A stretch of DNA of 64,000 nucleotides from a virus (Duplodnaviria > Heunggongvirae > Uroviricota > Caudoviricetes). Below are positions 1 through 64,000 of the stretch, piece after piece. The DNA lies in IMG/VR virus record IMGVR_UViG_3300012347_000364, positions 89,019 through 153,018 of that record; one strand, written 5' to 3'. Under the pieces are notes generated by a model. The model was given only the letters and a program-made list of their open reading frames with translations, was not told where the DNA came from and did no database searches. How positions within the stretch are numbered: the first letter of the stretch is position 1; the number at the start of each line of letters is the position of its first letter. The translations under genes were made by a program, and so were the position numbers.

Positions 1-37
1 TGTTGATAATTGTAATGTTGTTGATGGCTGTTTGGTT

Positions 38-364
38 ATGAAGCTGATACTTGGCACTCAAGGCAAGCCCAGCCTGTTAGTTGAAGTTGAACAAGAGCGC
101 AATAGCGATGAGTTCGACTTCTGGGTAGTGAATGGTGCATGGCGTGGTGTATTCTATAAAGGTTACATCACTGTCCTGGGATGCCCTAGTGGCGACTTTT
201 CATCACTAGAAAAGATAGAAATCCTAACAGATAACCAAGACCGGTTGCGGTATATGGGTGGTGAGTGGCGCACTGTGTTTGAAAACTTCGACAACGAATC
301 GTATGTTGCTCCTTTACCAAAAGTAGTGTATGATCGATTTGAAGATGATGATATTCCATTTTAA
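38..364 (+). CDS. hypothetical protein
   Basis: ORF in a co-oriented, tightly packed array; no recognisable motif. Confidence 0.7.
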   Translation: MKLILGTQGKPSLLVEVEQERNSDEFDFWVVNGAWRGVFYKGYITVLGCPSGDFSSLEKIEILTDNQDRLRYMGGEWRTVFENFDNESYVAPLPKVVYDRFEDDDIPF

Positions 365-370
365 GGATTA

Positions 371-580
371 ATGATGACTACAAATTACGAACACGATGAG
401 AACCCATTCAATAACGTAGCATACCGTATGGATGCAGAAGGGTTCGATTATTGCTTTGATGGCTATTCCAATTGGGACGACGTGATTGACCCAACATTCC
501 ACGAGCTGCGATTGAAGTATCTTGCTGCAAAGCTCGAGCTTGAACAATATGTTGAAGCAAATGCGGATGAGGACTATTGA
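371..580 (+). CDS. hypothetical protein
   Basis: ORF with AAGGA SD; stop overlaps next start. Confidence 0.7.
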   Translation: MMTTNYEHDENPFNNVAYRMDAEGFDYCFDGYSNWDDVIDPTFHELRLKYLAAKLELEQYVEANADEDY

Positions 581-798
581 TGGCCATCATAGGGTTCATT
601 GCCGTATGCGTAGTGTTGTTGTATCTCACTGGTGCATATGTGATTGTGTTCCTCAACACAATGGGTGAATATAACATCGGTGGTGTTCCCAACACATTAA
701 TGTCCAAAGTAATAACTGCAATCGCGGGAGCGGTGTTATGGTGGTTATGGACAGAGGCGTTGTCGCATTCCCCCTTCGATATTATAATCAAGCAATGA
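577..798 (+). CDS. small membrane protein (two hydrophobic segments)
   Basis: Hydrophobic N-terminal and C-terminal stretches; ATGA overlaps. Confidence 0.65.
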   Translation: MMAIIGFIAVCVVLLYLTGAYVIVFLNTMGEYNIGGVPNTLMSKVITAIAGAVLWWLWTEALSHSPFDIIIKQ

Positions 799-971
799 AA
801 GATTTTATGACTAAAGATAATCTGTGGTGTATTTTGTTGGGGTTCTTCATCTGTGCAATCCTCAACACAATGCCATTTGCTGATGCCGAGAAATACCGTC
901 GAGCTATCAAAGAGTGTGAGCGCACGTTGCCGCGCGATAAGAATTGTAAAGCGATTGGAGTGCCGCAATGA
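795..971 (+). CDS. small membrane-anchored protein, paralog of 19126-19308
   Basis: TM segment plus AIKECERTLPRDKNC motif; start moved to the ATG overlapping the previous stop. Confidence 0.65.
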   Translation: MKDFMTKDNLWCILLGFFICAILNTMPFADAEKYRRAIKECERTLPRDKNCKAIGVPQ

Positions 972-1159
972 CGGGCGTATTGTTGGATTTTGAGACTGCA
1001 GATCGAATTACGTTGGACAACCTCAAAGATTGTCGCAAGCGGTTGAAGAAAGAGCTAAAAGAGCATAAGAAGGGTGCTTGGTTGCATCCAGATGATGTTG
1101 TTGGTAATATGGAGTTGATCCGTTGTATGGATAAGCTAATCCATTACTTTGGAGGTTGA
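968..1159 (+). CDS. hypothetical protein
   Basis: ORF with overlapping start/stop. Confidence 0.65.
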   Translation: MTGVLLDFETADRITLDNLKDCRKRLKKELKEHKKGAWLHPDDVVGNMELIRCMDKLIHYFGG

Positions 1160-1160
1160 T

Positions 1161-1514
1161 ATGACAGATAAAGAAACAATTGCATTCATGCAGGATGTGT
1201 TGCGATCGACGCGTGAGTTGATTGTGTATGGTTGTAATCCAGACCTAACAGAATACCAAAAGCAGGTAATGAAGCGTATTGGTCTTGCTACCGCTATGGC
1301 ACAGGACGCATTGGATAAGTCAGAATCAATCGACGAGATTACAATCTACCAGTACGATTCTTTCGAGGATTGGTTCTGTGAGATTGAGAACTACGGCTCT
1401 CGAGGTGAGAGGTTTTGGGATTCTTTGAATGGCTTTCAATCAGACCTAGGAAAGCAATCCAATCATCTGTTGTGGCTGAAAGCTGCATTCGATTCTGGAA
1501 GACTGAAAGGTTAA
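1161..1514 (+). CDS. hypothetical protein
   Basis: GGAGG SD at 1151-1155 before ATG 1161. Confidence 0.7.
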   Translation: MTDKETIAFMQDVLRSTRELIVYGCNPDLTEYQKQVMKRIGLATAMAQDALDKSESIDEITIYQYDSFEDWFCEIENYGSRGERFWDSLNGFQSDLGKQSNHLLWLKAAFDSGRLKG

Positions 1515-1515
1515 A

Positions 1516-1713
1516 ATGTCGAAGTATTATTGCTTTTATCGATTCAAAACACAGACCACAGAAAACATTTACTTCGTAGATGTTGGTAGCATTGGTGACA
1601 TCGAGAATGGGTTTTGGATTACTGCCGGATACGTCTTTACCAAAGGCAGCAATGGTAAGTATTGGATTCCTCCATCAGCCATTCTGTATGTGGAGAAGCT
1701 GCATTATGACTGA
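1516..1713 (+). CDS. hypothetical protein
   Basis: ORF in array. Confidence 0.6.
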
Positions 1714-2182
1714 TAGAGTTGCAATGTTTGCCAAGCAGGCTGTTGATTATGCTGCAGAGCTGTATGGCCCTCAACGTGCTGGTGAGTTGGTGTGGGAACC
1801 GCTAACATATGACCGTAAGTTCGCACAACTGATCGCGCAAGACTGTATTGCTATGATACAGATGAAGATGCCTCGCAATGGTGTTAATTCTGCTGAGAAC
1901 CTACAATCGAAGAAGCACATCAAAGACATTGCCGAGGCATATGGTGTTACGTTGCCGTTGCCATCGAAAGCATATGAACATATAATTGATGATGTTGTGG
2001 CTGCATCCGATGCAATCTTTGAAGGCAAGAAGTCAATCACTGCTGCTGATGTCCAGCTGTTGCGCGAAAAGACTGATTGTCCGATGATGGAATGCAAGAA
2101 AGCGTTGACGGCATGTAATGGTAATATGGACGAGGCAGTTGAATATCTGCGTAGAGGGCGTCAATATAGGAGTAGTGTATGA
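1706..2182 (+). CDS. KFAxLI-family protein fused to a C-terminal EF-Ts N-terminal (UBA-like) domain
   Basis: C-terminus [39 protein letters not shown] closely follows the EF-Ts N-terminal consensus (VKELRERTGAGMMDCKKALxExNGDxExAxExLR). Confidence 0.75.
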
Positions 2183-2439
2183 GTAGCTTGAAGGCATTGT
2201 TGCTAGAAGCACCCGACGATCAGCTAGACAAATCGATGCTTCCGTTGATTGAGATGTGGGATGATGAGCCAAAAGCTATCCAGATCCTTCAAGTGCTTGA
2301 TCGTTGCATCTATTCAGCATTGGCTAGTGGGTTTGTTGTATCTACATTGCAAATTATGCTCGAAGCTGCAATGAAAGCAGAACAACTTACACTCGAGCAG
2401 TTGGTACCACTAGCAACGTGGAGACAAGATGGACATTAA
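2179..2439 (+). CDS. hypothetical protein
   Basis: ORF with overlapping start/stop. Confidence 0.65.
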
Positions 2440-2707
2440 ACAATTCTTTGACTTGCCAGAAGAACAGCGGCAGTTGATTATTGATCTGCATAATAAGCAG
2501 AAGAAGATTAGATACACAAAAGAACAGATTGCTGATGAGTTTAACAAGCTAAAGACTCGTGAAGCAAACAATCAGATCTCATGTGATCATCCTTTTGCTG
2601 TGAAGGAATACAAGGCTCACGAAAATGAGTTTGGTAATCTAACAGGTGGTGGACAGTACTATTGTCATTGCGAAGACTGTGGATTTCGTTGGGTAGAAGA
2701 CAAATGA
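2429..2707 (+). CDS. hypothetical protein with C-terminal zinc-ribbon-like motif
   Basis: CDH...CHCEDCG. Confidence 0.6.
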   Translation: MDIKQFFDLPEEQRQLIIDLHNKQKKIRYTKEQIADEFNKLKTREANNQISCDHPFAVKEYKAHENEFGNLTGGGQYYCHCEDCGFRWVEDK

Positions 2708-2746
2708 TTAAGGTCAAGCATGTTGACGCAATGCATATTGAGGTGA

Positions 2747-2980
2747 GTGATGAGTTTAAAGGTTGAAGAAGCAATGATGTGGTTGTTGTGCGCGTTGGGC
2801 GCCATCATGATGGCATTGCTATTGTTTGTAGCGTTGCCAATAGCGATTCATCGTGGAAACGAAGCAGATTTGCTTGCAGCGCGGATGAATTGTATCAATC
2901 TAGGACATGCGAGAGACATGAATACTGTGTTTTTCTTTGATTGTAGTGGTGAAATCCGATTAGTGAGGGTTGTGGAATGA
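2747..2980 (+). CDS. small membrane protein
   Basis: Hydrophobic segment WLLCALGAIMMALLLFVALPIAI. Confidence 0.55.
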   Translation: MMSLKVEEAMMWLLCALGAIMMALLLFVALPIAIHRGNEADLLAARMNCINLGHARDMNTVFFFDCSGEIRLVRVVE

Positions 2981-3186
2981 ATCAATATATGGTAGAATTG
3001 GTCGATCAGGCACATCAGTATGCATGTGATGTTATTGATGAGGGTGAGCATTTTGGTGATATTATGCATCAAAAGCTAGTAGAGCTTGTTGTTAGGGAAT
3101 GTGCTTTGACTGCTGGATTGATGGAGCACGATCAGCGTAAGAATATCGGTGCAGCAATATTGGATAGGTTTGGAATCAGCCAATGA
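2977..3186 (+). CDS. KFAELIxxxC paralog family protein
   Basis: KLVELVVRECA...ILDRFG. Confidence 0.65.
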   Translation: MNQYMVELVDQAHQYACDVIDEGEHFGDIMHQKLVELVVRECALTAGLMEHDQRKNIGAAILDRFGISQ

Positions 3187-3338
3187 GTAATCTTTGGTTT
3201 AACATTCGGTTTGGCATCAAGCATTGGCAATGGGGACCAGACGGGATGAGATTCAGCGTCAATCCATATTTTATTGAGAATCCGCCTGATAAGTGGTTTG
3301 AAGTGTATTGTGTATTTGGAGTACAGGTTGGTTTATGA
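3183..3338 (+). CDS. hypothetical protein (51 aa, not in ORF track)
   Basis: MSNLWFNIRFGIKHWQWG...; fills the gap with ATGA overlaps on both sides. Confidence 0.55.
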   Translation: MSNLWFNIRFGIKHWQWGPDGMRFSVNPYFIENPPDKWFEVYCVFGVQVGL

Positions 3339-3718
3339 ATGAACAAATTAAAGCAGGCGCTGACATTCACGCTGGTGATGGTGGATATCAGATTGGTACG
3401 CGAGAAAATTACGAGGCTTTCGTGAAAGTCCGTAATAAGTCGTTGGCTGAAGCGCGAATCAACCGAATCGGAGAGCAAGCTGACTTGTTGGGTGAATGTA
3501 TGCCTACGAAGGTTGCTGGTCGTTATGTTGGATATGTTAATGTAGCAGATATTGAAAAGTTCGCTGAGCTGATTGTTGTTCAATGTGCTAATATCATTTG
3601 GGACGAAGCAAATAAGAAGGATAGCGCCGAGATTAATGAGGGCGGCTACAAGATACTAGAATATTTTGGTATTGATTGGCGAGCGGAACAAAGTGACGAG
3701 CGTTTCGGGGTAGAGTGA
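3335..3718 (+). CDS. KFAELIxxxC paralog family protein
   Basis: EKFAELIVVQCA...ILEYFG. Confidence 0.65.
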   Translation: MNEQIKAGADIHAGDGGYQIGTRENYEAFVKVRNKSLAEARINRIGEQADLLGECMPTKVAGRYVGYVNVADIEKFAELIVVQCANIIWDEANKKDSAEINEGGYKILEYFGIDWRAEQSDERFGVE

Positions 3719-3954
3719 TGTATGCACTGCGGATAGCGAAGTATGGCAAGATGTTCATCAGAAATGATGGGTTGTGTACTGATAATAAGGCTGCTGCCAA
3801 GCTATTTCAGTCGATTGAGGATGCCAAAGTGTATGTTCATTACTGGAGAAAGTCTTCTGGTGTTAATGAAAAAGAGAGTCTGCCGCTCAATATCGTTGAG
3901 GTAAAGACGAAAGTGGTGATACAAAAGGTTGGTGATATTGTGGAGACTGTATGA
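3715..3954 (+). CDS. hypothetical protein
   Basis: ORF in array. Confidence 0.6.
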   Translation: MMYALRIAKYGKMFIRNDGLCTDNKAAAKLFQSIEDAKVYVHYWRKSSGVNEKESLPLNIVEVKTKVVIQKVGDIVETV

Positions 3955-4154
3955 GTAAAACGCATTTTCTAGCGAATGATGAGGGTGACATTATGTGTTG
4001 CTGGGACGGTGATCTGTCGCGAACAAACATTATTCAGTTTGTCAATGATAGACCATATACGCCAGAGGAAGTGGCGCGCCTGATGAATAAAGCATTTAAG
4101 ATTGGTATGGATGCCAAGGCTCAGGATGTAAAGAATGTATTGGGGATTCGATGA
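3951..4154 (+). CDS. hypothetical protein
   Basis: ORF in array. Confidence 0.6.
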   Translation: MSKTHFLANDEGDIMCCWDGDLSRTNIIQFVNDRPYTPEEVARLMNKAFKIGMDAKAQDVKNVLGIR

Positions 4155-4321
4155 AGTTAATTAGCAGACATATAAAGATGAACCCCGATACGCTTACTCC
4201 GGAGATGGAAATAGTGTTGACGTTGCCTATGGAATTTGCAATGGATGCATTATGCCGTACTGAGGAAGAATTCGAAGCTAAGCTCGGAAAACAGCTGGTT
4301 GAGATGTTAAGGATGAAGTAA
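4151..4321 (+). CDS. hypothetical protein (56 aa, not in ORF track)
   Basis: MKLISRHIKMNPDTL...; fills the gap with overlapping start/stop. Confidence 0.55.
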   Translation: MKLISRHIKMNPDTLTPEMEIVLTLPMEFAMDALCRTEEEFEAKLGKQLVEMLRMK

Positions 4322-4509
4322 TGGATGCAAAGCCAGCGATTCGTGTACATGGATGGGTATGGAAGGATAAAATGCATGATGATTGCTATGTTCCTTCATA
4401 TACGCCAGCACAACACGTCCTGAGAGGTGAATTATTTGCATTGGTTGATCCAGCAGATCTTGATAGGCCGCTGGAAAACACGCAATGGCACTATAGGGAA
4501 AGCGAATGA
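4321..4509 (+). CDS. hypothetical protein
   Basis: ORF in array. Confidence 0.55.
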   Translation: MDAKPAIRVHGWVWKDKMHDDCYVPSYTPAQHVLRGELFALVDPADLDRPLENTQWHYRESE

Positions 4510-4645
4510 TGGATGCTTTTTTATTTTATTTTGTCGCATTGACGCTAACTACGTTCTTGTGCGCGGGATTGTTTTTCGCATTTGACCATGAGATCCTCCG
4601 TGGGCACTTTGCAAAGAAGGTTCGTAAGTACTTCGGAGTCGAGGA

Positions 4646-4957
4646 ATGAACTGGCATCAAGCGATTGACGAAATGTATAGGGGCAACGTTGTCAAATACA
4701 TTGGTACGGAGAATGGCCCTGTGTGGACAGATAAAGGTTGGTCATTCTGCATGTGTCGTGGTGTGATATTTCGTTATAGGGATAGTAACCCAGAATACCG
4801 TTCAGATGGTGCTATGGTATATGATCCAGACTTTAGATATCAACTAACTGGTGAAACTGTAGATACAAGGTATTGGCCAACAAAACCAACACGCGTGTTG
4901 GATAAACAGACTGTCACCAAGTTGGGGTACAGCCGTATTGGATTGGGTAATGTATGA
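4646..4957 (+). CDS. hypothetical protein
   Basis: GAGGA SD; overlaps next start. Confidence 0.65.
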   Translation: MNWHQAIDEMYRGNVVKYIGTENGPVWTDKGWSFCMCRGVIFRYRDSNPEYRSDGAMVYDPDFRYQLTGETVDTRYWPTKPTRVLDKQTVTKLGYSRIGLGNV

Positions 4958-5202
4958 ACGAACGAATTGTAAAACTTATCACAGAGGCTGATGCCTATGC
5001 TTGGACCATTTCTGAAAAGTATGTACCTGAATGTGGTGAAGTAAACTATCTTTGGGAAGACGCATTCCGTAAAAAGTTTGCTGAGTTGATTATCGAGCGG
5101 TGTATAGAGCAATGCTGGACGGTATCTGAATTGGAATCGAGTGGATATGTTGTCAGTGAGTGTTCAAAGAGAGTTAGAAAACATTTTGGAATAGAGCAAT
5201 GA
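4954..5202 (+). CDS. KFAELIxxxC paralog family protein
   Basis: MNERIVKL...KKFAELIIERCI...VRKHFG. Confidence 0.7.
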   Translation: MNERIVKLITEADAYAWTISEKYVPECGEVNYLWEDAFRKKFAELIIERCIEQCWTVSELESSGYVVSECSKRVRKHFGIEQ

Positions 5203-5390
5203 ACGAAAAGATTAGACAAATCGCTATCAAAGCGCAGGTGGAACACTGTATTAGCCATGTAAGGCTGCAAGAATTCGCGGATTTGATTATTGAGCAGTGT
5301 GCTACGGTCGCAGATGAATGTATAACTGATCAGTGGTATGATGTTGGTAATGCGATCAGAGAACACTTTGTAACACAATCAAAGGGCTAA
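5199..5390 (+). CDS. KFAELIxxxC paralog family protein
   Basis: MNEKIRQI...QEFADLIIEQCA...IREHF. Confidence 0.7.
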   Translation: MNEKIRQIAIKAQVEHCISHVRLQEFADLIIEQCATVADECITDQWYDVGNAIREHFVTQSKG

Positions 5391-5653
5391 CCAGTGGTAG
5401 AGATAATACTTGGTTCGATCCTGTTAATAATCGGTGGGGGATTGTTGAGCAGTGTTCCTTTCCCTAGGTTTTTGGCAGCAATGTTGTTGTTATCGCTTGG
5501 TCAGACGTTATTGACGTTGGGTATGAGATGAGTGAAGGGGACCGTGCAGGCGTTTGGGCTATTGTATATCTGTTAATGGTAGGTGCGGCTGCATACTTTA
5601 CAATCTTTATGATTATGTTTAGTTTTGTTAGAAAAATGTTTTGGGGTTAAGAG

Positions 5654-5857
5654 ATGAACGAGCATGTTGAAAACTTTGCTAGACACGTTGAAGCGGCGTA
5701 TATTCCTCGTTATGATATGTGGCAAATGGATTCAGAGACGATGCAAAAGTTTGCCGAGATGATTGCTAAGCAATGTGCTGATATAAGCGATGCGAGCTTT
5801 CATAATGGTTCTGCTGGTTATTTGGCGATCCTAAACCACTTCGGAGTTAATGAGTGA
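5654..5857 (+). CDS. KFAELIxxxC paralog family protein
   Basis: MNEHV...QKFAEMIAKQCA...ILNHFG. Confidence 0.7.
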   Translation: MNEHVENFARHVEAAYIPRYDMWQMDSETMQKFAEMIAKQCADISDASFHNGSAGYLAILNHFGVNE

Positions 5858-6023
5858 ACTGGGAACAAACAAACGCCCTTCTTGATCATTATAAAAGGCA
5901 ATTTGTAATTTACCATGATATTGGTGAAAAGAACTGGACAGACCAGCAACGTGATGATGTGAGAGAGTTACGTGCAAAATGCGTTAACCTAGGTCAAGTT
6001 AGATATGAGATTGCGAGAGGGAG

Positions 6024-6230
6024 ATGATGGATAAGACAATAGCAAGGTTGCTAAAAGAGATGAATGCATATTGCGTAGACGAAGACGGAAACGTCCTTAC
6101 ATCGATGTTAGTAGGAAAACAGATTGACCAGTATACGGTAGCAGTAATCGCGGAATGCATAACAGCATTGCAACCAGATGATAAAGCAATCGGTGATATG
6201 GTTAAGAAGATAGAAGACCACTTTGTATGA
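6024..6230 (+). CDS. divergent KFAELIxxxC family protein
   Basis: MMDKTIARLL...VAVIAECI...IEDHF. Confidence 0.55.
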   Translation: MMDKTIARLLKEMNAYCVDEDGNVLTSMLVGKQIDQYTVAVIAECITALQPDDKAIGDMVKKIEDHFV

Positions 6231-6514
6231 ATATCAGTATGGAACAAAGAGTAAAGAAGCTAGAGGATAGACTAGCATTCATGTCTATGATAATGGGAAA
6301 GCTGTTAGATGATAAGAGACATGAGATATCCGGATATGATCTTCATAGAATGCAAGAGCTTGCTAAAAAGGGAGCTCATATAGTGGAGAGAAGAGATAAG
6401 GAAGATGAAGCTAGAAGAAGATACCTAGAGTTGCAATCAGAGATGCAAATTCTAGCAGAAGACTTTCCAGAAGCAATAGATGTAGACCTCAATCCATTCT
6501 ATAGACGATATTAA
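6227..6514 (+). CDS. hypothetical coiled-coil protein
   Basis: ORF, last of the + strand array. Confidence 0.6.
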   Translation: MNISMEQRVKKLEDRLAFMSMIMGKLLDDKRHEISGYDLHRMQELAKKGAHIVERRDKEDEARRRYLELQSEMQILAEDFPEAIDVDLNPFYRRY

Positions 6515-7175
6515 TCGGCACAGCAATGGCACTAGACTATAGTATAGACAACAAGTAGTCCAGCAAGTAAGAGAATACACCCCCGTCTTAAACTTATATG
6601 GGGGTAGTATAGACGGTCAGAGAATAATAGTGATATTCAGCCGGGGAATATACCGAGAATCCCGGCATCAACTTAAACTTATATGGGGTAATACAGCGGA
6701 TTATATGTGTTTGTAAAGCATCAGACACAGCGTTAAGCAGCCGAGCAAAGTATCAGCCAATGGCCTAGTCCGGTACAGCTGTAAATGCCGTATTCCTGCG
6801 TATAATCGCTTCTAGGCGTATCCTATATTTCCCTGTGTTTATGCGTAGTTACATGCTACTCCATTCTATACATCCATAGCTATTTTGTTTCCAGAATCAA
6901 AATCTGTTGGAAACTGAATAGCCCATAAAAATCCCCACACAATATGCGTCTCAGCTAGTATCAGACATCCACTGTTTCTGCGCTGAATCACACTACTTTT
7001 CATAATGCAAACCCACTAAACATGCGATTGTGATACTCTCAGACATCGCATTGTACGCACTACTACACGTTAACTAGTACTAGCTAAGCGTATAGCTAAA
7101 CAGTGCTATCCACTTTCAGAAAGTGGCACGAATTGGTCCCTCTCTATATTAAATAGAGATTGACACTTAATTTGC

Positions 7176-7204
7176 ATTATACTATAAAATTGAAAAAATG
7201 TCAA
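7176..7204 (-). promoter_or_regulatory. sigma70-type promoter firing leftward into the non-coding region
   Basis: Minus strand TTGACA (7204-7199), 17 bp, TATAAT (7181-7176). Confidence 0.75.
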
Positions 7205-7256
7205 CTAGAGTAAAAGTGGCAAAAATCCCCACACGAAAGTGAGCAATCTGCTCTAG

Positions 7257-7285
7257 TTGCCAAAAGCTCAAAAGTATGCTATAAT
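7257..7285 (+). promoter_or_regulatory. sigma70-type promoter
   Basis: TTGCCA (7257-7262), 17 bp, TATAAT (7280-7285). Confidence 0.65.
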
Positions 7286-7375
7286 GAAATGGGACGTTTT
7301 CGCTTTTGTGCTGCGGTGGCTATTAAGGCGCAGATGCCGTCCATCCCCAGTTTGACTGTTCGAACTCATGTGTGA

Positions 7376-7404
7376 ATTATCCCTCTTTTTGAACAAAACG
7401 TCAA
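7376..7404 (-). promoter_or_regulatory. sigma70-type promoter facing the 7257 promoter
   Basis: Minus strand TTGACG, 17 bp, GATAAT; preceded by the same CTCTAG element as the two neighbouring promoters. Confidence 0.65.
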
Positions 7405-7418
7405 CTAGAGGGATAGTG

Positions 7419-7634
7419 TTAGAAAGTCTTTGTATAGAATACTTCTGTTGGATTGCTTTGCACAGTATTGTAATATACTTCTACTTTACAGGTCTTTCCA
7501 CAGCCAAATGGATTGATTCCAAATTTGAATGCGTTTTTGTATGTTTTATAGCCACTGATGATGCATCGGTTGTTCATTCCTACCGAATCATAGCTACCGT
7601 CGTTGTTCTGCTTGGTCACGATATACTTACGCAT
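7419..7634 (-). CDS. hypothetical early protein
   Basis: Last ORF of a three-gene minus-strand operon. Confidence 0.6.
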   Translation of the reverse strand: MRKYIVTKQNNDGSYDSVGMNNRCIISGYKTYKNAFKFGINPFGCGKTCKVEVYYNTVQSNPTEVFYTKTF

Positions 7635-7636
7635 TT

Positions 7637-7756
7637 TCACTCTCCTTCAAAAGCATTGTCGCCATAAACGTCAAACTCAGACTGCTGATTGTTCCAATAA
7701 TCGTACTCTTCGCAGAGTGCTACCAATTCTTCCAACTCTTGATCGATACTGCTCAT
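7637..7756 (-). CDS. small acidic hypothetical protein (39 aa)
   Basis: MSSIDQELEELVALCEEY...; SD GGAG upstream. Confidence 0.5.
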   Translation of the reverse strand: MSSIDQELEELVALCEEYDYWNNQQSEFDVYGDNAFEGE

Positions 7757-7757
7757 T

Positions 7758-7931
7758 TTACTGCTCCTGGCTAAAAAGTTCGTTTTCTAGATCTTCGAAT
7801 AGTCGTTCTGTGTAATTGACTAATTCTGTTTCACTTTGATCGAAAATGCCATGTTCGCGGCACTCCCAGATCATTCCTAACACTAAAGCGACTTGTTGCT
7901 CGTTTAGTGTCACATCGATCGTTTTTAACAT
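7758..7931 (-). CDS. hypothetical early protein (57 aa)
   Basis: MLKTIDVTLNEQQ...; GAGGAG SD, and a cassette promoter (TTGACC-17-GATAAT) on the minus strand at about 7953-7981. Confidence 0.65.
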   Translation of the reverse strand: MLKTIDVTLNEQQVALVLGMIWECREHGIFDQSETELVNYTERLFEDLENELFSQEQ

Positions 7932-8082
7932 GATCTCTCCTCTTGAACGTCTATTATCTGTGATTTTGAAGAAAAGGTCAACTAGTACTTGACTGAGTTG
8001 TAAGCTTAATTGAAAAAGGTTTGACCTTTTTTGAATTTTGTATTATAATTGGTTTTCTGTTTTAATGAAAAAGGAATTTGAA

Positions 8083-8460
8083 ATGAATACAAAAGTGTTT
8101 AGTTTTGGTGTGGATGAAGATTCGTTAACTTTTGAAACAGAATTTGATTCTTTAGAGTCATATTTTAAAGTAGAAGGAATTCGCTATTGTGGCTATTTCT
8201 TAGACAAATATAATACTGAGGTAGTCGATAGTGTTAAAGTTCAAAATAAAGAGGAACTTTTTGATTATGATGAAGGTGAGTTAGAATTAGCTAAGTTTGA
8301 TGAAATGGTAGCTAAGTATGATTCATTTTTGAAAAATAATAGTGATTATGTGTTAATCAATTATTGTATTGAATATGATATTTCTTGGGTATTAATGAGT
8401 AAAGCTGATTATGCTAAGTTTTTAGAAATGTGTGAACTAGAAGTAGCAAACGAAGAATAA
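8083..8460 (+). CDS. acidic hypothetical early protein
   Basis: AAGGA SD behind a cassette promoter; locally AT-rich. Confidence 0.7.
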   Translation: MNTKVFSFGVDEDSLTFETEFDSLESYFKVEGIRYCGYFLDKYNTEVVDSVKVQNKEELFDYDEGELELAKFDEMVAKYDSFLKNNSDYVLINYCIEYDISWVLMSKADYAKFLEMCELEVANEE

Positions 8461-8464
8461 AATT

Positions 8465-8489
8465 GGGAACCGAAAGGTTCCCTTTTTTT
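8465..8489 (+). terminator. rho-independent terminator
   Basis: GGGAACC-GAAA-GGTTCCC followed by a T-run. Confidence 0.85.
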
Positions 8490-8612
8490 ATCTCTATCGG
8501 AAACAAAAGTGCCAAGAGCCCCCGGTCGAGTAACCTTACACTTTGGTTGGGTATTGATTGACCTTTTTGGAATTTGGTCTGATAATACAGTCATTGTTTA
8601 GAAAGGTCTGTT

Positions 8613-8879
8613 ATGTCAAAATTTGGTTTGGTTGAGGTTGTTTCTGTTGAAGATGGTGGTTACTATGCAGATGGTAATGTTTCTGGAAGTACTGTGAATG
8701 TGACATTACAACGTGGTAGTGACTTTGCTAGTTGTGATCAGATTCTGTTTTGGGAAGAAGCTAGTCAAGAAGAGTTAAACGATGTGTTCGATGAGTGGGT
8801 CGATTTGGCTATTGGTGGTGAGGAAGGCTATAGTGCTATGATTACAGAAGGTATGGAAACAAAAATGTATTCACAATAA
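8613..8879 (+). CDS. acidic hypothetical early protein
   Basis: Own cassette promoter at 8558. Confidence 0.7.
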   Translation: MSKFGLVEVVSVEDGGYYADGNVSGSTVNVTLQRGSDFASCDQILFWEEASQEELNDVFDEWVDLAIGGEEGYSAMITEGMETKMYSQ

Positions 8880-8955
8880 GCTTCAGGTTGGTCAGCTTAT
8901 TGGTTGACCTTTTTTCCAAAACCCATTATAATACAGTCATTGATTAGGAGAACAT

Positions 8956-9213
8956 ATGAAAACGATTATCGCTCACGGTGACTACACCGTCTCTTTCAAT
9001 ACTGAAATGGGTGATTATGAAGTTGGTGAGTCATCACGAGATTCTGTTGATTTTGCAGGTGACGACATGTTCGAACTTGCAGCAGAAGTGATTGCTGACG
9101 ATCCTTCATATCCATTGGTGTTCGAACGAGTAGAGGATGATTGGGTTGTTGGTGTGTTTCGTAGTGTTGAAGATGATTATGTCGTCGCTGTTATGTTTAA
9201 AGGGAGTTTCTAA
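8956..9213 (+). CDS. acidic hypothetical early protein
   Basis: Own cassette promoter at 8904; AGGAG SD. Confidence 0.7.
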   Translation: MKTIIAHGDYTVSFNTEMGDYEVGESSRDSVDFAGDDMFELAAEVIADDPSYPLVFERVEDDWVVGVFRSVEDDYVVAVMFKGSF

Positions 9214-9581
9214 TGTCTACACGCAGCTTTATTGGTTTTGACAACGGCATTCGTTTAGAAGGCAATTACTGTCATTATGACGGCTACCCTGATCATGTTG
9301 GTATGATTCTGGTTGAGCATCACAATTCGTATGAGGCTATGCGCGAATTGGTGAAAGGTCCTCAAATCCGTAATTTCGACAATGACGGCACGGTGTGTCG
9401 CTTTGGTGATAATGAAAGTGGTGTCGAGTATGCAAACTCTGCACTAGAGATTCTGAATGCAGGATACGACTACGCATATCTGTTCGGTAACGGCAAATGG
9501 CGTTGTTTCACGAAAGACCGTTCACTACCACATCCTGTGAAAGAAGTCAACATCCCTCATAATACCCTTATGCCTGAGTAA
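9213..9581 (+). CDS. conserved phage protein (STRS...YCHYDGYP family)
   Basis: MSTRSFIG...YCHYDGYPDHVG motif, which recurs in many phages; function unknown. Confidence 0.7.
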   Translation: MSTRSFIGFDNGIRLEGNYCHYDGYPDHVGMILVEHHNSYEAMRELVKGPQIRNFDNDGTVCRFGDNESGVEYANSALEILNAGYDYAYLFGNGKWRCFTKDRSLPHPVKEVNIPHNTLMPE

Positions 9582-9641
9582 GGTATTGGTTGACCTTTTT
9601 TCCAAGAGCCCTTATAATAGAGTCATCTAAAGGAGATCTAC

Positions 9642-9986
9642 ATGATTATTTTACCACAAGACGAGAAGTTGTTTGTTCCACATTACATGCTGCAAAAGCT
9701 GTTATTTGACAAGGCGTTGATCAAACAACTAGCCATTCAAATCGTTGCAGGGCAAGTGGAGGCACACATCGAGATGGGCTGCGATATGTCGAACGAGTAT
9801 AATAATCATGCAGATGCTGCAGCGATGATTGGCGATGCAAAAACAACTGCAGAGGAATACTTCGCAGATTTAGTGACTGAATTCCGTGATGCGGTGTATG
9901 AGTCAATCCGTGCTGTTGACATCAAAGTGAAATCAACGACATTCACAGCAGAGGGCTTGGAAGACGCAGAAGTAGAGGTGAAATAA
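9642..9986 (+). CDS. hypothetical early protein
   Basis: Cassette promoter at 9590; AAGGAG SD. Confidence 0.7.
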   Translation: MIILPQDEKLFVPHYMLQKLLFDKALIKQLAIQIVAGQVEAHIEMGCDMSNEYNNHADAAAMIGDAKTTAEEYFADLVTEFRDAVYESIRAVDIKVKSTTFTAEGLEDAEVEVK

Positions 9987-10168
9987 TGTATACAATCGAT
10001 GAATTTGAAATGCTGATGAATGAGTCTTTCCCTGCGGTAATGCTAAGCGGTCGCGAGTATGGCCGCGGCACATTATTGCGTGCAGTCGATCCAAAGCAAT
10101 TCGAAATCGAATTCCATGACTGGATGCATTATTTGGATGAGGTGGTTGAAGGAGAGATGAATGACTAA
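9986..10168 (+). CDS. hypothetical protein
   Basis: GAGG SD; coupled to previous ORF. Confidence 0.65.
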   Translation: MYTIDEFEMLMNESFPAVMLSGREYGRGTLLRAVDPKQFEIEFHDWMHYLDEVVEGEMND

Positions 10169-10367
10169 TTACGAATTCGGTATGTTTTCTGATGATGGCG
10201 AAGCTGCTGTCGCTGAATTGATCACCTTCGCAGGGAAGTATGCATTGACTGACAGCACTATCAATGCGCTGCTTGATGCATTGTCGAAAGAAGAAGTATA
10301 CTCAGAAGCCACAGATACAGTGGTCCGAGATCGTGTGTTTGCCTACTTGAATCGTGCGTCTTGGTAA
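10161..10367 (+). CDS. hypothetical protein
   Basis: AAGGAG SD. Confidence 0.65.
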   Translation: MTNYEFGMFSDDGEAAVAELITFAGKYALTDSTINALLDALSKEEVYSEATDTVVRDRVFAYLNRASW

Positions 10368-10444
10368 GCTTACAAAGTTGAAGGTTATTCGTTGACTGAA
10401 TGTTCAATTGACCTTATAATAGAGTCATTGCAAACAAAGGATGA

Positions 10445-11056
10445 ATGATGTATAAGATCGCTGAGTATGATTTGGTCAACATTGGCCGCAACGGTATGGG
10501 ATCGATTCGCTGTAAGGTGACTGGCTTCTGGAGTGGCGATTCGATCACTCTGTATATTGATCGTCGCTTTAGCACGGCAACTGAGCCTGGTTGGAGAATC
10601 ACGCTATCTAACTCTTCCGGAGGCCGCGATACTGATGAGGTTGCAGACGACCTAGATGCATACAAGAATTATGCTGCTGCACTCGAAGCGATGTGTGACG
10701 TTGGTAAGATGGTTCGTATGGAGCTCCCTAAGATGGAAGCCGCATATCAAGTGCAACGCGAAGCGGATCGTCAAGAGCGTGAGGCTCAAAAGGCTGCTGA
10801 ACAAGCAATCATTGATGCTGATGAGCGATTGACTGAAGTAGGTGCGACTTTGCTAGTGGAAGAGATGGCTCTGACAGGCGCATATGCACACGCTTTTTAT
10901 CGTGGCGGCGATCATCCAAGATTGGTTGAGTGTGTTCGTCGCGAAAAGACGAAGTACTACTTTGGTGGCTCTATCATAGCTAAGAAGGCTCTGATTACTA
11001 AGTTGGCTGAGATGTCAGCACGTTCACGTATTCCTGCGGAACTGAAGGCAGCTTAA
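10445..11056 (+). CDS. hypothetical early protein
   Basis: Cassette promoter at 10392. Confidence 0.75.
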   Translation: MMYKIAEYDLVNIGRNGMGSIRCKVTGFWSGDSITLYIDRRFSTATEPGWRITLSNSSGGRDTDEVADDLDAYKNYAAALEAMCDVGKMVRMELPKMEAAYQVQREADRQEREAQKAAEQAIIDADERLTEVGATLLVEEMALTGAYAHAFYRGGDHPRLVECVRREKTKYYFGGSIIAKKALITKLAEMSARSRIPAELKAA

Positions 11057-11138
11057 TAAGCTTCTGGGGTGTAAGGTTACTCGTTGACCTTTTCCTCAGA
11101 ATCAAAGATAATAGACACATACAAACAAAGGAAATCAA

Positions 11139-11294
11139 ATGAACTCAATCATCGCTATGACTGCACACCTGTATGCACCTAAATCTGTTGCTGAAATTAT
11201 GGCTAAGATCGAACTGAGCTTACGTGCTCAAACTGAGCAATCGGTATATCACGAGGCACGTCTTGAGACTCCTGTTGAAGTGGTTGAAGATTAA
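11139..11294 (+). CDS. hypothetical early protein (51 aa, not in ORF track)
   Basis: Cassette promoter at 11084; AAGGA SD; MNSIIAMTAHLYAPK... Confidence 0.6.
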   Translation: MNSIIAMTAHLYAPKSVAEIMAKIELSLRAQTEQSVYHEARLETPVEVVED

Positions 11295-11372
11295 GCTTAC
11301 AAAGCAGAAGGTTACTTGTTGACCTTTTCTCAGAAATCACTTATAATAGAGTCATACTAAGGAGAGATCAAC

Positions 11373-11561
11373 ATGGCTACATTCTTTTATCAGTCAGGTG
11401 CAGGAAGCACTACTCAAGCGTATTTGGGAAGCGTAAAGACATGCCCACATTGCGGTGGTCAGAAGCCTAAGGGCGAATTCAAGATGGTTAACGGCGAATC
11501 TGTTTGCGTTGAGTGTCAAGAGGAAATCAAAGAGGAAATGCTAGCACAAATCGTTAGTTGA
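11373..11561 (+). CDS. small zinc-finger protein
   Basis: CPHC...CVEC; cassette promoter at 11319. Confidence 0.7.
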   Translation: MATFFYQSGAGSTTQAYLGSVKTCPHCGGQKPKGEFKMVNGESVCVECQEEIKEEMLAQIVS

Positions 11562-11613
11562 CCTTTTTGACAGAATCGAAGATAATAGACTCAGAAACAA
11601 ACAAAGGGAAAAC

Positions 11614-12480
11614 ATGGATATCGTATTTGAAGGCAACCAGTTCGTTGCGAAGTTGGATGGTGTTGTTGTTGCTAGCTCTAAGAACCGTGACTACTTGAAG
11701 CGTAAGATTCAAAGCATGGCAGCTGCTCTTCCTGTAAAGCCTAAGGCTGTGGAAGAGTTTGCGATCAACGACCGTTTCACCTTCACTGAGCAATTGGTAA
11801 CGATGGTTGCTACTGGCCAGACTGCTAGCTGCGTCGTGACTGGCGAAGGTGGTTTGGGCAAGTCATATACTGTGATGAAGGCTTTGAAGGCTGCTGGCTT
11901 GACTGATATCTCTGAGATGGAAGTCGGTTCGGTTGTTCAGACACGTAAGTGTTTCCGTGTCGTGAAAGGCTTCTCGACTGCTAAGGGTCTGTATAAGATT
12001 TTGTGTGAGAACAAGAATGCAATCTTGGTGTTCGATGATTGTGATTCTATTCTGAAGGATCCAGATGCATTGAACTTGTTGAAGGGTGCTTTGGATTCAT
12101 ACGACAAGCGTATCATCACATGGAATTCATCTATCAATGACGACGGCCTGCCTCGTAGCTTTGAGTTCAAGGGTGGTGTTGTGTTCATTAGTAACATGGC
12201 TCAAGACCGTATCTCTCAAGCTATCCGTAGCCGAGCAATGAATGTTGACTTGTCTATGACCACAGACCAGAAGATTGAGCGTATGGAATCAATCATGTCT
12301 GCAGCTGAGTTCTTGCCTGAGATTCCATTGTCATACAAGCAAGATGCATTGAAGACTATTCGTGCGAACAAAGATGTTGCAAGCGAGATCTCTTTGCGTA
12401 CACTGATCAACGTTACTAAGATCCGAAACTCTGGTAACAAGAACTGGGCTGAATTAGCCAAGTATATGCTGGTCAATTAA
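11614..12480 (+). CDS. AAA+/P-loop ATPase
   Basis: Walker A GEGGLGKS, Walker B LVFDDCD, sensor-1 VFISN, SR motif. Confidence 0.85.
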   Translation: MDIVFEGNQFVAKLDGVVVASSKNRDYLKRKIQSMAAALPVKPKAVEEFAINDRFTFTEQLVTMVATGQTASCVVTGEGGLGKSYTVMKALKAAGLTDISEMEVGSVVQTRKCFRVVKGFSTAKGLYKILCENKNAILVFDDCDSILKDPDALNLLKGALDSYDKRIITWNSSINDDGLPRSFEFKGGVVFISNMAQDRISQAIRSRAMNVDLSMTTDQKIERMESIMSAAEFLPEIPLSYKQDALKTIRANKDVASEISLRTLINVTKIRNSGNKNWAELAKYMLVN

Positions 12481-12537
12481 CTGTTGACCTTTTCAAGGAA
12501 ATGCCTTATAATAGAGGCATACTAAGGAGAACACAGA

Positions 12538-12950
12538 TGACTGACCAAGCATACCTAACACGCAAGCTGAAGCACTACAATGAGTGGCTGCTAGATGACA
12601 AGCGTGAGTTCGGGAAGCCCTACCCAGGTTTTCCTGAAGACAACAAGAAGCCTTCCCGCAAGAAGGCACCTGTAACGATCGCCCCTGTGGCACCATTGAA
12701 ACGTGAAAAAGGAAAGAAAATGAACTCTGTTATGAAAATCGAAGCGACTGGTGTGAAGATGACTAAGCTGTCTCGTGGCCCTAAGGCTGGTACGAAGCAA
12801 GCTAAGGCAATCGACATCGTGAAGGTTGTTGGTGTGGATAATAAGGCAGGTGCGATCGAGAAGATCATGTCTGAGTTGTCTATGTCTAAGGCTGGTGCGA
12901 CTACGTACTTCCATAACGCTAAGAATCTGTTGGCATCAGCAGAGGCGTGA
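12538..12950 (+). CDS. basic, putative DNA-binding early protein
   Basis: Cassette promoter at 12484; AAGGAG SD; C-terminal helical KAIDI...IMSELSMSKAGATTYF motif. Confidence 0.65.
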
Positions 12951-12954
12951 TCGG

Positions 12955-12970
12955 AGAGGCTTCGGCCTCT
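12955..12970 (+). terminator. cUUCGg hairpin (terminator or processing site)
   Basis: AGAGGC-TTCG-GCCTCT immediately after the stop; no U-tract. Confidence 0.5.
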
Positions 12971-13043
12971 TAAAATAACTGTTGACTTTTGAACTGAAAC
13001 GTGTATAATCAGCCTTGTGCTGGAAAAGATAAAAGGAACTAAT

Positions 13044-13175
13044 ATGAACGCAATCCAATCTATGGTCTACACTTTGACCACACCCGTTGAAGTTCAATTG
13101 TCAGCGATTGAAACCATCTTGACTGAATATAAAGGCGAAGCCGTACAATACTTGAAGAGCAACGCCAAAGAGTAA
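13044..13175 (+). CDS. hypothetical small protein (43 aa)
   Basis: AAGGA SD behind the promoter at 12982. Confidence 0.5.
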   Translation: MNAIQSMVYTLTTPVEVQLSAIETILTEYKGEAVQYLKSNAKE

Positions 13176-13429
13176 CATCGTGGTAATTACAATCGCTGGG
13201 AAGCGGTCAGCATAACGAGGGTGATGACCTCACTGGATCCGGCCTACTGTGAAGTACGCTAGCGGTCTCTATATTGAAATGTGAATGCGGTGGTATGGGC
13301 CGAATTACTGGGCGAGTGCTTCCTACATGCAGGAGCGGCAGTAGTACATTTCAATATAGTTTTGTCATGTTGTTTCCCCTGATCCTTATTGGATCCTTCT
13401 GCCCCCGCTTAATGCGGGGGTCTTTTTTT
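13176..13429 (+). ncRNA. candidate structured non-coding RNA
   Basis: No ORF. Perfect 14-bp stem 13269-13282/13346-13359 encloses nested hairpins; further hairpins lie upstream; ends in a terminator. Confidence 0.5.
13402..13429 (+). terminator. rho-independent terminator
   Basis: CCCCCGC-TTAAT-GCGGGGG-TC followed by a T-run. Confidence 0.85.
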
Positions 13430-13615
13430 GCCTGATTGATATTCCCGCAGCAGGGCCATGCGGTTAAACCGCTATTGAAAACGTTTTATTTCGATTCTAT
13501 TCTCAAATCTGTGTATTGATCGGTGAAGTAATATCCTACTAGGATGTAAGCTTACCTGTTGTACAAAGTCCAAAAAGGTCTTATAATAGAGTCATTGCAA
13601 ACGAGGGGAATCGAA

Positions 13616-13762
13616 ATGAAGGTACGTGAATTGATAGAATGGTTGGAAGGGTTTGATGGTGAGTTGGTGGTGCGTGGTTCCTATAACGGCGGTGAATATG
13701 AGTCTGACTTGGAGCTGCTGGACATAGAGAAGCGCGAAGGCGAAGTTTGGTTGTTGGACTAA
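13616..13762 (+). CDS. hypothetical small protein
   Basis: Cassette promoter at 13559; GAGGGG SD. Confidence 0.6.
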   Translation: MKVRELIEWLEGFDGELVVRGSYNGGEYESDLELLDIEKREGEVWLLD

Positions 13763-13772
13763 GGAGATAGCG

Positions 13773-13958
13773 ATGAGTACGAATTCAAATTACATTGATG
13801 CGCAATTGTTTCAGGTAGCTCCACTGCCATTGGAAGAATCCAACTATCCATATGGCTTTGATATTCAAATCAGTCAACAAGGCCGTAAGACCAATCACTT
13901 GCGAATCACAGCTGAGCAGATGCGTAAGATTGAGAATGTGTTGAGGGGCATTGAATAG
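13773..13958 (+). CDS. hypothetical protein
   Basis: AAGGAG SD. Confidence 0.65.
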   Translation: MSTNSNYIDAQLFQVAPLPLEESNYPYGFDIQISQQGRKTNHLRITAEQMRKIENVLRGIE

Positions 13959-14012
13959 CCAGTTGACCTTTTCTCCACAATCGGAGATAATGGAAGCACA
14001 ACAGGAGGTAAT

Positions 14013-14459
14013 ATGAAACGCGGCGAAATGTTAGACAAAGCACTATTGATTGCAACCAATGCACATCATGGCCAATTCGACAAAGGCGGTGCCCCATATA
14101 TTCTCCATCCGCTGAAAGTGATGCATTACCTCAAGTCGGCTGATGAAGAGTTGATGTGCATGGCTTTGATGCATGATGTGATTGAGGACACAAACGTCAC
14201 ATACAAAGACTTGCGCGATGCTGGTATCAGTGAGCGAGTGATTGCTGCTCTCAAGTGTTTGACTAAGCAACGCGGCCAAACTCTAGAAGAGTATAAGGAA
14301 GTGATCTTCAGCAACACAGATGCAATGAAAGTCAAGATGGCTGACTTGCGACACAACAGCGATATCCGTCGATTGAAGGGTGTCACAGAAAAAGACCTAG
14401 CACGGATGGCCAAGTACCATCAGTTCTATTTGGAAATCAAAGCAAAATTGGAGATGTAA
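14013..14459 (+). CDS. stand-alone HD-domain protein of the RelA/SpoT hydrolase type (small alarmone hydrolase/Mesh1-like)
   Basis: ALLIATNAHHGQFDKGGAPYILHP...ALMHDVIEDT...VKMADLRHN. Confidence 0.85.
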   Translation: MKRGEMLDKALLIATNAHHGQFDKGGAPYILHPLKVMHYLKSADEELMCMALMHDVIEDTNVTYKDLRDAGISERVIAALKCLTKQRGQTLEEYKEVIFSNTDAMKVKMADLRHNSDIRRLKGVTEKDLARMAKYHQFYLEIKAKLEM

Positions 14460-14659
14460 TGATTGTAACAGATGTGACGTTTACTGTGTATCCTCAAGAG
14501 GACTACCAATATCAAGTGTGTGCTGGCGAGATGTTGACTGTCACGTATAAGGAGTCGGCCGGCCAAGAGATTTACATCGGCTTTGGATCAGTCGAAGAGA
14601 TGCGAGCAGTCGCTATGGCAATGCTGAAAGCATGTGAAGTGAAGGAACAGTTGAAATGA
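14459..14659 (+). CDS. hypothetical protein, tandem paralog A
   Basis: V.P.EDY.Y...FGS.EEMRAVA motif shared with the next ORF. Confidence 0.7.
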   Translation: MIVTDVTFTVYPQEDYQYQVCAGEMLTVTYKESAGQEIYIGFGSVEEMRAVAMAMLKACEVKEQLK

Positions 14660-14853
14660 TTGACACAGCAGTAACCGTATCAGTATGCCCCGACGAGGAT
14701 TATTACTATGACATTAAAGTGTCAGATGATGAGCTCGCAGTATTCGTCCATAATAAGAATGGCGAAACTACACAGCAAATCAACTTCGGGTCGAATGATG
14801 AAATGCGGGCAGTCGCAAAGGCAATCAACAACGCGCTAAGCATGAGACTGTAA
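14656..14853 (+). CDS. hypothetical protein, tandem paralog B
   Basis: V.PDEDY.Y...FGSNDEMRAVA. Confidence 0.7.
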   Translation: MIDTAVTVSVCPDEDYYYDIKVSDDELAVFVHNKNGETTQQINFGSNDEMRAVAKAINNALSMRL

Positions 14854-14937
14854 TACCCATACAAAGAAGAAGGACACTAGTTGTCCTTTTTCCTTTTTGG
14901 ACAGATAATGGAGTCATAGCAAACAAAGGACAGCATC

Positions 14938-15213
14938 ATGCGTAATCCACTAGACTTCATTCCTCACTTGATCCTGGGTTGCATCATTGCAATGCCTGTC
15001 TTGCTGTTCGTGTGTGCTATTGATCAAGGCTTTGGCTCTGATAGGGTGTTGGACACATATTCAGGTCAGAAGTCAGTTTGTACTCGCTATCAATACAACA
15101 ACAGCTTGAAGTCTACCCAGTGCGTTGAGCGTGTGTTGGTTGCCGCTACCTGCAAGAAGGTTGAACATACAGGTCCAATCTTTGGCACATTCACTAACGA
15201 CCGTTGCGAGTAA
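14938..15213 (+). CDS. membrane-anchored Cys-containing protein
   Basis: N-terminal TM segment; four Cys in the exported part. Confidence 0.65.
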   Translation: MRNPLDFIPHLILGCIIAMPVLLFVCAIDQGFGSDRVLDTYSGQKSVCTRYQYNNSLKSTQCVERVLVAATCKKVEHTGPIFGTFTNDRCE

Positions 15214-15224
15214 GGAGAAACATC

Positions 15225-15494
15225 ATGGACAAATCACAATACTTCCCAGACATCCCCGGTGCTGCAGAATACTACTGCGAAGTGATTAAACCAAGCGAGA
15301 TGGTCGCTAAGGCATTTGAAGTGATTGAGATGCAATTCTTCGCTGCATATGGTGGCTGCACTCGTGGATACTCTTCAGAGCGTAAGGTAGCTGAGGCATC
15401 CACCAAAGAGATCGCCGAACAAATCGCTAAGAAGTGGTCTGCAGATCGTGGCATTGCCGCACCGTTCTATTACTACGCACAGGAAGCGAAGTAA
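15225..15494 (+). CDS. hypothetical protein
   Basis: AAGGAG SD. Confidence 0.65.
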   Translation: MDKSQYFPDIPGAAEYYCEVIKPSEMVAKAFEVIEMQFFAAYGGCTRGYSSERKVAEASTKEIAEQIAKKWSADRGIAAPFYYYAQEAK

Positions 15495-15706
15495 GGTATA
15501 AAGTACCAACCTTATTTTGAAGGTTATTTGTTGTCCGAAGTCCAAAACGGTGTATAATTGGACACATCAACCGGAGAACATAATGAAACTCGTAATCGCA
15601 ACAGTCTTGATCATCATGCTAGCAATTGCTGTTGCGGGCGAGCCAACAGGCAAGTGTGTTGGGATGTGTCGTGCGAATGCTGGTTTGGCAAAATAAGGGG
15701 AATATA

Positions 15707-15910
15707 ATGAAAATCGAATCCATGTTTTATATCGCTTTGGGTACAGTAGTCGACTTTATCGAGAAGGCCGATTCATACAAAGCGTTCGTTGAGTTGGCAG
15801 AATCGACAGATGAAGCTAACCGCTATGCTCGTCGTGCACTCAAGTACAAGGCCAAGGCCATCGTTGGTTTTGATCGTGAAATGGACCGTTTGATGAATGA
15901 ATACAAATGA
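15707..15910 (+). CDS. hypothetical protein
   Basis: AAGGGG SD before ATG 15707. Confidence 0.6.
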   Translation: MKIESMFYIALGTVVDFIEKADSYKAFVELAESTDEANRYARRALKYKAKAIVGFDREMDRLMNEYK

Positions 15911-16185
15911 TCACAGTAGAAACATCACTGCCCCCAGGTATGGAGTTTGATTGGGAAGGCAACCCACGTTACCAGAAGAGCTGGTACCAAGTGTTTGAAT
16001 GTACCGACCCAGAGGATCACTGGAGCTACGGACACACCAAAGTCCTTTTTGAAAGCGATAACCTTGGCAAGGCACATAGCTACGCCTACAATGCGTGGCT
16101 TGAGGATAAGACTAGGATCTACACAATCATCCAAGCGTGCGATGAATCATGCCGTGGTGGATACGGCTTTGCGGAAGAGGAATGA
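15907..16185 (+). CDS. hypothetical protein
   Basis: Overlapping start/stop. Confidence 0.65.
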   Translation: MITVETSLPPGMEFDWEGNPRYQKSWYQVFECTDPEDHWSYGHTKVLFESDNLGKAHSYAYNAWLEDKTRIYTIIQACDESCRGGYGFAEEE

Positions 16186-16421
16186 ATACAATGAAGCTGA
16201 CTAGTAAAAAGGATTTCACATCTAATCACACAGACTACTACACTGTGTTTGATGATGGCGTTGAGATTGGGTTCTATTCACGTCGATGTGGCGTGGATCC
16301 GGTAGAGTTCGCGTTCTTCTTTGACTGTGACAGTATTGTATACGATAGTCCTACTTTTGCTAGCAAGAAGGAATTGTTTGAACATCTGAATACCCTTCAA
16401 CTTTGTATGGTTGCTAGTTGA
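16182..16421 (+). CDS. hypothetical protein
   Basis: GAGG SD; overlapping start/stop. Confidence 0.6.
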   Translation: MNTMKLTSKKDFTSNHTDYYTVFDDGVEIGFYSRRCGVDPVEFAFFFDCDSIVYDSPTFASKKELFEHLNTLQLCMVAS

Positions 16422-16473
16422 CCGAAGTCCTTTTTGGACAGATAATAGAGTCATAGCAAACAAGGAGTTAAAG

Positions 16474-16656
16474 ATGGGACGAGCAAGTACTGAGATGCGT
16501 GAATATCAAGAAGAGTTCACCAATGCATTGGAAGTTGAGATGTTCACACCTGAGCAGATGAAGACTATGTTGTTGGATGCTGTCCGTTTTATGAATCCAC
16601 ACGAGATGGATCGCTTGTTGGCTACTGTTGGAAAAGATCGTTGGGATCTACCTTAA
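16474..16656 (+). CDS. hypothetical early protein
   Basis: Cassette promoter at 16418; AAGGAG SD. Confidence 0.65.
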   Translation: MGRASTEMREYQEEFTNALEVEMFTPEQMKTMLLDAVRFMNPHEMDRLLATVGKDRWDLP

Positions 16657-16718
16657 TTCGGTTGTCCGAAGTCCAAAAAGGTCTTATAATAGAGTCATAG
16701 CAAACAAAGGACAGCATC

Positions 16719-16937
16719 ATGTTTAACAGCGAATCCAAAATCCGAGCAATGAAGAAGCATATTGAATTGCGTGAGCAGTTCTGGGAGATCAAGTACAACG
16801 TCTTCCAGCGTGCATATGCAATGTTCCGTATGACGTTTCATTCTGAGGAATTGATTCGCAAAGCTAACGTTGGTGTGAATACGTGGATTGCTGACTATGG
16901 TACAGCAAAGGCATTGAAACAAGCAATCGAGGGCTAA
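16719..16937 (+). CDS. hypothetical early protein
   Basis: Cassette promoter at 16662. Confidence 0.65.
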   Translation: MFNSESKIRAMKKHIELREQFWEIKYNVFQRAYAMFRMTFHSEELIRKANVGVNTWIADYGTAKALKQAIEG

Positions 16938-16940
16938 GCA

Positions 16941-17129
16941 ATGTACATCGAAATGACAACACTCGCAATCCCAACATTCCTCATCAAGTTGATCACTGTG
17001 ATTGCAGCAGCACTTGTAGTTTGGTTTGTGTTGGTTATTCTGGGCACGGCTTTGTACAGCTACATGACAGCACGTGCAATCGAGAAGCAAATGAAGATTG
17101 ATGCAGAGATCGATCGTCTCCACAAGTAA
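16941..17129 (+). CDS. small membrane protein
   Basis: Single long hydrophobic segment. Confidence 0.65.
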   Translation: MYIEMTTLAIPTFLIKLITVIAAALVVWFVLVILGTALYSYMTARAIEKQMKIDAEIDRLHK

Positions 17130-17213
17130 GTACCCATACACTTTTGAAGGTTATCTGTTGTCCGAAGTCCGAAAAGGTCTTATAATTGAGTCAACAAACA
17201 AAGGAACACTCAA

Positions 17214-17603
17214 ATGTACAGCTTCTATCCAACAGCAGATATTCCAGTCGATCACGCAGGCCTGTTCATCGTAGGCATGGTATGTGCTACGTGGCTGGTT
17301 GTTTGCTTGTTCAATTGTGCGGAAGAGTTCTTTGTCAACTTCTTCTTCGTGGCAATCATCATGGCTATCAGCTACGGTGTGAGCTACCATTGGACAAGCC
17401 AGGAAGTGAAGACATTCAAGAATGAGAAGGTCACTGCTGAATTCGTTGGCTTTCAACCTGAAGGCTATCGCGAGAAGTCTGGCAAGTCAATGGTCGACAA
17501 ACACTATATGTACGTTGTGTATTCAGTGAATGGTGATCCAGTAATCTTGCAAGGTCAGCCTGGCCAGACATATCCAAAGACCGTAATCCTCTATAAGAAC
17601 TAA
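17214..17603 (+). CDS. membrane protein (two TM segments plus an OB-like C-terminus)
   Basis: Cassette promoter at 17158; two hydrophobic segments. Confidence 0.7.
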   Translation: MYSFYPTADIPVDHAGLFIVGMVCATWLVVCLFNCAEEFFVNFFFVAIIMAISYGVSYHWTSQEVKTFKNEKVTAEFVGFQPEGYREKSGKSMVDKHYMYVVYSVNGDPVILQGQPGQTYPKTVILYKN

Positions 17604-17664
17604 AGTGCTACGTTGACCTTTTGACCTTTTTAGAAGATAATAGAGTCATACTAAGGAGAGAACG

Positions 17665-17871
17665 ATGAACAAGTTTGAGTTTGAGATGACAGCTGAGAAT
17701 GCAGCAAAAGCAGTTTGTGGTGCTAGTATGCAATTCTACGCAGGTACGTTGTTTGTCAAGTGCAATTCGATCGAAGCTGCACGAATCGAAACAGCATTGA
17801 TCGAAGCTTTGAAGTGTGGTGTGATCGTAGGTAAAGTTGGTCCTGAATTCTGCTACGATTTCACAGCATGA
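17665..17871 (+). CDS. hypothetical early protein
   Basis: Cassette promoter at 17613; AAGGAG SD. Confidence 0.7.
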   Translation: MNKFEFEMTAENAAKAVCGASMQFYAGTLFVKCNSIEAARIETALIEALKCGVIVGKVGPEFCYDFTA

Positions 17872-18156
17872 AATATATCCTGATCACAAACACCGGTAAG
17901 GTGTTCACATTCTATCTCAAAGCCGTAGCAGAAACATACCAACAAGCATATGGCGGAACAATCATCAACGAACAGGTAAAGGAAATCGCATAATGTCAGT
18001 CACTATCCCTCACAGCTCCTTGTTTCACACTCCACAATCACTAGAAGAACTGCAAGAGTATTGCATGCAGTATTCAGGCGCAGAGCGACAGATCGCATTC
18101 GTAGCGTCTATGATGGCACTCAATCTGGCACACAAGATGGTAACAGAGGCACAGCA

Positions 18157-18477
18157 ATGATCCTAGCAGCAGAGCAGACCACTTGGGCAGACGGCACTGA
18201 CCGTAACGGCACATACCTGCTCAGCAATGACAGGACGAAGATGTATGCGTTTGCTCCGTATGGTAGTAGCGATCTGAAGTTCTTCAAATTCCCAATCAAG
18301 ATTGAGGTGAAGGGACGTAAGTTCTTAGTGCTAGACAGAAGCGAAGACGAACCAGACGAAGGCGTACGCGTTGAAGGGAGTAATGGTGCCGTATATTACG
18401 TGCATCAGGGACGGTGTACGTGTCCGGGCTATAAGTTTCGTGGTGAGTGCAAGCATCTGGCATTAGCAGCAGCGTGA
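18157..18477 (+). CDS. SWIM zinc-finger protein
   Basis: CTCPGYKFRGECKH (CxCx7CxH). Confidence 0.75.
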   Translation: MILAAEQTTWADGTDRNGTYLLSNDRTKMYAFAPYGSSDLKFFKFPIKIEVKGRKFLVLDRSEDEPDEGVRVEGSNGAVYYVHQGRCTCPGYKFRGECKHLALAAA

Positions 18478-18690
18478 AAGCCCCCGCGGGGGGTATTTTC
18501 AAACCGGATTTGAAACCAAGGTACGCCGGTAATAGACCCCGCTCCAATTCCATCCGTTCTCTGAAATTTTTTTGCGGCACGAAACCGGAAATATTGCGTT
18601 TTTGTAATACAGAAAAACAATCCGACTTTGAGTCAAAACGTCGTCTGAAATTTTTTTGCGGGAAAAACAGCGAAAAATAGCGTTTCAAGA
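18478..18690. repeat. non-coding A-tract/palindrome element
   Basis: CCCCCGCGGGGG palindrome; CTGAAATTTTTTTGCGG direct repeat at 18561 and 18645; many A/T tracts. Confidence 0.6.
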
Positions 18691-18868
18691 AAAACGTTGT
18701 CTGCGATTCTTTTTACACGTATAATAGAACCATGAGCACATACTTTAGAAACCTAATCAAGCCTTTTATGGACTGGGCGATGCGTCTGGCTAAAAAGGAT
18801 TCAGACTTTTCCTATGCGGACTACGATGAGATGCGTAAAACGTATGACCGAATGTATGGAGATAAGAG

Positions 18869-19129
18869 ATGAGCGGATTTGCTTCAAAGCGTTTAATGGC
18901 TAGTGATAGGTTCTGCTATGACATTGAACAAGCAGCAGACGGTAGATGGCATACCGTTTACAGAGTTCCTGGTAGTACTCTGCTCTCAAGCATTGCTAGC
19001 GCATTAACAAAGCGTGGTGCTGAACAGATTGCTAGGGAAGAGAATGCTAAGATTAAACCTTCACAATATGTTGATCCCTATGATCGGAAGATTGCTAAGG
19101 GGTTCTATACAGACAAGGATGCGGAATGA
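18869..19129 (+). CDS. hypothetical protein
   Basis: ORF in array. Confidence 0.65.
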   Translation: MSGFASKRLMASDRFCYDIEQAADGRWHTVYRVPGSTLLSSIASALTKRGAEQIAREENAKIKPSQYVDPYDRKIAKGFYTDKDAE

Positions 19130-19308
19130 AGTATATTGTTGCATATGGTTTGGGTATTATCATTGGTGCGATTATGACAATGTGGATTGCTGTCCATGTA
19201 CCGCTTACAAAGGTTAAGGCATATGACCAAGCAATCACTGAATGTGAGAAGAGTTTACCACGAGATCAACATTGTACAATTGTAGCACTGCCAATATCAT
19301 ATGACTGA
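19126..19308 (+). CDS. small membrane-anchored protein, paralog of 795-971
   Basis: TM segment plus AITECEKSLPRDQHC. Confidence 0.65.
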   Translation: MKYIVAYGLGIIIGAIMTMWIAVHVPLTKVKAYDQAITECEKSLPRDQHCTIVALPISYD

Positions 19309-19498
19309 CAAATACAAAGGTATTCCGTTGCATCAGTGGAAGAATCCACGATTATTGATGCGCCTTACAGATGAAGAGATGCTAGAGTTGTATAGACTAT
19401 TGTATTCATACACTATAGACCGAGTAGATCAAATGATTGATGGTGGGCATGATCTTAGTGATGCCAACCAAGTTATTAGGAAAGTAATGAACAAATGA
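19301..19498 (+). CDS. hypothetical protein
   Basis: ORF in array. Confidence 0.6.
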   Translation: MTDKYKGIPLHQWKNPRLLMRLTDEEMLELYRLLYSYTIDRVDQMIDGGHDLSDANQVIRKVMNK

Positions 19499-19695
19499 GC
19501 CGCCTACGAGACCAATTTATTGCAGCGATTCCGTTTATCCAGGGAAAGAAGTATATCCTAGATGAATGCGTCGTTGCTGCTGGCCAGTGGAAAAAAAACG
19601 GGGGTCTTTCGGCGGAGGAGTACGACCAGATATTGGCAGCGGTCGCTAAAGCGCGTAGATTGAATGCTATCCTAACTAAGACTAAAATTAAATGA
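19495..19695 (+). CDS. hypothetical protein
   Basis: ORF in array. Confidence 0.55.
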   Translation: MSRLRDQFIAAIPFIQGKKYILDECVVAAGQWKKNGGLSAEEYDQILAAVAKARRLNAILTKTKIK

Positions 19696-20111
19696 ACCGT
19701 AATATGACTCTAGCTATCGCTGCTTTTCAGCGCGGTGCCGACCTCCACTCTCGCTTGGTTGATGTCCTACTGCGCACTGAACTGCTAGACGAGGATGGAT
19801 ATCCGACCGAAAATGCACTAACAATCATAGAAATCTGGCCATACACCGATTTTACTGGTTGGATGAAGTTTATTGAGTCGCTATGGGCATATCACGACTT
19901 TGGTTGGACAGAAGGTGAAGCCCCGCACGACTGGGACGAACACCGAACCGTCTATCGATACGACATCAGCACAGCTGGTTGGTCCGGTAATGAAGGAATT
20001 ATCAGGTCAATGGAGAAAAATAGCCTATGGGACTTCTATTGGGTGTCTAGCCGTCGTGGCGGACACTATGTTTTTGAACGAGATTGTGACGAAACTGTTG
20101 ACAAAGCATGA
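19692..20111 (+). CDS. hypothetical protein
   Basis: STAGWSGNE motif; ORF in array. Confidence 0.7.
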   Translation: MNRNMTLAIAAFQRGADLHSRLVDVLLRTELLDEDGYPTENALTIIEIWPYTDFTGWMKFIESLWAYHDFGWTEGEAPHDWDEHRTVYRYDISTAGWSGNEGIIRSMEKNSLWDFYWVSSRRGGHYVFERDCDETVDKA

Positions 20112-20126
20112 AAATTTTGTTATAAT
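20098..20126 (+). promoter_or_regulatory. consensus sigma70 promoter
   Basis: TTGACA-17-TATAAT upstream of the DUF932 gene. Confidence 0.8.
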
Positions 20127-20160
20127 AACGTTTCTGATATAAATTATGGAGTAATTGAAG

Positions 20161-21111
20161 ATGGCACACTTGGTCGAAACAATGGCATATGCAGGCGAAA
20201 CCCCATGGCACGGTTTGGGTACTAAAGTACCAGCTGACTTGAGCCCTGCACAAATGCTGGAAAAGGCTGGTTTGGATTGGACAGTTGAGAAGATTCCAGC
20301 ATTCGCCGATATTAATGGCAAACAAGTGAACGTTGGTTGGTCTGCACTGACACGTTCTTCCGATGATTCTATCTTGGGCGTTGTTTCTAACGACTGGAAC
20401 CCCGTACAAAACAGCGAAGCATTCGAATTCTTCGACGAATACTGCCGTGCTGGTGATATGGAGATGCATACTGCCGGTTCTTTGAAGGATGGCCAGATCG
20501 TTTGGGCACTTGCCAAGGTGAAAGAATCGTTTGAGCTGTTTAAGGGTGACCAAGTTGATTCATACTTGCTGTTTACAAACCCACATCGCTTCGGTCAATG
20601 TATCGACGTTCGCTTTACGCCAATCCGCGTCGTTTGTAATAACACATTGACGTTGTCGTTGAACCAAAAAGCCGACCGTGTTGTTAAGAAAAACCATCGC
20701 TCAGCATTCGACGCTGCTACAGTGAAAGAAACATTGGGCATTGCTACAGAGAAATTGGCAAAATACAAAGAGATGGCTGCATTCCTTGGCAGCAAGAAGT
20801 TCAATCACGAATCTGTTACCGATTACTTCAATCGCATTTTCCCAGTGATTGCATACAACAAGGAAAAGGGTCCACAGCGCAAAGAGCTGTCTAAGTCTGC
20901 TACACGTGCTTTGGAAGTACTACATACCCAACCTGGCGCAACATTCGCCGAAGGCTCTTGGTGGCAAGCATTTAACGCAGTGACATATTTGACCGACCAC
21001 GAGATTGGCCGCTCTGCAGACACACGCTTGCAATCTGCATGGTTTGGCGCTAATAAAAACCTCAAAATTAAAGCATTGGAGACAGCCGTTGAAATGGCTG
21101 AAGTAGCATGA
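20161..21111 (+). CDS. DUF932 / phage-plasmid-like protein (TIGR03299 type)
   Basis: MAHLVETMAYAGETPWHGLG...PIRVVCNNTL...SWWQAFNAVT. Confidence 0.85.
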   Translation: MAHLVETMAYAGETPWHGLGTKVPADLSPAQMLEKAGLDWTVEKIPAFADINGKQVNVGWSALTRSSDDSILGVVSNDWNPVQNSEAFEFFDEYCRAGDMEMHTAGSLKDGQIVWALAKVKESFELFKGDQVDSYLLFTNPHRFGQCIDVRFTPIRVVCNNTLTLSLNQKADRVVKKNHRSAFDAATVKETLGIATEKLAKYKEMAAFLGSKKFNHESVTDYFNRIFPVIAYNKEKGPQRKELSKSATRALEVLHTQPGATFAEGSWWQAFNAVTYLTDHEIGRSADTRLQSAWFGANKNLKIKALETAVEMAEVA

Positions 21112-21359
21112 TTGAAATGAAAGAACTCACGGTTGCATATGTGCTGCAACCATTAACAGACGATGAGCTAATGCCCGAATGGCTTGATCCGGCAAACGCT
21201 GCTCTCGGTCGCAACGGTTGGTTCGCCTACTTGCAAGGCCCCAACGTTGCAGCATCGCTTGGTCCATTCGTTAGCGAAGAGCTAGCAAAGACGTCTTGTG
21301 AGAACTATGTACGATACATGATCGAAACCAAACAGGTTAAAAATCCAAACGATGAATAA
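21108..21359 (+). CDS. hypothetical protein
   Basis: Overlapping start/stop. Confidence 0.65.
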   Translation: MIEMKELTVAYVLQPLTDDELMPEWLDPANAALGRNGWFAYLQGPNVAASLGPFVSEELAKTSCENYVRYMIETKQVKNPNDE

Positions 21360-21648
21360 AATTGTAGCACTTCTGTTGACTGTGGCTAGCACCATGGTGT
21401 ATGCTGATGATGTCTATCGCGTCGTCCGCAACGATCCTGCCTATACTGTTAGCACTGAGCCTGTACAGGTGTGCCAGCGTATGGGTGCATATGGTGCGCC
21501 GATGTGTGATACTTTCTTCAATAAGGTGAAGGTGCCAGCTAATGGCTATCACGTTGTTGTGTTGAAAGATGGTTCAAAGGATGAAAAGTTCTTTGTATCG
21601 GAAACACCCTACGTTGTAGGGTCTCTTGTAATTAGTAATAAGGATTAA
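21352..21648 (+). CDS. secreted/periplasmic protein
   Basis: Sec signal peptide MNKIVALLLTVASTMVYA; Cys pair. Confidence 0.7.
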   Translation: MNKIVALLLTVASTMVYADDVYRVVRNDPAYTVSTEPVQVCQRMGAYGAPMCDTFFNKVKVPANGYHVVVLKDGSKDEKFFVSETPYVVGSLVISNKD

Positions 21649-21650
21649 TA

Positions 21651-22178
21651 ATGAAAAAACTCTTAGTTTTGGCTGCAGCATTGTTTGCATTCGCAGCACA
21701 AGCTCAGCACTCTGTGTCTTATGACGTTGGTACTGCTCGCGATTATCGCACACAAGCAAAAAGCAGCGTGCAATACACACGTGGCAACATCGATGTTGGT
21801 AACGGCTACTCTGTTGGCTTGCTTTCACGCACTCAACGCTACTCTGCTGACCAAGCAGTTGTTGGCGCTACAGAAGGCGTTGTGAAAAAAGCAATCGGCA
21901 ACGGTTACGTTGGTATTGGTGCTGGCTATGATGCTGGCCCAGCCGTATCTTATAGCATTGTTACAGCTGGTTACTTTTTGCCGGTCGGTGCAACGGGTGC
22001 TGGTGCATTCACAGGCATTCAAGTTAACACACACCCTACAAAACGCCATCACCAAATTGCATGGTTGGGTTACTCAATTCCAGTAACGAAGAATGTTACC
22101 TTCAATCCAACAGTTGCACGTAACTACGGCGACTTTACGGAAAATGAAGTTACGTTGGGTCTCGCTTACACATTCTAA
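21651..22178 (+). CDS. outer-membrane beta-barrel protein
   Basis: Signal peptide MKKLLVLAAALFAFAAQA; amphipathic strands; C-terminal BAM-type signal VTLGLAYTF. Confidence 0.75.
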   Translation: MKKLLVLAAALFAFAAQAQHSVSYDVGTARDYRTQAKSSVQYTRGNIDVGNGYSVGLLSRTQRYSADQAVVGATEGVVKKAIGNGYVGIGAGYDAGPAVSYSIVTAGYFLPVGATGAGAFTGIQVNTHPTKRHHQIAWLGYSIPVTKNVTFNPTVARNYGDFTENEVTLGLAYTF

Positions 22179-22197
22179 GCAAACACAACAAAAAGTC

Positions 22198-22221
22198 AAA
22201 GGGAGCGTTGTCTCCCTTTTT
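22198..22221 (+). terminator. rho-independent terminator
   Basis: AAAGGGAG-CGTTGT-CTCCCTTT-TT. Confidence 0.75.
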
Positions 22222-22265
22222 CTTTAGCTATATAATTTCATGTGAGCACAATCATGTGAGCACAA
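22208..22265 (+). promoter_or_regulatory. promoter with tandem 14-bp operator-like repeat
   Basis: TTGTCT-17-TATAAT (22208-22236), then TCATGTGAGCACAA twice (22238-22251, 22252-22265). Confidence 0.6.
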
Positions 22266-22334
22266 CTGCTCCCCCGAATCTGTCTTTAATTAATAGGTTG
22301 CTAGACAGACAACCGTAACAATCAGGAGTACATA

Positions 22335-23180
22335 ATGATGTATAAAAACCAATTCGTTGCCGCAATCAAGTCTGGTAACAAAGTTCTTCGCGAAGTGGGC
22401 GATACAGTCTACCTTCCATTCGGATGTGAATACGCCATCCTTCTCAAAAACCTCAACATAGTTCGTGCTGAAGTCAAAATCACAATTGATGATGAAGACG
22501 TCCTTGGCGGCAACACGATTGTCGTTAATCCAAACAGCGACCTAGAGCTCGAGCGTTTCCTCAAAGACCTTACTAAAGGCAATCGATTCAAATTCATCGA
22601 GCGTTCTGCATCTGTCGAACAACATCGCGGTGTAGGTGCTACCGATGGCTTGATCCGTATTGAGTGGCAATTTGAGAAGCCACGGCCAATTTTCAACACC
22701 CAACCATATCCAAATCCAGGATGGATTACTGCTAGCAGTTCGACTACCAGCTACAACGTCAATGGTTTGATGCGCTCGGTAGATTTCAGCAAAGGTGAAG
22801 CTACTAAAGCATATGCATCCGCAGCTGCGGACGTTACCTTAGCACAGATGGGTTATGCGACTAACAGCGAAGTACATGACGGGATGGCTACTATGGATTG
22901 GATGAGCGTAACATCTCAGAGCGTCAGCATGCCTGTTAATGATGTTGGTATTACCGTTCCTGGATCTATGTCTGATCAAAGGTTCACTGCAGTTGCTGCT
23001 TTCCCTTTAGAGGAACAAAAACACGTAATGGTGTTGCAACTCAAGGGTGAAACGTTGGATAATAAGGTAACTGCTCCACTAACTGTTAAGGCAAAACCAA
23101 AATGTGTTACGTGTGGTAAAGTAAACAAGGCAACGGCAAAGTTTTGTTCCAATTGTGGAACAGCACTTGAAATCGTATAA
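22335..23180 (+). CDS. hypothetical protein with C-terminal double zinc ribbon
   Basis: CVTCG...FCSNCG; AGGAG SD. Confidence 0.75.
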   Translation: MMYKNQFVAAIKSGNKVLREVGDTVYLPFGCEYAILLKNLNIVRAEVKITIDDEDVLGGNTIVVNPNSDLELERFLKDLTKGNRFKFIERSASVEQHRGVGATDGLIRIEWQFEKPRPIFNTQPYPNPGWITASSSTTSYNVNGLMRSVDFSKGEATKAYASAAADVTLAQMGYATNSEVHDGMATMDWMSVTSQSVSMPVNDVGITVPGSMSDQRFTAVAAFPLEEQKHVMVLQLKGETLDNKVTAPLTVKAKPKCVTCGKVNKATAKFCSNCGTALEIV

Positions 23181-23188
23181 GTATAATT

Positions 23189-23404
23189 ATGGAAACGCAT
23201 AAAAGAACCATAACGCGAATGATCACGTACCGTCTTACGGCGTGGTTATTCACGATACTTTGGACATACCTATTCACCGGAGACCTCGGTAGTGCAACTG
23301 GGTTTGCAACAGTATTGCATATCTTGCTTAGCATCGATTACTATATCCATGAGCGTGTGTGGCTGAAAATAAAGTGGGGAATAAAACATGATGACAAACT
23401 ATGA
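23189..23404 (+). CDS. DUF2061-like small membrane protein
   Basis: ETHKRTITRMITYR...YYIHERVWLKIKWG. Confidence 0.75.
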   Translation: METHKRTITRMITYRLTAWLFTILWTYLFTGDLGSATGFATVLHILLSIDYYIHERVWLKIKWGIKHDDKL

Positions 23405-24095
23405 ATTCCCTCCAGTAAAAACATACTGGCTGCGAGAAGAAATTCCAATTGCCGATGATTTAATGTCATATGCTCCAAAACTGCTAGAGGAATTTTTAGC
23501 GTATCATCAGGATTTTATTGAAGGGGACTTCCTTAAAGGCCGCCCATACACAAACCCTTTTGTTGACATTAATAAAATCCAGAATAGGGATTTTGCTTGG
23601 AAGCTTGAAGGGTTTAAGTATACCTTCAAAGCAAAGGATCTTCACCTCGACTTGCTGAGCGACGAGGATACGCAGAAGCGATTTCCAACAGCAGTTGCAT
23701 TGACGAAGAAGTACAACGACGTGTGTGCAAGCAGTAGTTATTCTATTCTTGAAAGAAATAACATAATTACAAGACATACGGGAATTGAAAATAGGGATAA
23801 TGAAATTATCCGAATTCACATTCCGTTGCTTGTGCCGCCAGGAGACATCTTTTTTGAAGTTGAAGGAATCGAGATTGACTGGAGTGATCTTTTTGGTTTT
23901 GATAACCAACTCGTTCACAGCGCTCATAATACAACAAACAACCGCCGCCTCGTGTATCTAATCGATATCAACAGAGAATATCTCGGTATCCCTATTGGTG
24001 AGAAGTATTCGTTCACTAGAGAACAAAACTGCCCTCCTTTTGTTCGAGGAGCAAAACCAAAAGTACTTCACGCTAAACAACGCGCAGTATTGTAA
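23388..24095 (+). CDS. Asp/Asn beta-hydroxylase-like 2OG-Fe(II) oxygenase
   Basis: ITRHTG...IRIHIPLLVP...FGFDNQLVHSAHN...RLVYLIDI. Confidence 0.8.
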   Translation: MMTNYEFPPVKTYWLREEIPIADDLMSYAPKLLEEFLAYHQDFIEGDFLKGRPYTNPFVDINKIQNRDFAWKLEGFKYTFKAKDLHLDLLSDEDTQKRFPTAVALTKKYNDVCASSSYSILERNNIITRHTGIENRDNEIIRIHIPLLVPPGDIFFEVEGIEIDWSDLFGFDNQLVHSAHNTTNNRRLVYLIDINREYLGIPIGEKYSFTREQNCPPFVRGAKPKVLHAKQRAVL

Positions 24096-24169
24096 ATAGA
24101 GTAACGCTAAATTAATTTAAACCGAAAGGAGGCTATCATGCGAACGTAGATTTTTTACGGAGGTATGAT

Positions 24170-24490
24170 ATGTCGAGAACATATAGAAGAAAGTCAGGCG
24201 ACCAAACCAATCTCAATTGGGCTACACATGAGTTCAAAAGATTGCCTGGTACCTGGCATTGGGAGCGAGTACCGTTAGATCCTCAATCCAAAGAGTATAA
24301 GGCCAGTGTTGCAAGATACTATTCAGATCGCCAGTACACATTCAAAGAACCAGGCCCGTCTTGGTTCCGTCGATTGTTTACAGAACGTCCGCAACGACGT
24401 CACGCAAAACGCGAACTGAATAAATATTTGTTGGATCCAGATTATGAGGTTATCCTCAACGAAAAGGATCCATTGGAATATTGGACTTAA
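24170..24490 (+). CDS. basic hypothetical protein
   Basis: GGAGG SD; MSRTYRRK... Confidence 0.7.
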   Translation: MSRTYRRKSGDQTNLNWATHEFKRLPGTWHWERVPLDPQSKEYKASVARYYSDRQYTFKEPGPSWFRRLFTERPQRRHAKRELNKYLLDPDYEVILNEKDPLEYWT

Positions 24491-24494
24491 AAAG

Positions 24495-24560
24495 AATTGT
24501 TGTAATCCCTTCAAAGCGAAGGACTTCTGGACGCGGGTTCGACTCCCGCCATCTCCACCA
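24495..24560 (+). ncRNA. ssrA: tmRNA acceptor piece (3' tRNA-like half) of a permuted two-piece tmRNA
   Basis: GGAC-GCGGG-TTCGACT-CCCGC-CATCTCC-ACCA (T-arm, acceptor 3' strand, encoded CCA ending at 24560); 5' boundary approximate. Confidence 0.9.
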
Positions 24561-24570
24561 AAAGAAAATT

Positions 24571-24759
24571 ATGAAATTATTTGCAAAAACTAGAGATAAC
24601 CAAATCGTAAAAGTTATTCGTGCTGGTAAAACCATTTACGGAGAACGAATGGTTTTAACTGAGATAGAAATGAACTCTATCAAAGTGTATCGGTTTGTTG
24701 GTCAACAGGATATGTATACAATGCTATGTGATGAACATGGGAATGAAGTTTTCTTTTGA
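24571..24759 (+). CDS. 62-aa ORF inside the tmRNA intervening segment
   Basis: ATG 24571 to TGA 24759 fills the spacer between CCA and the 5' GGGG; no SD, A-rich leader. Confidence 0.55.
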   Translation: MKLFAKTRDNQIVKVIRAGKTIYGERMVLTEIEMNSIKVYRFVGQQDMYTMLCDEHGNEVFF

Positions 24760-24760
24760 T

Positions 24761-24927
24761 GGGGATGCCATGGTTTCGACAGGGGTAGATAGTAGAGACG
24801 GCAACACGGTAGGCGATGACCGCAAATCAAGCAAATAAAGTAAACGCAAACGACTCAAAGTTCGCATTGGCAGCCTAAACGCTGACTAGGGTTTCGGTAG
24901 GTTTCCTCGTAACAGAATAACCTACCA
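24761..24927 (+). ncRNA. ssrA: tmRNA coding piece with proteolysis tag (A)NDSKFALAA
   Basis: 5' GGGGATG pairs with CATCTCC, including the G3.U70 Ala identity pair; GGTTTCGAC D-loop mimic; tag GCA AAC GAC TCA AAG TTC GCA TTG GCA GCC TAA at 24846-24878. Confidence 0.92.
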
Positions 24928-24944
24928 CTAATAAGGAGTAGAGA

Positions 24945-25565
24945 TTGCTTAGAGTTGTAAACACCGAATTCATCGGACCATCAGTTCTAACCAAGCCAGT
25001 AGACGATAGTTTATTTACTTGGGAAAACATCCAGTACTTTGATAATGACGGCTTTCAACTAAGCAAACTTGAACAAGAATTCTATAAAGCCAATGGCGTA
25101 GAGCTCAATTACATTAATGGAGTGTGGGGTGCTCAAACACCTTGGATAACTGGCGTAGATCCGCATTTTGTTGTTGATCATAGCATGTTAGTTACTCGCT
25201 GCTGTTATAGCGGCGAAGCATTAGCACAGATCAAACGTTTCGCTACGCCAGATAAATTCCCATACCTAATGAAGTACACAAAGATTCGCCCTAAGTGGGG
25301 AATCGACTTTGCACTCGAATACTTTAAGGGTGATGAATTTATGGAAGTCCTACACCTTGAGCTGGACTTCCACGACGCTAGTACAGCACGAACGATCAAG
25401 GGGTTCTATGAACATCGCTTGCTAACTACAGATTGGGAAGAGCTTGTGATGAGCTTAACTGAGCTAAAAGATCAGTGGGATATTCTTGAGGGAATGGAAC
25501 GCAATGACTGGAAAGCTAGGTTCTGGGGAATGACGAAAGCTGAAAACATTCTCAAGGTTGTATAA
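24945..25565 (+). CDS. conserved hypothetical phage protein
   Basis: AAGGAG SD; TTG start. Confidence 0.7.
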   Translation: MLRVVNTEFIGPSVLTKPVDDSLFTWENIQYFDNDGFQLSKLEQEFYKANGVELNYINGVWGAQTPWITGVDPHFVVDHSMLVTRCCYSGEALAQIKRFATPDKFPYLMKYTKIRPKWGIDFALEYFKGDEFMEVLHLELDFHDASTARTIKGFYEHRLLTTDWEELVMSLTELKDQWDILEGMERNDWKARFWGMTKAENILKVV

Positions 25566-25568
25566 ATA
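25561..25568 (+). promoter_or_regulatory. T4-type late promoter
   Basis: TATAAATA. Confidence 0.7.
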
Positions 25569-25654
25569 CCACACGTTGCCCATTAGAGGCCCCGTATGGT
25601 TTTGCAGTACCATCAAAGAAACTGCTATTCACACACAATCACAAGGAGACTAAA

Positions 25655-25861
25655 ATGTCCAAAACACCATACGAAATCCGTCTGGATTTAATCAAAATCG
25701 CGCAAGATCAACTGAATCAAAAATATTACAATCAGTTTCAAGTGAAGCAACACAATGCTCAGGTTACTCAGCAAACTCTTAACGAAGTACCGGACTTTCC
25801 AAGTTCAGAACAGCTGTTAGTAGAGGCTGAAAAGCTGAAATCATTCGTAGATAAAGCGTGA
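25655..25861 (+). CDS. conserved small T4-like phage protein
   Basis: MSKTPYEIRLDLIKIAQD...AEKLKSFV; AAGGAG SD. Confidence 0.75.
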   Translation: MSKTPYEIRLDLIKIAQDQLNQKYYNQFQVKQHNAQVTQQTLNEVPDFPSSEQLLVEAEKLKSFVDKA

Positions 25862-25863
25862 TT

Positions 25864-25885
25864 AAGGGGCCGAAAGGCCCTTTTT
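25864..25885 (+). terminator. rho-independent terminator
   Basis: AAGGGGCC-GAAA-GGCCCTTTTT. Confidence 0.85.
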
Positions 25886-25971
25886 GCTTCTCTACCAACA
25901 GCTAACAAATAGCTGTAGCCATGTACCGATGTTTGGGGTATAATGGTAAGTTAACAAACAAGGAGGTTATT

Positions 25972-26556
25972 ATGACAGGGGATATTCAATACCCGATGGT
26001 CAAGTACTTCGAGCGAGCGTTTAGAGGATTCTTCTTCCTAATTGGCCTTATGGTCGCTGGCTTGCTCATAAACACAGCTCTATCTGTTAAGATGGATAAC
26101 TTCATCCAAATGAATGAGTTGCCTGCTAATACATCTGTGCAGGAAAAGGAACGCCAAATCCAATGCTTGGCCCAGAACATTTACTGGGAAGCGGCTTCTG
26201 AACCCTTCGAGGGCAAAGTCGCAGTAGCACAAGTTACTATGAATCGTATGAACAGTGGAAAATTTCCCGACACTGTTTGTGGCGTTGTCCAACAACGCAA
26301 TGTGTTCTACAATAAAGTTGTATGTCAATTCTCATGGTTCTGTGAGTCGACATATAAAACACGCCCTGTTCACCCACGGATGTGGGAGGAGAGTGAAGCA
26401 GTCGCTAAGAAGGTTTTGCTAGAAGGGTTCAGACTCGATAGCTTAAAGGAAGCGATGTACTATCACGCTGATTATGTAGATCCGAAATGGAACAAAGAGC
26501 GTATTAATAAAATTGGCCGACATATTTTCTATAAGGAACGCAATGGAAAAGTTTGA
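25972..26556 (+). CDS. SleB-like cell wall hydrolase (Hydrolase_2) with N-terminal membrane anchor
   Basis: CLAQNIYWEAASE...AVAQVTMNR...FPDTVCGVV...CQFSW...YYHADYVDPKW. Confidence 0.9.
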   Translation: MTGDIQYPMVKYFERAFRGFFFLIGLMVAGLLINTALSVKMDNFIQMNELPANTSVQEKERQIQCLAQNIYWEAASEPFEGKVAVAQVTMNRMNSGKFPDTVCGVVQQRNVFYNKVVCQFSWFCESTYKTRPVHPRMWEESEAVAKKVLLEGFRLDSLKEAMYYHADYVDPKWNKERINKIGRHIFYKERNGKV

Positions 26557-26854
26557 TCACTTCGTCTCAGCTATGAATAATTTTTTGAAGGATAAGTTGT
26601 CACATCTATCGTCTGAAGGAATCGGCTGGTTGGCGATCGTGATGATTCACTGTGCTACGATTCCTTCAGTGTTGTCTTTAATTTTAGGAATGTCTGATAA
26701 GCTTCCATCACTAGATGTTGTGGTGTTTGCTTGGGGTGGATTGTTGTTGTTGTTTGTTAAAGCACTTATTAACAAAGACACACTCCATATTGTAACTATT
26801 GGGCTAGGCTTCTTTGTTCAAGCCTTCCTGCTTGCTTTGGTGGTATTTAAATGA
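26543..26854 (+). CDS. membrane protein (about three TM segments)
   Basis: Hydrophobic segments; AAGGA SD. Confidence 0.7.
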   Translation: MEKFDHFVSAMNNFLKDKLSHLSSEGIGWLAIVMIHCATIPSVLSLILGMSDKLPSLDVVVFAWGGLLLLFVKALINKDTLHIVTIGLGFFVQAFLLALVVFK

Positions 26855-27096
26855 GTGAAGAAGAATTGATCAACAACATTATTAACGTACAGGACTTCTT
26901 ACAAAAGATTGAACGTATCGCTGAAGAAAAGCGAATCGAGCCTCTGGAGGCTATCTTATATTACTGCGAGACTACAGGCCTCGAGATCGAAACGGCTGCA
27001 GAGCTGATTCGTAAGAACGCTAAGATGAAAGCACGCGTTCGTCAAGATGCAGAAAACCTCGGTTATTTCCCTAAAAGCGCTAAACTACCAATATGA
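26851..27096 (+). CDS. 33: late promoter transcription coactivator gp33
   Basis: LEAILYYCE...IETAAELI...K..V..DAENL.Y.PK..KLPI; position upstream of 59 and 32. Confidence 0.85.
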   Translation: MSEEELINNIINVQDFLQKIERIAEEKRIEPLEAILYYCETTGLEIETAAELIRKNAKMKARVRQDAENLGYFPKSAKLPI

Positions 27097-27545
27097 CAAA
27101 ACAATTTGATATGAAACCCATCGTTGGGTTTACTTGTGGAGCATTTGATCTCTTCCATGCCGGACATGTCCTTATGCTGGAAGAGGCCAAAGAGCATTGT
27201 GATTATCTGATCGTGGGTATTCAGTCCGATCCGTCGTTAGATCGTAAGACTAAGAATAAGCCAATCCAAAGCATCGTCGAACGACAAGTGCAGGTTAAGG
27301 GATGTCGTTACGTTGACGAGGTTGTTATTTACGACACTGAGAAAGATCTAGAGGATCTGTTCCGTGTTCTTCCGATCGATGTCCGTATCATAGGATCGGA
27401 TTATAAGGATCGCGAATTCACTGCTAAGACATATTGCGTTGACAATGATATTCATGTAGTATATAATCGTCGCGACCACTCGTTCTCTACCACAGATTTG
27501 AGACAACGAGTCCACCAAGCAGAAACTATTAAAGAGTACAAATGA
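27093..27545 (+). CDS. cytidylyltransferase (TagD/glycerol-3-phosphate CTase-like)
   Basis: GFTCGAFDLFHAGH (HxGH) ...RDHSFSTT. Confidence 0.9.
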   Translation: MTKQFDMKPIVGFTCGAFDLFHAGHVLMLEEAKEHCDYLIVGIQSDPSLDRKTKNKPIQSIVERQVQVKGCRYVDEVVIYDTEKDLEDLFRVLPIDVRIIGSDYKDREFTAKTYCVDNDIHVVYNRRDHSFSTTDLRQRVHQAETIKEYK

Positions 27546-28123
27546 CAGGATTTGAGACATACAAGCTGTATGTCGCTTTGAAGAATCATTTTAACTCAGA
27601 CACCTACGATTTCTTTCGATATGGTGGCAAAACGAGAGCTAATGCTAAGTCGTTCGAATCCCGACCCGACAAATACTTTTTCAACAAGTTGGGTAAGCAT
27701 AAGGACCCTCAGCGTTACATTCTAGCTAACATCATCGAAGATAACCCTAACGTCTGGGTTGGCGATTTGGCGAATGAGCAGCAATCGGAAAACAACTATA
27801 AAAATTGGGTCAAGAGGACAGAGTCTCTTACCTATGTTTTTAGAAATGATCTAGAACAACTCGAACTAGATTTTAATATGAATCTACTTGTTGGAGGTAG
27901 CGGACATCCGATCCTTCTCAAGTATATGATCCAGAAGAAGGTTTCTATCGAGACCGTAATCATTCTGGATGATCTTTGTGGGTTTTTTAGACATTGGAAT
28001 AAGAACATCGAAGAAGATGTGATTTGGCCAATGGTGTACCGGAAATGTAAGAAGTACAGACCCTTCCTTAAATATGATAAGGATAAACTAAAACAAATTG
28101 TAGTTGACAAGTTCTCTGGTTAA
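27542..28123 (+). CDS. 59: helicase loader gp59
   Basis: FETYKLYVALKNHF...YDFFRYGGKTR...KKYRPFL. Confidence 0.9.
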   Translation: MTGFETYKLYVALKNHFNSDTYDFFRYGGKTRANAKSFESRPDKYFFNKLGKHKDPQRYILANIIEDNPNVWVGDLANEQQSENNYKNWVKRTESLTYVFRNDLEQLELDFNMNLLVGGSGHPILLKYMIQKKVSIETVIILDDLCGFFRHWNKNIEEDVIWPMVYRKCKKYRPFLKYDKDKLKQIVVDKFSG

Positions 28124-28129
28124 AGGTAA

Positions 28130-28137
28130 TATAAATA
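28130..28137 (+). promoter_or_regulatory. T4-type late promoter upstream of gene 32
   Basis: TATAAATA followed by an AT-rich leader. Confidence 0.65.
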
Positions 28138-28204
28138 CCTCATACATTATGAGTATGTGACATACAAATATACATTTTATACAACGTTTATACAAGGAAA
28201 ATAT

Positions 28205-29140
28205 ATGAGTTCATCTTTTGCATCCCTTAAGAAAAATAGCAAGTCTCAATTCGACAAGCTAATCACCGAAGTTCAGAAACTGAACGCACCTACCCAAGGT
28301 GGCGGCGAAGATAATCGCTTCTGGAAACCAGAAGTAGACAAGGCTGGTAACGGCTACGCGATTATCCGATTCATGCCCGCTCCCGAAGGTGAAGATACAC
28401 CGTATGTACGAGTTTGGGACCACGGTTTCCAAGGCCCAGGCGGCTGGTACATTGAAAAGTCTTTAACCACTCTTGGTGAAAAAGACCCTGTATCTGAATA
28501 CAACTCCCAACTGTGGAATTCCGGCATTGAAGCAAACAAGGAATTGGTACGTAAGTACAAGCGCCGTTTGTCATTCATCTCCAACATCTATGTTGTGAAG
28601 GATCCTGCACATCCAGAAAACGAAGGCAAAGTCATGCTCTTCAAGTATGGTAAGAAGATCTGGGATAAGATCGAGCTCGCTATGAACCCAGAGTTCGAAG
28701 ATGAGACAAAGATCAACCCATTTGACTTCTGGGAAGGTGCTAACTTCAAGTTGAAGATCCGTAAGGTCGAAGGCTATCGCAATTACGATAAGTCTGAATT
28801 TGAAGCAGGCGAGCCATTGTCTAATGATGATGATGTGTTGGAAGCTTTGTGGAGGCAAGAACACTCGTTGGCAAAGTTTGTCGATCCAAAAGAATTCAAG
28901 TCCTATGATGAGTTGAAAGCTCGTTTGAATAAGGCTCTTGGTTTGGACGGTAACCCAGTTGCAGCTCGTACGACTGCAGCAGAAGCGAAAGCTCCATGGG
29001 ACGATGATGAGCCAACTGCTGCAGCACCAAGTGCCGCTAAGCAAGCGTTCGCTAAACCAGCTCCTACACGAGCAGTCGAAACAACCGTAGAGGATGATGA
29101 CGACAGCTTGGAATTCTTCAAGAAGCTAGCTGAAGAGTAA
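28205..29140 (+). CDS. 32: single-stranded DNA-binding protein gp32
   Basis: DNRFWKPEVDKAGNGYAIIRFMP...HGFQGPGGWYIEKSLTT...acidic tail. Confidence 0.95.
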   Translation: MSSSFASLKKNSKSQFDKLITEVQKLNAPTQGGGEDNRFWKPEVDKAGNGYAIIRFMPAPEGEDTPYVRVWDHGFQGPGGWYIEKSLTTLGEKDPVSEYNSQLWNSGIEANKELVRKYKRRLSFISNIYVVKDPAHPENEGKVMLFKYGKKIWDKIELAMNPEFEDETKINPFDFWEGANFKLKIRKVEGYRNYDKSEFEAGEPLSNDDDVLEALWRQEHSLAKFVDPKEFKSYDELKARLNKALGLDGNPVAARTTAAEAKAPWDDDEPTAAAPSAAKQAFAKPAPTRAVETTVEDDDDSLEFFKKLAEE

Positions 29141-29146
29141 AAAGAG

Positions 29147-29170
29147 AAGGCCCCTTTCGGGGCCTTTTTT
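29147..29170. terminator. bidirectional terminator between convergent genes
   Basis: AAGGCCCC-TTTC-GGGGCCTT with T-run on + and A-rich flank. Confidence 0.85.
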
Positions 29171-29171
29171 A

Positions 29172-31181
29172 TTATCCAGTTCTGGTTGCGTTCGGTGCAG
29201 GCCGACTTTGTTGAGCTGGTGCACCTCCACTTATTCGAACAGAGTTGTCGACGTTGTAATTAGCGTTGCCAATATTCTCAAACCCTTCACGCAAGAACCC
29301 AGTTAGCTTAGCAATCTCTGAGCTAGCAAGAGCACCAGCGTTTCTTCCAAACACGTCACCAATACCGACATCAGACACATCGCCTGTTTTAAGGTCACCT
29401 CCAACGGATGCTACGGACGCTAGAGTAGATGAAGTTACACCTCCACCACCCTCAACTTTCGTAATACCTGAACGTAGTGTTGCTAACTCTGTCGGTGAGT
29501 ATTCTGCTATCCTCTTGTTAGGATCCAAACCCATACCAGTTAAACGTTGTATATACGCTCTAGTATCGTTTTCACTCGATGGCGCATACTTTGATATTGC
29601 TTGCTGTAAGTTCAGCTGGTTATACTTCGATCCTTTGAGTAGAGCCTCGAGTGCTTTCTCGCCATCTTGTTGTGTTTTGAAAATAGCAAAGCGGCCATCA
29701 GATCCAATAAAGCCTGGTTGTGTTTGTGTCCAACTCGATGCTTCTAGGTTACCTGGGTTGTTGTTACGTACGTTTCTATTTCCACGACGTGTGGCTGTTG
29801 ACCCATCCTCATACTCTACCGATAATAGACCTGGGGCTGCTGATATTACGCGTTTGATAGGCTTATTGGAGTCGCCGTCCGTGCTAGCGGCAGGGGTTGG
29901 TTTATCAACCGCCTCAGCGTCTGGCTTTGGTCCACGAATCCAATCACGTGCAGCGCCAATGCCACCTAGCACAGCTGATGTTCCCATTAACACCGCACCT
30001 GGAACGACACCGACGCCTGTTGCAGCTAATCCTAAACCAACCGCACCGGTGGCTGCTGATGCACCAGATAGCCAAGTACCAACAGTATCCCCTTCTTTAT
30101 TCTTTTGATATGCGTCATACGCGCTGAACCCAACACCCAATGCACCCAATGCACGGCCGCCCCATTTAACTGCTGTGCCGCCCACTTCTAGAGCCTTTGA
30201 CCCAAAGCTAGCTGCCTTCTCACCTATAGATGGTGTTGCGGCTATTGTAGGCTTCATAGCAGCTTCCTTAGCTGCAAGCTGGCCAAAGTTAGTACCACGG
30301 ACTTCTAGACCGGCTGCTCGCTTTGCGTCAGCTGGACTCATGCCAGCGGCACGGTTCTTAGCATATGCTGATTCAAAGTCTGTACCCAAACTTGTTTGGC
30401 TTCCGGCCACCATCGTAGGCGCGCCAAGAGTTTGTGTGCCTTGGAGTCCAAACATACCCGCGTCCTTAGCCGCTTCAAGCGCGCTTAGGCCAGCACGCTT
30501 TTGTTGTAGTCCTTGCATACCAAGAGATATAGATTTACCTATACCAAACTTAGCCACCTTATAACCTGCATAAGCTGTGCCTACATCGGTAATTAGATCG
30601 GTTACAGGATTGTTCCTTAACCCTGGACCAGAGTAGTCGCTGTTGCTGCTACCACCTCCGCCTTGGCCCCCGCCAGCACCGCTGCCACCCAATGCTCCTT
30701 GTACTGCTTTGTATATCAAGCTACCCAAACCACCCACACCCATAAGTGTTGTTAGCGGGTTACCCTTTGCAAAGTCTAGTAGGGATGTTAGCATGTCGCC
30801 ACCACCCTTTTGAGCGCCCATCGACGACTGGTTGTTGCCTGTAGTATAATCACCACCAGCGGATTGAATCGTAGTAGCGTTTTGTTTTTGGTTATATTTT
30901 AAAGACTTATCAATAGAGTCAAGCTTCTTCAACATATCCAGATATAGAGTACGAGTATCTACATACCCCTTCTCCATAATCTTCTGCGTTTTGTCACTAT
31001 CTTTTTTAGTGCTCTTTGCAGTATCGCGGATGCTCTGTAGTAGCTGACCAAACATACCAGCCCCATACATGGAGCTCATAGTGTCGGGCACGTAGGCGCG
31101 TTTAATTTTGTCGCCAACATTACTAGCAACCTGAGAGCCTTTTTGATATGTGCCTTTTGAGAGCGACGTAAGCAGCGACAT
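29172..31181 (-). CDS. tape-measure/baseplate-hub-like protein with NNPGN-type peptidoglycan hydrolase domain
   Basis: Gly/Ala-rich hydrophobic body; RNVRNNNPGNLE...RFAIF...ISKYAPSSENDTRAY; lies after gp26/gp51. Confidence 0.65.
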   Translation of the reverse strand: MSLLTSLSKGTYQKGSQVASNVGDKIKRAYVPDTMSSMYGAGMFGQLLQSIRDTAKSTKKDSDKTQKIMEKGYVDTRTLYLDMLKKLDSIDKSLKYNQKQNATTIQSAGGDYTTGNNQSSMGAQKGGGDMLTSLLDFAKGNPLTTLMGVGGLGSLIYKAVQGALGGSGAGGGQGGGGSSNSDYSGPGLRNNPVTDLITDVGTAYAGYKVAKFGIGKSISLGMQGLQQKRAGLSALEAAKDAGMFGLQGTQTLGAPTMVAGSQTSLGTDFESAYAKNRAAGMSPADAKRAAGLEVRGTNFGQLAAKEAAMKPTIAATPSIGEKAASFGSKALEVGGTAVKWGGRALGALGVGFSAYDAYQKNKEGDTVGTWLSGASAATGAVGLGLAATGVGVVPGAVLMGTSAVLGGIGAARDWIRGPKPDAEAVDKPTPAASTDGDSNKPIKRVISAAPGLLSVEYEDGSTATRRGNRNVRNNNPGNLEASSWTQTQPGFIGSDGRFAIFKTQQDGEKALEALLKGSKYNQLNLQQAISKYAPSSENDTRAYIQRLTGMGLDPNKRIAEYSPTELATLRSGITKVEGGGGVTSSTLASVASVGGDLKTGDVSDVGIGDVFGRNAGALASSEIAKLTGFLREGFENIGNANYNVDNSVRISGGAPAQQSRPAPNATRTG

Positions 31182-31184
31182 TTA

Positions 31185-31319
31185 TTATCCTTGTGACCTA
31201 GCTTGTTGTTTTTCTACTTCTTTAGCCAAGTAGTCTTTTAGCATATCAACATATAAATCACGTTCGAATGGAATCATGTTCTCAATTTCAGTAATTGAGT
31301 ACTGGTGGTGCTGAGCCAT
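31185..31319 (-). CDS. 51: baseplate hub assembly protein gp51-like (not in ORF track)
   Basis: MAQHHQYSITEIENMIPFERDLYVDML; the frame stays open upstream to the gp26 C-terminus. Confidence 0.75.
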   Translation of the reverse strand: MAQHHQYSITEIENMIPFERDLYVDMLKDYLAKEVEKQQARSQG

Positions 31320-31360
31320 ATTAAACACCGTGTAGTAATAGTTAGATAGCGTATTATGAC

Positions 31361-32068
31361 TCAGCCCAACATAAAAAAATCATTGAGACTCTTCAGCTCG
31401 ATTTCTCTATGATTGCCAAGTTCGTTTTCGTATTCGATTTTGTAGTACAGTTTTGGAAGTGTGTTGAAAAACTTCTGTATCTCTTTGAAAGTACCAACAT
31501 CAAGGGTTGCTAGAAACTCGTCTAACTCTTCTTTAGTATAATCTTTAGCAAGATACTTTTTGTTATCATCATACACATAGTCAATACACTCTTTCATCAT
31601 AACAAAGAATAAATCCAACTCTGTTTCTACTTCACTAGTATCATCGGCCACTTTTGGTTTCGGATACTTCAGAACGATACCAATCTCGTCGTTTACTTTA
31701 ATCTTATTAGTGTGCTCAGGATCGATCAGCAATACTACTTGGTTCAAGTCAACTTCAAAGTCGTACTTCTTATTATCTTCTTGATCCACATACGACAATT
31801 CGATAATGTTGTTAACAGATTGTGCGCGCAGCTTAATGAAAATATATTCGAGATCAAACGTAGTGAGGTCGTCGATATCGAGTTCCTCTAGAGCACAGTT
31901 ATTTACAACTTGCTTAAGGGATGATATGATTTCCTTAATGTTACCAGATGCTTGAGCCATCAACAAGATCTTTTCTTCTTTCACCAAGAAGGGACGGAAG
32001 CGTGTTTTAGTTTTTGTCGAAGGAATCTCAATTGTAAAGATTGGATGACTGATTTTTGGTAAAGACAT
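31361..32068 (-). CDS. 26: baseplate hub subunit gp26
   Basis: MSLPKI..P...RFRPFLVKEEKILLMA...LTTFDLEYIFIKLRAQSV. Confidence 0.92.
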   Translation of the reverse strand: MSLPKISHPIFTIEIPSTKTKTRFRPFLVKEEKILLMAQASGNIKEIISSLKQVVNNCALEELDIDDLTTFDLEYIFIKLRAQSVNNIIELSYVDQEDNKKYDFEVDLNQVVLLIDPEHTNKIKVNDEIGIVLKYPKPKVADDTSEVETELDLFFVMMKECIDYVYDDNKKYLAKDYTKEELDEFLATLDVGTFKEIQKFFNTLPKLYYKIEYENELGNHREIELKSLNDFFMLG

Positions 32069-32095
32069 AATATACTCCAGTATTTAAATAATTTA

Positions 32096-33022
32096 TTACC
32101 ACTTCTTAATAACACTAGCAACCATTGCTGTATTATTAACAACGCTGATGATATCATTAACGTTGCGGGGGCGTTTAAGTGCGGCCACGGTTTGTACCAC
32201 TGTCGCACCTCTTATGATTTGTTGCATACCACTTAGTTGTGGTAGTGTTGTGCTTAGCGGCTTGGCAGATAGATTATCAGAATCTTCAATGCTGTAGTTG
32301 TCGTATGCAAACCTAACAGTCAATGTAGCCAGCCCATTCACTGACGACCAACTCATATTCACGTCACTCATTGCTACAGGATACAATCCCTGCAAAGTGT
32401 ATGTGATCACAGGCTTTGCTGGATCGACGGCATCGATGCTGCTAGTATTTTCTGAATTGATATACAACACCGCGGTTGTGGTGTTGATCGGAGCTCCGGA
32501 CTGGTCTTTTTTATATCCAACTTCAAAGAGGTTGGCACCATACTTGTTCACTGATTCGCTATTGAGGCGCGTATCATAGTTTGCAATTGAGCTGATCCAG
32601 TTGTGAAAGAATTTCTGTATTAATCCTTGGCCGTCGACGATGAATGAAATCGTAACGTCAGGCATTACGGCTCCAGTAGGATACTTTGTAGCCACACCAA
32701 CACCATATCGCTTCACATCCACCGTCTGAAGAGTAACACCAGGGATGTTGAAGTCGGTCGCATAGAACCCCATGATGCGACTAATTTCGGATGCGGCATA
32801 GTTACGCATTGGGCCAGGCGTAGCGATCATCACGCTTCCGCGTGTGCTTCGAGCGATGCCTATTACGTTGAGTGCTTCTGAACGTATTTCGGATATGGAT
32901 CCGCCAGTGCCGCCAGGGGACCCGCCCTGCGATGACAGGTCGTTCGTTTTCTTACCGAAATATGTTTTAGCAATTGCTAGCGCTCCAAGAGCGCCACCTG
33001 CCATAGAGGCTATTTTAGCCAT
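32096..33022 (-). CDS. 54: baseplate-tail tube initiator gp54-like (tube fold)
   Basis: YTLQGLYPVAMSDVNMSW...LTVRFAY tail-tube-family motif; synteny. Confidence 0.6.
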   Translation of the reverse strand: MAKIASMAGGALGALAIAKTYFGKKTNDLSSQGGSPGGTGGSISEIRSEALNVIGIARSTRGSVMIATPGPMRNYAASEISRIMGFYATDFNIPGVTLQTVDVKRYGVGVATKYPTGAVMPDVTISFIVDGQGLIQKFFHNWISSIANYDTRLNSESVNKYGANLFEVGYKKDQSGAPINTTTAVLYINSENTSSIDAVDPAKPVITYTLQGLYPVAMSDVNMSWSSVNGLATLTVRFAYDNYSIEDSDNLSAKPLSTTLPQLSGMQQIIRGATVVQTVAALKRPRNVNDIISVVNNTAMVASVIKKW

Positions 33023-33605
33023 TAACTTTCCTTATACTGTCGGCAAACACCTTTGCACGGCTTGCCTTTTGGAATGATTCGACTGGTAAAAATAATGCTA
33101 TATCCCATTTTGTCGGATCAATGTAATAGAAATTAGATTTAACGTGACTATTTAGGTAGTACTTCAAGCATGCCTTGTAGTATGGCGCCTTTGAAACGCC
33201 ACGCACTAAGTTGTAAGTTAGCTGCATCTTAGTGCTAGCGGTGATATTTTTATCTGATACCAGTGTGTACAGCGCATCCATAAACCTTGCACGTAACGTA
33301 TACGGCAAATAATGAAAATTCAGTCCGTAGAATCCATCATTACCAGTCTCGACTGGAAATATTAACGGAAATGCGTCCCAGTACGGTAGCTCTTTTTTTA
33401 ATTTCGCATCGTATCTAAAAAAGAACATCCCGCCTACTTCCAACTCCTTCTTGATAATGCTCTTATCACCAGTTACGGTAGAGGTGGTTGCTGTGTTGAT
33501 GGACTGAGCCTGTTTACGGAACCAACTGCGCGCATCTGATGCTTTTGATGGCACCATCCCTTGCGCTGCTCCTTTGGTCAATAGGTCTGCAAATACATTA
33601 GCCAT
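33015..33605 (-). CDS. 2: DNA end protector protein gp2
   Basis: GMFFFRYDAKLKKELPYWDAFPLIF...GLNFHYLP. Confidence 0.9.
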   Translation of the reverse strand: MANVFADLLTKGAAQGMVPSKASDARSWFRKQAQSINTATTSTVTGDKSIIKKELEVGGMFFFRYDAKLKKELPYWDAFPLIFPVETGNDGFYGLNFHYLPYTLRARFMDALYTLVSDKNITASTKMQLTYNLVRGVSKAPYYKACLKYYLNSHVKSNFYYIDPTKWDIALFLPVESFQKASRAKVFADSIRKVNG

Positions 33606-34056
33606 TATTCTTGATTCCTAATTCATGCTCTGTCATTATTATAAATTTCCACTTTCTATCAGCACAATACTGTCTTGCAGCCTCCCATTTAGCTGAGTTG
33701 ACACCCCAAGTAGCTACTTCAGTGATGTACCTCTTAGTGGGCTTTTTGGTTTTTGTTTGCTGAATAGCGGGCGGATGTGTCTGATAGAAGGGTTTAACTT
33801 CAATCAATATTGTTTCTACTACTCCGCTCGCGTTACGCTGCTTTACCACAAAATCAGGAAAGTATCGGTGGATACGGCCGTCGATCGGTGATCGATATGG
33901 GATCACCAACTCTTCGCTGGCCCACTGCAGGACTTGTGGGTGCGCGTCTAAATACCCCATTAGCTTTAACTCCCACGACGATCGATAAATAATCTGCGTA
34001 GGATCTCCTTTGTACTTCAGGGGATTTCGGGGTTTAAAGAAACCTTTATTACTCAT
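33598..34056 (-). CDS. 4: head completion protein gp4
   Basis: KYKGDPTQIIYRSSWE...WASEE...RYFPDF...NSAKWEAA. Confidence 0.92.
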   Translation of the reverse strand: MSNKGFFKPRNPLKYKGDPTQIIYRSSWELKLMGYLDAHPQVLQWASEELVIPYRSPIDGRIHRYFPDFVVKQRNASGVVETILIEVKPFYQTHPPAIQQTKTKKPTKRYITEVATWGVNSAKWEAARQYCADRKWKFIIMTEHELGIKNNG

Positions 34057-34061
34057 AGGAA

Positions 34062-34069
34062 TATTTATA
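34062..34069 (-). promoter_or_regulatory. T4-type late promoter for the 4-2-54-26 operon
   Basis: TATAAATA on the minus strand. Confidence 0.6.
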
Positions 34070-35049
34070 TGGCATATGATGCGATGGGCAATTCTACTGG
34101 GCCTGATGCGGCTCCAGCTGCCGCAGATCGATCATTGGCAGTCGCCAAAGCTCCCGTCAAAGCACCCACAACACAGTCGCCACCGTCAAAACCTGTTAGC
34201 ATACAGATTAAATCCGTAGTAGATTCGTTGTCTGGTCAACCAACTTTAGTGTTCCCAGAAGATTTGGAGCAAACGAGAAAATACTTCTCACTTACCTTTG
34301 GTACTTATAGCCGTGAGGATATTGACGCGCCTAGCAACGTTATTACCACAGACACTATTGCGCTTCCTATACCCAATAATCTCAACGAATATGTTAAGAT
34401 GCAGTGGGATGATGTAGCGCTTGGGGTGTTTCTTGGTGGTGTTGACGACTCGATGGCGAGCTTCGTTAAAGAGACGTCTAAAAACTTCTCAGTACCTAAT
34501 GCAATTTCCAATGCTGGTAGTTTCATAAAGGGCATCGGAAATAAAGTACAGAATGATAGTGGGCTTTCGTACGCTTTGTTGCGTAGAGGCATATCAGCAC
34601 TTAGTGAAGATGCGGCCGTCATTGCCGATCAAGCTATGGGCGCTACTGGTAACCCACACATGAGCCTTGCGTTCCGCGGCGTTCCTTTGCGTACTCACAC
34701 ATTTACATGGAAATTAGCCCCCGAATCGCCAGCAGAAACGGCGGTATTGCGAAAGATTATAGCAATGCTGAAGGGTAGATCGTTACCACAAAAAGTCGGT
34801 GATTTCCTGCTATCGTATCCAGATATGTGTCAGCCTCGCATCTTTATTGACAATGTCGAACAGAACCAGCTATTCATGATGAAGCGTTGCGTGGTACAAG
34901 ATGTGCGTGTCAATTACGCCGGAGGAGGAGCTCCTTCTTTCTTCCAAGGTACAGGTGGCCCGACAGTGGTCGATTTATCCATAACGCTGAAAGAATTGGT
35001 CATCGTTACGCGTAAAGATTATGAACGTGAATATGCGGGAGGCGTGTAA
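34069..35049 (+). CDS. 48: baseplate tail tube cap gp48
   Basis: NPHMSLAFRGVPLRTHTFTWKLAPES..E...VNYAG...LSITLKEL. Confidence 0.88.
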   Translation: MAYDAMGNSTGPDAAPAAADRSLAVAKAPVKAPTTQSPPSKPVSIQIKSVVDSLSGQPTLVFPEDLEQTRKYFSLTFGTYSREDIDAPSNVITTDTIALPIPNNLNEYVKMQWDDVALGVFLGGVDDSMASFVKETSKNFSVPNAISNAGSFIKGIGNKVQNDSGLSYALLRRGISALSEDAAVIADQAMGATGNPHMSLAFRGVPLRTHTFTWKLAPESPAETAVLRKIIAMLKGRSLPQKVGDFLLSYPDMCQPRIFIDNVEQNQLFMMKRCVVQDVRVNYAGGGAPSFFQGTGGPTVVDLSITLKELVIVTRKDYEREYAGGV

Positions 35050-35912
35050 TGTCTACTTACTTTAGTTCCTTTCCGACGGTAGAATATAATGGGTCGTATA
35101 TTACCAATATCACGCTCCGTGCAAAATTCATCGAAGCTTCAAAGCGTATTAACCTCACATTCTACCCATACACTATAAGAGAAGGTGAACGCCCAGATCA
35201 AATCGCATTCTATTACTACGACGATCCTGCATTTTCGTGGTTGGTGTTTTTGTCGAATAACATCATGGATCCTTACTTCGAATGGCCTATGAGTAATGAT
35301 GTCATGAACAAATTCTTGGCTAAGAAGTATGGCTCAGTGTACGACTCACAACAAACGATTACAGGTTACACTAACAACTGGTTTAACGATGATCGTGAAA
35401 TCACGGCAGCTGCTTATCGCGCATTGTCAAAACAGCATAAGAAGTATTGGGCGCCCGCTAATGCAGCCAATACCAACAAGACCTACGTAAGAAAGCGCCT
35501 AGCGCTCACTTCAAATACAAATACCATCATAACGTTGACGGTTGATGATGCGACAGGGTTTGTTGTTGGTGAGCGTGTTGCGTATATCAACGGCGCAACC
35601 ATTAATAGTGTGGGTGAAGTAACGCTTGCGTCTGGCACCACGCTTATGGTACAGCACGTGACGGGCAACTGGGCACCTTTATCGAATTACAACATCGTAG
35701 GCAACACATCTGAAACCAGCGCTGTGTTGGTCAGTAAGACGGCGACGCACAATGCTATACCATCGGATGAGGCTTCATATTGGAGTGCTGTTACTGCATA
35801 TGATGAAGAGCTTAAACTAAACGAATCGCGCAAAAATATTATGCTAGTCGATAAAGAATTAAAAGCGCAAGTTGTGCGCGAAATGCAATCGTTAATGGTG
35901 GGCAATGTCTAA
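35049..35912 (+). CDS. 53: baseplate wedge subunit gp53
   Basis: YFSSFP..EY...YTIREGERPDQIA..YY......W...NNIMDP..EWP. Confidence 0.9.
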   Translation: MSTYFSSFPTVEYNGSYITNITLRAKFIEASKRINLTFYPYTIREGERPDQIAFYYYDDPAFSWLVFLSNNIMDPYFEWPMSNDVMNKFLAKKYGSVYDSQQTITGYTNNWFNDDREITAAAYRALSKQHKKYWAPANAANTNKTYVRKRLALTSNTNTIITLTVDDATGFVVGERVAYINGATINSVGEVTLASGTTLMVQHVTGNWAPLSNYNIVGNTSETSAVLVSKTATHNAIPSDEASYWSAVTAYDEELKLNESRKNIMLVDKELKAQVVREMQSLMVGNV

Positions 35913-37182
35913 AGTCAACGCTCAACCAGGTAAGGTAGTAGTATCTTCGATCAAACTTTCATCGTTTGATGGTAGTAAGCCGTCTAAAGAGATTAAAAAG
36001 CTGTGCGCCTCTATAGATATTTGGGAGGATATAAGAAAACCTGCAATTATCGTCGATATATTTGTCGCCGATGCTGTGGGCTTGGTCACATCATATCCTA
36101 TAGTAGGCGAGGAGAAGATAGAGATTACGTTAGGTTATCCTAATGCGCCTTCTACCACAATTAAGCTCGTAGTATCGTCGGTGGGTGAATTTATATTCGA
36201 TGAAACGGGTAAGGGTGGTGGATATGTCCTCAACTGCACGAGTGAAGAGGTGTGGTTGGACTCGCTCCTATCAGTGATGAAGGGATACAATACCACAGTT
36301 GATAGTATTGTTAGAGATCTTGTTACTAATCAATTAAAGTCTACTAAGCCAATCAACATCGAGCCAACGAAGGGGATCAGTCAGTTTGTGATCCCACGTT
36401 TGACTCCCTTCGAGGCTTTAGATATTCTTAAAAAACGTGCTGTGTCTACTACGAGCGCTGGGTCTCATTATATGTTCTTTGAGACTAAAAAAGGCTTCGT
36501 TTTCAAGACCATCGAGAAGTTGTTCAACGAAGGTGCGTCTATCATACAGTCTAAAAACCGCGTATTTGTGCGTGGTGATATGACTTTATCTAACACCTTA
36601 GGTCAAGTGGATAACAGCAAGTTGTTTCGCTCTATTATTAACATGCATAACGGCCGTCGCGCCGACTCATCCAACAAAATATATGACGGTGCATTGAATA
36701 ACGTCACCTATGCGTTTGATTTTGCACGTAAGCAGCTTAAGCTCGTTAACTTCTCGCTACAACAGAAGGGCAGCGATTTTGTATTGGGCGATAAGGCTGG
36801 TAAGATGCCTACGAGCACACAATTCATGCAGAAATATGGGGCAACGAATGCTGTAGCGTTCTTGGTGCCTGTAGACAGTACTAAAGGCGAAACCTTTATA
36901 TCAGACACAATAGGAGCTAAAGTTTCTTATGAATCGCTCATCAACCAACATAATGTAATTGTTGAGGCACATGGCGATTTTGATATGTGTGCAGGCGATG
37001 CCGTACAGTTAAGCATTCCCCAACAACAAGGTACGACGGGTAATATTCAAAAAGAGGACGCTCACATGAGCGGAACATACATCATTATGGCATTACGTCA
37101 CATGATCGTTATGGGACCTAACGATGGTTCAGAATATACCATGTCGATGGAATTAATAAAAGGCAACGTACAATCATCATGA
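35905..37182 (+). CDS. baseplate hub protein (gp27-like)
   Basis: Position between 53 and 5; YMFFETKKGF.F and SGTYIIMALRH hub motifs. Confidence 0.65.
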   Translation: MSKVNAQPGKVVVSSIKLSSFDGSKPSKEIKKLCASIDIWEDIRKPAIIVDIFVADAVGLVTSYPIVGEEKIEITLGYPNAPSTTIKLVVSSVGEFIFDETGKGGGYVLNCTSEEVWLDSLLSVMKGYNTTVDSIVRDLVTNQLKSTKPINIEPTKGISQFVIPRLTPFEALDILKKRAVSTTSAGSHYMFFETKKGFVFKTIEKLFNEGASIIQSKNRVFVRGDMTLSNTLGQVDNSKLFRSIINMHNGRRADSSNKIYDGALNNVTYAFDFARKQLKLVNFSLQQKGSDFVLGDKAGKMPTSTQFMQKYGATNAVAFLVPVDSTKGETFISDTIGAKVSYESLINQHNVIVEAHGDFDMCAGDAVQLSIPQQQGTTGNIQKEDAHMSGTYIIMALRHMIVMGPNDGSEYTMSMELIKGNVQSS

Positions 37183-38735
37183 CAACGAGAAACGCAGGCG
37201 ATGAGGGATTAGTTTGGTTTGTGGCTAAGATCGAATCCATTGAGGATCCGAACAAGCTCGGCCGAGTAGGTATACGCGCAATACCAAACCACGACGATTT
37301 AGCGTCTATACAGAAAAAAGACTTGCTGTGGGCTATGCCTATCATGCCCAACACCTGCTCAAGTAAGAAGGGTATGTCAGCGATCCATGGTTTAGTGCCG
37401 GAAACTTTTGTTGTAGGTTTCTATGCAGACGGTAAAGAAAAACAAATACCATTAATATTTGGTACGTGGAATGGTGAAGGCGATTTACCGCCTGAAGCGC
37501 TTGGGAATGGAACGACCGCAAAGAAGTTACCGATCGGCTACGAAAAGCCATTTAAGCATGGTGCGAAATATCCATACAATAAAGTAACGAAGACGGAAGC
37601 TGGTCATATATTTGAAATGGACGACACACCAGGCGCTGAACGATTGCATTTATATCATTCTAAAGGATCTTATATTGAGTGGGACTTCACTGGCAGTCGC
37701 AATGATGGTATTATGGGCAACTACCATCAGTCAACGGCAGGCATCCGCAACGATTTTACTAAATCCATCCACAACATAATAACTATTGGCGCGTTCAATA
37801 TTTTATCAGGCTTGTCAGCATCGATGGTCGCTGGCGCAAGTGCCTCTATTAAAGCAGGCGCCAGCGTTGATGTTACGAGTGCGTTAGCCACCTCAGTCTC
37901 GGCAGGAGGTGCAGTTAGTGTAACGGGCGGAGCTGATGTCAGTATTAAGAGTTTGGTCGATATCACCTCAACTGCTCCTATAGTAACGTCTAATGGTGGG
38001 TCTGTCACAATGACGGGCTTGAAGAATAAAAAGCAGAAATTTCAACTAGCAGAAGACTTATTCAGTTTAATAACATTTAACGATACCACAGCTGTGATGC
38101 TCGATACAACGGGAATCTCAGCCACTGCTGGCGTTACTACTCTTGAATTATTAACGAGTGGCGGTATTGCTAGCCTGAGCGGCACTTCTACATTCATTCG
38201 TGGTACTACAACTGCACAATTCATCAGTCCTGCGACTGTGATTACAGGCAATACTTCTGCCATAATTAATGCAGGCGGAATCAACACATTGACTATGACG
38301 TCGGCGGGTGCAAATTGGGTGACGGGTAATATGGATATCGTGCCGGCAGGTTATATGTCGATGCGACCTACCGTTAGCTATGATGTGCGCTCAGCCACTG
38401 TAGGAACATGGTCATCAGCAAGTACGCTGTTCGACAGTTCTGGCACGCTAACCGCATCCGCTTCAGGAGCGGTATTGGTCACTTCCCCTGTATCTGCCTC
38501 GCTACTGTCACCTGGCGGTGCTGTCACGGTCGGTGGTACGGCTCTTACCGCTACTATTGGTGCGTCTGACATTACGGTCGGTATAGGCTCAACGGGCACA
38601 GTTAATATTAGCGCTACTGGTGCAATCACTATAACATGCGCAGCAGGAATTACAATGAACGGACCAGTGCAGGTTAACGGAACCTTAAACACATCTGGTG
38701 TTTTGTCGATGGCTGGCGTACAAGTTAGAACATAA
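37179..38735 (+). CDS. 5: baseplate central spike gp5 (OB fold plus beta-helix, no lysozyme domain)
   Basis: WFVAKIE...DPNKLGRV.IR...YPYNKV.KTEAGHIFEMDDTPGAERL..YH. Confidence 0.88.
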   Translation: MTTRNAGDEGLVWFVAKIESIEDPNKLGRVGIRAIPNHDDLASIQKKDLLWAMPIMPNTCSSKKGMSAIHGLVPETFVVGFYADGKEKQIPLIFGTWNGEGDLPPEALGNGTTAKKLPIGYEKPFKHGAKYPYNKVTKTEAGHIFEMDDTPGAERLHLYHSKGSYIEWDFTGSRNDGIMGNYHQSTAGIRNDFTKSIHNIITIGAFNILSGLSASMVAGASASIKAGASVDVTSALATSVSAGGAVSVTGGADVSIKSLVDITSTAPIVTSNGGSVTMTGLKNKKQKFQLAEDLFSLITFNDTTAVMLDTTGISATAGVTTLELLTSGGIASLSGTSTFIRGTTTAQFISPATVITGNTSAIINAGGINTLTMTSAGANWVTGNMDIVPAGYMSMRPTVSYDVRSATVGTWSSASTLFDSSGTLTASASGAVLVTSPVSASLLSPGGAVTVGGTALTATIGASDITVGIGSTGTVNISATGAITITCAAGITMNGPVQVNGTLNTSGVLSMAGVQVRT

Positions 38736-38746
38736 GGGATATTCAT

Positions 38747-39169
38747 ATGGCAACAAAAGCCGATACTATTTCACCATCTGGACAGAAGAAAGTATTCTAT
38801 TCAGATTTTACTACCAATATGGACCCTCACCCCGACAAGAAGGATCTGTTAAGAAACACAAACGAGGATGCTGTTGTAACGTCTATCAAAAATCTGTTGA
38901 TGACGTTTAGATTTGAGCGGCTGAATAAACCGTTGATCGGTTCTGGGCTGCGTAAAATGCTATTCGAACCAATCGGCATTTTCACTGAGGCTGCTATACG
39001 CGAGGCCATCCTCAACACTATCGAGAATTTTGAGCCGCGTGCAAATATCACGGACTTGATCGTTACAGGCGATCCAGATAATAATTTGTATAACGTTTCA
39101 CTCACTTTTACCACCATAAATAGAGCAGATCCTGTAACTATTCAGCTTTTATTACATAGAGTCCGATAA
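38747..39169 (+). CDS. 25: baseplate wedge subunit gp25
   Basis: SIKNLLMT...ER...LFEP...IENFEPRA. Confidence 0.92.
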   Translation: MATKADTISPSGQKKVFYSDFTTNMDPHPDKKDLLRNTNEDAVVTSIKNLLMTFRFERLNKPLIGSGLRKMLFEPIGIFTEAAIREAILNTIENFEPRANITDLIVTGDPDNNLYNVSLTFTTINRADPVTIQLLLHRVR

Positions 39170-40959
39170 TGGCAAACTCATCGATTTATCTCGTAGGCTT
39201 AGACTACACAACGCTAAGAACAAATTTAGTAAACTTCCTGAAATCGCAGGATAAGTTTACGGATTATGATTTCGAAGGCTCTAACATGAGCGTGTTGTTG
39301 GACTTGCTCTCCTACAACACATACCTCAACGCGTTCTACTTGAACATGGTAGCAAGTGAAATGTTCTTAGACACTGCACAACTGAAGAGCAGTGTAGTTA
39401 GCCATGCAAAAGAGTTAAACTACCTTCCACGTTCGTATAGATCGTCCAAAGCGTATATTAATCTGTCGGTCGATGTGCAGAACGGATCGCGATCAGTTAC
39501 TATTCCTTTTGGTACCGAATTCACCACCAAGGTTGGGTCTAATAACTACACATTCAGTACATCGGAGAGTGTAGTTCTGACCAGCAATACCAACACGTTT
39601 GTTGCTACCAACCTTCCAATATATGAAGGTCAGTATGTTAGTGAGAGCTTCACTATTAATAACGACGACCCAAATCAACGTTTTATTCTAAACAACGAAA
39701 ACATTGATGTGGAAAGCTTAATAGTCGTTGGATATGAGGATCAGGGATCGACCATTGTACAATATACATACGCATCCTCTCTATTCGGTATACAACAAGA
39801 TTCTAAAGTATTTTTCCTCCAGCCTGCGAGTGAGGGTAAGTATGAAATAGTGTTTGGTGATGGTGTGTTAGGACGTAAGCCAAAAAATGGCGCGATCGTG
39901 AATGCTACGTACCGTACTGCTAGTGGGCCGGACGCTGACGGTAGTACGTTGTTTGTTAATAATGGATCGATTGACGGCCATGATCATATCACCATCACAA
40001 ACGTATCGCCCGCTCGTGGTGGTGATGTTGCGGAAGATATCGAAAGCATTAGACACTTTGCTCCTCGTTACTTCCAAACGCAAGAGCGTGCTGTTACTAC
40101 AAACGATTACAAAACACTACTTCAAACCAAGTTTTCGGAGATCAACGCTATTTCCGTATATGGTGGTGAAGATGTTGACCCACCTCAATACGGAAAAGTG
40201 TTTATTGCTGTCGATATTAAAGATGCTGATGGTGTTCCAGATTCAAAAAAGGCGGTGTATGCTGATTATTTAAAAGACAGAACGCCGTTGACGATTAATC
40301 CAATATTTGTCGATCCGGAGTTCATGTATGTTAGCGTCGAATCAACGGTTAAGTATAACGTCAACGTGACATCAGCTATTACTAATGACATTAAGACGTA
40401 CGTACAAAACGCAATCGCAGCTTACAATGCCGATGTGCTTGATAACTTCAACACATCGTTGGTATACAGTAAATTTGTACGAGCAATCGATGAAGCTAAT
40501 GCTAGTATCGTCGGCAACGATACGAACGTGTATGCTCTAAAAACTATCGTACCTACGTCTGTAGGGACAGCTCAGAACTATATCGTCAATTTCAATATAG
40601 CCCTTGATACTACTATCGACACAACCGCTGCTTCACACTCCGGCAGCTACAAGCACGTAATAAAGTCTAGTATCTTCACATATCGTGGTAACAAATCGGT
40701 GTTAGAAGATGATGGCCAAGGGAATGTGTGGATTAGTACGATTGCTGGCAGTTTACATAACCCCGTGAAGGCTGTTGGAACAGTTAACTACACGACTGGT
40801 AAAGTAACGTTAAATAATTTCGCAGTATCTGATTATGATGGATCTGCGATTAAGATATACGCCACACCTGCTTCTCGTGATATCCTATCTCAAAAGAACA
40901 CTATTCTTTCCATCAGACCAGAAGATGTGTCGATCACTGTATTAGGCGTTAAACAATAA
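39169..40959 (+). CDS. 6: baseplate wedge subunit gp6
   Basis: FTDYDFEGSNMSVLLDLLSYNTY...QERAVT.NDY. Confidence 0.95.
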   Translation: MANSSIYLVGLDYTTLRTNLVNFLKSQDKFTDYDFEGSNMSVLLDLLSYNTYLNAFYLNMVASEMFLDTAQLKSSVVSHAKELNYLPRSYRSSKAYINLSVDVQNGSRSVTIPFGTEFTTKVGSNNYTFSTSESVVLTSNTNTFVATNLPIYEGQYVSESFTINNDDPNQRFILNNENIDVESLIVVGYEDQGSTIVQYTYASSLFGIQQDSKVFFLQPASEGKYEIVFGDGVLGRKPKNGAIVNATYRTASGPDADGSTLFVNNGSIDGHDHITITNVSPARGGDVAEDIESIRHFAPRYFQTQERAVTTNDYKTLLQTKFSEINAISVYGGEDVDPPQYGKVFIAVDIKDADGVPDSKKAVYADYLKDRTPLTINPIFVDPEFMYVSVESTVKYNVNVTSAITNDIKTYVQNAIAAYNADVLDNFNTSLVYSKFVRAIDEANASIVGNDTNVYALKTIVPTSVGTAQNYIVNFNIALDTTIDTTAASHSGSYKHVIKSSIFTYRGNKSVLEDDGQGNVWISTIAGSLHNPVKAVGTVNYTTGKVTLNNFAVSDYDGSAIKIYATPASRDILSQKNTILSIRPEDVSITVLGVKQ

Positions 40960-43900
40960 TGTTGAATAAAACCTCCATTGCGTCGATAGTCGCTACACAC
41001 TTCCCATCCTTCTATCAAGAGGATGGTCCTGCGTTTGTTGATTTCATTCAAACGTATTATGAGTGGATGGAAGATACTAGTCAGACGTTAGATTACTCAA
41101 AACGTATTATGACATTACGCGACATCGATACTACAATCGATGAATTCGTTGTGCATTTTAAGGAAAAGTATTTACAAGGACTCCCTTTCAATGCTGAATT
41201 TGATAAGCGTTTCCTGGTAAAGCACATCCACGACCTTTATAGATCAAAGGGAACAGAACGCAGTATTGATCTGTTGTTCAAGATGTTGTACCGTCAAAAA
41301 CCTGTAGTATACTATCCAGGTAATGATGTGTTTCGCGCATCAGATGGTGAGTGGGTCGTTCCAAAATACATTGAATTGAGCCCATCGCCTCGCACGAAGG
41401 ATTATATCAATAAAGAGATTTTAGGAACGAATAGTGGTGCGCGTGCATTCGTAGAGAAGGTAACTAAGAAGCGTATTAATGGCAAGCTACTCGAAGTTGC
41501 TTACATATCAAACGTCCGTGGAAACTTCGAAGTCGAAGAGCGTGTCGTGCTAGCATCAAATCCTATAATCGAACGAGCACCAAAAATCGTTGGGTCGCTT
41601 ACTAGCATTACCGTATTGTCTGGTGGCAAGGATTTTAAACGAGGCGATTTGCTCGAAATCCAATCTCAGAATGGCCAGGGTGGCAAGGCACGCGTGGCTG
41701 CAGTATCTGTTGATACGGGTAAAGTTAATTTTCAAGTCGTCGATGGTGGCTTTGGTTATAGCAGCAACTCAGAAGTTTTCGTTTCGAAGCATGTGTTAGT
41801 TCTATCCAACATTGCAAACGCAAACGCTTCTATTATTGGGTTTCAGCGCTTCGAGACTGTACGACAGCCGATCGTTAGCATTGAGTATAGCAGCGCATCT
41901 AACACCTCTTTATTCACCAATGGTACAGTCGTACAAGAATACTACGCTAACGGTACGTTGTCTGCTAACGGCGTCGTGTTACACAATAACACATATAACA
42001 CGTCTACGGGGCTGTTATTAATTAGACCCGGAACTGGTAACTTAGCATTGCGCCCGCTATTGACCACTGTTGGTAATACTGGAACTATGTTAGTTGATGC
42101 GGTTGCAGACGTTACAGCAACTGGTAATGTTATATCACAAAATACAATCTCCGTTGGTGTGATTAACGTCAACAATCGTTTCTATGATTATTCCGGAAAC
42201 TATTTGTATGGTAATGATTCTAACACTACTGCTGACGTAATCACCGTGAGTGCTGGTACGGGAGCTACATTTGAAGTGGGTGCGTTGCAATATGAAGAGC
42301 AAGTGCTTGCCACTCCAGACTTTCTACGTAATCGCAATTCTGGCAATATTGCGTTTATGTCTGTTCTTCTAGACGGCACTAACTCAAACGTATCTGCTAA
42401 CGGATATGGGTTTCCAAAATACCCGACTGGTGGACTCAACACACCTCTGCAAAGCTTGATTCGTTACGAATACCAAACCATTGGTGCTATTGCTACATTG
42501 AAGGGTAAGAACCCTGGCGACAATTACAACTCGAATCCATTTACATTGGTAGTAAACCCACAGCTATCGGGATATGACGTACATGATTATGTAATGACAG
42601 TGGATACTACGTCTGGTGCGTTTATCGAGGGTGAGTTGGTACGCCAGTCGTCTAATACTATTGGGTATAACATTACTGTATCAAATACCTCTGGCACTGC
42701 AGCAAACGGCAGTCCTGTATCGAATTTTGAGATCGGCGAGCTCGTATTCCAGAGCAACGGAACAGCCAACACAGCAACTGGTGTAGTGTTAGAAAGCGGA
42801 ATTGTTGCAGGCAACGGCACAATACGTATCAGCACATCTAGTGGGACTTTTAGCAATACGTTAAATATTACAGGATATACTACAAATGCTGTTGCCAACG
42901 TTGCATTAGTTGCGCCAACGTCAATCGCATCCATTGCATTGGGTATGGTAAAGGCGCAATCGACGTCTTCTACCTTGAACATGAAGAGATTGTCGTTTGG
43001 TACTAGCTTCGTTACTGGGTTACCAATATATGGCGTAACATCCGGCGCAGTTGCTGATGTGTTGGGTGTAGGTGCAGCTAATACAGTTGCTGTTGGTTTG
43101 AATGCAGTTATATCTGCAAACGTACAAGCAGCTAACTCAGTCGTGACCACGTTAGAAGTTATCGATGCTGGATATGGGTATGTTGGTGGCGAATTTGCAA
43201 ACCTACAATCATACTCTTCTAATAATGATTCATATGTGTATGGTCAACTCAACGTTGCTCGTCAAGGGTTTTCAGAGGGATATTATAGATCATCTGTAGG
43301 ATTCCCTAGTGACGATCAGAAGTTGCATGACAACTTCTACTATCAAAAATACTCATACGAAGTTCAAAGTAAATTAGCACTTGACAAATATGCTGACGCA
43401 CTTAAACAGTTAGTCCACGTGGCTGGTACAAAAATGTTTGGTAAAGTCGTTACAACGACAAACACCGATATCCTGATCAGTACAACGACGACGCACCGCG
43501 AAGATATCTTAGATATCAGTAGTATGACGGGCAATTTTGTGGTAGGAGAAGTGGTACACCAAGGCAATACAACAGCTACAATCGTGTCGCCTGTTACTTC
43601 TACTATCACTATTGCTAATGGTGTTGCTGGCATTATAACATCGTATACTGGAGCAGCTCAACCAAATACATCATCGCCATTATCGACGGGCTCGATAAGC
43701 GAGGTGGTCGCAAACAGTACAGCTACTACTGTGTACCTGTCTGATGTTGTAGGAAACGTGTTCAACACATCAAATACAATATCATTCCATACAGGATGGT
43801 TGGCTACTATCGATCACGTATCCAATGGTAATACAGTAACGGGTAGCTTTGCTGTCGGTGAGTATGTGTATGGACCCAACAATCAATCAGGCATCGTAAC

Positions 43901-44159
43901 TGTAGCAAATAGCACGAACATCACAATTGCTAACGTATCAAGCAACTGGGCAAATAGCGGGTTTAGATTGACGGGCAATACTAGTGGCGCGAGCGCTAAT
44001 GTTGCGAGCTATACCTACAAATATTCGACACACAGCGTGACGACTGCTATAAATACATTAACAGTTAGTAATACCACGGGGTATTTCACTACCGGCAATA
44101 TTACCGGCAATACCAACACAGCAGCAGTCAGCTATGTTAATATTAAATTAGCACAATAA
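40959..44159 (+). CDS. 7: baseplate wedge initiator gp7-like
   Basis: Y.SKGT...LFKMLY...LHDNFYYQKYSYEV...LVHVAGTKMFG; located between 6 and 8. Confidence 0.75.
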   Translation: MLNKTSIASIVATHFPSFYQEDGPAFVDFIQTYYEWMEDTSQTLDYSKRIMTLRDIDTTIDEFVVHFKEKYLQGLPFNAEFDKRFLVKHIHDLYRSKGTERSIDLLFKMLYRQKPVVYYPGNDVFRASDGEWVVPKYIELSPSPRTKDYINKEILGTNSGARAFVEKVTKKRINGKLLEVAYISNVRGNFEVEERVVLASNPIIERAPKIVGSLTSITVLSGGKDFKRGDLLEIQSQNGQGGKARVAAVSVDTGKVNFQVVDGGFGYSSNSEVFVSKHVLVLSNIANANASIIGFQRFETVRQPIVSIEYSSASNTSLFTNGTVVQEYYANGTLSANGVVLHNNTYNTSTGLLLIRPGTGNLALRPLLTTVGNTGTMLVDAVADVTATGNVISQNTISVGVINVNNRFYDYSGNYLYGNDSNTTADVITVSAGTGATFEVGALQYEEQVLATPDFLRNRNSGNIAFMSVLLDGTNSNVSANGYGFPKYPTGGLNTPLQSLIRYEYQTIGAIATLKGKNPGDNYNSNPFTLVVNPQLSGYDVHDYVMTVDTTSGAFIEGELVRQSSNTIGYNITVSNTSGTAANGSPVSNFEIGELVFQSNGTANTATGVVLESGIVAGNGTIRISTSSGTFSNTLNITGYTTNAVANVALVAPTSIASIALGMVKAQSTSSTLNMKRLSFGTSFVTGLPIYGVTSGAVADVLGVGAANTVAVGLNAVISANVQAANSVVTTLEVIDAGYGYVGGEFANLQSYSSNNDSYVYGQLNVARQGFSEGYYRSSVGFPSDDQKLHDNFYYQKYSYEVQSKLALDKYADALKQLVHVAGTKMFGKVVTTTNTDILISTTTTHREDILDISSMTGNFVVGEVVHQGNTTATIVSPVTSTITIANGVAGIITSYTGAAQPNTSSPLSTGSISEVVANSTATTVYLSDVVGNVFNTSNTISFHTGWLATIDHVSNGNTVTGSFAVGEYVYGPNNQSGIVTVANSTNITIANVSSNWANSGFRLTGNTSGASANVASYTYKYSTHSVTTAINTLTVSNTTGYFTTGNITGNTNTAAVSYVNIKLAQ

Positions 44160-45922
44160 TGGCAAATCAATTAATTACAAACTATTTTAGATTGCATAAC
44201 GTAGAGCAATTCCGTCAGTCTATCACTAGTACATCCAACAGCGTGTATTATGTGTTCGTCGGTAAGCATACGCCATATGCCAATGGCGATACAAATGTCC
44301 CGACGGCATACGATACGGTAAATCAAGTGGATGTTGACAGCTACCGTAATATGGTATTCGGCAAGCGCGTGACACCAGATGACGTTAAAGTCATGGTACC
44401 GCGATATGATTGGGTATCCAATACAACGTATAGCGAGTATCGCAATACTTCTGTGTTATGGGATACAAACTTTTATGCCGGTGTAGATACAGCATCCAAT
44501 TATCACGTTTTTAAAGTGCTTGATAATAACGGAGGCGTACCTTCAACCATTGCCCCTGATTTTGCAGAGACGTCTGCCTCTGATGAATATTATAGCACGT
44601 CGGACGGATATGTGTGGAAGTATATGTATTCTGTGCCTAAGAGCCAGATGCAGAAATTTGCTACCGACGAGTACATTCCTGTTGTTCCGAACGCAAACGT
44701 AGTAGGGAACTCAACACCTGGTGCAATCGATGTTATTCGAACGACGTATGGTGGCTCAAATTACGACACATACTTCTCTAACACCTTTAGCGGAACCGAC
44801 TTGCGTATTGGTGGTAATACGGTCGTATATGGTATAGCAGCTGGCGCATCATCTAACAGCCATTTCTACAACGACAGCTATATGTACATTAAATCTGGTA
44901 CCGGAATTGGCCAGATTCAGCAGATCGTCGACTATATTGTAATCGGCGATAGTAAGCGAGTAATTTTAGACGAAGCCTTTGGCATATCGCCTGACGCCAC
45001 TTCTGAGTATGAAATAACACCAGGCGTCATTGTCGTCGGCGATGGTGATGGCGCAAAAGCTCGCGCAATCGTTAATACTGCTAGTAGTAATTCTATATTT
45101 CAAGTCGAGATGATTCGCCGCGGTAGCGGATACACATATGCTACTGCGGTTGTTGTAGGTAATACCGGCGGTGTGTCTAACTCAGCAGTGATTGTACCTG
45201 TGATTGGACCTCGAGGTGGCCACGGCGCTGACTCCGCTGCAGAGTTGGGTGGCCGATATCTGGGCATTAGTGTGACGTTTGCGAATAGCGAATCGAATAC
45301 TATACCTACAACAAACGACTATCGCACTGTGGGTATATTGAAAGATCCTAAGTTTGCCAACGTTGAAATTACGCTAGCATCCGTACTAGGCAATTTTGCT
45401 GTCGGAGAGTCTGTCGTTCAAGACGGTACCAACGCTAGCGGTATTGTCGAATCGTTTACAGGCGGCAATATCCTCCAACTCACTGATGTGGTTGGTGAGA
45501 TTACTACAGGGCGAACGTTCTCTGGCGTTAGCTCTAATGCAGTAGGTAATACAGCGTCGTTTGAGATTAATGGTCGCACAAAGACGTTTAGCACGTTTGA
45601 CCAACGCACTAAATACCAAGGGACAGTCGATAGTGGCACATTTGCAGAGGATGAGATTATATACCAATCTAGCGTATCTATCTCCAATGCGGTATTCCAT
45701 GCTAGCACTAGCGACTATGTGTATGTGACAGATCAACAAGGAATTATTAATTCCGGAAATACGATCATCGGTTCAAATTCTGGCGCAATTGCGTCAATTA
45801 CCACCATCCTACCACCTGACGTTGTGGTTGGCAGCGGACAGGTAATATATTTGGAAAATACCGATCCAATTCCAAGATCAAACGTACAGTCAGAAACAGT
45901 TAAACTAATATTGAAGTTCTAG
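44159..45922 (+). CDS. 8: baseplate wedge subunit gp8
   Basis: YYVFVG...PRYDW...FKVLDNN...DGYVWKYMY...R..VQSETVKLILKF; TATAAATA at 44048. Confidence 0.85.
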   Translation: MANQLITNYFRLHNVEQFRQSITSTSNSVYYVFVGKHTPYANGDTNVPTAYDTVNQVDVDSYRNMVFGKRVTPDDVKVMVPRYDWVSNTTYSEYRNTSVLWDTNFYAGVDTASNYHVFKVLDNNGGVPSTIAPDFAETSASDEYYSTSDGYVWKYMYSVPKSQMQKFATDEYIPVVPNANVVGNSTPGAIDVIRTTYGGSNYDTYFSNTFSGTDLRIGGNTVVYGIAAGASSNSHFYNDSYMYIKSGTGIGQIQQIVDYIVIGDSKRVILDEAFGISPDATSEYEITPGVIVVGDGDGAKARAIVNTASSNSIFQVEMIRRGSGYTYATAVVVGNTGGVSNSAVIVPVIGPRGGHGADSAAELGGRYLGISVTFANSESNTIPTTNDYRTVGILKDPKFANVEITLASVLGNFAVGESVVQDGTNASGIVESFTGGNILQLTDVVGEITTGRTFSGVSSNAVGNTASFEINGRTKTFSTFDQRTKYQGTVDSGTFAEDEIIYQSSVSISNAVFHASTSDYVYVTDQQGIINSGNTIIGSNSGAIASITTILPPDVVVGSGQVIYLENTDPIPRSNVQSETVKLILKF

Positions 45923-45929
45923 AGGAAAC

Positions 45930-48900
45930 ATGCCACTCGATACTAATCTAAGCACCAGCCCATATTTTGACGACTTCGACGAGGCCGCAGAATACTATCG
46001 TGTGCTATTCAAACCGGGCGTATCCGTACAAGTTCGTGAACTTAACCAGCTACAGACGATTCTGCAAAACCAGATCGAACGTTTCGGTAACCATGTATTT
46101 AAAAACGGTACAATTGTAAGCGGCATCAACTTTAGATATCTTCCGAACTATCAGTATGCTAAGATTCTCGACTTGCAGGTTGATGGACAGCCCGTTGCTC
46201 CGACTGGATATGTTGGATACTTCGCGAAGAACAGCGCCAACTTACAAGCACGTATTGTTAACTCTTTAGATGGTTATCAGTCAAGAGACCCTGAGCTGAA
46301 CACACTGTTCTTGCAGTATATCAATAGCGGCAACACGTTGACGTCAGCAGCATACGCGAACAACGACACGTTAACCATCTTCAGTCCTGATAATCCTATT
46401 TTCGACGTCATCGTTAATAATGGTGGGTCTGGGTTCTCTAACTCCGATCTATTAGTATTCACCAGCGCTATTACTGTAAACGTATCTACTGGCTCGTTTA
46501 CATCCGGTGAGACGATCGTACAAGCGACTACGAACGCTCATGCACAAATTATAGAAGTAGATACATCTTCTATAGCGTCGTCTACCGTATTAAAAATTAA
46601 GCCGCTGGCATCCGACCTCTCAAACACCACGACCGGTACTAGCCTATCGGCATGGGATTTCAACGTCGGGTACAACGTAACGGGCGGAACCACTGGTGCT
46701 GTGGCTAACGTCGTTAGCATTCTTGGTGCAGGCGCTAAAGGTACTGTGATTACTGACTCATTGGGCGTTGTTAGTCAAGTGGTTGTTAGCGGTACGTCTG
46801 GCAGCGGTGCTGATTATGTTGTTGCACCACACACAACGATTAAGCCTACCGATGCTGCAGCAACTGTAGGTACGTTAGATCTTACCTCACAGACATACAA
46901 AGCACAGGTCGTAGTTGCTAATAGTTCCTTCAGTGCTCCTGTCGGTAATGGATATGCCTTTGCTGTCACGGATGGTATCATCTACCAAAAAGGAACGTTC
47001 CTTAAAGTAGACTCACAGGTTATTGTAGTAAACGCTTATAGCAGTTCACCTAATAACGTGTCTGTAGGCTTTACGACGGACGAGAGCATTGAGTCTGTGA
47101 ATACAAACACTGCTTTGTATGATAATGCAGCTAACACTACGAACTTCAACGCTCCTGGCGCTGATCGTATGAAGCTAACGCCAAAGTTAATCATCTTAGA
47201 ATCATCAGTCGCTTCTGCGAACGCAGACTTCTTAGCATTGGTCGAATTCAAAGACGGCGAAGCTTACAAAGAAAACAGAACGTCTGTATATAACAATCTA
47301 GGTCAAGAGTTTGCACGTAGAACGTCGGAAACTAGTGGCGACTTTGTAGTGGACGAGTTCCTTACAGTAACTAAAGATAAGCCTGAAGTTAATACAGCAT
47401 ACAATTATGTGGTTGCTGATCCAGGGCTTGGATATATCTCCGGATATCGTGTTCAAACGTTGAAGAACACATACGTGCCAGCACGTAAGGGCACAGATAC
47501 TGCCATTCGAACCAATCAAACAATTACTGCTAACTACGGCAATTACGTTCGCGTGAAGGAAGCTGTTGGCGTTTATGGGTTTAAGACTGGATCCACAATC
47601 TCGTTATACGACACAGCAAGATCCTATATCACTTCTCGTTTGTTTGATGTTGGTGGTACAATTACGCCTGCTGGCAGTGCAATCGGAACTGCTAAAGTGC
47701 GTTCTGTAGTATACGAATCGGGCGAGCCAGGCACACCAACAGCTGTTTACAAGTTGTATCTGTTTGATATAGCAATGAACTACGGCTATAACTTCCGCGA
47801 CGTAAAGAGCTTCTATTACAATGCTACTAATGATGGTATTGCAGATGCAGTTCAAGAACTGAGTGCAACTACTAACACATACATCACCACTCTTAAAGAT
47901 TCGAATTTAAATAATTTGATTTTTAATACTGGTATGCAAGCGTTGAAAAACGCGAACAATGTTACATTTAGCTATAGAACTTCAAATGAAGGGTTGACGC
48001 TTAACGCCGACGGTACGGTTGGGGTTTCGTTGATTGCTTCTGGCGAGACGTTCCCATACACACCAACATCTACATTATCTTCTGCGCAAAAGCAGGATTT
48101 GGTATTGATTCCGCTAGCAAATACTTCCGCAGCCGCAAACGCAGCTGGTACAGTTGCGCCATCAAATACAAGTAGCATCGTTGTGGGCACGTCCACATCG
48201 TTTATTGGTAACTTTGCTGTGGGCGATTATGTTATATTCCAGGGCAACTCTATACAGACGGATGTACGCCGTATTATTAACATTGCAAATAACACACAAA
48301 TCACTGTTGATGCTAATGTTGCTTTTGCAAATACTACAGCTAAGGTACGTAAATTCTTCCCTGCTCTGTATCCAATCCCTCTATCTACGAGAAGCGACCG
48401 AGTCGCTAATACTGGCGCGTTGAGCAGAACTCTGTCTATCAACATTAACACAGCATTAGCTAATGCTGTGCCAGCAGCGTTGTTTTATAACGTAACCAAG
48501 ACAAACGCACAGGAAGTCACTAAGACCATCAACCGCGATAAGTATGTGTTAATCGATACGTCAAATAACGCAGCTACAGTGTCTGGTCCGTGGGCTCTTG
48601 GCGTTTCCGACGTCGCACGACTGAAGGCAGTATATCTTGGCGACAGCGTTGCTGCGCAAGACGTGACCAAACACTTTTACGTTAATCAAGGACATGACGG
48701 AAACTATACCGGTATGTCGTATTTGGTCAAGAAGACTAACTCTTCGCTATCGTTCAGCGGTTCGCAAGAGTTATTAGTGAAGTTCGATTACTTCACGCAT
48801 TCTACTGACGGATATCACACAATTGCTTCATACTCAATTGACGATACTAAAACATTATCAGCATCATCAAATACTATAAGCACTTTTGAGATTCCAGAAG

Positions 48901-50303
48901 TTGTTACGGGCAGCCGTGCATACTACGATTTACGTGATGTTTTTGACTTCCGTCCAAACATCGAAGGGACAGCGACGCCATCTGCAAACGCTGCAACTGC
49001 TCCTGTCAATCCTACCGCAGAAAATACGTTCAATACAAACGATAAGTATTTCCCTGTACCTGATTCTACTATTGCGTTTGATGCAGAAATGTATCTTCCA
49101 CGTGTGGATAGATTCATCGCATCTAAGGATGGTTCGTTTACTATCTTGGAAGGTGCACCTACACTCGACACACCAGTACCACCAACGAAGCCTAACGATA
49201 GCATCACAGTTTCATTAATTGATGTTAAGCCTTATCCTTCAGTGCCACTGCAGGTGTCGACTACCACGTTGCAATTTATCAACAAGGGTGTTGGTGATGC
49301 TGGCGGCGAATATAACCAACGTGTAACTAACTACACCACACAAGCAAAGCGCTTTGCTACAGAGGATAGCTCGCAGCCAAAGAATTACACGATGAATGAT
49401 ATCGGTAATATCGAACGCCGCGTTACTAACTTAGAATATTACGTATCGCTGAACTTGTTAGAGCAGAAGATGAAAGATCTGCAAATTCCAAGCTCAGTAA
49501 CGCCTGGCGTAAACCGTTTTAAGAACGGATTCTATGTTGACAATTTTGAAGATTACTTGAACGTAGATCTCCAAAATAAGGAGTTCTTTGCTACGATTGC
49601 TCAACAACGTGGCGAATTGCAACCATATACAAAACAGTTGAATCTGCAAGCTCAATTCAATAGAGCTGACGTGACGACTAATACTGCAATCTACGGTGCC
49701 AACTCTAGCATATCGCATGGGCAAGGCGCTTCATTGATTTTACCATATGTCGAAGAAGCACTGATCACACAACCTCTATCTTCATCTGTTGTGAATTCGG
49801 ATGGTGTTAAAAACACATTCAACGGCGAGATGGTTATAGGGCCAAGTACGTTTAACATCAAGATTCGTGGCGAGCTTAAATATACACCAGACCCAGTAAG
49901 TCAGTCGAGCGGTGGCGGTGGCGGCGGCACATTCTATTTGTGTACTCTAATGCGCGACTTAGGATTCCTCGACAATGAGCTGTGGGAGGCTGATGGCCGC
50001 TATGGTTGGAAGATCCGTAACAATCAACCTGACGTATTCGTAGGGTATGAGATATGGGCTAAACCTCTAGCCGATTGGATCAGAGCAGGGTTGAAGGAAG
50101 ATAAACTAGCTGCTAAGATTGCTCTAAATATAATTAAACCATTCATTGTTTCGTGGGCCGAGTATATGGCGCGTGAAGAAGGGTTTGATCGTAAATTCAA
50201 CTTGCTTGGTTTTGCGGTGATGAAGATCGGTTTCCCTATATGCAAGGCGCTTGGCGTTGTGCATGGAGCAGCATCTAAGCTAATTAATCGTGTGAGAGCA
50301 TAA
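45930..50303 (+). CDS. large virion structural protein (VrlC/DUF4815-like) with an extra C-terminal domain
   Basis: SPYFDDFD...YYRVLFKPG.SVQ.RELNQLQTILQNQIERFG.HVFKNG. Confidence 0.85.
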   Translation: MPLDTNLSTSPYFDDFDEAAEYYRVLFKPGVSVQVRELNQLQTILQNQIERFGNHVFKNGTIVSGINFRYLPNYQYAKILDLQVDGQPVAPTGYVGYFAKNSANLQARIVNSLDGYQSRDPELNTLFLQYINSGNTLTSAAYANNDTLTIFSPDNPIFDVIVNNGGSGFSNSDLLVFTSAITVNVSTGSFTSGETIVQATTNAHAQIIEVDTSSIASSTVLKIKPLASDLSNTTTGTSLSAWDFNVGYNVTGGTTGAVANVVSILGAGAKGTVITDSLGVVSQVVVSGTSGSGADYVVAPHTTIKPTDAAATVGTLDLTSQTYKAQVVVANSSFSAPVGNGYAFAVTDGIIYQKGTFLKVDSQVIVVNAYSSSPNNVSVGFTTDESIESVNTNTALYDNAANTTNFNAPGADRMKLTPKLIILESSVASANADFLALVEFKDGEAYKENRTSVYNNLGQEFARRTSETSGDFVVDEFLTVTKDKPEVNTAYNYVVADPGLGYISGYRVQTLKNTYVPARKGTDTAIRTNQTITANYGNYVRVKEAVGVYGFKTGSTISLYDTARSYITSRLFDVGGTITPAGSAIGTAKVRSVVYESGEPGTPTAVYKLYLFDIAMNYGYNFRDVKSFYYNATNDGIADAVQELSATTNTYITTLKDSNLNNLIFNTGMQALKNANNVTFSYRTSNEGLTLNADGTVGVSLIASGETFPYTPTSTLSSAQKQDLVLIPLANTSAAANAAGTVAPSNTSSIVVGTSTSFIGNFAVGDYVIFQGNSIQTDVRRIINIANNTQITVDANVAFANTTAKVRKFFPALYPIPLSTRSDRVANTGALSRTLSININTALANAVPAALFYNVTKTNAQEVTKTINRDKYVLIDTSNNAATVSGPWALGVSDVARLKAVYLGDSVAAQDVTKHFYVNQGHDGNYTGMSYLVKKTNSSLSFSGSQELLVKFDYFTHSTDGYHTIASYSIDDTKTLSASSNTISTFEIPEVVTGSRAYYDLRDVFDFRPNIEGTATPSANAATAPVNPTAENTFNTNDKYFPVPDSTIAFDAEMYLPRVDRFIASKDGSFTILEGAPTLDTPVPPTKPNDSITVSLIDVKPYPSVPLQVSTTTLQFINKGVGDAGGEYNQRVTNYTTQAKRFATEDSSQPKNYTMNDIGNIERRVTNLEYYVSLNLLEQKMKDLQIPSSVTPGVNRFKNGFYVDNFEDYLNVDLQNKEFFATIAQQRGELQPYTKQLNLQAQFNRADVTTNTAIYGANSSISHGQGASLILPYVEEALITQPLSSSVVNSDGVKNTFNGEMVIGPSTFNIKIRGELKYTPDPVSQSSGGGGGGTFYLCTLMRDLGFLDNELWEADGRYGWKIRNNQPDVFVGYEIWAKPLADWIRAGLKEDKLAAKIALNIIKPFIVSWAEYMAREEGFDRKFNLLGFAVMKIGFPICKALGVVHGAASKLINRVRA

Positions 50304-50723
50304 ATGTACACCCCACAAATATTCTTTTTATCAAAGAACCAATCATTCGACATCACAGTGACGGGGTTACTACCCGTCACGTACCACAGATTTTATTACG
50401 AAGGTCGTCAAGTAGCGACCGATAAGATTAAGCCACGTGGCAAGGTGCTCGGCGAGACTATATTGACAGACGAGAATGGTTCAGCATCATTCACATTCTT
50501 TCTAGATACCGGCTTGGGCGACTTAACCACATCACTTGATGCTTTCTATGCTGCTACTAACAGCTTAGTAGGTAAAAAAGAAGTAGTGGTATGTAATCTG
50601 AATGTGGCTACACTTCCTGCTAATTTCGCTGACGTGGCCACATCATACTCAAAATCGTTTATCCAAGTATCTGTGTATAACCCAACAGAAAAAGAGTTCA
50701 ACGAAGGCTTTGGAACAAAATAA
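50304..50723 (+). CDS. virion structural protein (VrlC-like segment)
   Basis: V.GL.P.T...FY.EG..V...TDENG. Confidence 0.6.
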   Translation: MYTPQIFFLSKNQSFDITVTGLLPVTYHRFYYEGRQVATDKIKPRGKVLGETILTDENGSASFTFFLDTGLGDLTTSLDAFYAATNSLVGKKEVVVCNLNVATLPANFADVATSYSKSFIQVSVYNPTEKEFNEGFGTK

Positions 50724-50726
50724 CAT

Positions 50727-52775
50727 ATGGCTACAGAATTCGACCTAGCACAGACATTTTATGTCGACCCACAAGCAGTTAAGATGGCTGACACCATCTA
50801 TCTCACGAGTGTAGATCTTTACTTCGAAGATAAGCCTATTGCGGGCAAAACAAGAACTGGCATTGCGACGCCTGGCGTTACGTTGTACGTATGCCCAGTG
50901 TATAATGACGTTCCTGACGTTGAGAACTATATTATCGACTCGCGCGCTCGTCGTGAGTATAGCGAGATCATAACTAGCACGACCGCAGCGATAGCAACTA
51001 CATTCAACTTCGAATATCCAGTTGCTGTAAAGACGGATCGCAGCTACGCTGTTTTAATCAGATTCGACGGCAGCGATCCTGATTTCTTATTGTGGTGGAA
51101 TAAGGCCGGTGAGAAGATTCTTTCTACAGAGAGCACCACACAGGTTTCGTCAGGCAAAGTGGATGGTTACTTCTACAAGCTCACTAACGGTAACAATCTC
51201 CAAGGCATGCGCGATGCTGATTTGAAGTTTAACGTTAAGATGGCTCGCTTCACTAGCCCTAGTACCACTTTCAGATTAGCAAATAAGGATTTTGAATTTT
51301 TCAAGTACTTTGCTAATAATGCATCTGGTAACTTTTTAGGTGGTGAATATGTGTATCAGAACACAACACCATCATCAGGTTCTTTGACAGTGGCGTCCGA
51401 CTCAGTCGTCATTGAAGGTAGCGGCACTACGTTTCTGACCGATTATAAAATCGGTGATCATATCATCTTCACTGATGGTACAGACACAAACGTACGACAT
51501 GTAGTTTCTGTCGCTAGCGATAGTCGCCTTACTGTAGACGTGACGCCTACGTTCTCTAATTCAGCTGCTGACTATTTAATCACGCCTATTGGATATGTCT
51601 ACGATTTTGACTCTACTACTGAGCATTTGTTCTTAGAAGGATCATCTGCAAATAGCACTATTAAATTTACTGCAGGCGAGACAGTTGTTGGCGTCGATAG
51701 TCGAGCATATGCGAAGATTAGCGAGATTATCAACTTCGAGGCAAACTATATCCGTGCAGGCATGAACTTTGACACGCCTTCCGGCACGACGGTCAACGTC
51801 CACATCAACTTTGCAAATACTTCGTACGATTATGATAATGGTACAGCTAAGAATGTTGAACTGGGAGCAGAAGTATTCATCAACGACTATCCGGCAATTA
51901 TAGCGTCACGTTCTAATGAAGTGATCAATGGCGGTGGCCTATTCACAGGGTCAAAGTCGCTTGAAGCACAGATTGATTTTATCTCTTCAAACCCATACAC
52001 GTCTCCATACATCAAGGAAGAAAACCTAGATTTATTTACATACAGATTTGAAATCAACAACACCAGTACTGGCGAAGAAACGTCGTCAGGCGCTGCTAAA
52101 TCGAAAGCTGTATCTAAGAAAATTGTACTAGCAGAAGGTCAGGATGCTGAGGATCTACGCGTGTACCTAACAGCATACAAGCCGCAAGGAACTGACATTG
52201 AAGTGTATGCTAAGTTTTTGAACGTTGCTGACTCCGAACCATTCGACGATAAGTCTTGGACGAAGTTAGATCTGGCTTCGAATACCAACATGGTAAGCTC
52301 TTCATTCAACCGTGCAGATTATATTGAATTGGAATATAAGGTCCCAACATATCAGCCTGGAACGGCGATTGATGGTGCATGGACGACGAGTATGTCGAAT
52401 AACGTGATAGTTGCTACAGGCGTTACTGCAAATGCTGTACTAGTTGAACAGGATGTGGTTAGATTATACGATCCTGCGTTCCCTAACAACCACATCACAG
52501 CCGTTGTTGCCACGTCAAATGCTTCGACTATTACGTTAACAACAGCAATCGACAATGCTAGCTTGGTTAGCGGTGGTTTAAAGTTAGAAAAGGTTACAAA
52601 TCCACATAGTGCCTTTTTAAACATTCAAAACGACAACATTATTCGCTACTACAATAATGGGTTGAGTCAGCTTGATGGTTATAAGGTATTTGCTACAAAG
52701 ATCGTGTTATTAGCTAATACTGATTTTAGAGTACCATTTGTAAGCAATATCCGCGGTATTGCAGTGTCAGCATGA
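50727..52775 (+). CDS. virion structural protein (VrlC-like C-terminal segment)
   Basis: DLAQTFYVD...TSVDLYF...EDLRVYL.AYKP...FATKIV. Confidence 0.7.
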   Translation: MATEFDLAQTFYVDPQAVKMADTIYLTSVDLYFEDKPIAGKTRTGIATPGVTLYVCPVYNDVPDVENYIIDSRARREYSEIITSTTAAIATTFNFEYPVAVKTDRSYAVLIRFDGSDPDFLLWWNKAGEKILSTESTTQVSSGKVDGYFYKLTNGNNLQGMRDADLKFNVKMARFTSPSTTFRLANKDFEFFKYFANNASGNFLGGEYVYQNTTPSSGSLTVASDSVVIEGSGTTFLTDYKIGDHIIFTDGTDTNVRHVVSVASDSRLTVDVTPTFSNSAADYLITPIGYVYDFDSTTEHLFLEGSSANSTIKFTAGETVVGVDSRAYAKISEIINFEANYIRAGMNFDTPSGTTVNVHINFANTSYDYDNGTAKNVELGAEVFINDYPAIIASRSNEVINGGGLFTGSKSLEAQIDFISSNPYTSPYIKEENLDLFTYRFEINNTSTGEETSSGAAKSKAVSKKIVLAEGQDAEDLRVYLTAYKPQGTDIEVYAKFLNVADSEPFDDKSWTKLDLASNTNMVSSSFNRADYIELEYKVPTYQPGTAIDGAWTTSMSNNVIVATGVTANAVLVEQDVVRLYDPAFPNNHITAVVATSNASTITLTTAIDNASLVSGGLKLEKVTNPHSAFLNIQNDNIIRYYNNGLSQLDGYKVFATKIVLLANTDFRVPFVSNIRGIAVSA

Positions 52776-52978
52776 TCAAGTACGAAACTACCGACTCCCC
52801 CGGACTCGTGAAGGATCGTACGCGAGGGCATGTTAGTGCTGTGCTAAATACTGATAATGCTCGGCTTGCAGAATATCGCACGCAACGCGCAAGACTCCGC
52901 AGAGTCGATCGGCTTGAGGCTGAAGTATCGGAACTCAAGCAGATAGTAAAGTCACTACTAGGAATGAAGAATGTCTAA
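52772..52978 (+). CDS. small conserved coiled-coil protein of the tail region
   Basis: LVKD...AVLNTD...Y. Confidence 0.7.
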   Translation: MIKYETTDSPGLVKDRTRGHVSAVLNTDNARLAEYRTQRARLRRVDRLEAEVSELKQIVKSLLGMKNV

Positions 52979-53927
52979 AAGTATTGCTGAAGTAGTCGTT
53001 TCTACGGATAGCTTTTCCACGCTAATAACTCGCGTTAATCAGATTGCTGATGCTATGAGTTATGAGGTAGTAACAGCCAATAGCTCATCTACCGGTTCAA
53101 CCACCACAGGAAATGCTGCTGTAGTGGGTATCCTATCATCTAACACATTAGCAGTCACAACGTCATTGCGTGGCGGTACTGTCAGCACCCCTGGCAATTT
53201 GTACATGACGTCTAACGTCGTGGTTAGCAATGGTGTGCTTACGGTCAATTCGAGCATGACTGTGAACAATACAACCACAGGGCTGTATAGCAACAATGCT
53301 ACGATAGGCGGTAATAATCTCACTATCAGCAGCTCTAACACGACCGTTACGGGCAACACGGCCCTAGTCGGTAGTGTGTTTGCAAACAGCGACTTCTATA
53401 TTAATAACTCTAACACGTACATTGACTCATACTCGATGACCGTTACTGGTTCAACGATTGAACTGAACCCAACACAGTTGATTATTAATGCGACAGCTAC
53501 GACTATTTCGTCCAATACTGTCATTGATGGTGAATTGGCTGTTGCGAACACTGTCACTATCAGCGGTGGTATTTTATTTGGGCCTGGTGGTATACTTGGC
53601 CAACAGACGTTTGCTGCCATACCTAATCTAGGGGCAAACACAACTAGTCCGCAATTAGTATGGACTTACCCTAAGAGTGGGTTCACGCTGGCCAATATGT
53701 ATACGGTGGTTCGATCTAGTACTGCTGCAAACGTCCAATCAACACAAGCATCTGTTATATGTAATGGTGTGGATGCATACATGACAGTGTTTGCTGTTCT
53801 AGCAGCTCCAAATACTGCTAACCTTGGCATATTCTCGATAGGAACTGATGCTGCAAACGTTTATATGTACTACACGCAGAATCAACCGAACTCGATAGTA
53901 ACACTAAACATTACCTTAAACAGCTAA
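52971..53927 (+). CDS. tail fibre/baseplate-associated structural protein
   Basis: DSFSTLITRVNQI N-terminus; Asn/Thr/Ser-rich beta repeats. Confidence 0.65.
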   Translation: MSKSIAEVVVSTDSFSTLITRVNQIADAMSYEVVTANSSSTGSTTTGNAAVVGILSSNTLAVTTSLRGGTVSTPGNLYMTSNVVVSNGVLTVNSSMTVNNTTTGLYSNNATIGGNNLTISSSNTTVTGNTALVGSVFANSDFYINNSNTYIDSYSMTVTGSTIELNPTQLIINATATTISSNTVIDGELAVANTVTISGGILFGPGGILGQQTFAAIPNLGANTTSPQLVWTYPKSGFTLANMYTVVRSSTAANVQSTQASVICNGVDAYMTVFAVLAAPNTANLGIFSIGTDAANVYMYYTQNQPNSIVTLNITLNS

Positions 53928-53928
53928 T

Positions 53929-54684
53929 ATGGCATCTTCTAATACCCAGTTCAAAGCCGAAAATGGCATTTATGCTACGGCAAATTCTACCTTTGCAGGC
54001 AGCGTATACATCGGCGGGTCTGCAAATATCGCCGGCGATTTTACGGTGGGTGGTAGTGTGGTCTTTACTGCTAATGTAACTGGCAACTTTATTCCAGACG
54101 TTAGCGGCCGATCATTAGGTAATACAACAAACCGTTGGGAGATTACAGCAAATTCTGGTAATTTTGCCAACGTTGTTACTATTGCTGGTAATACAATCCC
54201 CACATCTAACGGTGGCAATATTGGTACACCAAGCGCACGTTGGTTCTTATACTCTGTTGGCGCCAACGTTGTAGGAACATCTACAACAACCGAATTAGTA
54301 ACGACTAATAACGCTAGTGTAGGCAATAACTTAGTTGTTAGCAATAATGTAACGATCAATAGTCGCGTCAATCTTTCCGGCAACGCTTTCACATCATCCA
54401 ATACATCACAGTCAGTAATTGACACATATTCTGCTACAACATACCGCAGCGCAAAGTATTTGGTAGAGACGGTAGACAATAATACAACAGGTTCTTATGT
54501 TGTGCAAGAATTATTACTAACGCACAACGGAACGATCGTGTCGTTGAGCGAGTATGGTGCTGTGCAAATGGCAACGCCTTACGCAACGTTTGACGCTGAT
54601 ATCAGTGGCGGCAACGTTCGTCTATTAGCAACGTCTACATCTACAAACACAACATATAAAGTAGCTCGTACGCTACTACTCTAA
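53929..54684 (+). CDS. tail fibre-associated structural protein
   Basis: YRSAKYLVE...ELLLTHNGT...EYG...FDADISGGNVRL. Confidence 0.65.
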   Translation: MASSNTQFKAENGIYATANSTFAGSVYIGGSANIAGDFTVGGSVVFTANVTGNFIPDVSGRSLGNTTNRWEITANSGNFANVVTIAGNTIPTSNGGNIGTPSARWFLYSVGANVVGTSTTTELVTTNNASVGNNLVVSNNVTINSRVNLSGNAFTSSNTSQSVIDTYSATTYRSAKYLVETVDNNTTGSYVVQELLLTHNGTIVSLSEYGAVQMATPYATFDADISGGNVRLLATSTSTNTTYKVARTLLL

Positions 54685-54714
54685 TTTAACAATCATTAGC
54701 GGATAGGGAAACTA

Positions 54715-56085
54715 ATGGCAAATTTACAAGACTTCCGCGTTAAACGCGGTTTAATCGTTGCTAATAATACAACGCTCTCAGGCAACGCGAGCGTATCAGG
54801 TAACTTAGCAGTCGTTGGTATTACGACACATACTGGCAACACAACGTTTAATGGAGCCGTCACGGTAGCGAACACAGCTGCGTTTGTGGGCGGCAACGTT
54901 GTATTCAATTCTAACACACTCGTCGTAGATGCCACCAATAGCCGTGTTGCAGTGAATGCTGCGTCAAGCACTGTGGCGTTCTATGTTCAAGGTGCTGCTA
55001 ACGTATCTACTACGTTTACGACAGCTAACTTAGTCGCGAATAACATTTCAACTACCACCGCAGCAGTTAATACATTAACGGTCTCTGGATCAACCAACTC
55101 ATCGATTGGTACATCGACGTTCTTCGTTAATCCTTCACTGAACCGTGTAGGTATCAATACCGCTGCGCCAGATGCGTCGCTTGCTGTTTCAGGAACTGCT
55201 AACGTATCTGGCGCAGCATCATTCGGTAATACATCAGCTTTCGTTGGCGCAGCCACTTTCAGCAATACAATTGCTGTTACTGGTGCTACGACGTTGAGCA
55301 GTACTGTTTCTGTTGCTGGTGATGTTACTATCATCAGCGGTAACGTAGCTCTAAGCAACACATCTAAGTACTTTGTTGGTAGTATTACAGGTACGTCCAA
55401 TACAACGATGCGTACAGTAAACCCTGGCTCATATTTGTCGGGCGGTGGGCAATTGACGTCAGATATTACGTTGAACGTAAATGCGACGCCTAGTAACGTA
55501 GGTTCAACTATAGTAGCACGCAATGCTTCAGGCGATTTTACTGCTGGCACAATCTCCGCGACATTGTCTGGAACTGCAACATACGGCACATATTCATCAT
55601 ACTTGTTATATGGCGGTTCATATCGCAGTGCTACAGAAGCAAATACAGCTTCAACTATCATGGCACGTGATACTAACGGCGATACGAATGCACGTTACTT
55701 CCGTGGTACTGCCACGTCAGCGCTGTATGCTGACTTAGCTGAATTGTATTTGGCTGATGAAGATTATCCTGTAGGTACGGTAGTAACTATTGGCGGCGAG
55801 AAGGAAATCACTGCATACTCAAGCGAAGTATCGATAAGAGCATTGGGCACAATTTCGGAGAATCCTGCATACTTGATGAATAGTGGGCTAGAAGGTGGTC
55901 TCCCTGTAGCATTGAAGGGCCGAGTACCAGTACGCGTCCTTGGCACTGTTAGGAAGAATCAAGGGTTAGGTCCAAGCGCCGTTCCTGGTGTTGCTACGAT
56001 GGCTAGCCACAATTACTTCGCAATTGCTTTGCAGGATTATGACAACTTTGGTGAAGAAGGCATCATCGAGGCTGTGATTCTATGA
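54715..56085 (+). CDS. tail fibre protein with putative C-terminal autocleaving chaperone domain
   Basis: FRVKRGL start; RVGINT repeats; C-terminal ALYADLAELY...GTVV.IGG.KE...ALKGRVPVRV. Confidence 0.7.
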   Translation: MANLQDFRVKRGLIVANNTTLSGNASVSGNLAVVGITTHTGNTTFNGAVTVANTAAFVGGNVVFNSNTLVVDATNSRVAVNAASSTVAFYVQGAANVSTTFTTANLVANNISTTTAAVNTLTVSGSTNSSIGTSTFFVNPSLNRVGINTAAPDASLAVSGTANVSGAASFGNTSAFVGAATFSNTIAVTGATTLSSTVSVAGDVTIISGNVALSNTSKYFVGSITGTSNTTMRTVNPGSYLSGGGQLTSDITLNVNATPSNVGSTIVARNASGDFTAGTISATLSGTATYGTYSSYLLYGGSYRSATEANTASTIMARDTNGDTNARYFRGTATSALYADLAELYLADEDYPVGTVVTIGGEKEITAYSSEVSIRALGTISENPAYLMNSGLEGGLPVALKGRVPVRVLGTVRKNQGLGPSAVPGVATMASHNYFAIALQDYDNFGEEGIIEAVIL

Positions 56086-56894
56086 CGCTAGCCGAATACG
56101 CAAAGACCCATGAGGAGTTGGCGAATGTGGGATTCGTTCAACACGACATGCCAACCGCACCAAAAATTGTAGGATTGTTTGGTGGGTTTTCTTTGCGTGA
56201 TGTTCAACCACTGAACGCCCACAACGAGAGTTTAAAGCGTGATTTTGGACCACCTCCGGAGGATCTCGGTCTAACTACGCGTGATGAGATTGAGCAGTGG
56301 TATGCAGAACAAATTCCCTCGCTAGCACCAAATAAAAAGAAGACGTTGACGCAAGGATTCAATCAGCAGGGTGTATGTTACTTAGACCCTTGCTGGCCAA
56401 TAATTTTAGCCGATTATATGTCTACCCTGAGTGTGGAAGAGTGTGCCGCTCTTGAGACACAGTATGAATATATCGGTCTAAATGTTGCCGAATACATTGA
56501 AGCTGTAAATGCAGAGCATCGTGGTGGTTCATATCCGGAGCATATGAGCATACCCACCTTACAACAACGTAAGTATTTTATCAATGATGTTATAGTAGAC
56601 CAGCTACTAAAGCCTTTGTTTGTTGATGGGAAGTATTCAATCCAACAAAAAGCAATTGTAATGGTACTGCCTTTCGGTTCTTCAGAATTTGCGCAGGATT
56701 GTGATAACTTGGTGTATATGAAAGAATCGGCTGAGGTTGTTGCAGACTTCATGCAATATCTTGATGAAGATATGAAGCTTATTGTTAGCGATCACGAGGC
56801 TACATACGTTATACAAAAGCATGTTGCTATCGACATAAATAATATGACAGACGCTCAGATTATCAACAACATCATCTACAACACGAGTATATAA
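56082..56894 (+). CDS. hypothetical protein
   Basis: ORF coupled to the fibre gene; no motif recognised. Confidence 0.7.
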   Translation: MTLAEYAKTHEELANVGFVQHDMPTAPKIVGLFGGFSLRDVQPLNAHNESLKRDFGPPPEDLGLTTRDEIEQWYAEQIPSLAPNKKKTLTQGFNQQGVCYLDPCWPIILADYMSTLSVEECAALETQYEYIGLNVAEYIEAVNAEHRGGSYPEHMSIPTLQQRKYFINDVIVDQLLKPLFVDGKYSIQQKAIVMVLPFGSSEFAQDCDNLVYMKESAEVVADFMQYLDEDMKLIVSDHEATYVIQKHVAIDINNMTDAQIINNIIYNTSI

Positions 56895-57289
56895 TGGCTC
56901 AAACAGAACGTACGCCAAAAAATATCTACGGAACTGCTGACATCAACACGATTAACGCGTTGAAGGCCTCTATAACTGCAAACACCGTGGTGTATGCGAG
57001 TCAGATAAATTCGCTGATTGGTCTGTACAACACAATGAACACGCACTACCATAGATATGATGATGCGTACCAACTTGCAACATATGGTGCTGGATATGGC
57101 CAGTGGCCAGGTGCTGGCGATCGAACAGACTATTATGTGGATAAAGATACATCATACCCAGTAAGCGGGGCTAGTATTAGTACTGTGGCAGCGGGTAGCG
57201 TTGCTACTGCAAGCAAACACAACGAAATTGCTGGACAATCACGTACAATGAAGGTCCATTATCACACGATAGACGACAGAACAGCTTAA
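56894..57289 (+). CDS. small putative virion/fibre protein with two HxH-xx-DD repeats
   Basis: THYHRYDD and VHYHTIDD; CATAAATA at 56834. Confidence 0.6.
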   Translation: MAQTERTPKNIYGTADINTINALKASITANTVVYASQINSLIGLYNTMNTHYHRYDDAYQLATYGAGYGQWPGAGDRTDYYVDKDTSYPVSGASISTVAAGSVATASKHNEIAGQSRTMKVHYHTIDDRTA

Positions 57290-57305
57290 CAGGCCCCAAT
57301 ATATT

Positions 57306-58538
57306 ATGAAACCCTTGAACAAAAGATACGTCATAACAGGGATGGGGGTCGTAAATGCCCTTGGCAGCGGAGTAGACAACACTTTCAGCCGACTCCTCGA
57401 TACATCCAACGAAACGCCACGGATTGCCAAATGGGATTCAGTTAATCAGCCTGCAATTCTCGTTAACCGTGCACACGAACTCCCGGATTTAGACCTTATA
57501 GCAAATGGGGCATATGAGCCTCGCGAGGCTCGTTCATGGCCTCTACTAACTAAGGCTGCTGCCATTGCTGTATACGAGGCTGTGCAGCAATCTGGATTTG
57601 AAACATCCAATGTAGCTACGCTGATATCGAGTATTGGTGGTGGCAACGATATGCGTGATACAGTTGAGCGATCATATCACGCTGGTAAGACGAAAGCAAA
57701 TCCGTTCCAAACCTTAGGAATATCCTACGACTATACTGCAGGAGCAATTGCGTCTAAGTATCGATGGAATGGTCCAAGTACGGTGATGGTATCGGCCTGC
57801 GCTAGCGGTCTATACACCCTCGACTATGCAATTAAGTGTATCGATGCTGGCGATTGTGATGTGGCAGTCGTAGGTGGTACAGATGCGATGGCTGATCACT
57901 ACAATCTCTATTTTTTCCAAGTACTGCACGCTCTTTCAAAGAGAGACGAACCCCATATCAGCCAACCATTCAGCACTGAGCGAGATGGTTTTGTAATGGG
58001 TGAGGGTGCTGGGATTGTTGTTGTCGAAACTCTAGAACATGCGTTGAATAGAAACGCAAACATATTGGCTGAAGTTTGTGGGATGGGATTCTATACTGAA
58101 ACGGAGCATCCGACAACTCCTAGTGAAGGCGGCATTGGCGCTATAGCTAGCGCCACTACAGCTGTGAAGAGGGCTGGGATAGAATTCAACCAAATAGATT
58201 TCATTAACGCTCACGCCACATCAACACCAATAGGCGATGCAATCGAATACAATGCAATGAATACGTTGTTTCCTAACTCAATCATAACCTCAGCAAAAGG
58301 CCACATCGGACACACCATGAGTGCTGGTGGGATCATTGAGATGATCTACGGCATTAAATCAATGCAGACGGAAACTATTTTCCCGGTCGCTAATTTTACG
58401 AGTTGCGATTTCGTTAAAGAATTACATATCAATAAACAACCACTAAATAAAAGCTCGAAGTATTTTTTGAAAAATTCTTATGGGTTTGGTGGCAAGTGTG
58501 CAAGTGTTGTAATTGGTAAGTGTAATATAGAAGAATAA
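57306..58538 (+). CDS. fabF: beta-ketoacyl-ACP synthase II
   Basis: Catalytic Cys in SACASG; His in NAHATSTPIGD and KGHIGH; KNSYGFGG. Confidence 0.93.
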   Translation: MKPLNKRYVITGMGVVNALGSGVDNTFSRLLDTSNETPRIAKWDSVNQPAILVNRAHELPDLDLIANGAYEPREARSWPLLTKAAAIAVYEAVQQSGFETSNVATLISSIGGGNDMRDTVERSYHAGKTKANPFQTLGISYDYTAGAIASKYRWNGPSTVMVSACASGLYTLDYAIKCIDAGDCDVAVVGGTDAMADHYNLYFFQVLHALSKRDEPHISQPFSTERDGFVMGEGAGIVVVETLEHALNRNANILAEVCGMGFYTETEHPTTPSEGGIGAIASATTAVKRAGIEFNQIDFINAHATSTPIGDAIEYNAMNTLFPNSIITSAKGHIGHTMSAGGIIEMIYGIKSMQTETIFPVANFTSCDFVKELHINKQPLNKSSKYFLKNSYGFGGKCASVVIGKCNIEE

Positions 58539-58539
58539 T

Positions 58540-59328
58540 ATGCAAAATGCGATAACGTTTGAACCAACGAGTAGAAACATACAACTAATTCAATTGGTGT
58601 GCTTTAGCGCAGTATTGTATTGTGTCATTGTTCCGTCTGATTGGTTTTGGTATGTGGTATCCATCGCTGTATACGCGATCAATGTGTTGATTGGTCTTAG
58701 TTTCACTATGCATAGGCTACACAGCCATAAGTGTTTCAATACATTCCCTGCATTTGAAAAGTTGTTATCCATCCACGCATGTATGTCAATGGTAGGAAGC
58801 CCATTATCATATTCTTACATCCATCGCTTCCATCACGCCAATAGCGACAACAACGTAGATCCGCATAGCCCTAAAGATGGCGTGATGCATTCTATATTTG
58901 GTCTCCACCAACCTTATAAATTGCAGGCTTTTATCATTAGAGATTTTCTCAAAAGCAAATTTCAAATGTTTGTCCACAAATACTACTTGTTGATTGTTGT
59001 TGCAATTTGCGGACTGGTTGCTTCTTTTAGCCTTCATGCATTGGTGTTTGGAATATTGGTGCCAGGATTCTTTACAGCACTTGCTAGTAGATTAAACAAC
59101 TGGATTACCCACGAGCCTAGATTTGGTATCCAGGATAACGATACTGGAGACAACTCAAGAAACGTTTGGTGGTGGAATGCTATACTAGTTTGGTCAGGTG
59201 AGGGATGGGCAAATAATCACCATCACCGATCGGGGGATTATGATTTTGGAAAACCACAAAGTCGCATAGATATTACTGCCCGGTTAATTGAATTGATGGC
59301 AACGATCAGAATGATAAAGGTAAAATAA
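58540..59328 (+). CDS. membrane fatty acid desaturase (delta-9 type)
   Basis: His boxes HRLHSH and HRFHH, DPHSP, GEGWANNHH; TM segments. Confidence 0.88.
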   Translation: MQNAITFEPTSRNIQLIQLVCFSAVLYCVIVPSDWFWYVVSIAVYAINVLIGLSFTMHRLHSHKCFNTFPAFEKLLSIHACMSMVGSPLSYSYIHRFHHANSDNNVDPHSPKDGVMHSIFGLHQPYKLQAFIIRDFLKSKFQMFVHKYYLLIVVAICGLVASFSLHALVFGILVPGFFTALASRLNNWITHEPRFGIQDNDTGDNSRNVWWWNAILVWSGEGWANNHHHRSGDYDFGKPQSRIDITARLIELMATIRMIKVK

Positions 59329-59654
59329 TGTTCTCTAGAGAAAACCCATCTGAAAACAGAAGTGGCGACTTATCGCAAATAAAATATACATGGACTAGGA
59401 AGACTGCTGAGCATAGCGTAATGGTAGCGACGTGTCCAAAGATTAACGATGCGGGTAAGGTGGTTGGCCAGTTTGCTGCATATAAAGAAGCTCACGATCT
59501 GCATTGTGATCCAGAGCAGTTTGCTGCAGATAATAATTGGACAAAAGACCTTCGATATGAAATTGCAGACCAGATCAACAATCCAGTGTTTGGTCATTTC
59601 GATTTAGAAACATACGTATCGATCCACAACACCTCGATAAGGACAAGAGCATGA
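59328..59654 (+). CDS. hypothetical protein
   Basis: Translationally coupled within the cluster. Confidence 0.65.
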   Translation: MFSRENPSENRSGDLSQIKYTWTRKTAEHSVMVATCPKINDAGKVVGQFAAYKEAHDLHCDPEQFAADNNWTKDLRYEIADQINNPVFGHFDLETYVSIHNTSIRTRA

Positions 59655-60478
59655 GTCGTCATATGATGCGCAACATTGTCGAACGTATGGATATACGATT
59701 CGACCCTGTACAAGTAGAAGAAGAATGGGAAGCAATTAAGCATAATATGTCTCGTGCAGGGATGATGAATGCTGCTCTCCCAAAAGAGGGAATCGACCGT
59801 CTTGATTATTTCTACATCGAAAATCCAAGAATCGATCCAGTGATCGAGGGGACCATTTTCGAGAAGTTTATTAAGGCTCTCCCAATTAAGGTTAGCAGAG
59901 CGACTTTTCTTAATTTAATTCCTAACCAATGTCTACGTTGGCATAGAGATCCAGACAACAAAATCCACCTACCGATTAACGATAAGCCTGGTTCTTTCTT
60001 TTACGATTTTGAAGAACAAGAAGCATATCCAATCAAGGCGGACGGGCACGCTTACAGATATTTTACTTCAGCAAGATATCACAGCGCGTTCAACGCAAGT
60101 TGTTTTAACAGAACGCATTTAGTTGCTGCTGAATATCACTGTCGCAATTCAGAACCATCTAAGGTGTGGGGACAAGAACTGACAGTTCGTATTCCGGATG
60201 AGGTTTCTTATCCACCTAAAATATCACGGAACGACTCGATCGAGCAAGCCTTCTTTGTTGAGTGGGTTGCAAGAACAATTCATGATGGGTGGCTGTTTAG
60301 CGGATCAGCAAAGGATACAAACGGAGAAGGATGTACATATAGAACGTATAACTTTGAGTTTATTGATCCTGATAAAATGAAGCAATCGTTCAACGGTGAG
60401 TTTGATATGCTGCAAGTTGCTCTCGCACAGCACAACATTGAAGTTAAGTTAGGTGACGTTTGTGAACGGGTATGTTGA
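59651..60478 (+). CDS. Asp/Asn hydroxylase-like 2OG-Fe(II) oxygenase with C-terminal extension
   Basis: LRWHRD (HxD)...KIHLPI...YHSAFN...RTHLV. Confidence 0.75.
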   Translation: MSRHMMRNIVERMDIRFDPVQVEEEWEAIKHNMSRAGMMNAALPKEGIDRLDYFYIENPRIDPVIEGTIFEKFIKALPIKVSRATFLNLIPNQCLRWHRDPDNKIHLPINDKPGSFFYDFEEQEAYPIKADGHAYRYFTSARYHSAFNASCFNRTHLVAAEYHCRNSEPSKVWGQELTVRIPDEVSYPPKISRNDSIEQAFFVEWVARTIHDGWLFSGSAKDTNGEGCTYRTYNFEFIDPDKMKQSFNGEFDMLQVALAQHNIEVKLGDVCERVC

Positions 60479-60827
60479 ATTTCCCGTATCGATAACGCAA
60501 GATGAAATTGATGTCTTTTGTTCAATGACGAAAGACAAAAATCCTCAACATAAGAGTGATGTAGAGCGAGTAGTGGCGCCTGGGATGCTTCTGTGTGCTA
60601 AAGCTCTAGGAGAAACGGATAATCAATTTCACATAGTGTGGTTGATAGAGCAACAGATAAGATTCAGCAAACAGGTATATATTGATGAACCTATAATTGT
60701 ACGACATACGTTAATCAGACAAAAACAAATACGATCTGGATTGTTACAGGAGATACAAATCGACGTCAAAGTAAATGATGAGATTAGATACTCTGGTAAA
60801 ATGAAAATATTAAAGACACTAAAATGA
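60453..60827 (+). CDS. MaoC/PhaJ-like hot-dog dehydratase
   Basis: F..MTKDKNPQH...VVAPGML...QQIRFSKQVYIDE. Confidence 0.8.
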   Translation: MTFVNGYVEFPVSITQDEIDVFCSMTKDKNPQHKSDVERVVAPGMLLCAKALGETDNQFHIVWLIEQQIRFSKQVYIDEPIIVRHTLIRQKQIRSGLLQEIQIDVKVNDEIRYSGKMKILKTLK

Positions 60828-61858
60828 AAAAGACGGTATTCATTCAAAATATCCCTCACTATCCTACTGCATGGGGTGATGCAGTTGCGTCATGGAACCT
60901 GGCCAGCTTCTTTAAAGGGATGGGCACTTGGTATGCAAAGGATTATCAGCAACAGTTAAAGTTCTGGTCAAAGCAGAGCTTCAATATCATCTTAGATTCC
61001 GATCGTGATGATGCTTCGAAGTTAGTGCTACGTCACTATATGATTCCTAAGGTGCCAGGTGGTGCTGATCTTCGTAAGAGCATTGATCTAAGAGAAGCAT
61101 TTAAATATCTGGATGAAAATCCCGGTCGGCGTACAGTCGCTTTTGGTGTATTCTTCGACCCCAAACAAAGTAATTTTTCTACTGAGTATGTGATTAACGA
61201 ATCGAAGTGGTTTACGCGCGAGCCACACGATCTACAGGTAGATGATGAATCGCTTGCTGATCATTACACTCATAATAAGTTTATCCGTTTAGGCGAAACA
61301 GAACCAATCACTAACGAGAGTAATATTGGTACAATTGTGTGGTTCTTCTTATACAGAGCAATCGATCTACCATTATACTACATAATTCCTAACCCCGATA
61401 TGTTGGGTGTTGCTATTAATTTTAACGATATTATATCTGACGATATTAGGTACATGGTCACTGAGCCACATTTTGGCACAGTTGGCGATTTGATCTTTAG
61501 GCCTAAGTATAGCCGAAACGTTGTGCAAATGACACCCGATAAAATAGCAGCCGGCGAGAACTTCCATATCGACCCGTTTAGGGGCGGTGTGTTTGAGTGG
61601 GGATTCAAAGAACAAGTGCCTAAGGTTCCTATTAAGGTGTATTCGAATTTAGAATATATCCGCGACGAAACGACCAACAGGATATATTTTAAGTTCAATG
61701 AAGGTCAGCAGCATGGATATGTGAATATGCGTTGGAATAGCAATGCATTAATGGATTTTAGTCAGAGTAGTCACTCTTTCGATAACCTACAAAACAAGTG
61801 CACGCTCACGCTTGATGTATATCGAAACGATCGATATAAATATCAAGAGGAGAAGTAA
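60824..61858 (+). CDS. hypothetical protein
   Basis: Coupled ORF within the cluster; no motif recognised. Confidence 0.7.
   Translation: MKKTVFIQNIPHYPTAWGDAVASWNLASFFKGMGTWYAKDYQQQLKFWSKQSFNIILDSDRDDASKLVLRHYMIPKVPGGADLRKSIDLREAFKYLDENPGRRTVAFGVFFDPKQSNFSTEYVINESKWFTREPHDLQVDDESLADHYTHNKFIRLGETEPITNESNIGTIVWFFLYRAIDLPLYYIIPNPDMLGVAINFNDIISDDIRYMVTEPHFGTVGDLIFRPKYSRNVVQMTPDKIAAGENFHIDPFRGGVFEWGFKEQVPKVPIKVYSNLEYIRDETTNRIYFKFNEGQQHGYVNMRWNSNALMDFSQSSHSFDNLQNKCTLTLDVYRNDRYKYQEEK
61835..61852 (+). promoter_or_regulatory. T4-type late promoter and SD for the Cys-rich peptide
   Basis: TATAAATA 61835-61842; GAGGAG 61847-61852; ATG 61859. Confidence 0.7.
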
Positions 61859-62065
61859 ATGGCAGTAGAAAACACCAGTAATGTTAGCATAACTTCCACA
61901 GCCGCTAGTGATAAGGCGGTTGGGGCATCTATTAGTGCGGACACATTCCAACAAATGCTCAACGTGTTGTCTGATTTAGTATCTCACAACCACACTTTTT
62001 ATGATGATTATACGACAGTGTGCGAATGCCAATGTCAATGTGACTGTAGTCGTGGGACCTTATGA
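61859..62065 (+). CDS. 68-aa Cys-rich putative radical SAM substrate (precursor peptide or small virion protein)
   Basis: ...SHNHTFYDDYTTVCECQCQCDCSRGTL; stop overlaps the rSAM start. Confidence 0.75.
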   Translation: MAVENTSNVSITSTAASDKAVGASISADTFQQMLNVLSDLVSHNHTFYDDYTTVCECQCQCDCSRGTL

Positions 62066-63795
62066 ATGAACAAAAAATTGTTTGGGTAAAAACTGAAGCA
62101 CAAAAGAAAAGGTTTAGAGACCATAAGGCATCGGTGTCTGAACTTCATGATGGTACTTTGGAATTTAGAAGCGAGAGCATAATCACGCCTAAAGGGTTAG
62201 AAAAGACTAACAAGCTAATCCACGTCGTACCAAAAGACGATGAACAAATAGTCCCACTTTCAAACGCTTCGTATTTGTTTCAAGAACTGAAGCAAATGAA
62301 CCTCATACTAACAAATGCATGTAACTTAGCGTGCACGTATTGCTATGAGCAGCACAATAAGGATTTCGGTAGATTCACTAACGACAGTTTGTTGAAGGCA
62401 TATCGTTTCTTAGTTGGAGCGAATGATCGCCAACGTAAAGTGTTCAACTTCTTTGGCGGTGAGCCGCTGATCCATAAAGACATTATTCTTGACTTTTTGA
62501 GAAACAATGAAGCAGAATTACAACACAACGCACGTGGCGATATTAACACCATCGTTGGTATCGTAACTAACGGTTTGTTGTTTAGCAAAGAGTTGCTCGA
62601 TGAGTACTTGTCGTACGACTTTACATTCATATTAATCTCACTTGACACGAATAGAAGTGAGGTTGACCACCGTGAAATAGGTCAACCAAAGATTGATAAG
62701 CTGTTGGAATACATCAGCTATATTCCCGAAGACGTTAAGCTACAAAAACGTATTACTATACGTTGCACATTAGCGCGCGAAAACGCTCCATACTTCATTG
62801 AGTTCGCTGAAGACTTATATTCGCGTGGTATTAGACGAATGGTTGTTCATCCGCTTATACTAGATTCTAGTAAGGGTTTCATCCAATGGACAACTGCTGA
62901 GTGGGATAAACTTCACAAAGATATCATTAGCATACTAAACAAATACGACGACTTCCAAATCCATTTCTCTGAAGGTGTGGGCCAAAAGGGCGAAGAGAAT
63001 TGCATGATCGGATCTGACATGATTGCAATCGATGCGTCCGGCGACTTCTCGGGATGCTACTTCTTCACAAACCAAAAGGCAAGCTCAACATCGGAAACGA
63101 TTCTCGGCAATCTTTTCCACGGCACGATATATCTCGACCGTTATAAGAGATTCCAAAAAGAATATGCCAAGATGTTTATGGAAGAAGAACAGTGCCAAAC
63201 ATGCGATTATAAGAATGCGTGCTACCAGTGTCCTGCCGGTAACCTAGACACTGGTTCAAGAATGTTCAGACCAGATGATATGTGTCAGAAGATTGTTAAG
63301 CTGTACCTCGATCTCCAAGAGGATATTGCAAAAAAGCAATTTAAGAAGAAGTATGAGAGCGTCGTGTCTGCTGTCGAGACGTCTGGAGAGAATATCAGCT
63401 TTGCAAAAGGCTTGAGTTATTTAATGTTCTTCTTCTATTTCAACTACCACCCTAAGCCAGAAGTGGCTCATGCCGGGATTGAAGGCGTTGGTGATTATCG
63501 TCAAATGCTTGCTCTATTCAAAAAGCTGATCGACAGAGAAGTGGAATTCAAATTCTCGTCTGACAATTTTGTTGAAGAATTGAAGAGCTTGTTGAGTAGC
63601 GATACAATGGAAGTTGATGACTTTTATTACTATGTGGTTAAAAGGGGCAACCTAACCCCAACAGTGAATAAGATTAACTCCACTACACAATATCAAAGAT
63701 CATTCTTCCTTTGCTTACTGCATATGATTTTCTTACAATCTATGCACAAGACATACGAAGGAACTTTTAGTGAACGACTTAATCAGCCCGATTAA
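62062..63795 (+). CDS. radical SAM/SPASM-domain peptide maturase
   Basis: CNLACTYC (CxxxCxxC); FFGGEP; VTNG; SPASM Cys array CMIG..IAIDASGDFSGC...CQTCDYKNACYQCP...C. Confidence 0.93.
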   Translation: MNEQKIVWVKTEAQKKRFRDHKASVSELHDGTLEFRSESIITPKGLEKTNKLIHVVPKDDEQIVPLSNASYLFQELKQMNLILTNACNLACTYCYEQHNKDFGRFTNDSLLKAYRFLVGANDRQRKVFNFFGGEPLIHKDIILDFLRNNEAELQHNARGDINTIVGIVTNGLLFSKELLDEYLSYDFTFILISLDTNRSEVDHREIGQPKIDKLLEYISYIPEDVKLQKRITIRCTLARENAPYFIEFAEDLYSRGIRRMVVHPLILDSSKGFIQWTTAEWDKLHKDIISILNKYDDFQIHFSEGVGQKGEENCMIGSDMIAIDASGDFSGCYFFTNQKASSTSETILGNLFHGTIYLDRYKRFQKEYAKMFMEEEQCQTCDYKNACYQCPAGNLDTGSRMFRPDDMCQKIVKLYLDLQEDIAKKQFKKKYESVVSAVETSGENISFAKGLSYLMFFFYFNYHPKPEVAHAGIEGVGDYRQMLALFKKLIDREVEFKFSSDNFVEELKSLLSSDTMEVDDFYYYVVKRGNLTPTVNKINSTTQYQRSFFLCLLHMIFLQSMHKTYEGTFSERLNQPD

Positions 63796-64000
63796 AATTG
63801 TCAGCAAGACGCCTCTAGCAGGCGTCAAGCTAATAACGATATATCTTGGCAACACTTGTAATTTCGATTGCGTTTATTGCGATCGAGGGTACATAGAGAG
63901 CCTTGGTGGGCAGAATCTTGGAAAGTCAACTTCCGAGGACATGCAACAATTCTTTGAGTGGGTTGATACGCAGCCCAACGAGATTTTACGCGTTGCGTTC
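63770..64000 (+). CDS. second radical SAM enzyme (5' part, runs off the window; not in ORF track)
   Basis: GTG start 63770 behind GAAGGA; ...IYLGNTCNFDCVYCD (CxxxCxxC)...RVAF; frame open to 64000. Confidence 0.85.
   Translation, partial: MNDLISPIKIVSKTPLAGVKLITIYLGNTCNFDCVYCDRGYIESLGGQNLGKSTSEDMQQFFEWVDTQPNEILRVAF

Follow-up and report, generated by a model that had tools for sequence, protein, structure and literature searches.

Two-piece tmRNA genes of the betaproteobacterial (beta) type (RF01850, RF04321; PMC11915505) are built in the order acceptor piece, intervening segment (IVS), coding piece, and have a G3.U70 pair, an encoded CCA and an ALAA-type tag. Phage-encoded examples are also known, such as that of Methylophilales phage Melnitz (PMC9004378), and a tRNA-Ala and a repeat element are reported from permuted-tmRNA IVSs in PMC11915505, a term search of which gave no protein gene in such an IVS. 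A search of the literature, incomplete for older work, likewise found no paper on protein genes in tmRNA spacers. The phage locus described here shares the gene order, the G3.U70 pair, the encoded CCA and the type of tag, but its IVS measures 200 nt, has a closing helix that occurs mainly in phages, and contains a protein gene.

Partial parallels are found in three other systems. The 23S IVS of Coxiella burnetii with its S23p ORF (PMC4990558) also places an ORF in a horizontally acquired, helix-closed segment that is cut from a stable-RNA precursor without religation. The present site is however in a phage tmRNA, it takes many unrelated small genes rather than one family, no member of the family found here matches Pfam and its model is all-beta; furthermore the Coxiella ORF is decaying and apparently untranslated in vivo (PMC4990558), whereas phage spacer cargo is under purifying selection. 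PeSL shuffling in T4-type phages (PMC2839356) similarly swaps small non-essential genes by way of conserved flanks, but the flanks here are halves of a single-copy functional RNA gene and not repeated promoter/stem-loop elements, and RNA processing takes the cargo out. In tmRNA, group I introns that contain homing endonuclease genes likewise nest a protein gene in a removed part of the transcript, but they are self-splicing, lie in the T-loop of one-piece genes and encode nucleases (PMC11915505), whereas the phage spacer has no ribozyme, religation or nuclease, no Rfam intron, Pfam or PHROG match, and a 62-aa product with an all-beta model.

The window analysed here, to which all coordinates refer, is a stretch of 64,000 nucleotides from a virus record that is complete at 222,825 bp (222.8 kb). 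With gp32, gp59 and gp33 near the tmRNA locus and 39 tRNA calls in the complete genome, one of them with a CUA anticodon, the record can be assigned to a large T4-like phage; a betaproteobacterial host is no more than a guess based on the tmRNA type. Since the complete genome has no match to SmpB, to the CCA-adding enzyme (PF01743) or to PF01844 HNH, processing and function of the tmRNA would rely on the host. A 106-aa ORF (24170..24490, + strand) ends 7 nt before the tmRNA, and as there is no sigma70 site between them the two are probably co-transcribed. Just 5' of this ORF, positions 24128-24150 comprise a strong Shine-Dalgarno (AAGGAGG) and, behind it, an ORF of three codons, M-R-T-amber.

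ARAGORN calls a permuted tmRNA with the tag ANDSKFALAA*, Rfam scores the locus at 147.3 bits with RF04321 and 137.6 bits with RF01850 (beta_tmRNA), and together they place it in the circularly permuted, two-piece beta class. The acceptor piece (24498..24560, + strand), whose first position is the start of the RF04321 match, consists of an H2 strand, the T-arm, the acceptor 3' strand (24550-24556), A73 (24557) and the encoded CCA (24558-24560). This 3' half lies 5' of the coding half, with the IVS between, and the coding piece (24761..24931, + strand; ARAGORN and Rfam) begins at G1 (24761) and contains a tag frame (24846-24878) that ends in an ALAA-type degron, and a 3' hairpin. Sequence and fold further give an alanine acceptor stem with G3.U70, a CCA end and a T-arm.

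The IVS (24561..24760, + strand), an exchangeable cassette, is exactly 200 nt long. The left arm of its closing helix (24559..24570, + strand) is formed by C75-A76 and a 10-nt A-rich leader that must act as the ribosome-binding region of the ORF, while the right arm (24747..24760, + strand) holds a TGAT that is conserved in the spacer alignment and encodes the last ORF codons and the stop. In the fold, CAAAAGAAAAUU (24559-24570) pairs with AGUUUUCUUUUG (24747-24758) to give 12 bp, 11 Watson-Crick and one G.U, and the helix is stacked on the acceptor stem via A73.U and one C.A mismatch. The first-pass annotation had proposed precisely such an inverted repeat extending the acceptor helix, with an ORF filling its loop, and both proposals stand: the ATG at 24571 directly follows the left arm and the TGA at 24757-24759 lies in the outermost part of the right arm. 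The spacer fold has a stability z of -3.1 and was equalled in 2 of 200 shuffles. An ORF filling the loop in this way arises by chance in 0.24% of cases when the interior is shuffled and in 0.55% when the start codon is kept.

In one respect that annotation needs correction, for neither the helix nor the TGA is specific to this ORF. Among 154 unique viral spacers the pairs A73.U, C75-G and A76-U form in 97-100%, C74 nearly always faces a mismatched A, and pairing at spacer positions +2 to +9 is found in 94-100% with many pair types; the search patterns had preset some of the arm positions, but in the two unselected scans they left the covarying inner ones free. As TGAT ends 144 of the 154 spacers whatever their cargo, non-coding ones included, the stop codon of the ORF is supplied by the scaffold. 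At locus L211 both arms of the present spacer enclose a loop of 85 nt that is non-coding and unrelated. In cellular genomes the right-arm motif is rare (10 genome stretches in GTDB as against at least 119 viral stretches). A 147-nt helix-closed spacer of the phage type with a small ORF occurs on an Alteromonadales MAG contig (L202), possibly a misbinned phage contig, and one of 103 nt in the cellular assembly of a Rhodocyclaceae MAG (L204).

The ORF (24571..24759, + strand; 62 codons, ATG to TGA) is a protein gene under purifying selection, encoding a small all-beta, probably SH3-like protein. Among 1.8 billion representative proteins it has the homologues P0002 (54%, E = 3e-12) and P0003 (42%, E = 5e-4), to which a profile search added P0009 (46% over 37 aa), the identities spanning 41-54%. 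Both P0002 and P0003 stand free, in arrays of tightly overlapping phage genes that have no tmRNA, and several neighbours of P0002 match PHROG families. P0009, the 5' end of which is cut by the contig start, stops at a TGA that belongs to a TGAT immediately 5' of the coding piece of a permuted tmRNA, and it is therefore a second, diverged family member in a tmRNA spacer. By the Nei-Gojobori method pS and pN are 0.76 and 0.35 against P0002 (p = 1e-5), 0.64 and 0.40 against P0003 (p = 0.007), and 0.73 and 0.37 against P0009 (p = 0.008; 31 codons, those of the helix arm excluded), where local alignments bias pN downward and the comparison with P0009 spans only 31-35 codons. The homologues thus conserve the frame with pS above pN, and codon usage resembles that of the genome and of phages in the ORF frame only. 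Furthermore, no indel or stop is present in any of 14 aligned near-identical copies, some of them from the same or very similar phages. These copies differ at 8 sites, 4 synonymous and 4 not (p = 0.056, by itself only suggestive), and with so few variable sites current selection inside the cassette is weakly shown. The coding status claimed in the first pass is upheld, both by the substitution rates across relatives and by the intact frame in all 14 copies, two of the points on which it was proposed to be judged.

The phage genome has no paralogue of the ORF, cultured phages include no carrier of the cassette, giving short T-arm matches only, and GTDB genomes have no copy of it. Two longer versions of the gene, one with a start at TTG 24481 (92 aa) and the other given by the 84-aa database entries P0001 and P0006, which extend the frame backwards into the tmRNA, were rejected, since P0002 begins at the Met equivalent to 24571 and the added codons fall within the tmRNA acceptor piece, which is variable among carriers.

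An AlphaFold (AF2) model of the protein is five-stranded (pLDDT 80, pTM 0.60). Its top structure matches with VIA are SH3/KOW domains, although weak ones (Z at most 4.5, with an rmsd of 2.1 for 46 residues), and its TM to SH3_3-containing models is 0.64-0.68; the model is read as a five-stranded, probably SH3-like barrel. PHROGs and Pfam gave no match for the ORF, nor Pfam for any family member, BFVD gave uncharacterised phage proteins only (best E = 0.02) and the best score for ESM Atlas features, 0.80, is at chance level. The model suggests a small binding module, and the protein would most likely be a non-essential accessory factor of the binding type that acts on a host or phage partner.

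Spacers of phage tmRNAs have a median length of about 76 nt but reach 237 nt, and, together with the tRNA and repeat element reported in PMC11915505, this makes the first-pass view of IVSs as short and non-coding only partly true. Their contents are unrelated to one another, comprising sequences that look like structured RNAs, a tRNA in L037 and L119, a tandem pair of cassettes in L087, and ORFs; the scaffold is common to about 150 spacers, and some 11 unrelated small-ORF families are among the cargo. That other phage permuted ssrA genes carry variable ORF cargo at the same spot, a point that the first pass proposed to check, is confirmed. Under a strict rule by which the ORF has to begin within ~16 nt, end in the final 15 nt and have at least 20 aa, applied to clusters from cargo-blind scans, an ORF fills 6 of 70 spacer clusters where 1.3 are expected (at most 5 in 1000 shuffles), and none on the reverse strand; the strict rule was used since a lenient one, allowing read-through into the tmRNA, has a high null of 6-7 of 52. 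Several of the other spacer ORF families also have pS far above pN between spacer-resident members.

Individual spacers deserve mention in their own right. The 237-nt spacer at L087:1177-1413 (+) consists of two helix-closed cassettes, both complete and arranged in tandem, with a short acceptor-stem remnant, GGTGGTGCTCCACCA, between them, the second unit being found alone in L259 as well, and this tandem suggests that cassettes may be captured by recombination at the acceptor stem. In L037 and L119 the whole 78-nt spacer resembles, when read by eye, a tRNA-Asn(GTT) gene. The spacer ORFs of L018, L032, L051, L149, L151 and relatives miss the scaffold TGA and run into the tmRNA coding piece, so that RNase P cleavage would make non-stop messages of them. 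The phage tmRNAs of L182/L193 and L186 have long tags (28 and 23 aa) beginning AKAS/AKSA, and in L182 an amber (CUA) tRNA call directly follows the tmRNA. At many loci (e.g. L007, L010, L020, L055, L114) the spacer is non-coding, measures 55-140 nt and belongs to a recurrent, conserved family, some of these spacers having T-arm-like hairpins; in 20 loci such spacers had no Rfam match beyond the tmRNA models, and they are possibly unrecognised small RNAs freed by tmRNA processing.

The present spacer is found at 97-100% identity in tmRNA genes whose mature parts are down to 55-75% identical, the coding pieces of the carriers being 55-91% identical to that of the present phage, although as carriers were chosen by the ORF its standing as the most conserved part is in part ascertainment. 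Eight different tag peptides occur among the tmRNA genes holding it, the carriers differ in gene neighbourhood, and the tmRNA locus (89-99%) is their sole DNA match above 80%. Their core proteins are mostly 31-55% identical (gp32 55%, gp33 37%, gp59 31-38%, GroES 39-48%). Since such near-identical copies occur under eight tags in phages this far apart, the spacer moves by recombination, and the copies have moved recently between distantly related phages. Conversely, tmRNA bodies 92-95% identical to that of the present phage hold unrelated spacers of 56-138 nt. Breakpoints are located in conserved tmRNA motifs and the flanking shared tracts vary in length. The cargo is flanked by single-copy tmRNA halves, and CCACCA-NAAG has one site on the + strand of the genome. 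The exchange is best read as homologous recombination in which the tRNA-like halves serve as arms. Mosaicism extends over the whole tmRNA gene and cargo-free modules of it are shuffled too, which together with the selection of carriers by their ORF means that a special drive of the spacer is not supported; no nuclease gene was found close by.

We consider it likely that a real gene here occupies an exchangeable, helix-closed slot, is translated co-transcriptionally and has its message ended by processing. The conserved helix of about 12 bp stacks on the acceptor stem and pairs the 5' leader (UGAU) with ACCA, and since the interior is discarded at maturation the slot would tolerate cargo, here the 62-aa gene of a small phage gene family, for which the helix arm supplies the final codons and the stop. 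The tRNA-like halves, being conserved, would serve as homology arms through which the cassette, often with flanking tmRNA, is exchanged among distant T4-like phages. The mean predicted unpaired probability of the start region is 0.68 in the nascent RNA, before the right arm exists, but only 0.29 once the precursor is complete and 0.32 after excision of the spacer, and translation would for this reason be mainly co-transcriptional, ribosomes loading on the nascent precursor during the ~180 nt of transcription that precede the right arm. The helix would subsequently close over the ribosome-binding region, and host RNase P and 3'-end processing would excise the spacer; as gene and tmRNA are on one transcript, processing must presumably end the message. 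The length of the closing helix would also be compatible with RNase III excision as in the 23S IVS. On reaching the stop codon a ribosome would cover G1 and delay folding of the acceptor stem, and the output would be a short, limited burst of protein per transcript. Of the earlier proposal that processing releases or destroys an mRNA, the ending of the message is thus retained as probable, but an activating release is not, given the lower accessibility of the start region after excision. The tie to tmRNA maturation would be a physical by-product of location and not a control circuit. That the coupling of expression to tmRNA maturation suggested in the first pass is purposeful is not supported, the nearest tmRNAs having no ORF, the stop coming from the scaffold and the homologues existing also as ordinary genes.

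A selected regulatory coupling, in which location controls the protein, is nevertheless the alternative that survives best, and we regard it as unlikely. A cut in the 21-position helix formed by acceptor stem and closing helix, with its one mismatch, might remove the stop and leave a message that is tagged and destroyed by tmRNA, so that protein would build up only if trans-translation or tRNA processing fails, as for ArfA (PMC3985003); alternatively, tmRNA maturation might be gated by translation. Such notions agree with the same geometry in the ~11 unrelated ORF families, which begin 10-14 nt inside the spacer and end within or close to the right arm, with the spacer residence of the diverged P0009, and with the association of SD-like left arms with ORF cargo (p = 0.011 in an unselected sample). 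The stop is however part of the TGAT that non-coding spacers share, and the cargo proteins, among them membrane peptides, basic peptides, coiled coils and a barrel, have nothing in common, in addition to the free-standing homologues and ORF-less closest tmRNAs already mentioned. The extended version, in which spacers are a dedicated platform for expression and exchange whose cargo is controlled by tmRNA processing, the helix hiding the ribosome-binding site and holding the stop and the cut yielding a non-stop message that tmRNA destroys, we hold to be unlikely; if true, it would amount to a sensor of the ArfA kind, the outputs of which are interchangeable and pass from one distant phage to another.

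It is quite unlikely that the gene, although real, is a captured and silent passenger that makes little or no protein now and spreads by hitchhiking with recombined tmRNA segments, its weak ribosome-binding site hidden by the helix. The leader has no real Shine-Dalgarno (AAAGAAAAUU), whereas many other spacer ORFs have GGA, the start region is paired in precursor and excised RNA alike, selection among the near-identical copies is weakly marked and the S23p ORF of the Coxiella 23S IVS (PMC4990558) offers a precedent, but not one of the 14 copies has a frameshift or stop, and purifying selection is seen between the two spacer-resident homologues and within other spacer families. Both this reading and regulatory coupling are ranked below co-transcriptional translation, as nothing was found to show that the competition of ribosome and folding is itself selected. 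A selfish homing element that drives its own spread into tmRNA genes by a nuclease would account for a near-identical cassette with shared flanking tracts of variable length in distant phages, but is highly improbable in view of a 62-aa protein without nuclease match, a complete genome in which PF01844 HNH has no match and the sole GIY-YIG domain is 35 kb away, and the shuffling of cargo-free modules as well. A chance ORF in an AT-rich structural spacer, even granted that the helix gives the TGA and that short spacers are sometimes filled by chance (null mean 1.3 of 70), is effectively ruled out by a fill probability of 0.2-0.6%, by pS far above pN and above all by the free-standing homologues.

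What the locus adds is one family with both free-standing and spacer-resident members, and evidence of a recent transfer between distant phages. It shows that protein genes under selection can reside in the portion of a phage housekeeping RNA precursor that is thrown away, and that a single RNA gene can offer its two halves as recombination arms by which small genes are swapped between phages at 31-55% core-protein identity. Annotation misses or mis-starts such genes, as the two 84-aa database entries illustrate. The layout furthermore offers a compact system in which co-transcriptional translation, folding and RNase P processing would be set against one another on one molecule.

Follow-up and report, generated by a model that had tools for sequence, protein, structure and literature searches.

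The window (the whole 64,000-nucleotide stretch of DNA that was analyzed, from a large, aquatic, T4-like phage with a 222-kb genome) ends in a tightly packed gene cluster. All eleven co-oriented ORFs of the original prediction were found at their predicted positions on the + strand, mostly abutting or overlapping by 1-26 nt, the exception being a 16-nt gap upstream of fabF. The run had been described as following the fiber genes. There are fiber genes upstream, but the cluster actually lies between fibers, the next of which begins 130 nt past the cluster end. The genome sequence also revealed a part of the cluster that had been missed, extending 4 kb past the window edge and encoding the remainder of a second radical SAM enzyme (rSAM371), a 356-aa protein (unk356), another radical SAM enzyme (rSAM436), and a DUF3050 protein. 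No transporter or leader peptidase had been seen in the window, and family searches of the cluster and the following 7 kb recognized no transporter or peptidase family.

The core of the cluster is a module that recurs in phages. A fiber C-terminal domain, a protein with two HxH units (HxH131), a 344-aa beta-rich protein (unk344), a 68-aa peptide, four radical SAM enzymes, and usually a DUF3050 protein make up this module, which was seen in ~40 viral contigs and in the Ralstonia jumbo phages RP12 and RP31, which are phiKZ-like and in which the peptide ORF is unannotated. The module was always amid fiber genes, whether the phage was T4-like, phiKZ-like, sipho-type, or a member of the Ackermannviridae. 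Wherever a related locus had 5 kb or more of downstream sequence (~30 distinct contigs, among them phages of 257 kb and 379 kb as well as RP12/RP31), all four CX3CX2C genes were downstream from the peptide; peptide and radical SAM genes were found together in related loci without exception.

The genes at the upstream end of the cluster differ in conservation. The 456-aa fiber protein (54,715..56,085, +; PHROG tail-fiber matches) has a C-terminal domain of ~135 aa that immediately precedes the module in most related loci, is 42-55% identical across at least 25 of them, and has no Pfam or PDB match. The 270-aa protein (56,082..56,894, +) is specific to this phage, with no Pfam or PHROG match and no homologue in any related locus. 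Further downstream, unk344 (60,824..61,858, +) is kept in most related loci, and its RP12 counterpart is ORF075 (hhalign probability 82%, E 1e-5). Its AlphaFold2 model (pLDDT 74) had weak matches to Ig-like or adhesin-like folds, and the fold search recognized no enzyme fold.

The fatty-acid genes between HxH131 and unk344 are optional cargo that has been repeatedly gained or lost. The identities predicted for the first two were confirmed. FabF (57,306..58,538, +) has both ketoacyl synthase domains (PF00109, E 1.5e-36; PF02801, E 4e-24) and invariant C165, H303, H333, and H336, and scored 296 bits against TIGR03150, under the cut-off of 494. It belongs to a phage-specific clade with 54-82% internal identity and 36-42% or less to bacterial FabF. 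The 262-aa protein (58,540..59,328, +) is a membrane di-iron enzyme of the fatty-acid-desaturase family (PF00487, 46.5 bits versus a cut-off of 29.7) with His boxes HRLHSH, HRFHH, and HHH; a 58%-identical homologue is at the equivalent position in locus L074. A 108-aa protein (59,328..59,654, +) has no Pfam or PHROG match and is kept in all FabF-bearing loci with 58-63% identity. The 275-aa protein (59,651..60,478, +), predicted to be a 2OG-Fe(II) hydroxylase, had no Pfam match, but its family profile matched PDB 7v4f ('Beta-hydroxylase', E 1.2e-9), the ESM Atlas led to Asp/Asn beta-hydroxylase clusters (score 0.92), and H98-x-D100 was invariant, consistent with an Asp/Asn beta-hydroxylase-like protein (cupin, 2OG/Fe). 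The predicted MaoC dehydratase (124 aa; 60,453..60,827, +) stands as a candidate hot-dog (R)-hydratase/dehydratase: the hydratase-2 motif D28-x-N30-P-x-H33 was invariant, but the match to PF01575 (E 0.02) was under the cut-off and PDB dehydratase matches reached only E about 0.4.

The lipid genes had been suggested to build an acyl chain, possibly for the peptide, and we weighed this against the cassette being unrelated cargo, that is, an auxiliary metabolic set at a recombination hot spot in the fiber region. Such a set might remodel acyl chains of the host membrane or lipid A, for example in receptor masking or membrane homeostasis, with the hydroxylase being LpxO/AspH-like. The cassette is present in only a few of ~35 modules. 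The rSAM577 tree requires at least three gains or losses, with FabF-bearing L074 sister to FabF-free loci (support 100/100), and in other phages the slot is empty or occupied by a class-III aminotransferase or a ferritin-like di-iron protein. Family searches of the cluster recognized no ACP, acyltransferase, or ligase, and a survey of pelagimyophages names fabF, a desaturase, and a 2OG oxygenase just as additional genes in freshwater phages (PMC7029224). However, the phage FabF clade was seen only inside the module and in one slot (the present locus, L014/L023, and all three further contexts that were sampled, at 56% identity or more), translational coupling links the cassette genes to the module, and three non-homologous types of desaturase-like enzyme are found repeatedly with the module. 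We regard the case for unrelated cargo as evenly balanced. The cassette enzymes would use host ACP, either to make an acyl group joined to the fiber-tip protein described below or to remodel host lipids. Lipolanthines and goadvionins are lipidated RiPPs made with FAS/PKS genes, and they resemble this cluster in having fatty-acid enzymes encoded among peptide-modification genes; they differ in that the phage cassette is optional and has no recognizable acyltransferase, ACP, or ligase.

The 68-aa peptide (61,859..62,065, +) is a genuine conserved gene. Among 1.84 billion proteins, its profile matched 79 clusters (50% identity level), of which 51 had E <= 1e-10. It has a variable N-terminus, one helix-HxH-DD unit, the run CECQCQCDC, and the end SRGTL (C-terminal sequence ...CECQCQCDCSRGTL), giving a tail pattern of (Cys-X)n-x-RG-x-Φ. 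Residues M33, L37, L40, H43, H45, D49, D50, C59, C61, C63, R65, and G66 were invariant (alignment A1), and no other (C[NQDEA])3+C run is encoded in any of the six frames of the 222-kb genome. It had been missed that the peptide's helix-HxH-acidic unit is one of three homologous units, the other two (helix-HxH-x2-3-D(D)) being in HxH131 (56,894..57,289, +), where H51, H53, D57, H122, H124, and D128 were invariant.

The peptide was predicted to dock onto HxH131. The HxH131 model (AlphaFold2 pLDDT 79) had no fold match in the PDB. The predicted complex had an ipSAE of 0.69 (0.61, 0.72, and 0.69 in separate runs) compared with 0.01 for the best control, partner pLDDT of at least 63, and at least 76% of contacts in common between runs. 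Of 80 solved complexes, 58 scored this well, compared with 2 of 110 mismatched pairs, a calibration that is only rough because the alignments used for prediction were our own. The predicted interface comprises peptide residues 27-51 and contains all six His; the Cys tail lies outside it and is placed with low confidence. Natural fusions of these units also occur. P0017, which adjoins rSAM577-like and rSAM371-like genes, has three units and a Cys tail in a single chain, and P0008, P0030, P0040, and P0053 have two units and a tail. In P0037, which has an rSAM436-like neighbor, the unit is followed by a Cys run, a poly-Pro linker, and a 180-aa domain. The Cys tail and the radical SAM genes go together: P0075, which combines a unit with a domain but has no Cys, has no radical SAM gene within 8 kb.

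The original prediction of a radical SAM/SPASM enzyme followed by a second radical SAM enzyme was correct, with PF04055 in both. rSAM577 (62,062..63,795, +; PF04055, E 1.7e-16; also PF13186) has C87/C91/C94 and seven more invariant Cys. It has no sequence match in the PDB, and its top NCBIfam matches were thioether-forming peptide maturases, all far under their cut-offs: PapB (113 bits versus 340), the CXXX-repeat maturase TIGR04115 as second best (76.5 versus 350), and SCIFF; TIGR03906 (QhpD) was also among the matches (E 2.8e-17), likewise far under its cut-off. rSAM371 (N-terminus at 63,770..64,000, +; PF04055, E 8.7e-12) is truncated by the window edge; the 371-aa gene extends to window-equivalent position 64,885 (L002 8,789-9,904) and has CX3CX2C and four invariant C-terminal Cys. 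Past the window, unk356 (L002 9,901-10,971) has CX3CX2C alone and was grouped with viral radical SAM clusters by the ESM Atlas, and rSAM436 (L002 10,968-12,278; 436 aa, radical SAM/SPASM) has CX3CX2C and seven Cys. The NCBIfam matches of rSAM371 and rSAM436 were also far under their cut-offs, with viperin/MoaA-type cores scoring about as high as peptide maturases. The DUF3050 protein (L002 12,268-13,002; 246 bits; PDB 9vwb, E 6e-53) is a HamA-like, heme-oxygenase-like oxidase.

Cys runs were associated with rSAM436 relatives, next to fibers, well beyond the core module. These relatives were found in at least 254 viral contigs. Nearby (C[NQDEA])2+C runs were on the same strand in 40 of 56 loci and on the opposite strand in 3 of 56, and runs of at least four Cys were on the same strand in 26 of 56 and on the opposite strand in none. 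These wider families share nothing but the Cys run; HxH and FYDDY are absent. Some self-cleaving fibers have such a run as their mature C-terminus: in gp028 of Achromobacter phage JWF, a gp36-like fiber, the last Cys of the run is residue 1 of the Hint domain, and in a 225-aa protein of L140 the run is immediately N-terminal to the Peptidase_S74 chaperone. The RSP15 side fiber ends in NCQCGN.

Based on this information, we favor, with modest confidence, the view that this is a phage-specific module for a radical-SAM-matured fiber-tip protein within the host-recognition (tail-fiber) block, the window containing the first two thirds of it. Most likely, the phage chemically modifies a host-recognition fiber tip rather than making an antibiotic. 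A virion fiber part, which the original prediction had also preferred to a secreted antibiotic, is favored because the fiber context holds in unrelated phage lineages, fusion forms bear large C-terminal domains, Cys runs are at the mature end of self-cleaving fibers, and the family is restricted to phages. The peptide would complete a bundle of three units, to which HxH131 contributes two, and would not be a free RiPP precursor. Six His would meet at one interface, and the (Cys-X)n-x-Arg-Gly-x-Φ tail would protrude as the substrate of two SPASM types, an enzyme that has just one auxiliary cluster, and a minimal enzyme, probably together with the DUF3050/HamA-like oxidase. The likeliest chemistry would be ranthionine-type thioethers that join Cys sulfur to a beta or gamma carbon of the Asn, Gln, Asp, or Glu residues in between, which could give a rigid, protease-resistant tip that is retained on the virion. 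Incorporation into the virion, binding of metal, the residues targeted, and the chemistry are inferences. A literature search found no paper describing such a radical-SAM/Cys-tail fiber system for a virus particle. In published mass spectrometry of RP31 virions, ORF68-76 were all absent from the list, as were neighboring fiber proteins.

The HxH bundle and the Cys run might instead bind metal ions or an Fe-S-type cluster at the tip, the thiols remaining ligands, with the radical SAM enzymes assembling that cofactor or altering other residues (aromatic cross-links within F-Y-D-D-Y, or epimerization). With Cys at every other position, the thiols would all face the same side of a strand, F47, D49, D50, and Y51 are conserved as strongly as the Cys, and four different radical SAM enzymes plus an oxidase exceed the needs of simple thioether formation. 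HxH sites of known fibers hold Fe or Zn (PMC6116203; bioRxiv 10.1101/2023.02.25.529910), and HxH motifs are established Fe/Zn sites in fibers and spikes (the same references and PMC11705849). However, the wider rSAM436-associated families have the Cys run in common but not HxH or FYDDY, and the residues between the Cys show a strong bias to N/Q/D/E/A, which known beta/gamma-thioether maturases (PapB, NxxcB, QhpD) use as acceptors. We consider this alternative unlikely.

Still less probable is a classical RiPP (a leader and a cross-linked core serving as antibiotic, signal, or anti-defense molecule, released by lysis or kept intracellular, with HxH131 and unk344 as chaperone or immunity proteins): the Cys-rich ORF is immediately upstream of a SPASM enzyme whose best matches are peptide maturases, and the conserved helix could act as a leader, but no peptidase or exporter was recognized in or near the module, some members have all three units fused in one chain or 130-180-aa C-terminal domains after the unit or Cys run, homologous runs are internal to genuine fibers that self-cleave exactly at the run, the module is always amid fiber genes, and among 185,579 prokaryote species genomes the peptide pattern was found in one 2.9-kb MAG contig.

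The proposed fiber-tip system shares features with several known ones. As in the ranthipeptides and sactipeptides (PapB-PapA freyrasin, CteB-CteA SCIFF, and NxxcB-NxxcA), a CX3CX2C plus seven-Cys SPASM enzyme adjoins a short Cys-rich substrate whose Cys are interspersed with Asn, Asp, Glu, or Gln; in contrast, the phage spacing is Cys-X rather than CX3 or NxxC, the module has four radical SAM-type enzymes and an oxidase, and the presumed substrate forms a folded unit within a predicted two-chain bundle and is part of a tail fiber in relatives. In the CXXX-repeat system, too, a SPASM maturase is encoded beside a protein with Cys repeats, but the phage period is 2 rather than 4, and the HxH docking module, four-enzyme set, and FabF cassette are additional. 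QhpD-QhpC (quinohemoprotein amine dehydrogenase gamma-subunit) and anSME are SPASM systems that modify Cys of a retained structural subunit; they differ in their dehydrogenase or sulfatase context, and the anSME motif C/S-x-P/A-x-R is not conserved in the phage family, whose relatives do not have the Arg-Gly end. The HxH sites of the T4 gp37 needle, R-pyocin fibers, and P2 gpV apex likewise have invariant HxH, three converging units, and tail-fiber gene context, whereas the putative metal site of the phage module would form from two chains (2 + 1) or one fused chain instead of a homotrimer.

A T4 late-promoter-like sequence, TATAAATA (61,835..61,842, +), precedes the start codon of the peptide by 24 nt. 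Sites of this type were not above chance in number in the region, and this one was kept only in FabF-bearing loci (4 of 38).

The cluster lies within the tail-fibre genes of a large phage genome. The virus record is 222,825 bp long with direct terminal repeats, and the window is its bases 89019-153018. All eleven open reading frames named in the original prediction were found, all on the + strand, with start/stop overlaps or gaps of 16 nt or less between them. The cluster had been described as appended to the fibre genes, which does not hold, and it does not end at the window edge. In the downstream DNA (fetched as L002; window position = L002 position + 54981), rSAM371, a radical SAM (rSAM) enzyme of 371 aa, is followed by unk356 (356 aa; an invariant CX3CX2C motif and no match in Pfam), rSAM436 (436 aa), and a DUF3050 protein. 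Fibre genes restart 130 nt past the DUF3050 gene, and therefore the module is embedded in a fibre block. The DUF3050 protein scored 245.9 bits against PF11251 (gathering score 22.2) and matched PDB 9vwb (E 5.6e-53). The label of its family in contig annotations is 'HamA_HO-like', and the gene is present in most, not all, modules.

Gene order in the module is conserved among phages. A survey of synteny had been proposed with the original prediction. Using the SPASM enzyme and an alignment of the peptide, we retrieved related loci on about 40 viral contigs, and the peptide and rSAM genes co-occur across them. The recurring order is the C-terminal domain of a fibre, HxH131 (131 aa; window 56894-57289, +), a slot, unk344 (344 aa), the peptide (68 aa; 61859-62065, +), rSAM577 (577 aa), rSAM371, unk356, rSAM436, usually DUF3050, a 109-aa protein, and further fibres. 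Wherever a locus extends at least 5 kb past the peptide, all four CX3CX2C genes are present. Two phiKZ-like Ralstonia phages, RP12 and RP31, also have the core module, which there adjoins two 'virion structural' YomR-like proteins. In these phages ORF074 is the HxH protein, ORF075 is the unk344 homologue, and between them lies a 65-aa open reading frame, unannotated, that is homologous to the peptide (L004:12748-12945; NC_041911 82888-83085). The module proteins are not listed in the virion proteomics table of RP31, but its shallow coverage means that this is not evidence against them. The peptide pattern had a single match in 185,579 prokaryote species genomes, on a 2.9-kb MAG contig. Literature searches found no description of this module. 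The published description of RP12 and RP31 lists the rSAM genes just as 'other genes' (PMC5468394), rSAM cassettes of the host-recognition cluster appear in a survey of pelagimyophages but are not analysed there (PMC7029224), and the structural cluster of Aeromonas phage 332-Vera is reported to contain eight rSAM genes (PMC12390700).

The peptide and HxH131 share a repeated unit and are predicted to form a complex. In the family consensus of the peptide, a variable N-terminus and a helix lead to H-x-H-x-F-Y-D-D-Y. An alternating stretch comes next, its three to six Cys separated mainly by N, Q, E, D, or A, and the last residues are x-R-G-x-hydrophobic. The helix-HxH-acidic unit occurs once in the peptide and twice in HxH131, and all three HxH motifs are invariant. 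A search of 1.84 billion proteins with a profile of the peptide yielded 79 clusters, among them fusions of two units with a Cys tail. One cluster (P0017) has three units and a Cys tail in one chain, another (P0056) has three units and no Cys, and two more (P0037 and P0075) have one unit, a linker, and a domain of 130-180 aa, with or without a Cys run. Two low-scoring matches (P0077 and P0079) were rejected as false positives; they are repeat proteins with neither HxH nor a Cys run. Because fusion chains exist, we propose that the peptide and HxH131 form one body of three units. The predicted complex had an ipSAE of 0.69 (best control, 0.01), a pLDDT of at least 63 for the partners, and at least 76% of contacts shared between runs. 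Of 80 solved complexes, 58 attained this mark, as did 2 of 110 mismatched pairs; these counts apply only roughly, as we used our own alignments. In the predicted interface, peptide residues 27-51 face residues 14-58 and 104-128 of HxH131. All six His are among the confident residues, and the Cys tail is outside. The model of HxH131 (pLDDT 79) had no fold match in the PDB. In trimeric fibres and spikes, HxH motifs are Fe or Zn sites on the axis (PMC6116203; bioRxiv 10.1101/2023.02.25.529910; PMC11705849). Based on the predicted complex, the three-fold HxH set here would derive from two chains.

The 456-aa fibre upstream of HxH131 has a C-terminal domain (~135 aa; window 55680-56085) with the motif ALYADLAELY, and most related loci keep this domain directly before the module. 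The domain had no match in Pfam or the PDB, and may be an autoproteolytic chaperone or a docking site for the HxH bundle.

By sequence, rSAM577 resembles known maturases of peptides. Pfam domains PF04055 and PF13186 place rSAM577 and rSAM436 in the radical SAM/SPASM superfamily, and both have the complete seven-Cys SPASM motif, including CX2CX5CX2-3C. The Cys residues of rSAM577 (C87/91/94 plus C314, 332, 378, 381, 387, 390, and 408) were invariant in 20 sequences; those of rSAM436 are C72/76/79 plus seven that are 83-94% conserved. rSAM371 has four extra Cys, sufficient for one auxiliary cluster, and unk356 has the SAM cluster only. The top matches of rSAM577 were PapB, CXXX-repeat, SCIFF, and QhpD-type maturases, none of them near its cut-off: 113 bits against the PapB-type ranthipeptide maturase NF047865 (cut-off 340) and 76.5 bits against TIGR04115 (CXXX-repeat; cut-off 350). 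The score against the anSME model TIGR03942 was 48.5 bits (cut-off 349). The N-terminal ~75 aa of rSAM577 are outside all family alignments, and a search of the PDB by sequence found no match. rSAM371 and rSAM436 had only weak matches in the PDB, to the cores of CteB or viperin. Judging from its sequence, rSAM577 appears to be a new family that resembles thioether-forming maturases and is a member of none. PapB, NxxcB, and QhpD use N, Q, D, and E as acceptor residues. Since the residues interleaved with the Cys of the tail are of these types, we infer that the enzymes might form S-C(beta/gamma) links. The core protein unk344 is beta-rich (AF2 pLDDT 74) and had only weak Ig-like matches in the PDB and AFDB, and therefore no enzyme fold could be assigned to it.

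Cys runs are associated with rSAM genes. Within the HxH family, Cys-tailed members adjoin rSAM genes. The neighbours of P0017 are rSAM577-like and rSAM371-like, the neighbour of P0037 is rSAM436-like only, and P0075, which is Cys-free, has no rSAM gene within 8 kb. The peptide has the sole (C[NQDEA])3+C run in six frames of the 222-kb genome. An alignment of rSAM436 found relatives on at least 254 viral contigs. A one-enzyme form occurs in Ralstonia phage RSP15 and the Achromobacter siphophage JWF, where the relative of rSAM436 (29% identical, E 4e-34) adjoins fibre genes; RP12 and RP31 have the full core module. We counted Cys runs from -5 to +4.5 kb at 56 loci with a recognisable rSAM open reading frame. 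The loose pattern (C.)2C is common in non-coding frames, and we therefore recounted the enrichment with stricter patterns. A run of (C[NQDEA])2+C was present on the same strand at 40 of the 56 loci, and any such run was present on the opposite strand at 3. Runs of at least four Cys were found at 26 loci on the same strand and at none on the opposite strand.

The proteins that carry these runs look like fibres, as judged from Peptidase_S74 chaperones, Hint domains, and gp36-like bodies. The tail fibre gp028 of JWF (L034:4688-6139) contains CNCDCNCNCSC, the last Cys of which is residue 1 of a Hint domain (Pfam), and therefore the mature fibre would end in the Cys run. The Hint-cleaved end is possibly a thioester intermediate. 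Tail fibres on two other contigs (L103 and L147) show the same arrangement, in which residue 1 of the Hint domain, an intein-like and self-cleaving domain, is the final Cys of an alternating run. The side fibre of RSP15 has the C-terminus NCQCGN. A 225-aa protein (L140:6133-6810), directly upstream of an rSAM436-like gene, has a Cys/Asn-rich region ending in NCNCDCNCDC-FW. A Peptidase_S74 intramolecular chaperone adjoins this region directly on its C-terminal side. In carriers that cleave themselves, the Cys run would be the mature C-terminus, and the C-terminus is the distal tip in most fibres. Small phage proteins of two large families, both undescribed, also lie beside rSAM436-like genes (L099, L097, L116, and many of L094-L156); they have long Cys/Asn-rich stretches, terminal or internal, and N-termini of MAYKVGSTTVID... 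and MTLPASGxI..SD.N.E.G...

We believe that the best reading is a virion fibre-tip protein modified by the rSAM enzymes, which we favor somewhat over all other possibilities combined. The original interpretation is partly supported; the lipidation that it proposed is possible but unsupported. Tail fibres determine which bacteria a phage infects, and to our knowledge their maturation has been thought to be limited to folding, chaperones, and self-cleavage. If a dedicated rSAM pathway acts on the fibre tip, virion biochemistry would gain a new layer. The many 'orphan' radical SAM genes of phages would then be read as encoding maturases of structural proteins, instead of as genes for antibiotics or metabolism, and folded proteins with (Cys-X)n tails would be a new substrate class for RiPP-type enzymology. 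The question is directly testable, as the cultured phages RP12/RP31, JWF, and RSP15 carry the system.

The FabF cassette (window 57306-60827), which occupies the slot between HxH131 and unk344, is optional. At the level of Pfam families, the assignments of FabF (PF00109 and PF02801), the desaturase (PF00487, 46.5 bits; cut-off 29.7), and the two radical SAM proteins in the original prediction proved solid. FabF scored below the cut-off of the beta-ketoacyl-ACP synthase II model TIGR03150 (296 bits; cut-off 494), with C165, H303, and H333/H336 invariant, and the desaturase has the His boxes HX4H, HXXHH, and HHH. The 275-aa hydroxylase-like protein had no match in Pfam, PF05118 included. A profile of five orthologues matched PDB 7v4f, 'Beta-hydroxylase' (E 1.2e-9), and in the ESM Atlas the protein fell with Asp/Asn beta-hydroxylase clusters (lead at 0.92, 182 shared features); H98-x-D100 and several distal His are invariant. 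The 124-aa MaoC-like protein scored 14.9 bits against PF01575 (cut-off 27; E 0.02) and matched dehydratases in the PDB at E about 0.4 only. Its invariant D-x-N-P-x-H (D28, N30, H33) is presumably the hydratase-2 motif of (R)-specific hydratases. Scans of IMG/VR with FabF as a single protein found nothing and with an alignment found only two contigs, both already known; through a large protein collection we found a phage clade whose roughly 22 clusters share 54-82% identity with the window FabF. The nearest relatives outside the clade are bacterial FabF proteins (36-42% identical). Three further members (56%, 61%, and 71% identity) were all at the same slot, with unk108, the hydroxylase-like protein, and the MaoC-like protein as companions; the desaturase is present in the window genome and L074. 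On the rSAM577 tree, FabF-bearing loci do not group together; the pattern takes a minimum of three gains or losses, and the FabF-bearing L074 is sister to FabF-free loci (support 100/100). Elsewhere the slot holds a 262-aa ferritin-like di-iron protein (L005:8084-8872 and L012:8067-8858; Rubrerythrin, 31 bits, and a weak FA_desaturase_2 match) or a class-III aminotransferase on the opposite strand (L010:7572-8846, minus; 144 bits), and in some other phages it is empty. We call the cassette optional because it is scattered on the tree and the cargo of the slot varies or is absent; by this comparison of loci, the module probably works without it.

The constant position of FabF and its companions within the module notwithstanding, we consider it about an even call whether the cassette is cargo unrelated to the fibre protein. 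If the FabF clade is linked to that protein, this would be the first virus making a lipid for a protein of its own particle; if not, the cassette would be new for the remodelling of host lipids. A search of the phage genome for an acyl carrier protein (PF00550) found no match, and no acyltransferase was recognised among the cluster proteins. Lipidation of the peptide or fibre is possible but unsupported. We consider unlikely the fuller reading in which a private biosynthetic pathway makes a covalently cross-linked, lipid-bearing fibre tip, an enzyme-matured and lipidated structural protein of the virion. In that reading, the four rSAM enzymes and the HamA-like oxidase would turn the (Cys-X)n tail into a thioether ladder borne by a two-chain, iron-loaded HxH bundle, the cassette, where carried, would make a tailored acyl chain attached to the tail, and the virion would thereby gain an adhesin that inserts into membranes.

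The module differs from known systems that it resembles. In working it is like ranthipeptide or QhpD-type Cys-modifying systems; unlike these, it has four rSAM-type enzymes, an HxH docking module, and a structural, phage-only context, and no peptidase or exporter was found. It falls outside every curated maturase family. In CXXX-repeat systems Cys is at every fourth residue, whereas the period here is two. The tail of the HxH family, C-x-C-x-R-G, does not fit the anSME substrate motif C/S-x-P/A-x-R, and the tail Arg is missing in P0037, JWF gp028, RSP15 ORF048, and most rSAM436-associated carriers. That the peptide is a free RiPP is quite unlikely, its likeness to ranthipeptide systems notwithstanding: sacti- and ranthipeptide clusters combine precursor and maturase with a leader peptidase and/or an exporter, and neither a peptidase nor a transporter family was found in the module of this genome or the 7 kb beyond it, in line with the original remark on the window. 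Three features are new in the window: a predicted HxH bundle of three units from two chains, which also occurs in fused forms; the set of four rSAM enzymes plus the HamA-like protein; and a FabF cassette that is specific to phages and sits inside the module.

Several smaller observations concern genes around the module. The proteins beside the rSAM gene in RSP15 and JWF were considered as homologues of unk344, and RSP15 ORF046 as a homologue of the 275-aa protein; neither had detectable similarity. FabF-bearing relatives have an extra 472-aa radical SAM protein near the module, an Fe-S_biosyn (PF01521) protein and 2OG-FeII_Oxy_3 proteins nearby, and a faint PhyH match directly after DUF3050; these candidate helper genes are at L076:2245-3663 (minus), L076:7308-7634, and L075:20507-21174. 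Ahead of the peptide, a T4 late-promoter motif was considered and rejected, as it is not kept outside the FabF lineage and its count was not above chance. A second TATAAATA late-promoter-like motif is at L002 13097-13104 (window-equivalent 68078-68085), 28 nt upstream of the gene for the 109-aa protein, which lies between the module and the next fibre genes.

What the first reader, a model, noticed from the sequence alone, without database searches (positions are those of the whole stretch)
56894..62065. The Cys-rich peptide shares an HxH-xx-DD module with a neighbouring small protein
The 131-aa ORF has two repeats (VVYASQINSLIGLYNTMNTHYHRYDD; VATASKHNEIAGQSRTMKVHYHTIDD). The 68-aa peptide has a third (SISADTFQQMLNVLSDLVSHNHTFYDD) immediately before its (Cx)4C tail. 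HxH doublets are the established metal-binding motif of trimeric T4 fibre tips (gp12, gp37). The apparent leader may therefore be a structural trimerisation/docking helix rather than a disposable leader, so the rSAM substrate would be a fibre subunit, with the Cys-free protein as its scaffold or adaptor.
Basis: partly seen in the sequence, partly recalled or inferred. Interest (0 to 1): 0.8.

Follow-up and report, generated by a model that had tools for sequence, protein, structure and literature searches.

The report
Split three-repeat scaffold carrying Cys-rich tail
In a jumbo phage's tail-fibre gene block, a 131-residue protein with two helix-His-x-His repeats and a 68-residue cysteine-rich peptide with a third are predicted to join into one three-helix unit, so the peptide's front half looks like a retained docking piece, not a throw-away leader.

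Summary
The similarity is statistically real: profile-profile E is 2e-8 between the peptide and protein families and 2e-10 between the protein's two halves. A module profile hits exactly three places in the 222.8-kb phage genome.

The pairing is conserved. All 20 informative IMG/VR loci, several other metagenome contigs and Ralstonia phages RP12/RP31 carry one two-module gene, one one-module Cys-tail peptide and a radical SAM/SPASM gene. These sit inside or beside tail-fibre or baseplate genes.

Single-chain relatives with three modules followed by a Cys-rich tail also exist, which argues that the three modules work together. A complex prediction supports a 1:1 heterodimer: score 0.66, best control 0.42. 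In that model the three module helices pack in parallel and roughly in register, the three HxH motifs meet at one end, and the Cys tail stays free.

Metal binding, thioether chemistry and presence in virions remain untested. RP31 gel-band proteomics did not list the orthologue. I found no Pfam family, solved structure or paper describing this.

The parts
56894..57289 (+). 131-aa Cys-free two-module protein (scaffold)
   Evidence: ORF. 88 metagenome homologues. Invariant H51, H53, Y55, D57, H122, H124, D128. AF2 model has pLDDT 81 and pTM 0.71, with helices 17-26, 35-49 and 106-120. Only family hit is phrog_31780, function unknown.
56981..57064 (+). Module 1 (residues 30-57): helix followed by HYH-RY-DD
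   Evidence: Module HMM domain E 1.5e-10. Helix 35-49, then strand 52-59.
57194..57277 (+). Module 2 (residues 101-128): helix followed by HYH-TI-DD
   Evidence: Module HMM domain E 3.7e-11. Internal repeat E 2.1e-10. Helix 106-120.
57306..60827 (+). Variable insert between the scaffold gene and the rest of the cassette: ketoacyl synthase, fatty-acid desaturase and ORFs of 108, 275 and 124 aa
   Evidence: Pfam hits. The same position is empty in RP12, L004, L038 and L041 and holds an aminotransferase in L006 and L008.
60824..61858 (+). 344-aa conserved cassette protein of unknown function. Lies directly upstream of the peptide gene in the metagenome loci and directly downstream of it in RP12
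   Evidence: Proteins of 295-321 aa at that position in L001, L004, L006 and L008. No Pfam, NCBIfam or PHROG hit. Atlas neighbours are viral only.
61835..61842 (+). TATAAATA (T4 late-promoter-like), followed by GAGGAG, 16 bp before the peptide ATG
   Evidence: Sequence. There are 5 copies in the window against 4.1 expected by chance, so this is not significant on its own.
61859..62065 (+). 68-aa Cys-rich peptide: variable N-terminus, module 3, invariant FYDDYTTV linker, (Cx)4C tail
   Evidence: ORF. 49 homologues, invariant from I25 to G66 at most positions.
61922..62005 (+). Module 3 (residues 22-49): helix followed by HNH-TFY-D
   Evidence: Module HMM E 4.1e-12. hhalign to module 1 gives E 2.2e-8. 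Residues 29-49 lie in the predicted interface.
62021..62047 (+). CECQCQCDC tail, presumed radical SAM substrate
   Evidence: Sequence. Not in the predicted interface. The adjacent rSAM gene overlaps the peptide stop codon.
62062..63795 (+). 577-aa radical SAM/SPASM enzyme
   Evidence: Pfam Radical_SAM 1.7e-16, SPASM 0.0023. Best NCBIfam model is the PapB ranthipeptide maturase, 1.6e-32 and 113 bits, far below its 340-bit cut-off. A homologue is present in all 20 informative loci.
63770..64000 (+). Start of a second radical SAM gene. It continues past the window edge (371 aa), followed by a 356-aa ORF, a third rSAM (436 aa) and a DUF3050/haem-oxygenase-like protein (244 aa)
50727..56894 (+). 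Upstream tail-fibre-like genes (682, 318, 251, 456 and 270 aa), downstream of the baseplate wedge, gp8-like and DUF4815 genes
   Evidence: PHROG tail-fibre hits. Pfam baseplate hits.

Best explanation
The three modules are homologous repeats, each a short strand or loop, an amphipathic helix and an HxH-x(2-3)-D motif. Together they form one pseudo-threefold domain.

In this phage the domain is split across two genes. The 131-aa protein supplies two repeats plus a short N-terminal helix. The 68-aa peptide supplies the third repeat. The two are predicted to form a 1:1 heterodimer whose three module helices run parallel and roughly in register.

This geometry brings the three HxH motifs (six histidines) together at one end. 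The (Cx)4C tail emerges from that end.

By inference, the tail is cross-linked by the adjacent radical SAM/SPASM enzymes, most likely through Cys thioethers to the interleaved Glu, Gln or Asp residues. Also by inference, the histidine cluster binds a metal ion as in phage fibre HxH sites.

The modified peptide is therefore kept on its scaffold as a small rigid knob. It is probably an accessory part of the tail-fibre apparatus and not a released RiPP.

Shown: repeat homology, the three-per-cassette rule, linkage to rSAM genes, and fused forms. Predicted: the heterodimer geometry. Inferred: metal binding, thioether chemistry and virion location.
For: 1. Homology. E 2.2e-8, E 2.1e-10, and a gap-free 34-column alignment.

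2. Three modules per cassette.
- Own genome.
- RP12, L004-L009 and L016.
- 20 of 20 IMG/VR loci with at least 2.6 kb of downstream sequence have one two-module gene, one one-module Cys-tail peptide and an rSAM homologue.

3. Fused forms. P0245, P0212 and P0260 carry three HxH modules and then a Cys-rich tail in one chain. On the contigs read, their genes directly precede an rSAM gene. P0245 lies after gp25/Baseplate_J and fibre genes.

4. The domain also occurs without a Cys tail or with other C-terminal domains: P0191, P0203, P0239 and family A6. hhalign of A3 against A6 gives E 1.3e-6.

5. Complex prediction. ipSAE 0.66 against a best control of 0.42. That mark was reached by 58 of 80 solved complexes and 2 of 110 mismatched pairs, though these counts hold only roughly because my own alignments were used. 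The runs share at least 77% of contacts and the partner's pLDDT is at least 64.
- Contacts 41-33, 45-37 and 48-40 match the homologous offset of 8.
- Contacts 112-33, 116-37 and 119-40 match the offset of 79.
- H51, H53, residues 121-128 and peptide residues 40-49 are in the interface. Tail residues 50-68 are not.
- No similar solved complex exists by sequence or fold, so the pass is unlikely to come from memory.

6. Conservation. The peptide is invariant from the helix seam (I25, M33, L37, L40) through HxH, FYDDYTTV and the Cys tail.

7. Cleavage and export. Pfam finds no protease or exporter in the cassette.

8. Context. The cassette is embedded between fibre-like genes, with a fibre-assembly-like gene downstream.
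Against: - RP31 virion mass spectrometry (PMC5468394, Table S3) lists 32 proteins. None is ORF70 (the two-module orthologue), ORF71, or the neighbouring fibre-like ORF68/69. That analysis used excised gel bands, so small or low-copy proteins and cross-linked peptides are easily missed.
- A homotrimer, or any other stoichiometry, was not tested because only one complex job was available.
- No coordinates were available, so His-His distances and metal geometry are unverified.
- Most members of the wider triple-repeat family lack HxH, so the metal site is not essential to the fold.
- The rSAM scores far below every curated family cut-off, so the chemistry is a guess.
- Large, conserved, protein-derived leaders that are later cleaved have precedent in the Nif11 and NHLP classes (my own knowledge).
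- Four cassette proteins have no assigned function and could include a protease.
Confidence: 0.55

Rival explanations
1. Biosynthetic chaperone and disposable leader. The two-module protein would be a stand-alone leader-binding partner, playing the role of PqqD or an RRE. It would hold the peptide's helix while the three radical SAM enzymes modify the tail. The leader would then be cut off and a small cross-linked peptide would act on the host or on competitors.
For: - The rSAM has no recognisable RRE/PqqD domain and only about 74 residues before its core, so a separate recognition partner is plausible.
- Predicted binding goes through the leader-like helix.
- Tight three-way linkage of scaffold, peptide and rSAM.
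- Not found in RP31 virions.
- Variable metabolic genes (fatty-acid genes, an aminotransferase) sit inside the cassette, as in natural-product clusters.
Against: - Pfam finds no protease, transporter or immunity gene.
- There is no Gly-Gly type cleavage motif, and the linker FYDDYTTV is invariant.
- In fused forms the would-be chaperone is part of the substrate chain.
- The same domain carries globular C-terminal domains or nothing.
- The cassette lies inside fibre gene blocks in three unrelated phage lineages.
Confidence: 0.25
2. True homotrimer. Three copies of the peptide would form a trimeric coiled coil with an HxH metal site and three Cys tails. The two-module protein would form a separate adaptor, for example trimers or dimers giving six helices.
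For: - HxH sites in T4 gp37 are built from three identical chains (PMC11705849).
- The helix seam is heptad-like.
Against: - There are exactly three modules per cassette, split 2+1.
- Single-chain three-module relatives exist.
- The heterodimer prediction passes its controls, with in-register packing of all three modules.
- Homotrimers were not modelled, so this reading is disfavoured but not excluded.
Confidence: 0.1
3. The HxH-Y-D-D segments are themselves radical SAM substrates, for example three-residue cyclophane or His/Tyr cross-links. Both proteins would then be precursors, and the three rSAM enzymes would act on different sites.
For: - There are three rSAM genes per cassette, and six around the fused form in L012.
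- Weaker NCBIfam similarity to cyclophane-forming and His-Xaa-Ser maturases.
- Aromatic-x-x motifs are invariant.
Against: - The best similarities are to Cys-thioether maturases: PapB, the CXXX-repeat family and SCIFF.
- L016 has the modules, one rSAM, and a tail with a single Cys, which points to Cys as the target.
- There is no direct evidence either way.
Confidence: 0.08

Closest known systems
HxH metal sites of trimeric phage fibres and spikes (T4 gp37 tip; gp12; P2 gpV/phi92 gp138 apex)
   Same: Paired histidines from three related segments would converge to give six ligands at the distal end of a phage adsorption-module protein (PMC11705849 for gp37; the others from my own knowledge). 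The genes lie among fibre genes.
   Different: Here the three segments come from two different chains (2+1) or from one chain, not from three identical chains. Each HxH follows an alpha-helix, whereas in gp37 the HxH motifs lie in the fibre tip (its beta-rich structure is my own recollection). No sequence or fold similarity to these proteins was found. Metal binding is untested.
Radical SAM/SPASM Cys-thioether RiPP systems (PapB ranthipeptides, SCIFF, CXXX-repeat targets)
   Same: A short Cys-rich C-terminal core is encoded directly upstream of a SPASM-type rSAM gene. Acidic and amide residues are interleaved with the cysteines. PapB, the CXXX-repeat family and SCIFF are the best-scoring models.
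   Different: Scores are far below the family cut-offs: 113 bits against 340. The peptide matches no target-peptide family, including PF27846. No RRE, protease or exporter was found. The 'leader' is homologous to, and predicted to fold together with, a separate protein. The system is phage-encoded and lies inside the fibre module.
PqqD/RRE leader-binding partners of rSAM maturases
   Same: A small separate protein is predicted to bind the precursor's N-terminal part next to an rSAM-SPASM enzyme.
   Different: This is not a winged-helix RRE (no Pfam or fold match). Binding is by completing a helical bundle with a paralogous repeat, not by beta-strand addition.
BARA domain of Vps30/Beclin 1 (three beta-alpha repeats with pseudo-threefold symmetry)
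   Same: It is among the best geometric matches for the fused three-module model: 3vp7 Z 7.2, rmsd 3.7 A, 120 residues aligned; 4ddp Z 6.8. A designed filament protein, 8ubg, ties at Z 7.3. Both folds are built from three beta-alpha units.
   Different: Z is below the level the tool itself treats as meaningful for helical proteins. Identity is 6% and the biology is unrelated. This is an analogy of architecture only.
Single-copy adhesins that cap trimeric fibres (T2/S16 gp38 type)
   Same: A small protein is encoded just after distal fibre genes. A pseudo-threefold monomer or heterodimer could sit on a threefold fibre tip (my inference, from my own knowledge of gp38).
   Different: No sequence similarity was found, and attachment to any fibre is untested.

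Membership tests
PapB-family radical SAM/SPASM ranthipeptide maturase (NF047865) | Score at or above the curated equivalog cut-off (340 bits) | tested here: not met
   113 bits, E 1.6e-32. This is a general SPASM peptide-maturase relative, not an equivalog.
Radical SAM superfamily with SPASM auxiliary-cluster domain | CxxxCxxC radical SAM core plus a C-terminal Cys-rich SPASM domain | tested here: met
   PF04055 at 61.3 bits, above its 29.5-bit cut-off. The motif CNLACTYC is visible. SPASM scores 18.6 bits, just under its 21.5-bit cut-off.
CXXX-repeat rSAM target peptides (PF27846 / TIGR04115 system) | Peptide matches the target-repeat model and the enzyme reaches the TIGR04115 cut-off | tested here: not met
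   The peptide has no Pfam hit even at E 10. The enzyme scores 76.5 bits against a 350-bit cut-off. A viral Atlas cluster in which 23% of members carry PF27846 resembles the scaffold model at TM 0.48; this is a lead only.
RiPP precursor with disposable leader | Leader-cleavage site and a protease or PCAT exporter in the cluster | tested here: inconclusive
   No protease or transporter family was detected, and no Gly-Gly motif is present. Four cassette ORFs remain unassigned.
RRE/PqqD leader-recognition domain | PqqD-like winged-helix domain in the rSAM or in a partner protein | tested here: inconclusive
   No PqqD hit in the rSAM or the 131-aa protein. No fold match was found.
T4 gp37/gp12-type HxH metal-binding fibre segments | Six His from three chains coordinating Fe or Zn within a trimeric fibre | not testable with these tools
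   The three HxH motifs are invariant and all lie in the predicted interface. No coordinates or metal data were available. No sequence or fold similarity to fibre structures was found.
YmaF family (PF12788) | Score at or above the 27-bit gathering cut-off | tested here: not met
   The window's proteins have no hit at E 10. The fused relative P0260 reaches 24.5 bits over 3 stretches and P0212 reaches 16.1 bits.
Virion structural protein | Detected in purified particles | tested here: inconclusive
   The only available data set is RP31 gel-band LC-MS/MS, which lists 32 proteins. It lacks the orthologue ORF70 and also lacks the adjacent fibre-like ORF68/69.

The most novel reading that the evidence does not exclude
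Phages of at least three lineages (T4-like jumbo, phiKZ-like RP12/RP31, and a gp25/Baseplate_J myovirus) would decorate their adsorption apparatus with a radical-SAM-cross-linked, RiPP-like cysteine knob. The knob would stay attached to a metal-clamped pseudo-threefold platform. In most of these phages the platform is assembled from two genes (2+1) by repeat complementation. This would be a virion protein matured by RiPP chemistry, and a natural example of a RiPP 'leader' that has become a permanent structural subunit.
Probability: 0.3. Interest if true: 0.9.

Novelty: new variant of a known kind. Interest (0 to 1): 0.72.

Why it matters
If the peptide stays on its scaffold, this links two fields that have been separate: RiPP-type radical SAM cross-linking and phage receptor-binding hardware.

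- It would give a compact, cross-linked and probably metal-stabilised display module of about 22 kDa, with a defined 2+1 assembly rule.
- It would show how a repeat domain can be split so that only one of three equivalent units carries a payload. That is one way to place a single-copy tip on a threefold platform.
- It would define an unannotated family of about 200 representative clusters with no Pfam model.
- It reveals a missed 65-codon gene in two cultured Ralstonia phages. That gene makes the idea directly testable at the bench.

Tried and rejected
- Nucleotide search of 56000-64000 against 50,697 phage records: no match.
- tblastn of the 131-aa protein and of the fused form P0260 against phages: no match. 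Only RP12/RP31 carry the peptide and the scaffold.
- Pfam, NCBIfam and PHROGs give no functional name for the 131-aa protein, the peptide, or the ORFs of 344, 275, 124, 108 and 270 aa.
- Foldseek against PDB for both AF2 models: nothing at E 0.001 or better.
- VIA-align wide search: best Z 5.5 for the scaffold model and 7.3 for the fused model. Both are within the range the tool calls common for helical proteins. The TssK and IglD rows (Z 4.3-5.3) were not pursued.
- PDB sequence search with the module profile: nothing below E 0.9.
- Giant multi-stretch hits in the profile search: P0141 is a VWA-repeat protein and P0182 has only sub-threshold Pfam hits. I judged both to be partial, spurious matches.
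- The TATAAATA late-promoter argument: 5 copies against 4.1 expected, so not usable as statistics.
- The Atlas search on the 344-aa protein gave only unnamed viral clusters.
- Literature searches found no description of this system. The cyanophage paper PMC12801897 mentions an rSAM maturase but nothing on this module.

Full report
**What is there.** The window is bases 89019-153018 of a 222,825-bp IMG/VR phage record with direct terminal repeats. The peptide ends in CECQCQCDC-SRGTL. Its stop codon overlaps the start of a 577-aa radical SAM/SPASM gene (62062-63795), and a second rSAM gene starts at 63770. Between the two small genes lie a ketoacyl synthase, a fatty-acid desaturase and four unassigned ORFs.

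**Is the shared module real?** Yes.
- I collected 88 homologues of the 131-aa protein and 49 of the peptide.
- Profile-profile comparison of the two families gives probability 95.3% and E 2.2e-8. It aligns the peptide's helix-HxH segment with module 1.
- The two halves of the 131-aa family match each other at E 2.1e-10 and 38% identity.
- All three module types align without gaps over 34 columns. I7, A9, H25, H27 and D31 are invariant or nearly so.
- An HMM of the module finds exactly three places in the whole phage genome, with domain E between 1e-10 and 1e-12. The next best hit has E 0.73.

**Conservation of the pair.** Ralstonia phages RP12 and RP31 carry a 125-aa two-module protein (ORF074/ORF70). 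It is followed by an unannotated 65-aa ORF with one module and a CNCNCNCAC tail, then a 295-aa ORF and three rSAM genes.

Metagenome contigs L004-L009 show a fixed gene order:
1. baseplate wedge, a gp8-like gene and a DUF4815 giant protein;
2. fibre-like genes;
3. the two-module protein;
4. an optional insert;
5. a protein of about 300 aa;
6. a 67-68-aa peptide;
7. rSAM, rSAM, a protein of about 350 aa, and a third rSAM;
8. a DUF3050/haem-oxygenase-like protein.

In 26 IMG/VR loci, every one of the 20 with at least 2.6 kb of downstream sequence has exactly one one-module Cys-tail peptide and an rSAM homologue. The six without them are cut off 2.3 kb or less after the scaffold gene.

In this genome the cassette is followed by an L-shaped-tail-fibre-assembly-like gene and two fibre-like genes. 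It is therefore embedded in the fibre block.

**Fused forms.** A profile of the module, searched against 1.84 billion representative proteins, gave 208 hits at E 0.001 or better. Most are proteins of 120-150 aa with two stretches, or peptides of 53-93 aa with one stretch.
- Several single chains carry three modules. P0245, P0212 and P0260 have three HxH modules followed directly by a Cys-rich tail. On the contigs read, their genes directly precede an rSAM gene.
- P0245 lies after gp25/Baseplate_J and fibre genes of an unrelated myovirus, among six rSAM genes.
- Other relatives have three modules and no Cys tail, or a globular C-terminal domain (P0191, P0203, P0239).
- P0205 has two modules plus a C-terminal domain. 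It is followed by a one-module peptide with a single Cys and then one rSAM gene.
- A wider family shows the triple repeat WTDPTITAxxTKIRKVHIDELRTAI, mostly without HxH. It matches the two-module family at E 1.3e-6 and the peptide family at E 9e-5.

The unit of function is therefore a three-repeat domain, and here it is split 2+1.

**Structure.** The AF2 model of the 131-aa protein has pLDDT 81 and pTM 0.71. It shows helices at 17-26, 35-49 and 106-120, with the first HxH in a strand. The fused P0260 model has pLDDT 72 and pTM 0.71, with three long helices, one per repeat.

Neither model has a convincing PDB match. Among the best geometric analogues of the fused form is the BARA domain, which is built from three beta-alpha repeats (Z 7.2). 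A designed filament protein ties at Z 7.3. Both are below the tool's own noise guide for helical proteins.

The one complex job was run on the scaffold plus the peptide, each supplied with its own alignment. It passed.
- The score was 0.66 against a best control of 0.42. That mark was reached by 58 of 80 solved complexes and by 2 of 110 mismatched pairs. These counts hold only roughly because my own alignments were used.
- The runs agree in at least 77% of their contacts, and the partner's pLDDT is at least 64.
- The lowest-error contacts pair peptide residues 33, 37 and 40 with scaffold residues 41, 45 and 48. That is offset 8, the homologous offset between H51 and H43.
- The same peptide residues pair with scaffold residues 112, 116 and 119. 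That is offset 79, the homologous offset between H122 and H43.
- The three module helices therefore pack in parallel and roughly in register. The N-terminal helix 17-26 packs on as a fourth element.
- H51, H53, residues 121-128 and peptide residues 40-49 are all in the interface. Tail residues 50-68 are not.

This is a prediction, not a measurement. No similar solved complex exists, so a pass from memory is unlikely.

**Mechanism proposed.** Repeat complementation builds a pseudo-threefold platform. Six histidines converge at the end from which the Cys tail leaves. By analogy with fibre HxH sites (PMC11705849) they may clamp a metal ion.

The tail would be cross-linked by the rSAM enzymes. The first of these is most similar to Cys-thioether maturases (PapB, the CXXX-repeat family, SCIFF), but it scores far below their cut-offs.

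Several observations favour a retained 'leader':
- the module and linker are invariant;
- Pfam finds no protease or exporter in the cassette;
- fused and Cys-free forms of the domain exist.

The repeated location in fibre or baseplate blocks of three phage lineages suggests a role in adsorption. One possibility, which is my inference, is a single-copy cap on a threefold fibre.

**Evidence against and limits.**
- RP31 virion proteomics used excised gel bands and listed 32 proteins. It lists neither ORF70, ORF71 nor the fibre-like ORF68/69 (PMC5468394 Table S3). This is weak negative evidence.
- Homotrimers were not modelled.
- Metal binding, the cross-link chemistry and the fate of the N-terminal part are all untested.
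- The late-promoter-like TATAAATA before the peptide gene is present but is not statistically enriched in the window.

**Verdict.** The 'leader' is best read as a docking repeat and the Cys-free protein as its scaffold. The assembly is a 2+1 pseudo-trimer, not a fibre-like homotrimer, and virion membership is unproven. I found no published description and no curated family for this system.

Noticed in passing
L001:9983-10180 (RP12 AP017924.1 bases 82888-83085; RP31 match at AP017925.1 79651-79821): A 65-codon gene for the Cys-rich one-module peptide is not annotated in the GenBank records of Ralstonia phages RP12 and RP31, although it lies between ORF074 and ORF075.
   Followed up: yes
window 57306-60827: The slot between the scaffold gene and the roughly 300-aa cassette gene is variable. 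In this phage it holds a ketoacyl synthase, a fatty-acid desaturase and three small ORFs. In L006 and L008 it holds an Aminotran_3 gene on the opposite strand. It is empty in L004, and in RP12, L038 and L041 the peptide gene follows the scaffold gene directly. It looks like an insertion hot spot for metabolic genes.
   Followed up: partly
L010:6268-7002 (genome 156267-157001, just beyond the window): A DUF3050/HamA-like haem-oxygenase-like protein (PF11251, E 5e-73) closes the cassette. The same is true in L004-L009, and RP12 ORF080 is annotated as MgoB-like. Its substrate in this context is unknown.
   Followed up: no
L012:6070-16612: An 86.7-kb gp25/Baseplate_J-type phage contig carries the fused three-module Cys-tail protein among six radical SAM genes, directly after its fibre genes.
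   Followed up: partly
A6 family (P0287-P0304): There is a wider triple-repeat domain, WTDPTITAxxTKIRKVHIDELRTAI three times, with no Pfam model. It occurs in proteins from Patescibacteria and Rokubacteria bins and in phage-like contigs. Some members have hydrophobic, signal-peptide-like N-termini (by eye, not tested) and extra N-terminal domains. Others have long C-terminal Cys-rich regions (CICEAEQCQYCADCGY...).
   Followed up: partly
P0260, P0212: The fused HxH forms give sub-threshold, three-stretch matches to the uncharacterised YmaF family (PF12788; 24.5 bits against a 27-bit cut-off). This hints at a distant link between YmaF HxH repeats and this module.
   Followed up: no
window 56894-56920 and alignment A3: The N-terminus of the two-module family, MA(Q/T)TER-PK, is almost invariant (M1, A2, T4, R6, K9), although it lies outside the modules. 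It could be a docking or processing motif.
   Followed up: no
L016:4539-4715: A minimal version of the system: a two-module protein with an extra C-terminal domain, a 58-aa one-module peptide ending FYDDYTTACGG with a single Cys, and only one rSAM gene.
   Followed up: partly
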